Assembly (NCBI GenBank): GCA_036522495.1
Contig: DATDFS010000255.1
Coordinates: 1-24,000 of the forward strand
Length of the DNA: 24,000 nt
Reading direction: 5' to 3'
Origin: Nitrososphaeraceae archaeon
GTDB taxonomy: Archaea; Thermoproteota; Nitrososphaeria; Nitrososphaerales; Nitrososphaeraceae
Below the pieces are notes generated by a model, which searched no databases, was not told the origin of the DNA, and worked only from the letters and a program-made list of their open reading frames with translations. How positions within the stretch are numbered: the first letter of the stretch is position 1; every line of letters starts with the position of its first letter. This document shows positions 1 to 24,000 of this stretch, in pieces. The position numbers and the translations under genes are program-made.

Positions 1-1
1 T

Positions 2-61
2 GTAGCTGAAATGTACAAACTAGCTCTAGAAGGCAAGTTGTATAGTAGATCCATCCCATAA
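2..61 (+). CDS. 3' terminal fragment of an unidentified CDS entering from upstream of the window
   Basis: Frame 2 is open from the window edge and reads VAEMYKLALEGKLYSRSIP, then TAA at 59-61. A T-rich tract follows at about 115-135. Too short to assign a product. Confidence 0.3.
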   Translation, partial: VAEMYKLALEGKLYSRSIP

Positions 62-342
62 GATGGCAGCAACAGCAGATACTTCAAAAATTGAATTGGT
101 CTTGATAGGCCATCTTTCTTTTTTATTTTATTTTATTATATTTATTAGAATATCCCATTTTGAGTTGTTGGGGTTTAGGACAGGCATATAACGAAAATGT
201 GATCTACATATAATAGTATGTGTGGAGGCAGAAGCAGACCGCATCAATTAAGCTTTAAATTGGTTAAATGTAGTTGTAAAATCTGTGCTGGATAAGACTA
301 AAACAGCAAAATTTAAAAGCGTATGTTTTGATTCTATAATTA

Positions 343-642
343 ATGACTTTACCTAAAGGATATGGTGGCGGTGGACGTGGAGGAGGCGGTGCTGGTCAAG
401 GCCGAGACGATATTGAACGGATGATCGGCCGCAGGGTTGAAAACATGAAAGGCGTTTACGTATTAGGCTTTGCACTGTGTTGGGCAGCGACTGCAGGTGG
501 AATTTATGTAGGTGTAACGGTCTATCCTTGGGCATATCCGTTGCCAAGTGGCCTTTATGCACTCTCTGTCCTCACAGTAATTGAAGCACTGGGTTTCTTC
601 TTCATTATGAAGATTGTAGGCGAAAAAACGATTCGTGCATAA
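343..642 (+). CDS. Small (99 aa) membrane protein with a Gly/Arg-rich N-terminus and two predicted TM helices; candidate AmoX-like AMO-associated subunit
   Basis: ATG ORF with an A/T-rich TATA-like element (atttaaaag, 311-319) about 28 nt upstream of the ATG. N-terminus reads GYGGGGRGGGGAGQGR. Two hydrophobic segments follow (GVYVLGFALCWAATAGGIYVGVTVY and LYALSVLTVIEALGFFFIMKIV). GC content is clearly above the flanks. It lies on the same strand as amoA and upstream of it. The AmoX assignment rests only on size, membrane character and position (amoX is normally next to amoA in AOA), not on a remembered alignment. Confidence 0.55.
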   Translation: MTLPKGYGGGGRGGGGAGQGRDDIERMIGRRVENMKGVYVLGFALCWAATAGGIYVGVTVYPWAYPLPSGLYALSVLTVIEALGFFFIMKIVGEKTIRA

Positions 643-994
643 GCATTCTTATATTTTTTGTTTGATCCAAAGATTTTGTTTATAGACAATATGCTTGAGC
701 CTTAGCCATTCTTATGCACCATTATACCAATACATACCCTGTATAGATAGGCTTGTTTCCAAATTTTGTGAGTTGTTTAAAAACTGGTTAGTATATGAAG
801 AGCGTTCTTTCACTTGATAAATGAAATATCAAATAGACATGTAAACTTGGTTCATAAGCTGACCATAACCAATAATGTAACTTTTCGTCAACAAATATTT
901 CTTGATTTTAGTTTTCCCACTACAAACATTTTTGCATCAATTTCCAAATAGCTACATGTAGTGTTATTCTTCTCATAATTGATTCTAACTAATT

Positions 995-1674
995 GGTTCT
1001 AACGACTTAGATGCAAATCTATAACTCCTGGAATTAAAATACAAGTAAAGCCCATATACTTTTCAGATCTATCAATAAGAAAAGTATCACAACAGCACTC
1101 GTCTCCCTTTATAAAAAGGAACCATGTATTCATATGGAATTGTATTCAGCACTACAAGCCAGAAAAGCTATTCCATAGAAAAAGAAGAATTTATGAATTT
1201 ATAATCAATGAAACTCCAATCAAAGTAGGAACTGAATTATTAGTTGGATATAGATATGGATTGAAATTGAACTAAAAGATAAGATAAGACAATTTTTATA
1301 ATACATATCTTATGATGAAAGAAACATGCATGCTTATTGCAGAAGAACAATTCATGCGGTCATTAGTAAGAAAATATGGAAAACATCTAGGTTCAACTGA
1401 TGGTGGCGATACCTGGTATCCATCATCCATCCACTGGCCTGAAAATTTTTGAAATTAAAACATATCACATTCACTCTTCTTTTAAGAAAAGTATCATTGA
1501 ACGTACAATCCAACATATTAAAGATAGAACTGAAGGTTTCGATGACTGCTTTCCATGCAGAAAAGAAAAGACCAGTGTAGATTACAGAATATAGTCGATT
1601 GATTGAATCCGTTTATTTATATGCATAACAAGGAAATTACTGAGAAACGGGTATATAGTTAACTGAACAGAGCC
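995..1674 (+). mobile_element. Decayed insertion sequence remnant (IS6-family-like), about 680 bp, between the amoX candidate and amoA
   Basis: Encloses the frameshifted transposase reading frames. Possible degenerate terminal inverted repeats: GGTTCTAACGACTTAG at 995-1010 versus the reverse complement of 1659-1674, GGCTCTGTTCAGTTAA (9/16 matches, both starting GGyTCT). The boundaries are approximate. Confidence 0.5.
1003..1662 (+). pseudogene. DDE transposase pseudogene (IS6-like), at least 3 frame disruptions, no usable start codon
   Basis: Segment 1 (1003-1272) is open but lacks a start codon: ...ITPGIKIQVKPIYFSDLSIRKVSQQHSSPFIKRNHVFIWNCIQHYKPEKLFHRKRRIYEFIINETPIKVGTELL. Segment 2 (1312-1452) is in another frame: ERNMLIAEEQFMRSLVRKYGKHLGSTDGG.TWYP. 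Segment 3 is the track ORF 1400-1594: LKIFEIKTYHIHSSFKKSIIERTIQHIKDRTEGFDDCFPCRKEK. Segment 4 (1603-1662): LNPFIYMHNKEITEKRVYS. The order (D/N)ET..IKV, TDGG and IIER...K.RT matches the D-D-E layout of IS6-type transposases. The first Asp now reads Asn. Confidence 0.7.
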
Positions 1675-1685
1675 GATCAATCTGA

Positions 1686-1700
1686 ATAAAATTTTATATA
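1686..1700 (+). promoter_or_regulatory. Putative BRE/TATA element of amoA
   Basis: ATAAAATTTTATATA is centred about 29 nt upstream of the amoA ATG (1725). That spacing fits an archaeal TATA box driving a leaderless or very short-leader mRNA. It lies only about 12 nt from the right end of the IS remnant. Confidence 0.45.
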
Positions 1701-1724
1701 CAACATCATAGAGTAGTTTTGGTA

Positions 1725-2375
1725 ATGGTCTGGCTTAGACGTACAACGCACTATCTATTCATAGTTGTAGTTGCAGTAAACAGCACGCTATTGACAATTA
1801 ATGCAGGGGACTATATCTTCTACACAGACTGGGCTTGGACTTCATTTGTGGTGTTTTCGATTTCACAATCGACTATGCTTGCAGTAGGGGCCATATACTA
1901 TATGCTCTTTACAGGTGTTCCAGGAACCGCTACATACTATGCAACCATTATGACAATCTACACATGGGTTGCAAAGGGCGCGTGGTTTGCATTAGGATAC
2001 CCAATGGACTTCGTTACAGTACCAATATGGATACCCTCGGCAATGTTGTTGGATCTTACATATTGGGCTACAAGGCGCAATAAACACGCCGCCATTATCA
2101 TTGGTGGAACTTTAATTGGCCTTTCGCTCCCAATGTTCAACATGATAAATCTATTGCTGATAAGGGACCCGCTGGAGGTTGCATTCAAGTATCCAAGACC
2201 CACACTTCCTCCCTATATGACACCAATTGAGCCCCAGGTCGGTAAATTCTACAACAGTCCTGTAGCATTGGGTTCAGGTGCAGGAGCAGTATTAACAGTG
2301 CCAATAGCGGCATTAGGTGCAAAACTGAACACGTGGACTTACAGATGGATGGCCGCATGGAGTAAATGGGACTAA
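1725..2375 (+). CDS. amoA: Ammonia monooxygenase subunit A (archaeal AmoA), 216 aa
   Basis: The translation MVWLRRTTHYLFIVVVAVNSTLLTINAGDYIFYTDWAWTSF...KYPRPTLPPYMTPIEPQVGKFYNSPVALG...NTWTYRWMAAWSKWD is the highly conserved archaeal AmoA sequence recalled from Nitrososphaera and Nitrosopumilus. The track ORF begins at a TTG at 1719. The ATG at 1725 gives the canonical MVWLRR N-terminus. Confidence 0.97.
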   Translation: MVWLRRTTHYLFIVVVAVNSTLLTINAGDYIFYTDWAWTSFVVFSISQSTMLAVGAIYYMLFTGVPGTATYYATIMTIYTWVAKGAWFALGYPMDFVTVPIWIPSAMLLDLTYWATRRNKHAAIIIGGTLIGLSLPMFNMINLLLIRDPLEVAFKYPRPTLPPYMTPIEPQVGKFYNSPVALGSGAGAVLTVPIAALGAKLNTWTYRWMAAWSKWD

Positions 2376-2383
2376 ATCCCCAA

Positions 2384-2398
2384 TTTTCTTTTGTTTTT
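2384..2398 (+). terminator. Oligo-T termination signal after amoA
   Basis: TTTTCTTTTGTTTTT starts 9 nt after the amoA stop codon. Archaeal RNA polymerase terminates at oligo-T tracts. Confidence 0.45.
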
Positions 2399-2532
2399 GA
2401 ATAGATAAGCAAAACCTTGTTTGCCAGAAAGTATTATGGTATGCAAAAAATGACGCGTAGTAGTGTGCATCGAAGTATAACGAAATAATAAGCAAAATAG
2501 AAATTAAAAGTCAGAGATCATGTTTACATATC

Positions 2533-5464
<2,932 letters not shown>

Positions 5465-5509
5465 TATCAAAGTACTCTTCCTTTTCCTGCTTTTAATGCT
5501 TTAGAATTC

Positions 5510-5534
5510 AAACGAAAATCGAGCTTTAACTCGA
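5510..5534 (-). terminator. Hairpin plus T-tract immediately after the Cys-rich small ORF
   Basis: Minus strand reads TCGAG-TTAAAG-CTCGA followed by TTTTCGTTT, starting right after the stop codon at 5535-5537. It may separate or attenuate the small ORF from the oxidoreductase operon. Confidence 0.3.
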
Positions 5535-5690
5535 TTATCCTCCACCCGTAACTGCATCATACAGACAACACTCACAGGCCTCTCTCTCGCCGCAATATGG
5601 ACATGCACACATACATGCCTCTAACGGGTTTCCACAATTATCACAACTAGTTCCATCTTCACCACTAACAGTTCGAGTACTATCCGCCAA
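5535..5690 (-). CDS. Unannotated 51-aa cysteine-rich small protein (9 Cys), TTG start, C-terminal GGG
   Basis: Hand translation of the minus strand gives (M)ADSTRTVSGEDGTSCDNCGNPLEACMCACPYCGEREACECCLYDAVTGGG*. It is below the 60-aa cutoff of the track. The segment is a clear GC-rich island inside very AT-rich spacer. An in-frame stop lies 9 codons upstream, so TTG at 5690 is the first available start; an internal ATG sits at codon 27. It lies on the same strand as the oxidoreductase, 70 nt upstream of it. Confidence 0.4.
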   Translation of the reverse strand: MADSTRTVSGEDGTSCDNCGNPLEACMCACPYCGEREACECCLYDAVTGGG

Positions 5691-5870
5691 ATTATTGCAA
5701 GATATTGTATTTTCTTTAACTTATTATACTTTACATATTATTATAGAAGCATAATTTTATTCTAATTCTAGACACATAGTACGTATCCATCATGGAACAT
5801 ATTTGATGTATCAAAAAGCATCAATAAGAAAAACTAATAACTAAATACAACGTTCTAAGAATTGAGATCC

Positions 5871-6842
5871 ATGACAATATCTCTCGTTGCAACTGAACTT
5901 GGGTCCAAGGGTATCAAGTTCACAGCTTTTGAAAATACCCATATTGTTCGAGGAACTAGTCTAGTCAAACGTGGTTTTGCCCATATGCAAAAGCATGGCG
6001 TAATTATGGATGTCACCAATGTTGAGCAAGCACAGATCGCTGAAGATGCTGGTGCAGTTGCTGTTATGGTCTTAGACAAACTACCGTACGATGTAAGAAA
6101 GGCAGGAGGTGTTGCCAGGACTGCTAGTATTAAGGTAATCAACGATATCATGGATGCCATTACTATTCCCATAATGGCAAAATGTAGAATTGGGCATGTT
6201 TCAGAAGCTAAAGTATTGGAATCAACTGGCGTAGATATGATAGACGAGAGTGAAGTTTTGACTCCTGCAGACGAAGTACGGCATATTTGGAAGTGGGATT
6301 ATACAACACCCTTTGTCAATGGTGCAAAGAACCTTGGCGAGGCTTTAAGAAGAATTGAAGAAGGATGTGCAATGATTAGAACAAAGGGTGAGCCAGGAAC
6401 TGGTAATGTTGCTGAAGCTGTTACCCATATTAAGATGGTAAATAATGAAATCCGAATGATTCGCTCAATATATCAAGATCAAGATTATCAAGAATTGATA
6501 AAATTCTCAAGAGAGCTAAAAGTTTCTTTTTCATTGGTTGAAGAAACTGCCCGACTAGGCAGGCTACCTGTAGTAAATTTTGCAGCAGGTGGAGTTTCTA
6601 CTCCTGCAGATGCAGCATTTTTAATGAATCTAGGATGCGATGGTGTATTTGTGGGATCTGGTATTTTTAAGGCAGATGATGCATCTCAGCGAGCAAGGGC
6701 AGTAGTACTTGCTACCACGTACTTTGATAATCCAAAGGTTGTTGTTGAGGCGCAGAAAATGGTTGATGAGAAAAAATCTATTCTTGGGCTTGATACAAAG
6801 AATCTCGAATTAAAAATGCAGGAACGAGGTCCTTCTACTTGA
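5871..6842 (+). CDS. pdxS: Pyridoxal 5'-phosphate synthase, lyase subunit PdxS
   Basis: [58 protein letters not shown] and [13 protein letters not shown] are classic PdxS/SNZ motifs. The track start is a TTG at 5862; the ATG at 5871 is preferred. Confidence 0.95.
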
Positions 6843-7474
6843 AGGGTGAAGTCACAATCGGAGTAATTGGAGTTCAGGGAGATATTGAAGAGAATATAGC
6901 TGCCACCAAAGAAGCATTAAAACATATGCAATTAAAGGGTACTGTGGAACCTGTTCGCTATTCTGAAGAGATTGAAAAAGTGGATAGTCTAATCTTACCT
7001 GGCGGTGAAAGCACTGTGATTAGCACTCTAACTGCAATACAAGGAGGAACGCTCCAGACTATAAGAAGACTTGTGTCTAATGGCATGCCTATAATGGGAA
7101 CTTGTGCTGGGATGATTATGCTTTCAAAACGTGCTTATGATAGAGTAGTAGGGGAAACTAAACAACAACTAATGGGTAATTTGGATATTGTTGTTGAACG
7201 AAATGCATTTGGAAGACAGAACGATTCGTTTGAGGCTGATCTTGAAATATCTACTCTTGGAAAGAATACATTCAAGGGCATCTTTATTAGATCTCCTATA
7301 GTAAGAGAAGTTGGAGATAGGGTAGATAAAATAGCTGAATTTAATAATAAAATTGTTGCAGTAAAACAACAGAATATTATCGGTACTGCTTTCCATCCGG
7401 AATTGTCTGGAGACGATAGACTCCACAGATATTTCATCAACATAGTAATAGATTTCAAGAAAAAGCAGCAATAA
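6839..7474 (+). CDS. pdxT: Pyridoxal 5'-phosphate synthase, glutaminase subunit PdxT
   Basis: [28 protein letters not shown] (catalytic Cys) and AFHPEL (His/Glu) motifs. The TTG start overlaps the pdxS stop by 4 nt (TTGA), the typical pdxST coupling. Confidence 0.9.
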
Positions 7475-7482
7475 TAAAAAGG

Positions 7483-7602
7483 TGCGGGGGGTGGGATTCG
7501 AACCCACGAACCCCTAAGGGACGGGATCACCCATTTGAGATCTTAAGTCCCGCGTCTCCAATTTTCTTATACGCCTATTTGGCCAGGCTCTACGACCCCC
7601 GC
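7483..7602 (-). tRNA. tRNA-Leu (anticodon TAA) with two inserts: about 19 nt near position 26/27 and 14 nt at canonical 37/38
   Basis: Minus strand: GCGGGGG TC GTAG AGCCTGGCCAAAT AGGC G [TATAAGAAAATTGGAGACG] CGGGA CTTAAG[ATCTCAAATGGGTG]A TCCCG TCCCTTAGGGGTTC GTGGG TTCGAAT CCCAC CCCCCGC A. The acceptor, anticodon and T stems are perfect, and the long variable arm fits Leu. The D stem is weak (G-C, U-G, then A/G mismatch). The mature length would be 87 nt. Confidence 0.75.
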
Positions 7603-7709
7603 TTAGCCCTACAAGCCGACTTAACAGAGATACTGTAATTAAACCTTACAAGAGATGCACAGATACCTTAATGAACCCCTATATTCATGTTGAATGCTTG
7701 AAGACATTT

Positions 7710-7783
7710 GCCTTGGTAGCTCAGCCTGGTAGAGCGTTGCCTTGGTAAGGCAAAGGTCGCGGGTCCAAGTCCCGCTCAAGGCT
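7710..7783 (+). tRNA. tRNA-Thr (anticodon GGT), intron-less
   Basis: GCCTTGG TA GCTC AGCCTGGTA GAGC G TTGCC TTGGTAA GGCAA AGGTC GCGGG TCCAAGT CCCGC TCAAGGC T. All four stems pair, with one G-U at 7:66. The T loop reads UCCAAGU rather than the usual UUCRAAU. Confidence 0.9.
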
Positions 7784-8231
7784 CCCCTTCTCTCCTTAAA
7801 GGAGCAAGGATCTGTCTTATCTCCAGTTTTAACAATCCTACCAAACTCAGTAAGACCTAGGCCTTAGGGTGTTAGAAACTTCCCTCAGTTACGGAACCAC
7901 TCTTTTATTCCAGGTAGTTCTATTGCAACAACTATACCTCTAATATTTAGTGTTCTGGAACAAATGAAGTCATGACTTCCAATGGTCAGAGCATGACATG
8001 ACACAGGAAAGGACAACTGAAAAGCTTGTTTCTCCTCTGCACACAATATATGTAGAGAATCATACATAACAGAGAAAACTTATGCTGATCCATCTGATAT
8101 ATCTTTTATCTACTTCTATATGTATCTGATAATGCTAATTGAGGATTCTCAAATATATCAACTGCAAATCATGATCTTCTACCTATGTTAAAAACTAAAG
8201 TAATGTCAGGTTCGTTATCTACAAGCAAAAT

Positions 8232-8260
8232 TATCGCCATGCTTACAAAATATGGCGATA
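8232..8260. repeat. Perfect 9-bp inverted repeat TATCGCCAT-N11-ATGGCGATA
   Basis: Read directly from the sequence. It lies in the gene-poor spacer about 110 bp downstream of the 57-aa ORF at 8367-8540. Operator-like or small hairpin. Confidence 0.5.
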
Positions 8261-8366
8261 GTGTTTTCTATTATTGACATTAATATCTCGAACTCCACTT
8301 ATTTCAGACCATCATCGTCTTCTTAAAAATTAGTGTCCATATATACACAATAGTCGCTTCCTTAAA

Positions 8367-8540
8367 TTAAAGGCATTGTAACTCATCAATAACGTCATTA
8401 ATCAATAATACTTCATACGTCAACTGTTTATGCTTTCGTAGGATTCTATGCTTCAATGTTCTAATGTAAGTATTGGTATATTTTGCTATACAGCCTTTTC
8501 TTAAGTCTTTTAAGAATTGCAATTCTGCTTTACTTAACAC
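8367..8540 (-). CDS. Unannotated 57-aa basic helical protein, possible small DNA-binding (HTH-like) regulator, GTG start
   Basis: Hand translation gives VLSKAELQFLKDLRKGCIAKYTNTYIRTLKHRILRKHKQLTYEVLLINDVIDELQCL*. An in-frame stop lies 7 codons upstream, and GTG is the first start codon. The pattern LS..E..FL....Y.R.L.HRI..K resembles small archaeal regulators by recall only. Below the track cutoff. Confidence 0.35.
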   Translation of the reverse strand: MLSKAELQFLKDLRKGCIAKYTNTYIRTLKHRILRKHKQLTYEVLLINDVIDELQCL

Positions 8541-8637
8541 TATAGTATTTACTAGAGTTTAATTTCTACTAATACATTACTATATACTGCAACGTTAATC
8601 TAATGTCAGTCGATACGGCTTTGTTCACTTAGCTCAA

Positions 8638-8681
8638 GTGTTCTATTTCTCTTATAACACCATTCAAAAGGAATAGAACAC
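8638..8681. repeat. Perfect 10-bp inverted repeat GTGTTCTATT-N24-AATAGAACAC
   Basis: Read directly from the sequence. It could form a hairpin on either strand. No associated gene. Confidence 0.5.
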
Positions 8682-9637
8682 CTTCAGAATATATCTACTA
8701 TGCATAACGGTTATACATTTCAGGTCTGTCATTAAGAAGACATCGATAAGATATCTACCAAAAATCAATTCTTCTGCTAAATCCGATATAAACTTGGATA
8801 ATTATATAAACAAAACATGGAAAGCTGAGTGACAGATGGGTTTCCCGTCATCGTTCTAGTGATACATTTGAATAAATACTTGAAGATATGCCTAATATCC
8901 TCTGCCTTTTAGCCAAGAAAGCTTTGTTGATAAATCTAATTGTGGCAGTGCATAAATCAGAGCTAATGCAAAAGAATCGAATACTAAGACAATTTACAAT
9001 AATGCCATAAGTTGGCCCTTGTTGTTAGTAATAAGATCTGCTAAATAAGTGTTCTATTATTAATTATAATTCTTAGTAGGTAATCTAAAGCCAAGAACCA
9101 CCTGCTATACATAAGAACTGCATGTTCAAATGTTACAAAAATCTATCCACTAGAATATGATTTTTATATTGGTAAATGCAATATTTATATGAAATCGTTT
9201 TTATATGTAGAAGAATTATGATATAATTTACAAATAATCGTGTAGGTCTTGTGGAACCTATCTGAAGCCTGTGTATTTTGCGAGGTTTGTAGCGAACAAA
9301 TTTCGGATATGTGGCAACTGTGAGAGAATGTATATAATGTAACGCATATACATCATTGTTGCAGAACAGGTTACAAAGGAAAGGAAGAAGTTATCAGCAG
9401 AGGACAGTTGTGCGAACGATATCAGTTACTGGCCTGGTAATTTGCTCCCTTTACCAACTTAAGAAGGTCTTCCCTTCAATTAAAATTATACTTATTCTCA
9501 TTTTATCTATTCCCATTTTTATGGCCGTTATGGCAAGGAAATTCGAACTGCGTTATTTCTAAACCCTGGATTAATATGTGCTAAAGGAGGACACAATATT
9601 TTTATGCAAAATAATTTAGTAACATTACACAGGTAGA

Positions 9638-10027
9638 GTGGAATCGGCGTCTAATAGCAAAGGTATACTGGTACTTGACGATGATTTTGATATTGTATCG
9701 ATCATTAAGATATCACTTCAAAAAAGACGTTTCAATGTCTTTGCATTTACAGATCCATTCTTAGCACTAGAACACTTTGAACTAAACTCAAAAGATTATG
9801 GATTGGTTCTCTCCGATGTACGAATGCCGGGAATGCCTGGATTTGAATTCATAAGAAGAGTAAGAGAAATGGAGCCTAACGTCAAAATCTTACTAATGTC
9901 AGCGTTCGAAATTAGTGATTCTGAATTTTCAAGAGCTCTACCACCTGCTATTAAAATCGATGGTTTTGTCCAAAAACCAGTTTCGCCCAAGGAACTGGTA
10001 AAGATAATCAAAGATACGCTTACTTAA
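9638..10027 (+). CDS. Stand-alone response-regulator receiver (CheY-like REC) protein
   Basis: ILVLDDDFDIV (acidic pocket), LVLSDVRMPGMPG (phospho-acceptor Asp), ILLMSAF and KP(V) motifs. 129 aa with no output domain. GTG start. Confidence 0.85.
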   Translation: MESASNSKGILVLDDDFDIVSIIKISLQKRRFNVFAFTDPFLALEHFELNSKDYGLVLSDVRMPGMPGFEFIRRVREMEPNVKILLMSAFEISDSEFSRALPPAIKIDGFVQKPVSPKELVKIIKDTLT

Positions 10028-10078
10028 AATCTAAAAAATGTATCTAGATGATTGTAACGATTAAAAGTTGCTTGCCAT

Positions 10079-10570
10079 ATGGATAATTCTGGGATAAAAC
10101 CAATTTGACGAAAGTGTGTCAGCAGATACTATTTTAAAGGAACTAGATCAAACAAAATATGGAGAATATATAATCGTTATTCATCCGCGTATAACTACTC
10201 TGAGTAAAATATATTCCCAGTTACAAAAACCGACTTGTAAATAACAATGAGATAGTTTTGCTTCTTCCATATTATGAAACTCTAAATAATGTTAAAAAAA
10301 TCTATCAGAAAGTAATGGTACTAGTCGTATTGGGATACAAAAGCATGAGAAACAAGGTTCTCTTGTAATAGTTGATGGCGTAAAAGCACATTTTAACTTC
10401 AAGTTAGATACAGATCATTTATCAGAAGACTAGTAAAGAATGCGGAGAATATGGGAAAGAATGGCGTCTATATATTTGTTGACATGGGTTCCTTTTATCA
10501 TTTTTGCCAGACAGATACTTGTTTGTCTATATACATAACAAAATTGTTGTTGAAGCTATGGTCAACTTAA
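10079..10570 (+). pseudogene. Multiply frameshifted MEDS-like (DcmR-type sensory domain) pseudogene downstream of the receiver gene
   Basis: Stitching four frames gives MDNSGIKPI / DESVSADTILKELDQTKYGEYIIVIHPRITTLSKIYSQ / YKNRLVNNNEIVLLLPYYETLNNVKK / NLSESNGTSRIGIQKHEKQGSLVIVDGVKAHFN / FIRRLVKNAENMGKNGVYIFVDMGSFYHFCQTD. The order hIvliY ... NNE.vlll ... G.L.I.D ... G..G..vfvDMg matches my recollection of MEDS domains. At least 4 frameshifts or stops are present. Confidence 0.5.
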
Positions 10571-11153
10571 CAGAGCCATCTATATCTCTTTCATTGTAAT
10601 CTTTCTAAATGATACTGTAAACTGATATAATCTTGTAATGATCCATTGCCGATAGACTCACAAATTTGCTATTTAGTCAACAGTGGATTGGATTTCTACC
10701 AGGCATTACCAATCATCTACTTGAATTTCACGTCCATTATTGGCTGCAATCATTGGATCATTATTTGGATATGGGAAACGGCTGAATTGTCTGTTTTATA
10801 TTTATCTTCCAATCCATTTAAGTATAAAATTACCACATATTTCCTTGGTGTAACATAAAAGCCTCATTCATCCTTCTGATTGAAAAGCATCTTCTTCTTT
10901 TAGTACAAATTTACCGTGTCCGGCCATCTGACAATCATTAAATTATTACTATCAAAGATAATTGTAAAATCTCAATTGCTAATCAAATTAAACCTTATTT
11001 AACTATTCAAAGATAGTGTATGCTGATCTGAAGCAGATGTTACAACAAAACACATAGTCCATATCAACTATTACGATACTATGTCTTAAAATCATTGTGA
11101 TTATCAGAATAATTAATCATTTAGAAAATCATCACAAAAAAATAGGAGGTCAC

Positions 11154-12464
11154 TTATGGAAGCAATGGTGCTAAGTCGGGAGGAAGCTGCGGAAATCTTG
11201 GAGGCTGTGGTAATTCTGGAAGTGGTCCTAAACCAGGCCGCTGGGGTTGTTGGATTTGTGAAGATGTATTTGGTCTAGGTTGCAGAGTTGCTGTTAGATC
11301 CATTACCTTTCCAGATCTATTTACTGTAAGCTTAATGTTGTCTCCTACCCTCTTATGCGACTCGATATAGTTGATTATATCATCAATCTGTCTTGTAGGA
11401 TGTCCATCTATTGCTGTTATGATATCGCCAATGTGTGTGTTAGAACCACTCATGTCCTGAGTAGTCGCCTGCAGCCCTGCTTTGTCGGCAGGGCTTCCAG
11501 ACTGAACTGATCCTACTACCGCACCTTTGTAATTTGCAGGTAACCCTGCACTCTTAGTTATAACAGGAGTTATTTTTCCACCAGATATTCCAAGCCATGG
11601 ATGAATATAAGTTCCATTTTTTATAAGCAACGGTACTTCTTTAGTGATTGTATTTGAAGGAATTGCAAATCCTATTCCAGAGTAAGATCCGGTTCTAGAA
11701 AGTATAGCAGTATTCATTCCAACAACCTGTCCTTGCATATTCAGTAAAGGCCCACCTGAATTGCCAGGATTAATTGCAGCGTCTGTCTGAATTCCATTTG
11801 GTATGGAAAATCCAGTATCTGGATTTGGCAATAATCTTCCTTGTGCGCTGACAATACCTGTTGTTATAGTACCACTAAGTCCAAACGGATTACCAATAGC
11901 TACTACTGGTTCGGCAGTTCTTATATTAGAAGAGTTTGCAATTGGAAGTGGTATAACTTTCTCTTCTGAAAAATTATCTGTAATCTGCAGTATGGCTAGA
12001 TCTGCAGAAGCATCTTTTCCTATAACTTTTGCAGAGTACGTGTTTCCGTCAGTAAATGTCACATCTGCGTTCGTTGCATTTGCTACAACATGATAGTTAG
12101 TAATTATATCTCCTTGTTTATCGTATACAAATCCCGAACCCAACGCTGTACTTTTTCCGCTTGCAGGGATACCATTTATAATAATGACCTGATTAGGGTC
12201 AGACCTTGTACTTGTTATTTGAACTACAGAGTTTTCTACTCTCTTGAAGACATCAGGTAATGAAGTAGCAGAAGACACTGAGGGTGAAGATGAAGTAGAA
12301 TAAGCAGAGTGGTTTGCTAGGTATGTTGATAATGGTTGAAGTTTTTGTTGTTGTGCCATGATGGAGTGCAGTGGGATAATCAAAACTGCTGCTGATGATG
12401 CGATTATAGTAGTTCCAATTACTCCCACTAATAATAAAATTGCTTTTCTAACATTATCTACCAT
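11154..12464 (-). CDS. HtrA/DegP-family serine protease with N-terminal membrane anchor, one PDZ domain and a proline-rich C-terminal tail
   Basis: Trypsin-like triad context: ITNYHVV (His), DLAILQ (Asp), GNSGGPLL (Ser). A PDZ-like segment follows (GAVVGSVQSGSPADKAGLQ...GDIITAIDG). N-terminal TM segment AILLLVGVIGTTIIASSAAVLII. Tail reads QPQRPGLGPLPELPQPPRFPQLPPDLAPLLP. Confidence 0.9.
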   Translation of the reverse strand: MVDNVRKAILLLVGVIGTTIIASSAAVLIIPLHSIMAQQQKLQPLSTYLANHSAYSTSSSPSVSSATSLPDVFKRVENSVVQITSTRSDPNQVIIINGIPASGKSTALGSGFVYDKQGDIITNYHVVANATNADVTFTDGNTYSAKVIGKDASADLAILQITDNFSEEKVIPLPIANSSNIRTAEPVVAIGNPFGLSGTITTGIVSAQGRLLPNPDTGFSIPNGIQTDAAINPGNSGGPLLNMQGQVVGMNTAILSRTGSYSGIGFAIPSNTITKEVPLLIKNGTYIHPWLGISGGKITPVITKSAGLPANYKGAVVGSVQSGSPADKAGLQATTQDMSGSNTHIGDIITAIDGHPTRQIDDIINYIESHKRVGDNIKLTVNRSGKVMDLTATLQPRPNTSSQIQQPQRPGLGPLPELPQPPRFPQLPPDLAPLLP

Positions 12465-13309
12465 AGGTTATTTCACTGAAAGGAAGGACATTGAATCTAA
12501 TTAAACCATTGCCTAACGTTGTCATTTAACATGGTTGATGCCAAGCAGTATGACTGATCTTCCAATGGCAATCATAAAAGGCAGTAGGATATGATTAGTG
12601 GCAACAGACTGGTGGATGTGATCCATATCGTACTACAATGACGCATCTCTCCATGACTCTTCTACTACCATTTTCAAACAGCCACCATTGGATTATTAAA
12701 GAAATGGCCACAAGAAGACATAATTTTGTACTTGCTTCTTGTTTGAATTAGATGTATAAGGATTACTGTATATTTATACAACCTATTTATTGCAGCTATT
12801 CTAATTATCATAAGAGGTATTGTCACGTTATTTTTAGTGCTTCAATAAATATATTTCCTTGTCAAGAAGGTCCTTATTTTCTACCATAGCTTAGTCATAA
12901 TGGCAGCTTAAGAATTCCATTTTAAAGCAGGAGGTCTCAGGTCTAAAATAGATATTAGTGTCTAGATGTGGTAGCAGTTGCAAATTGATAAATAGATAGG
13001 AATCTAGTTTACTGCTTCAATTAATTTGAAAGGAGAATTTAGCTGCATTTTGAGATATCAATCTATCGTTTTACAGGATTAACATACAATTATGTCAATA
13101 TAGCGATCACCATAATATAATATGCACATATTCAGCAAATACTTATCCTCTATAACATTGTCCTTAGATTAGCGGAGCTAATATATAGTAGAAATTGCAA
13201 TTTAGTATCAGTTTCCTTCATAATGGATAGTGAAAAGCAACGCCAGAGCATTGTTTTCTGATTCGTCCATGGTTAAACAAATGAGAATGGGAGAACAAAA
13301 GAGAAGAGA

Positions 13310-13897
13310 ATGTTGCCCATACAAAATATATTTCTATTATCTTTATTGATGGCAATGCCTTTATTATCAATCACCACCGTCCAAAAAATTGCATTAGCAC
13401 AAACGAACGATGGTAATTTCTTGAAATATGAAAGTCCCACTTATGGATTTAAAATACAATATCCATCAAATTGGGAAAAGTTAGAATTCGCTCTAGGAAT
13501 TGAGGAGGAACATCGCAATATCGTTGTTAATTTTCTCTCACCAGCAGGAGGTGCGTCGAATGCATTTAGAGAATATCTTATAATAGAAGTCAGGAATTTA
13601 ACATCTCAGGATACATCACTGGGTCAGTATATCGACACACAAATTAATTTAAGACAAGCTTTGCCAAATTTTAGTCTTAGTGAATCAACTCCAACAAGCC
13701 TTGCAGGAGGTTATCCAGCACACAAAATAATCTATACCTATAGTAATCCTATTGTAGGAATAACTAAAGCAATGGAGATTTTGACAATAAAGCATGATAA
13801 GCTATATTTTCTTTCATACAGTGGAGACGCAACAAAATACGGTATTTACTTGCCAATCGTACAAAAAATGATTGATTCATTCCAGATAACTAAATAA
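13310..13897 (+). CDS. Secreted or exported protein of unknown function (possibly PsbP/Mog1-like fold family common in soil AOA)
   Basis: N-terminal signal-like segment IFLLSLLMAMPLLSITTVQKIALAQ. The mature part begins FLKYESPTYGFKIQYPSNWEK, a motif I associate with PsbP-like extracellular proteins. No catalytic motif recognised. Confidence 0.6.
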   Translation: MLPIQNIFLLSLLMAMPLLSITTVQKIALAQTNDGNFLKYESPTYGFKIQYPSNWEKLEFALGIEEEHRNIVVNFLSPAGGASNAFREYLIIEVRNLTSQDTSLGQYIDTQINLRQALPNFSLSESTPTSLAGGYPAHKIIYTYSNPIVGITKAMEILTIKHDKLYFLSYSGDATKYGIYLPIVQKMIDSFQITK

Positions 13898-14397
13898 TTG
13901 AAATGATAAAAAATATACCCCTTGGATTCATAGTGGAACAGCATTCCGTCTTTACACCAATCATTTCCAAATTACGACTCGTATAACGCCAGAGGTATCA
14001 AAACCTGCTTTTTTAGACTAAATTATGATATTTACTATCATTGAAAAATAAATAGAACTTTCTTGCGTATTTTATAAGGACTATTTTTCACCATATTCAA
14101 CTGCAAAATATAACAGCTTTAGATACACGTGTAGCAACAGCATTAGCTGTTTTGCTAATTGCTAATATAATTTTTCAATTTACTTAAACTACAGCTCGTG
14201 TTATCATACATCAATTTTAATTTCTGGTTTTTATTGGTTTTGATCCATTTCTCTTGTCTACGGTTTATGCGAATGTCTTCCAAATCTATAGGTCTCTCAG
14301 ATCATCGTTTGGGTGTCATTAATCTCTGATCCATAGATGAATTGTTTACAAATACTCATTCATCAGGTATCATATTCCAAGGAATGATGTGTGTTTT

Positions 14398-15768
14398 TCA
14401 CTTTATCTCTTTTACAAACGTATTGTATATAGATAGAGCATCTTCTTCGTCTTTCGCACCAACTATTGTTGCAGCACCACTCGTCAAGAAACTAACAGAC
14501 AATTTACCGGCATTATTACTTATCGCAGTTATTCCCAAATTACCTCTAGTTTTGACTTGATACCCTAACGCTTGTGCATTCTTTACTATTCCTATCAGAC
14601 TAATTGGTGAAGATAGCTCTGATGGAGTAACAGTATAGGTTCTCTTACCGCTATCTCTCCCACAAAGCTCTTCAATTATCAACTGCTGCTGTGCAATTAG
14701 CTTCACTTCCTTTATTTCCTTCTTTGAACCACATGAAGGACATTCCTCCTGTCTAAAGACATGGATCTTGTCAAATGAAAGTTCGTTTAAGTCGATATAA
14801 AGCAATTTGTTCACAAGTGTTGGTTGCTGTCCTGTGATTATCTTAATTGTTTCTGATACTTGGACACCGCTCACTAGATATAATATTGACGGATGTACTC
14901 CTTCAGTGCTGCAAGTCGGCATATCATCCTCAGCCAATGCGGGGAATATACATCGTAAACATGCAGATTTATTAGGAAGGATAGTGCAAACTGAACCTAG
15001 CATTCCTAATGCTCCCGCATAAATAAAGGGGATGTCGAATTTAATGCATGCATCGTTTAATGCATATCTTGCATCAATGCTATCAAGCGCGTCAATAACA
15101 ACATCAAACCCTTTGATAATACTTTCAGCTGTATATTTACTAACAGAAACTGGAACAGCTTCGATTTCAACTGTGGGATTTATCCCTTTCAAACGTTCTA
15201 CTGCTACTTCAACCTTGACTTTACCAATGTCATTCTCCGTGTAAAGATGTTGTCTATGTAAATTTGAAATCTCTATTACATCTCTATCAACTATTTTTAG
15301 TTTGCCAATACCCATTGCGGTTAATTGCGTTACAATAGGATTTCCAATTCCGCCAACTCCAATCACGCAAATTTTAGAGTCGCGCAGTTTTTCCATTCCA
15401 GTAAATCCTATTTCTTCAAGCATTATCTGTCTTGAATAGCGTTGTAAATCTTCGTTTGTAAGTTTCGCTCCACCTGCCACTGCTGGTAATATATACACAG
15501 AATCACCATCCGAAAGCGATTTTGCCATACCATCAGTACTGAAGCGCATGTTCTTGCCATTGATATAAATATTAATTAGAGCACGCGGTTTGCCATTAAG
15601 ATCGAATACTCTTCGCTTAAAATCCTCTCCCATAAAGTCAGAAATTTTCGTGAATGCGTCATGTAAGTTGCTAGCTTCTAACGGAACCTTCTTTTCTCCA
15701 GCACCTCTGTTCAAGACGGAGGGGATTATGAATTCAACTCTAGCCATTTTATCTGTTCCCACCATCAT
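14398..15768 (-). CDS. Fusion protein: N-terminal MoaD/ThiS-like ubiquitin-fold domain ending in internal Gly-Gly, MoeB/ThiF-type E1 adenylyltransferase, and an unassigned C-terminal domain of about 100 aa
   Basis: Residues 8-100 read ARVEFIIPSVL...INIYINGKNMRF...LSDGDSVYILPAVAGG, the typical MoaD/ThiS C-terminus. The E1 opening RYSRQIML follows directly. Then come the nucleotide loop ICVIGVGGIGN, DRDVIEISNLHRQ, CLRC (270-273) and CPSC (343-346) zinc motifs, and PTCSTEGV (Cys286). Residues about 356-456 have no motif I recognise and do not form a rhodanese domain. Possible starts are ATG at 15768, 15765 or 15747; the last has a GGTGG Shine-Dalgarno-like element upstream. Confidence 0.85.
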   Translation of the reverse strand: MMVGTDKMARVEFIIPSVLNRGAGEKKVPLEASNLHDAFTKISDFMGEDFKRRVFDLNGKPRALINIYINGKNMRFSTDGMAKSLSDGDSVYILPAVAGGAKLTNEDLQRYSRQIMLEEIGFTGMEKLRDSKICVIGVGGIGNPIVTQLTAMGIGKLKIVDRDVIEISNLHRQHLYTENDIGKVKVEVAVERLKGINPTVEIEAVPVSVSKYTAESIIKGFDVVIDALDSIDARYALNDACIKFDIPFIYAGALGMLGSVCTILPNKSACLRCIFPALAEDDMPTCSTEGVHPSILYLVSGVQVSETIKIITGQQPTLVNKLLYIDLNELSFDKIHVFRQEECPSCGSKKEIKEVKLIAQQQLIIEELCGRDSGKRTYTVTPSELSSPISLIGIVKNAQALGYQVKTRGNLGITAISNNAGKLSVSFLTSGAATIVGAKDEEDALSIYNTFVKEIK

Positions 15769-15782
15769 ATATACGCATATGG

Positions 15783-17006
15783 TTATCTAATCATCGCTGA
15801 AACTAATTGAACATCTGGTTTTACAGCTTTAAGTTTAGGAAGTACATCTATAATTGCTTCGGTAGACTTGAGCCCGTTGCCAGTGATATAGCAAACTACC
15901 GTTTCATCATTATCGATCTCGCCATCTTCAATTAGCTTTCTGAGTACTGCTACTGAAACCCCTCCAGCTGGTTCCGTAAATATGCCTTCCGTTTTAGCGA
16001 GTCTCAATATTCCATCAATAATTTCTTCATCAGTAGCCTCTTCTGCAATTCCATTATATTGTCTTAATCTTTTCAATACGTATAATCCGTCTCCTGGATC
16101 CCCTATTGCAAGACTTTTCGCAATCGTTTCTGGTCTTTCGACTGGAATAACATCATTACTTTTTCTCTTGAAAGCAGAGACCACTGGAGCACATCCATGA
16201 GGCTGTGCAGCAGTAATCTTCAGATTTGCCACATTATTGATGAATCCTAATCTTTCTAATTCTTCGAAGCCTTTGCAAATTGCATTTAACATCGCACCGC
16301 TTCCAACCGGAATTATTAGATGGTCAGGAACCTGCCAATTCATCTGCTCAGCTACTTCGAAAGCAAGTGTCTTTGAGCCTTCGACATAGTATGGCCGCAT
16401 ATTTATGTTCACAATTCCAATACCTTTCGAGTCACCAATTACTGAAGCAACTCTATTGGCATCATCATATGTTCCATCCACTGTAACAAATTCAGCGCCA
16501 TATGATAATGCTTGTGATATTTTAACGTGCTCAATATCAGAAGGGGCAAAAATATAGCATGGCAGTTCTGCTTTAGCAGCATGAGCTGCTGTTGCTGAAG
16601 CAAGGTTACCTGTAGATGCACAGCCTACCGCCTTTAATTTGATTTCTTTAGCTCGTGAGACAGCTACTCCTGCAGGTCTATCTTTGAACGAGAACGTGGG
16701 ATTTACAGAATCATTTTTAATATAGAGGTTTTTCAGGCCGCCTATTTCTTTACCGAGTCTATTAGCATGTTGCAGAGGAGTAAAACCAGCATTCAGATTT
16801 ACAATATTGCCTTTATCAGCAATCGGAAGTAGTTCGAAATAGCGCCAATAAGTTTTATCTTGTCTTGATACAAAGATATCCTTTCGTACATTAGAAGTAT
16901 CATAAATAACATCAAGCGGACCAAAACACTCTTCGCATATGTATCTGAATTGAGGTTCGTATTTTTTGCCACATTCTCTGCACTTTAAAGATTGTATAAT
17001 GCCCAT
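15783..17006 (-). CDS. Threonine synthase family PLP enzyme with N-terminal zinc ribbon (ThrC or ThrC-like)
   Basis: CRECG...CEEC zinc ribbon (C9, C12, C24, C27). PLP-lysine motif NPTFSFKDRPA (K108). GCASTGN and PVGSGAM loops. 407 aa. Its stop lies 14 nt (or 35 nt) upstream of the Ubl-E1 start on the same strand. True ThrC versus paralog cannot be decided by eye. Confidence 0.85.
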   Translation of the reverse strand: MGIIQSLKCRECGKKYEPQFRYICEECFGPLDVIYDTSNVRKDIFVSRQDKTYWRYFELLPIADKGNIVNLNAGFTPLQHANRLGKEIGGLKNLYIKNDSVNPTFSFKDRPAGVAVSRAKEIKLKAVGCASTGNLASATAAHAAKAELPCYIFAPSDIEHVKISQALSYGAEFVTVDGTYDDANRVASVIGDSKGIGIVNINMRPYYVEGSKTLAFEVAEQMNWQVPDHLIIPVGSGAMLNAICKGFEELERLGFINNVANLKITAAQPHGCAPVVSAFKRKSNDVIPVERPETIAKSLAIGDPGDGLYVLKRLRQYNGIAEEATDEEIIDGILRLAKTEGIFTEPAGGVSVAVLRKLIEDGEIDNDETVVCYITGNGLKSTEAIIDVLPKLKAVKPDVQLVSAMIR

Positions 17007-17176
17007 GACTTTTGACTACCACCTATCTATCAATGTTATAGATAAGGCTCACTAAGCACAATTTTAATATTACTAAATTTTTTTCTACAAAAATATCTAT
17101 ACTACTTAACTGTATTCATTATAATAATTTCCAGAAGAATATTAATTAGTTTAAATTTTTAAAAAATAATCTTATT

Positions 17177-17521
17177 TTATTTCTTTTCTAATAGATTATG
17201 AAAACATGATCGATTACCGGTGTGACAGGCGGGAGCCTTTGAATCTACCACATATAACAAGGCGTCAGAATCACAGTCAACCAATATCTTGGTAATACGC
17301 TGGATGTTTCCAGACTCTTCCCCCTTCATCCATAATTTGCTACGGGAAGTACTCCAAAAACAAGCATTTCCTGTTTTTATAGTACAATCAAGTGCCTCTC
17401 TGTTAGCATATGCTAACATAAGGATATCTTTTGTATTTCGGTCTTGAACTATAACAGGTATCAAACCATTTCGTTTTACAAAATCAATTTCTTGTATAGA
17501 CTTAGCATTCATATGCTTCAT
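17177..17521 (-). CDS. hisI: Phosphoribosyl-AMP cyclohydrolase (monofunctional HisI)
   Basis: LIPVIVQD...[40 protein letters not shown] and [10 protein letters not shown] are the conserved HisI motifs, including the Cys zinc ligands. Confidence 0.9.
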
Positions 17522-18319
17522 ATCATCCTTAGTTGTAATAGGCTAAGGCAAAAATAAACTAACTGTTTATGTGAGAAAACAAATTCAAGTAGGATTAGTC
17601 CACAAATAAGCACCCTTTCTTACAGAATCCTCATGAAAAAGTAAGATATGGGATTCTGATTTAGATGAGTCGCTTACAAAGGTTAACAATATGATTAACC
17701 ACATGTCTCAAGTTAAAGTATCCTCACTATCATATGCGTAGCTCAGTTGACTAAGTTAGATCAATTTCATACAATATCTAATGGAAATATTAACAAAATA
17801 AATATATTTATTTGGAATAAAAATTACCAATTGACACCGGTTGGCCTCTGATGTTCTTTGTGTTCTAGTTTCTTGTGCCGTTCCTTGTCCCGTTCTGTTG
17901 TAAGTATGATGCCACATATCTCAAACTTAATGTTTGGAGAGGAATAGCTGGTTTCTTATTTCTGTTGTCATTACCCACTACGTTTTATCAAAGTAGGTTT
18001 TCAAGAAGATGGCTACTGATAGTTACATAAGACCGAATTAGAATCAATATAAAATTCAACAGAATTTAAAAAGATTGAATAATTAGTTCTAAATTCTTCC
18101 AATTATGAAACTGCATATTGATTGTGATTCATAATTAATAAAATATCAGATAAATATGATAAATCCTATAAAATCTTAGTTATATGTCAATAATGCATAA
18201 TTCATGATAGTAGCCAACGATAAACTGAAAATATAATGTTCTTAACGATATTACTATGTTAAGCAAACTACTCATCATAGTTAAATAACTACAACAATTT
18301 ATTGTACTAAAGAAACGTG

Positions 18320-19684
18320 ATGAACATCATCAAGGACCACCCTTGTGAAATTCTACATATTGGATTTGATGATACCGATTCAACATTAAGTAGATGCACT
18401 ACCCAATTGGCATTTAAAATTACAGATTATTTGTTAAAGGAAGATGCAAAGTTTATTGATTATCCATTGTTAATTAGATTAAATCCAAATGTTCCATGGA
18501 AGACTCGCGGCAATGGTGCTGTATGCCTACGGATTAGTGTAAAAAGCCATGACAAAATAATTGAATGTATAAAACAAAGTATAGAAGAGGGTTCTAACAT
18601 AGGTGCAGGTGCAAACCCAGGTATTGTCTTTTTTAAAGGAGATAAAGTGCCAGATATTATAAAAGAGTTCAGCCGAATTGCAATGTTTGACATCCTAAGC
18701 AGACAAAAAGCAGAAAAGGTTGCAAAAGAACATTTCCTAGAATATGCCGCCTTTGGAAATGGTCAAGGTTTAGTAGGGTCATTGGCTGCAATTGGTTGTT
18801 TATTACAGCGGGATCACACATTTGAAGCCATAGCGTACAGAAAACCAGAATATTGTGGCACCGCTAGAATAGTAGATGTGTCAAAGGTAATTGAATATAG
18901 TAAAAATACATTCCCACACACCTTCAATAACTACGATCAAAATCACAGACGTATATTAATTACACCTCATGGACCCGATCCTGTTTTCTGTGGTATAAGG
19001 GGCGAATGCCCTGAAGTGGTAGTTTCATCACTGGAAAGGTTAGGAATAGAGGAGAAATTAGATGGATATATGGTTTTTCGCTCCAACCAAGGGACTAATA
19101 TGCATTTACAAAACGAATTAAAATTATCACATATCAAAGCTTATACAGCTGGCTATATCCGTTGTAAAATCAGTGCGAAGCCATGCATTATGCAAGGGGG
19201 CCATGCATTATTTGAGATAGAAGACCCTAATGGAACCATCTGCTCAGCTGCAATATATGAGCCAACTGGTTTAACAAGTATCGCTTCAAAGCTCGAAATG
19301 GGCGACTTTATTGAAATTGGATGTGGCGTTAGAAAAGCGACATTAAAACATCCAAAAATTTTGAATATAGAGTATCTTTCCATCTTGAAACTTGTTCAAA
19401 TATACGATATGCTTAATCCCTTATGCAAATCGTGTGGAAAGCGAATGAAATCAGAAGGAAGAAATAAGGGATTCCAGTGTGACAGATGTAAATATAAAGA
19501 CAGGACTAGAAAGAAGATTCGTATACTGCGGAATAGAAATATAAAGACAGGACTATATCTGCCAAGCCCAAAATCACACAGACATTTAACCAAACCTATT
19601 CACAGGTATGGCATGGAAAAGTTGTCTGTAGGTTTTTATCCAAAATCAAATCTATTTGCTAGATGGTTTTATTCTTCTAGATAG
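18320..19684 (+). CDS. tiaS: tRNA(Ile2) 2-agmatinylcytidine synthetase TiaS
   Basis: N-terminal LHIGFDDTDS....CTT motif characteristic of TiaS. Length is about 450 aa. An OB-like middle region is followed by a C-terminal zinc ribbon CKSCGKRMKSEGRNKGFQCDRC. The track start is a GTG at 18317; the ATG at 18320 is adjacent. Confidence 0.85.
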   Translation: MNIIKDHPCEILHIGFDDTDSTLSRCTTQLAFKITDYLLKEDAKFIDYPLLIRLNPNVPWKTRGNGAVCLRISVKSHDKIIECIKQSIEEGSNIGAGANPGIVFFKGDKVPDIIKEFSRIAMFDILSRQKAEKVAKEHFLEYAAFGNGQGLVGSLAAIGCLLQRDHTFEAIAYRKPEYCGTARIVDVSKVIEYSKNTFPHTFNNYDQNHRRILITPHGPDPVFCGIRGECPEVVVSSLERLGIEEKLDGYMVFRSNQGTNMHLQNELKLSHIKAYTAGYIRCKISAKPCIMQGGHALFEIEDPNGTICSAAIYEPTGLTSIASKLEMGDFIEIGCGVRKATLKHPKILNIEYLSILKLVQIYDMLNPLCKSCGKRMKSEGRNKGFQCDRCKYKDRTRKKIRILRNRNIKTGLYLPSPKSHRHLTKPIHRYGMEKLSVGFYPKSNLFARWFYSSR

Positions 19685-19751
19685 GATTATTATTGCAATA
19701 TACATTTCCTAACCATATATAATCCGTCATCTCAATTACAATAAAAAGCAA

Positions 19752-19874
19752 TAGCGGGGGGTTGATTTGAACATACGGCCACATGCCTTACATAATTGTG
19801 GAAACCGCTCTGCGGGTTATGAGCCCGCCGGGATTACCTAGCCTCTATAGGAGATCTGGCTTCCCCACCCCGCT
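19752..19874 (-). tRNA. tRNA-Met (anticodon CAT), initiator-like, with two non-canonical introns (about 18 nt in the D loop, about 30 nt in the T stem)
   Basis: Minus strand: AGCGGGG TG GGGA AGCC[AGATCTCCTATAGAGGCT]AGGTAA TCCC G GCGGG CTCATAA CCCGC AGAGC GGTT[TCCACAATTATGTAAGGCATGTGGCCGTAT]G TTCAAAT CAACC CCCCGCT A. After removing the inserts every stem pairs perfectly and the mature length is 75 nt. A1:U72 and three G:C pairs closing the anticodon loop are archaeal initiator hallmarks. The T-stem insert has an internal CCACA/TGTGG helix. Confidence 0.8.
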
Positions 19875-19984
19875 GACAGCATTTCTACGCAAGGGGAATA
19901 TATCTCTGTCTCCTTTGCGTAAAGTAAAAAGGCCTATCATCCCTAATTAAGATCTCAAAAATAAAAGACGAGGCTGACAGCATT
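19872..19984. repeat. 12-bp direct repeat GCTGACAGCATT (19872-19883 and 19973-19984) bracketing an 89-bp hairpin-containing segment at the 5' end of the tRNA-Met gene
   Basis: Both copies read directly from the sequence. The first copy overlaps the first 3 nt of the tRNA. The enclosed segment contains an imperfect inverted repeat TACGCAAGGGG...CTCCTTTGCGTA and the ATATAT box about 25-30 nt upstream of the tRNA 5' end. Confidence 0.6.
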
Positions 19985-20913
19985 CAACTAAATATTCTTA
20001 TTTTAATTAATTACAATTATATCTGACAAAGCATAAGTAGTATAAGTTTTGCTTTATAATTGTTCAACATTGAATCAATCAAAAAACTGATAAATCGCGC
20101 AACAATAAAAAGATCTGCTTCTTTTATTGACACATCAGCCTTGTTTTGGGGTATTTTTTTGTTTTGGCATAATGTGATTCCAATATTTGCTCTCTAACAT
20201 GCATAAATCATACTTGCTATCTCCAATTGATACAGTTGATTTTAATGCAATTTTAAATTTCTTGGTATTCTTCTAGCGGATACCTTTTACAATACATCTT
20301 ATTTTTTCCATCCCAAAGGCATCTTAACGTTGCCGGTCAACTTTCCAGTTTGATCTAATTCCAAGTGTATCAGATTCACTAAAATCAAAGTCTAATTTTT
20401 CTGCTATATGATTCGTTGCAACAGTGTAACTATCACTAATTAGGAGACCAAAAAAATATACCTAATTTTTGTAGATCGTTATTTATCTGTCACGTCGTTT
20501 TGTAATGAATAACCAACAGATGTAATTGTACTTGGCCATCTCTAAGGTGAATGCATATCAGAGAAACGAGCCAATGGTTGATTTAATCAAAAAAAACAAA
20601 ATGTTACGTTGTAACATATAGACTGCATTAAAGAATAAGTCTTGATCCGAAATCTGACCAATATATCAGTCAGTCATTGTAAGATATCATTTCTATTGTT
20701 TCATCAATAAAAGTTGCCTATCTATATTCTTTATTTTACTTGTTATTTTATTACGTTTCTGTCAAGTAGATCAACATTTATACTTCCTATTATTTTTCTA
20801 CATTGACTATTTTACTTAATTCAATAGTAATCTAATAATACTCATTTTTATTGAAATGACCAAAATAAAATATAATGCGTTTGAGCTACCATATATTGGT
20901 TGGTTCAGTCAAA

Positions 20914-21735
20914 TCAATTCATCTCCATAATCTTATCAAATGCACTCTTCCAGCCCTCAGGTCCTATGCCCTTTAACCTTATGACATTTTTGATTTCAAG
21001 TTCCGACCATGAACTGTCTGGCTTTTGCACCACCATTGGAACATCCATAAGCTTTAACATTGAAGCATCATTTGCACTATCACCCACACCAAAGAACTTT
21101 ATTTGATTGCGATATTTCTTTCTAAATAAGTTTATGAGTATACTGACAGCCTTGCCCTTGTCCGTGCCCATTGTAACGTCAAAGAAGCGTCCTCCATGAA
21201 TTACTTTTATTCCCATCTTCTCAATGCTTGTTGTAAACGTAGGGAGATCACTTTTTTTTATTTGTAAAATAGTCTCACCGTACTCTCGTTCTGACATTCT
21301 TTTTGCATAATCTATTGGCATTGTTGCTAATCTACTCAATTCTTCAATCGAAACATCAGCAACGCCTTTGAATTCAATCTTGAGTTTCTTCTTGATTTCA
21401 CCTAGCTTTGTTCTTATTTCTCTTGTTGATTCGCCGAGTTCTATTATAATATACCCTTGTTCTTCTTTTATCCTGTTTTGTTCGATGTCAAACTGAAAGT
21501 CAAAGTAATTCTTGGGGATAATTATTGCGCCACCATTTTCCACAATAAATGGATCCATTAATCCTAGATCATCTCTTATTTTATTTTGTTCGGCGAAGGT
21601 TTTAGCAGAACAAAGAACTATAGGTACATTATTTTCTCTTAATGTATATATGAGCTTGTCACTTTCTCCATATTTTCCTGAAATCAAATCAATCAATGTA
21701 CCGTCTATATCCGTAAATACTACTTTTTGTAACAT
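20914..21735 (-). CDS. mpgP: HAD-IIB phosphatase of the mannosyl-3-phosphoglycerate phosphatase (MpgP/YedP) family
   Basis: VVFTDIDGTL (motif I), VLCSAKT (motif II), DKGKAV and GVGDSANDASML (motifs III/IV), and the C-terminal GIGPEGW motif shared with E. coli YedP by recall. The track ORF starts at 21771; the ATG at 21735 (MLQKVVFTDIDGTL) is preferred. Confidence 0.8.
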   Translation of the reverse strand: MLQKVVFTDIDGTLIDLISGKYGESDKLIYTLRENNVPIVLCSAKTFAEQNKIRDDLGLMDPFIVENGGAIIIPKNYFDFQFDIEQNRIKEEQGYIIIELGESTREIRTKLGEIKKKLKIEFKGVADVSIEELSRLATMPIDYAKRMSEREYGETILQIKKSDLPTFTTSIEKMGIKVIHGGRFFDVTMGTDKGKAVSILINLFRKKYRNQIKFFGVGDSANDASMLKLMDVPMVVQKPDSSWSELEIKNVIRLKGIGPEGWKSAFDKIMEMN

Positions 21736-22119
21736 GATCAACTTATCGTATATATGAATGTGGATCCTCAATAATATCAGTCAAGACAATGGGATCTTCC
21801 GCATACATCATTATTCCTGTTAATTCAGATTTAGAGACCTACTTAAAAGCATTGTTTACATCCTCCTTTGGATGCACGGTCAAGATGGTGCTACATTAAA
21901 GATTCAATATGAAGGCAGAATGCCAGATCTTAATGTTAGAGCAGATAGCATATCACATATTTGACCGTGATTACCAAGGTAATAAACAAAAGCTGAAAAA
22001 ACAGTATATATAACAAAAGAAAAAAATAGCATATAGATATTGACTTTTCCTGTGTTTTTCAGATGATGACAACAATGGTAATGATGATGTTGTTTTGAAA
22101 ATAAGCCTTTGACAGCATG

Positions 22120-22290
22120 TTATTCTTGATCTTCGTCCACTTCTATATTTGTCGAAGGGCTTGCTTTACAAGAATTTACCAACCATGAAACTACGAACTC
22201 TCCTTCAAATTCCATGCTTTGTAACACTACTACAGCATCTCTGACAGATGTAATATATGCAAGTAGGGGCTCGATTTTCTTTAACCGCAA
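22120..22290 (-). CDS. Possible 56-aa ORF (TTG start) just downstream of the tRNA-Leu(CAG) 3' end; function unknown
   Basis: Hand translation gives (M)RLKKIEPLLAYITSVRDAVVVLQSMEFEGEFVVSWLVNSCKASPSTNIEVDEDQE*. A stop codon lies immediately upstream of the TTG. The composition looks protein-like with an acidic tail, but there is no motif or ATG start. It may be a gene fragment. Confidence 0.25.
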   Translation of the reverse strand: MRLKKIEPLLAYITSVRDAVVVLQSMEFEGEFVVSWLVNSCKASPSTNIEVDEDQE

Positions 22291-22391
22291 TTAAGCAACA
22301 TAATTTATCACCTAAAACAATTTAGTTCAATGAGTAAGTCTTCACCTCACAATGGAGTATTCGTTCAAATTCTGTTTTAAAAGTTCCAAGA

Positions 22392-22523
22392 TGCGGGGGG
22401 TGGGATTCGAACCCACGAACCCCTGAGGGATGAGGTAACCCAGTCAAGTATCATAACATCTGAGCATCGCGCCGGACAAACCTGTCTGATCTCACGCCTT
22501 TGACCAGGCTTGGCAACCCCCGC
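22392..22523 (-). tRNA. tRNA-Leu (anticodon CAG) with two introns: 25 nt inside the anticodon stem (30/31) and 22 nt at canonical 37/38
   Basis: Minus strand: GCGGGGG TT GCCA AGCCTGGTCAA AGGC G TGAG[ATCAGACAGGTTTGTCCGGCGCGAT]G CTCAGA[TGTTATGATACTTGACTGGGTT]A CCTCA TCCCTCAGGGGTTC GTGGG TTCGAAT CCCAC CCCCCGC A. This parse gives a perfect TGAGG/CCTCA anticodon stem and a variable arm differing by 1 nt from that of tRNA-Leu(TAA). The mature length is 85 nt. The 3' 33 nt are identical to the other Leu gene. Exact intron borders are my best fit, not verified. Confidence 0.75.
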
Positions 22524-22697
22524 AATTGATTGCTATGACATGATACTACAATATATATCAATGATAAAATCATGACATACACATACTATAACAGAGTGCA
22601 AAAGAAGCCAAATTATTTTTATTTAGATAAACATGGATTTCATTAAATTATAGTAACTATGGCATAAATTTGTTATCGCTATTCAGACATGAATTGC

Positions 22698-23648
22698 CTA
22701 ATTTCCAGTATTATAATCCACTGCGGCATCATGACTTACCGTTTCAACACTATTGCCAACGAGTGAGACAAACACATCATCTAACGTTATGGGTGAAATT
22801 GTAAATGAGAGGCTTCTTTTTATTGCAAATTCTGATAATTCTCTAATAGTTGATTCAAAAGTCAAAAGTCGTATAGTATCAGTGCCGGTGTCTACTATCG
22901 AACCATATGATTTGAGTATATCAGTATCGATTCCATCCTTTGCAATATCTACCCTTATATTCTGTGGTATGAACCTTCGTAGATCGCGCATTGTACCCTG
23001 TGCCATCAAATGTCCATTATCTATTATCACAATATTGTCTGAAAGCATCTCAGCTTCATCCATATAATGCGTCGTTAATAGTATAGACCCACCCTGCTTT
23101 TTCCAATCCTTAATTGCTGACCAGACCTGACGTCTCGAGACCGGATCCAAACCAATTGTGGGTTCATCAAGAAATAGTAGTTGAGCGTTGGTAGCCATTG
23201 CCATTGCCACTAGGACCTTCTGTTTCATGCCGCCCGAAAGATTCATTGCAGGCCTGTCCTTTGCTTCATAAAGTTCAAGCTTATGCAATATTTTTTCGGT
23301 CTTTTCTCTAGCTGCCTTTTTATCTTCTCCTCTAATTTGTAACCAATTATATACGTGATCCCAAGGTGTAAGTGCTCTTAACGGCCTGCCTTCTTGTGGA
23401 ACTATAGAAACAATATTCCTTATTTTACTTGGCTCCTTTAAAATATCATACCCAAGGACATATACGGTTCCAGCGGAAGGCATTAACTGAGTAGCGCATA
23501 TACGTATAAAGGTGGTCTTACCGACACCATTTCTACCAAGAATTGTAAATATTTGCTTAGTTTCTACATTTAATGACACATTATTTAATGCAGAATATGT
23601 TGAACCTTTGTAGGCTTTTGAAACTCTAATTGCCTCGATTGCATGCAT
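22698..23648 (-). CDS. ABC transporter ATP-binding protein (ABC-2/DrrA-like export family)
   Basis: Walker A GRNGVGKTT, Q-loop VPQE, signature LSGGMKQKV, Walker B LLFLDEPTIGLD, H-loop TTHYMDEAE. A C-terminal extension of about 90 aa is typical of this subfamily. Confidence 0.9.
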   Translation of the reverse strand: MHAIEAIRVSKAYKGSTYSALNNVSLNVETKQIFTILGRNGVGKTTFIRICATQLMPSAGTVYVLGYDILKEPSKIRNIVSIVPQEGRPLRALTPWDHVYNWLQIRGEDKKAAREKTEKILHKLELYEAKDRPAMNLSGGMKQKVLVAMAMATNAQLLFLDEPTIGLDPVSRRQVWSAIKDWKKQGGSILLTTHYMDEAEMLSDNIVIIDNGHLMAQGTMRDLRRFIPQNIRVDIAKDGIDTDILKSYGSIVDTGTDTIRLLTFESTIRELSEFAIKRSLSFTISPITLDDVFVSLVGNSVETVSHDAAVDYNTGN

Positions 23649-24000
23649 GCCTGTAATTTATTATAATTAAGAATATATATTATGCATTAACGATGACGCC
23701 CTTTTGAATAGATATTAGATAGAAAGAAGTATATAAAATAATAACAAGGAGCCGTTAGATAGATAAAAAAGCATCGATCACTCCTTTGGAATATAGACTA
23801 TGATAATGTATTTGCACAATTTTTTATTCTCTCAAATTAGACCATTCTGCATAGATCCTTAACATGCTACGCCACAATTATTAAAGTTATCACTAAAAAA
23901 TTGGCTATAGCTATTAGAAATACAAAACATATTCTATTCATCTTAGAATAGATTATCATATCTCCAGTCACATAGTGGCATATCTATTAAAAACCTATTA

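What the first reader, a model, noticed from the sequence alone, without database searches (positions are those of the whole stretch)
14398..17006. ThrC-family PLP enzyme tightly linked to a sulfur-carrier-like Ubl fused in cis to its own E1, plus an unassigned C-terminal domain
Seen in sequence: a 456-aa ORF joins three parts. Residues 8-100 look like a MoaD/ThiS beta-grasp protein ending in the diagnostic ...ILPAVAGG. There is no stop codon; the chain continues directly into a MoeB/ThiF E1 with its nucleotide loop, two CxxC zinc motifs and the PTCSTEGV cysteine. About 100 further residues follow that match no rhodanese or other motif I know. Its start is 14-35 nt from the stop of a zinc-ribbon threonine-synthase-family gene on the same strand, so the two are very likely one transcript. 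Established knowledge: MoaD/ThiS/CysO/HcyS-type carriers are adenylated and thiocarboxylated at a free C-terminal Gly-Gly by E1-like enzymes. They donate sulfur to PLP enzymes, as in CysO-CysM in Mycobacterium and HcyS-MetY in Wolinella. By recall only, a ThrC homolog that uses O-phosphohomoserine plus a sulfur carrier to make homocysteine has been reported in Streptomyces. Inference: this pair may be a protein-thiocarboxylate route to a sulfur amino acid, with homocysteine from O-phosphohomoserine the obvious guess. The open puzzle is that the Gly-Gly is internal. The carrier must either be cleaved off, and no JAMM/Mov34 protease is in this window, or act in an unknown cis mode. The extra C-terminal domain could be a docking or sulfur-relay module.
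Basis: partly seen in the sequence, partly recalled or inferred. Interest (0 to 1): 0.7.

Follow-up and report, generated by a model that had tools for sequence, protein, structure and literature searches.

The report
Methionine-type sulfur-carrier operon in ammonia-oxidizing archaea
The gene annotated "threonine synthase" and its neighbour annotated "molybdopterin-synthase adenylyltransferase" in ammonia-oxidizing archaea most likely form a protein-thiocarboxylate route to homocysteine (a MetM/MetO-type pathway), with the small sulfur carrier made as the front end of its own activating enzyme.

Summary
Two minus-strand ORFs lie 14 nt apart (35 nt from the likelier Met8 start). One is a zinc-ribbon ThrC-family PLP enzyme (15783-17006). 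The other has three parts: a ThiS/MoaD-like domain ending ILPAVAGG, a MoeB/ThiF-type E1, and a C-terminal domain (14398-15768).

The pair is adjacent in 78 of 78 informative loci from AOA species, and the Gly-Gly is invariant.

The ThrC-like enzyme does not group with structurally solved threonine synthases. It sits in a distinct clade (92-97% NJ bootstrap), here called "RPYY-type". In that clade:
- about 73 of 76 metagenomic loci have a ThiS-like carrier directly downstream;
- 19 of 78 have a SAM riboswitch upstream;
- E1, JAMM protease and NIL genes recur nearby;
- about half of the carriers carry extra residues, or whole fused domains (NIL, E1), after Gly-Gly.

Not new: the Ubl-E1-TBP fusion was catalogued in Thaumarchaeota in 2010 and 2024 and read as MoaD-MoeB. 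The "unassigned" C-terminal domain is TBP-like. Published tables show two AOA genomes with no Moco genes, one E1 and two JAMM genes.

Unresolved: whether AOA also carry a canonical ThrC.

The parts
15783..17006 (-). ThrC-family PLP enzyme of the 'RPYY-type' (MetM-like) clade, 407 aa
   Evidence: ORF. Pfam PALP and TIGR00260 hits. Signature motifs and clade placement.
16914..16985 (-). N-terminal CxxC...CxxC zinc ribbon of the ThrC-like enzyme (C9, C12, C24, C27)
   Evidence: Translation check. The cysteines are conserved in clade alignment A7.
16683..16685 (-). Predicted PLP-binding lysine K108 (SFKDR). It aligns with K61 of Thermus ThrC.
16365..16406 (-). Clade signature INMRPYYVEGSKTL. It replaces the canonical NSVNPxRxEGQKT, in which S155 and R160 bind substrate phosphate (roles recalled from memory).
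15748..15782 (-). Short spacer between the thrC-like stop and the probable Met8 start of the fusion gene. It contains an SD-like GGTGGG at 15758-15763.
   Evidence: Sequence. The spacer ranges from -8 to 56 nt across 78 AOA loci.
15469..15747 (-). ThiS/MoaD-like (MetO-like) beta-grasp carrier domain, residues 8-100, ending ILPAVAGG
   Evidence: Pfam ThiS and NCBIfam SAMP1/moaD_arch hits. BLASTP/tblastn to ThrC-linked free carriers: 33-39% identity, E 5e-10 to 1.5e-16 for the three closest; weaker (26-29%, ~1e-5) for three others. Secondary structure of the AF2 model.
15469..15474 (-). Internal Gly99-Gly100, the predicted processing and activation site
   Evidence: Invariant in 69 full-length AOA fusions. 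It is followed by one small residue and then the E1 N-terminus.
14719..15468 (-). MoeB/ThiF/UbaA-type E1 adenylation domain, residues 101-350. Features: RYSRQ, GVGGIG loop at 15343-15360, CLRC at 14950-14961, Cys286 at 14911-14913, CPSC at 14731-14742.
   Evidence: Pfam ThiF. PDB ThiF/MoeB hits. Conservation. Coordinates.
14401..14685 (-). C-terminal TBP-like domain, residues 362-456, with invariant Cys369 (14662-14664) in EELCGR
   Evidence: Profile hits to TBP in PDB and Pfam. AF2 model with pLDDT 86. Foldseek top hits are archaeal TBPs. NF009123 covers residues 109-450.
17177..17521 (-). hisI (PRA-CH) upstream on the same strand. It is syntenic in most AOA loci and is not considered part of the system.

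Best explanation
The two genes are an archaeal version of the MetM/MetO thiocarboxylate pathway for homocysteine.

Shown:
- The genes are a tightly spaced, universally conserved pair in ammonia-oxidizing archaea.
- The PLP enzyme belongs to the carrier-linked, SAM-riboswitch-regulated ThrC clade.
- The first ~100 residues of the second protein are homologous to the carriers encoded next to such enzymes.
- They end in an invariant Gly-Gly joined directly to the N-terminus of an E1.

Inferred mechanism:
1. The two genes are co-transcribed.
2. The Ubl-E1-TBP protein is a precursor. A JAMM/MPN+ metalloprotease encoded elsewhere cuts after Gly100. This releases a ~93-aa carrier with a free Gly-Gly carboxylate, plus the E1-TBP enzyme.
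3. The E1 adenylates the carrier with ATP.
4. A persulfide converts the acyl-adenylate into a carrier thiocarboxylate. The persulfide could come from a cysteine desulfurase or rhodanese, possibly relayed by Cys286 or by the invariant Cys369 of the TBP-like domain.
5. The ThrC-like PLP enzyme eliminates phosphate from O-phospho-L-homoserine. It lets the thiocarboxylate, instead of water, attack C-gamma.
6. By analogy with CysM/CysO/Mec, the carrier-homocysteine adduct rearranges and the same JAMM protease hydrolyses it. This gives homocysteine and recycled carrier.
7. Homocysteine is methylated to methionine.

This is the only E1 in the two AOA genomes tabulated in 2010, so it may also serve other Ubl functions.
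For: Adjacency and fusion
- Present in 78/78 informative AOA species loci. ThrC is 70-95% identical and the fusion 53-92%.
- Flanking genes differ between loci.
- GG and ILPAVAGG are invariant in 69 fusions.

Clade membership of the ThrC-like enzyme
- The enzyme shares the signature NPT[F/L/H]SFKDR[P/V], STGNL, N[IL]RPYY[AV]EGSKT and E[PT]AGGV with that clade.
- NJ bootstraps: the clade excludes four solved ThrCs at 96%; it is monophyletic at 92%; AOA plus seven context-validated members form a clade with only clade members at 97%.

Context of individually sampled non-AOA clade members
- A ThiS gene lies downstream in 6 of 8 looked up.
- hom and/or thrB lie in the same operon in 2.
- SAM riboswitches occur in L008 and L010.
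- A non-clade control, P0137, has no ThiS.

Systematic scan of 80 metagenomic loci
- Carrier directly downstream in 70-73 of 76 informative loci.
- NIL gene in 47.
- E1 within 3 kb in 26.
- Bona fide JAMM ORFs in 9, for example L102: E1-ThrC-Ubl-E1-JAMM.
- Carriers with 1 to about 90 residues after GG in about half. These include Ubl-NIL fusions.
- Two Ubl-E1 fusions have the same GG-x-...RYSRQ junction: L147 (directly after ThrC) and L123.
- A SAM-I riboswitch lies upstream in 19/78 loci, and no other riboswitch class was found.

Carrier homology
- Ubl domain versus ThrC-linked carriers: 33-39% identity and E 5e-10 to 1.5e-16 for L007, L008 and L097; 26-29% and about 1e-5 for L011, L093 and L094.
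- It matches the ThrC-linked ThiS of L093 but not the second ThiS in that locus.

Literature
- MetM is a ThrC homologue that makes homocysteine from O-phosphohomoserine and MetO-thiocarboxylate, with Mec and MoeZ (10.1101/2024.10.14.618325).
- S. albulus metM has a SAM riboswitch, and the Microcystis homologue has a metO-like neighbour (PMC12172450).
- Archaeoglobus fulgidus has ThrC, MoaD-like and E1 as three separate adjacent genes (PMC2948915 supplement).
- C. symbiosum and N. maritimus have 1 E1, 2 JAMM and no MoaA/B/C/E, MoeA or MobA.
Against: - No biochemical or genetic datum exists for any archaeal member.
- I could not obtain S. albulus MetM/MetO sequences, so orthology to the characterised enzyme rests on context (SAM riboswitch, carrier neighbour) and on a paper's reported 51.6% identity for a cyanobacterial relative.
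- I could not determine whether AOA have a second, canonical ThrC. If they do not, this enzyme must also, or instead, make threonine.
- PMC7603488 speaks of a threonine synthase acquired by the AOA ancestor. A list in that paper's supplement names only arCOG01434 as ThrC, though which list it belongs to was not established.
- hisI is also syntenic, so synteny within AOA alone is weak evidence.
- No JAMM gene is linked to the pair in any of 80 AOA loci.
- Cleavage after Gly100 is inferred, not observed.
- NCBIfam and Pfam models do not separate this clade from ThrC.
- The tree is NJ only.
Confidence: 0.68

Rival explanations
1. Dual-use enzyme. The ThrC-like protein is the only ThrC-family enzyme in AOA. 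It partitions O-phosphohomoserine between threonine (water attack) and homocysteine (carrier thiocarboxylate attack), so charging of the carrier sets the Thr/Met branch ratio.
For: - No second ThrC could be shown.
- PMC7603488 describes a threonine synthase gained at the AOA ancestor, and a list in its supplement names only arCOG01434 as ThrC.
- Two archaeal relatives place the enzyme and its carrier in one operon with hom and thrB.
- The Microcystis MetM homologue showed weak threonine synthase activity in vitro (PMC12172450).
Against: - T88, R160 and N188 of Thermus ThrC are replaced throughout the clade, including AOA. Their roles as phosphate ligands are recalled from memory.
- Microcystis, which carries a MetM homologue, also keeps a canonical ThrC2; whether Streptomyces does rests on memory only.
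- Absence of a second ThrC in AOA was not demonstrated, only not testable here.
Confidence: 0.15
2. Coincidental neighbours. The first gene is an ordinary threonine synthase. The second is the cell's general Ubl-activating enzyme, used for tRNA thiolation or SAMP-like protein conjugation. They sit together only through inherited synteny.
For: - Both current annotations say so, and TIGR00260 is passed.
- hisI is equally syntenic.
- The E1 is the only one in two AOA genomes, so it must have other clients if AOA thiolate tRNA this way.
Against: - The ThrC-carrier link recurs far outside AOA, in about 73/76 metagenomic loci with unrelated flanks. It comes with E1, JAMM, NIL and SAM riboswitches.
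- A. fulgidus has ThrC-Ubl-E1 as separate adjacent genes.
- The fused Ubl is most similar to the ThrC-linked carriers.
- The enzyme is not in the canonical ThrC clade.
Confidence: 0.1
3. The fused Ubl is never released. It is a regulatory, docking or decoy domain, as proposed for Campylobacter-type Ubl-ThiF fusions. A separate free carrier encoded elsewhere carries the sulfur.
For: - Iyer et al. 2006 noted that Ubl-ThiF fusions usually co-occur with a stand-alone ThiS and suggested a different role for the fused domain (PMC1779556).
- AOA genomes hold two MoaD-family Ubl domains.
- L123 has both a free carrier and a Ubl-E1 fusion.
Against: - The Gly-Gly and its ILPAVAGG context are invariant and identical in style to the free carriers.
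- No free carrier lies near the pair in 80 AOA loci.
- The second AOA Ubl was, per the 2010 paper, fused to Cgi121.
- In L147 the fusion replaces the free carrier.
- C-terminal extensions after GG are frequent in this family and imply routine processing.
Confidence: 0.08
4. Standard MoaD-MoeB pair for molybdopterin synthesis. This is how the fusion was labelled in the 2024 fusion survey and in many database names.
For: Source names such as 'molybdopterin-synthase adenylyltransferase'. PMC11237513 files it under Moco biosynthesis.
Against: - C. symbiosum and N. maritimus have zero MoaA, MoaB, MoaC, MoaE, MoeA, MobA and ModA in the arCOG table.
- No moa genes are in the window or in neighbouring loci.
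- MoeB/ThiF/UbaA equivalog models all score far below their cutoffs.
Confidence: 0.02

Closest known systems
MetM/MetO/Mec/MoeZ pathway of Streptomyces albulus (Hasebe et al. 2024, as summarised in 10.1101/2024.10.14.618325 and PMC12172450)
   Same: - A ThrC-homologous PLP enzyme sits next to a ThiS/MoaD-type carrier.
- Relatives of the enzyme have an upstream SAM riboswitch.
- An E1 and a JAMM hydrolase are needed.
- O-phosphohomoserine is the implied substrate, since hom and thrB lie in archaeal operons.
   Different: - Here the carrier is translated as the N-terminal domain of its own E1.
- The E1 carries a TBP-like domain instead of MoeZ's rhodanese.
- There is no riboswitch.
- The JAMM gene is unlinked.
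- The host is an archaeon.
- Direct sequence comparison with MetM/MetO was not possible.
CysM/CysO/Mec+/MoeZ cysteine pathway of Mycobacterium tuberculosis (from established knowledge)
   Same: A carrier thiocarboxylate attacks a PLP-bound intermediate made from an O-phospho amino acid. A JAMM protease releases the amino acid and can trim the carrier.
   Different: The PLP enzyme is a CysK/CysM-type enzyme, not ThrC-type. The substrate is O-phosphoserine. All components are separate proteins.
Archaeoglobus fulgidus ThrC (404 aa) - MoaD-like (88 aa) - E1 (267 aa) gene triplet (PMC2948915 supplement)
   Same: The same three functions appear in the same order on one strand in an archaeon. It is the plausible unfused ancestor-like state.
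   Different: The genes are separate, and the E1 is too short (267 aa) to carry an extra C-terminal domain. It is uncharacterised.
Ubl-E1-TBP architecture in Thaumarchaeota (Makarova & Koonin 2010) / 'MoaD-MoeB fusion' cluster 356.1 (PMC11237513, 2024)
   Same: This is the same protein family. The domain order was already recorded, in 61/98 thaumarchaeal assemblies and in Rokubacteria/NC10.
   Different: In what I read of those papers the fusion was not linked to the neighbouring ThrC gene or to methionine. The later one filed it under molybdopterin synthesis.
Campylobacter-type Ubl-ThiF fusions (Iyer, Burroughs & Aravind 2006, PMC1779556)
   Same: A Ubl domain is fused to the N-terminus of a ThiF-type E1. 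[quoted passage not shown]
   Different: That Ubl family was described as distinct from ThiS. It usually accompanies a free ThiS in thiamine operons. Here no free carrier is linked, and the partner is a ThrC-type enzyme.

Membership tests
MetM-type (carrier-thiocarboxylate-dependent) homocysteine synthase | ThrC-fold PLP enzyme with the Schiff-base lysine | tested here: met
   PALP E 2.6e-73. K108 in SFKDR aligns with K61 of Thermus ThrC.
MetM-type (carrier-thiocarboxylate-dependent) homocysteine synthase | Groups with carrier-linked, SAM-riboswitch-regulated ThrC homologues rather than with proven threonine synthases | tested here: met
   NJ tree and bootstraps of 92-97%. Shared motifs. Contexts.
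MetM-type (carrier-thiocarboxylate-dependent) homocysteine synthase | Sulfur-carrier (MetO-like) gene adjacent | tested here: met
   The carrier domain starts 14-35 nt downstream, fused to the E1. Conserved in 78/78 AOA loci.
MetM-type (carrier-thiocarboxylate-dependent) homocysteine synthase | Sequence orthology to the characterised S. albulus MetM | not testable with these tools
   The paper (PMC11497804) and the sequence are not held. Only indirect links via PMC12172450 are available.
MetM-type (carrier-thiocarboxylate-dependent) homocysteine synthase | Forms homocysteine from O-phosphohomoserine plus carrier-COSH; a separate ThrC provides threonine | not testable with these tools
   Needs enzymology. 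The genome-wide ThrC count could not be obtained.
ThiS/MoaD/CysO/MetO sulfur-carrier proteins | Beta-grasp domain recognisable by family models | tested here: met
   Pfam ThiS 26.7 bits, above 22.5. SAMP1/moaD_arch hits fall below their cutoffs. AF2 secondary structure is beta-beta-alpha-beta-beta, but pLDDT is only 50-84.
ThiS/MoaD/CysO/MetO sulfur-carrier proteins | Gly-Gly at the free C-terminus | tested here: not met
   GG is present and invariant, but internal and followed by 356 residues. About half of the ThrC-linked carriers elsewhere also have residues after GG, so a processed free end is plausible but unproven.
MoeB/ThiF/UbaA E1-like adenylyltransferases | Rossmann nucleotide loop, RYxRQ arginine finger region, two CxxC zinc motifs, conserved cysteine | tested here: met
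   Pfam ThiF E 3.2e-76. ThiF/MoeB structures E 1e-37 to 1e-42. Motifs conserved at 95% or more in 69 sequences.
MoeB/ThiF/UbaA E1-like adenylyltransferases | Reaches the curated cutoff of a specific equivalog (MoeB, ThiF, MoeZ, UbaA) | tested here: not met
   The best scores, 206-218 bits, fall short of cutoffs of 275-449. The subfamily is unassigned.
Molybdopterin synthase sulfuration pair (MoaD-MoeB) | Occurs in genomes with MoaA, MoaC, MoaE and MoeA, usually near them | tested here: not met
   None in the window or in related loci. The arCOG table gives 0 for all of them in two AOA genomes. This organism's whole genome was not available.
TBP-like fold domains fused to E1 enzymes | Single beta-alpha-beta4-alpha repeat resembling one TBP half | tested here: met
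   AF2 pLDDT 86. Foldseek top hits are archaeal TBPs with probability 0.96-1.0, though E is only 0.02-0.06 and TM 0.43-0.50. The profile hits TBP in PDB at E 0.0045, and Pfam TBP in 12/18 members.

The most novel reading that the evidence does not exclude
Ammonia-oxidizing archaea have a single ThrC-family enzyme that serves as the branch point for both threonine and methionine. The outcome is decided by whether a thiocarboxylated carrier is docked. The cell's only E1 is made as a polyprotein with that carrier, so carrier and activator are produced 1:1. The precursor may even be matured or activated in cis, with the N-terminal fusion placing Gly-Gly next to the partner subunit's active site, without a dedicated JAMM step.
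Probability: 0.12. Interest if true: 0.85.

Novelty: new variant of a known kind. Interest (0 to 1): 0.58.

Why it matters
Ammonia-oxidizing archaea are among the most abundant microbes in soils and oceans. In the 120 closest database matches, every name a source gives to the second gene is an E1/MoeB/ThiF-type label.

If the reading here is right:
- The first gene is mis-annotated as threonine synthase.
- The second is mis-annotated as a molybdopterin or thiamine enzyme, even though published tables show two AOA genomes lack the molybdenum-cofactor pathway.
- Methionine synthesis in these organisms would run through a protein thiocarboxylate. This affects metabolic models, auxotrophy predictions and sulfur budgets.

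The fusion also offers a natural case of a ubiquitin-like protein encoded in front of its own E1. That bears on how precursor processing by JAMM proteases arose before eukaryotic ubiquitin.

The broader clade analysis gives a practical sequence signature and context rule for separating MetM-like enzymes from true threonine synthases. The rule is a carrier downstream, a SAM riboswitch, and NIL/E1/JAMM neighbours. Current curated models do not make this separation.

Tried and rejected
- Full-length AF2 model of the fusion from a shallow alignment gave pLDDT 57.6. I used it only for secondary structure. The E1 part was too poor for a fold search or for judging cis geometry.
I pruned rows until one was accepted.
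- The Hasebe 2024 paper is not held, so there are no MetM/MetO reference sequences.
- The search for a second AOA ThrC failed:
  - literature searches;
  - supplements of PMC7603488 and the GapMind preprint;
  - cluster-name look-ups of 30 representatives.
  None identified one or excluded one.
- NCBIfam does not discriminate the clades.
- ThrC homologues fused to PadR or LeuA_dimer domains first looked like possible carrier fusions. They are not, and they lie outside the clade.
- Control context P0153 was uninformative because the contig was short.
- P0132 and P0140 have no called carrier gene downstream, and no convincing uncalled one.
- The bacterial sigma-70 promoter/terminator scan was not run because the host is an archaeon.
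- Rejected ideas:
  - molybdopterin role;
  - thiamine role (archaea use a ThiS-independent thiazole route, from memory; no ThiS arCOG member in AOA);
  - internal translation start to make a separate E1 (no conserved Met after GG).

Full report
**What is in the window**

The window comes from an ammonia-oxidizing archaeon (AOA). An archaeal amoA lies at 1719-2375, and the closest database relatives are Nitrososphaeraceae.

On the minus strand, hisI (17177-17521) is followed by a 407-aa ThrC-family ORF (15783-17006). After 14 nt comes a 456-aa ORF (14398-15768).

- A ThiS/MoaD-like segment is detected: Pfam ThiS above its gathering score, and SAMP1 and archaeal MoaD models below their cutoffs.
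- This segment ends ILPAVAGG at residues 93-100.
- It runs without a stop into a ThiF/MoeB-type E1 (Pfam ThiF E 3e-76; E. coli ThiF/MoeB structures E 1e-37 to 1e-42).
- The E1 has the GVGGIG loop, two CxxC motifs and PTC286STEG.

Most homologues start at the equivalent of Met8. A GGTGGG lies 10 nt upstream of that codon. The true spacer is therefore probably 35 nt and the protein 449 aa.

**The C-terminal domain**

It is a TBP-like domain.
- A profile of residues 356-456 from 18 AOA sequences hits TATA-binding proteins in the PDB. The best E is 0.0045, and 9 of 12 hits are TBPs.
- 12 of the 18 members touch Pfam TBP.
- An AlphaFold model of the domain has pLDDT 86 with a beta-beta-alpha-beta4-alpha order.
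- Its best Foldseek matches in the PDB are archaeal TBPs. Probability is 0.96-1.0, but E is only 0.02-0.06 and TM 0.43-0.50.
- NCBIfam NF009123, a MoeB/ThiF subfamily model, spans residues 109-450, so E1 plus this domain is a known bacterial architecture too.
- The domain carries an invariant cysteine in EELC369GR. I flag it as a possible sulfur-relay residue. That is inference only.

**What the literature already says**

- Makarova and Koonin (2010, PMC2948915) list "Ubl-E1-TBP in Thaumarchaeota" as a fusion shared with bacteria.
- A 2024 survey (PMC11237513) finds a "MoaD-MoeB" fusion in 61 of 98 thaumarchaeal assemblies and in Rokubacteria/NC10. It files the fusion under molybdopterin synthesis.

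So the fusion itself is not new. What I did not find in the held literature is any link between it and the neighbouring ThrC gene or methionine.

The 2010 supplement is still useful.
- It shows CENSYa_2045 (ThrC arCOG01434) next to CENSYa_2046 (E1, 458 aa).
- In Archaeoglobus fulgidus it shows ThrC (404 aa), a MoaD-like protein (88 aa) and an E1 (267 aa) as three consecutive genes.
- Its phyletic table gives C. symbiosum and N. maritimus one E1, two JAMM proteases and two MoaD-family domains. It gives them zero MoaA, MoaB, MoaC, MoaE, MoeA, MobA and ModA.

The molybdopterin reading therefore fails for those genomes.

**Conservation in AOA**

A scan of one genome per species with the ThrC-like protein returned 80 loci. 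They come from Nitrososphaera, Nitrosopolaris, Nitrosocosmicus, Nitrosotalea, Nitrosopumilaceae and Marine Group I.
- In 78 loci the fusion gene follows directly as a single full-length match (53-92% identity). The other two contigs end at the ThrC stop.
- Spacing ranges from -8 to 56 nt.
- Outer flanks differ between lineages.
- hisI is also usually retained, so AOA synteny alone is not strong evidence.
- In 69 full-length fusions ILPAVAGG is invariant. It is followed by one small residue and then the normal E1 N-terminus (...L[TS]xx[DE][LM]xRYSRQ). A few lineages have 3-10 inserted residues right after GG[AS].
- No JAMM-motif ORF and no second carrier lie within 6 kb in any AOA locus or in the window.

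**What kind of ThrC this is**

A search of 1.8 billion cluster representatives gave the 150 nearest relatives. I aligned them with AOA sequences and with the five solved threonine synthases whose aligned sequences were printed. This shows a sharp signature split.

| Group | Motifs |
|---|---|
| Solved enzymes and their relatives | NPTGSFKDRG, STGNT, NSVNPxRxEGQKT, PVGNAGN, EPASAA |
| AOA protein and about 50 representatives | NPT[F/L/H]SFKDR[P/V], STGNL, N[IL]RPYY[AV]EGSKT, P[VM][GA]SG, E[PT]AGGV |

In Thermus numbering (checked) this replaces T88, R160 and N188. From memory of the Thermus ThrC structural work, these bind the substrate and product phosphate that steers water addition. An arginine appears three positions earlier.

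An NJ tree puts all these "RPYY-type" sequences in one clade, with AOA inside it. In 100 bootstraps:
- the clade excludes the four solved bacterial ThrCs 96 times;
- it is monophyletic 92 times;
- the smallest clade joining AOA to seven context-validated members contains only RPYY-type sequences 97 times.

Curated NCBIfam models do not separate the two groups.

**What that clade does elsewhere**

Of eight non-AOA RPYY-type representatives looked up individually, six have a ThiS-family gene immediately downstream.
- One is from Thermoplasmatota, with homoserine dehydrogenase next.
- One is from a euryarchaeal MAG, with homoserine dehydrogenase and a GHMP kinase next.
- One is on an archaeal-looking contig.

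Two, including a Micromonosporaceae gene without an adjacent carrier, have a SAM riboswitch directly upstream. A non-clade control has no carrier.

A metagenome scan with a clade alignment gave 80 further loci. Among 76 with enough downstream sequence:
- 70 have a carrier ORF within a strict window, and three more overlap the ThrC end;
- 47 have a NIL-domain gene;
- 26 have an E1 on the same strand within 3 kb;
- 9 have an unmistakable JAMM protein (E..CG...YHSH..PS.TD), for example E1-ThrC-Ubl-E1-JAMM in L102.

SAM-I riboswitches precede the ThrC-like gene in 19 of the 78 loci scanned. No other riboswitch class appears.

This is the published MetM/MetO pattern:
- MetM is a ThrC homologue that makes homocysteine from O-phosphohomoserine and MetO-thiocarboxylate.
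- It needs the JAMM hydrolase Mec and the E1 MoeZ.
- It is often mis-annotated as threonine synthase.
- S. albulus metM has a SAM riboswitch, and the Microcystis homologue has a metO-like neighbour plus a separate canonical ThrC2.

**The internal Gly-Gly**

The fused domain is homologous to these ThrC-linked carriers. For the three closest (L007, L008, L097) identity is 33-39% and E is 5e-10 to 1.5e-16. For L011, L093 and L094 it is 26-29% and about 1e-5. In a locus with two ThiS genes it matches only the ThrC-linked one.

Among the metagenomic carriers with complete ends:
- 32 stop exactly at GG;
- 20 have one extra residue;
- 8 have two or three;
- 9 have longer tails.

The longer tails include three Ubl-NIL fusions.

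Two Ubl-E1 fusions have the same junction as in AOA:
- L147: ...IIPAIAGG-SLSEDEVERYSRQ, 29 nt after the ThrC-like gene.
- L123: ...VIPVIAGG-QDLTSEQMLRYSRQ.

Material after Gly-Gly is therefore routine in this family, and whole-domain fusions have arisen repeatedly. This implies a processing step. JAMM proteases are the known agents for CysO, HcyS, QbsE and MetO (established knowledge), and AOA genomes encode two.

Cleavage after Gly100 is my inference, not an observation.

**Best reading and its limits**

I conclude with about 0.7 confidence that the pair is a MetM/MetO-type homocysteine system. In it the carrier is produced as a precursor fused to its E1-TBP activator.

The main gap is that I could not count ThrC-family genes in an AOA genome.
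- If a canonical ThrC exists elsewhere, the simple model stands.
- If not, the enzyme must also make threonine. That would be the more novel outcome.

One paper says the AOA ancestor acquired "threonine synthase", and a list in its supplement names only arCOG01434. This keeps the second possibility open.

Other gaps:
- no direct comparison with S. albulus MetM;
- an NJ-only tree;
- no biochemical data;
- an unlinked protease.

Noticed in passing
window 1719-2375 (+): Archaeal ammonia monooxygenase subunit A (Pfam Archaeal_AmoA, E 1e-115). It identifies the source as an ammonia-oxidizing archaeon.
   Followed up: partly
window 2533-5470 (-): Two overlapping ORFs encode a two-subunit 2-oxoacid:ferredoxin oxidoreductase (POR/POR_N/PFOR_II, then TPP_enzyme_C/PFO_beta_C). 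PMC7603488 says the transition to the AOA ancestor involved loss of pyruvate ferredoxin oxidoreductase, so the substrate of this one would be worth checking.
   Followed up: no
window 5862-7474 (+) and 7710-7783 (+): A PdxS/PdxT (SOR_SNZ + SNO) pyridoxal-phosphate synthase pair with overlapping stop and start, followed by a tRNA gene. PLP supply is encoded about 8 kb from a PLP enzyme. This is probably coincidence.
   Followed up: no
window 11154-12464 (-) and 13310-13897 (+): An HtrA-like trypsin-PDZ protease with a Pro/Gln-rich C-terminal tail, and a PsbP-like protein with an N-terminal hydrophobic leader. PsbP-family proteins in a non-photosynthetic archaeon are unexplained.
   Followed up: no
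window 18317-19684 (+): TiaS (tRNA-Ile2 agmatidine synthetase: TCKD, FLD and zinc-ribbon domains), transcribed divergently from the hisI-thrC-E1 block. The same arrangement is seen in L029 and L055.
   Followed up: partly
P0155, P0176, P0206, P0260 and P0141, P0161, P0185, P0222: Zinc-ribbon ThrC homologues outside the RPYY-type clade are fused at the C-terminus to a PadR winged-helix regulator (about 490 aa) or to a LeuA allosteric domain (about 615 aa). This suggests ligand-regulated or DNA-binding threonine synthases.
   Followed up: partly
P0144 (679 aa) and P0219 (739 aa): RPYY-type ThrC homologues with 260-340-residue N-terminal extensions that hit no Pfam family at E<0.01. PMC11237513 reports cysH-thrC fusions in Thermoplasmata, which these might be.
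   Followed up: no
L113, L129, L162 (about 20-200 nt after the ThrC-like gene): Carrier proteins fused through their Gly-Gly to a NIL domain. NIL genes accompany 47 of 76 RPYY-type ThrC loci. The role of NIL in this pathway is unknown.
   Followed up: partly
L102, L103, L107, L108, L115, L117, L118, L121: Two different E1-like genes flank the ThrC-carrier pair, one upstream and one downstream. Why two adenylyltransferases are kept is unexplained.
   Followed up: no
L093 4777-5046 (-) and 7377-7655 (+): Two ThiS-family genes lie in one euryarchaeal locus. Only the one directly after the ThrC-like gene resembles the AOA fused carrier.
   Followed up: partly
L034 and L070 (both MAG SMAG_U2105): One MAG carries two copies of the thrC-like/fusion pair on different contigs (81% and 76% identical to the window's ThrC). 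This could be strain mixture, contamination or a real duplication.
   Followed up: no
L027, L030 and others, C-terminal part of the fusion; L001: Some Nitrososphaeraceae lineages have 20-40-residue low-complexity inserts between the E1 and the TBP-like domain, and inside the TBP-like domain. Separately, the Nitrosopolaris-labelled protein P0064 sits on a 7.4-Mb ENA contig, larger than I would expect for an AOA genome.
   Followed up: no
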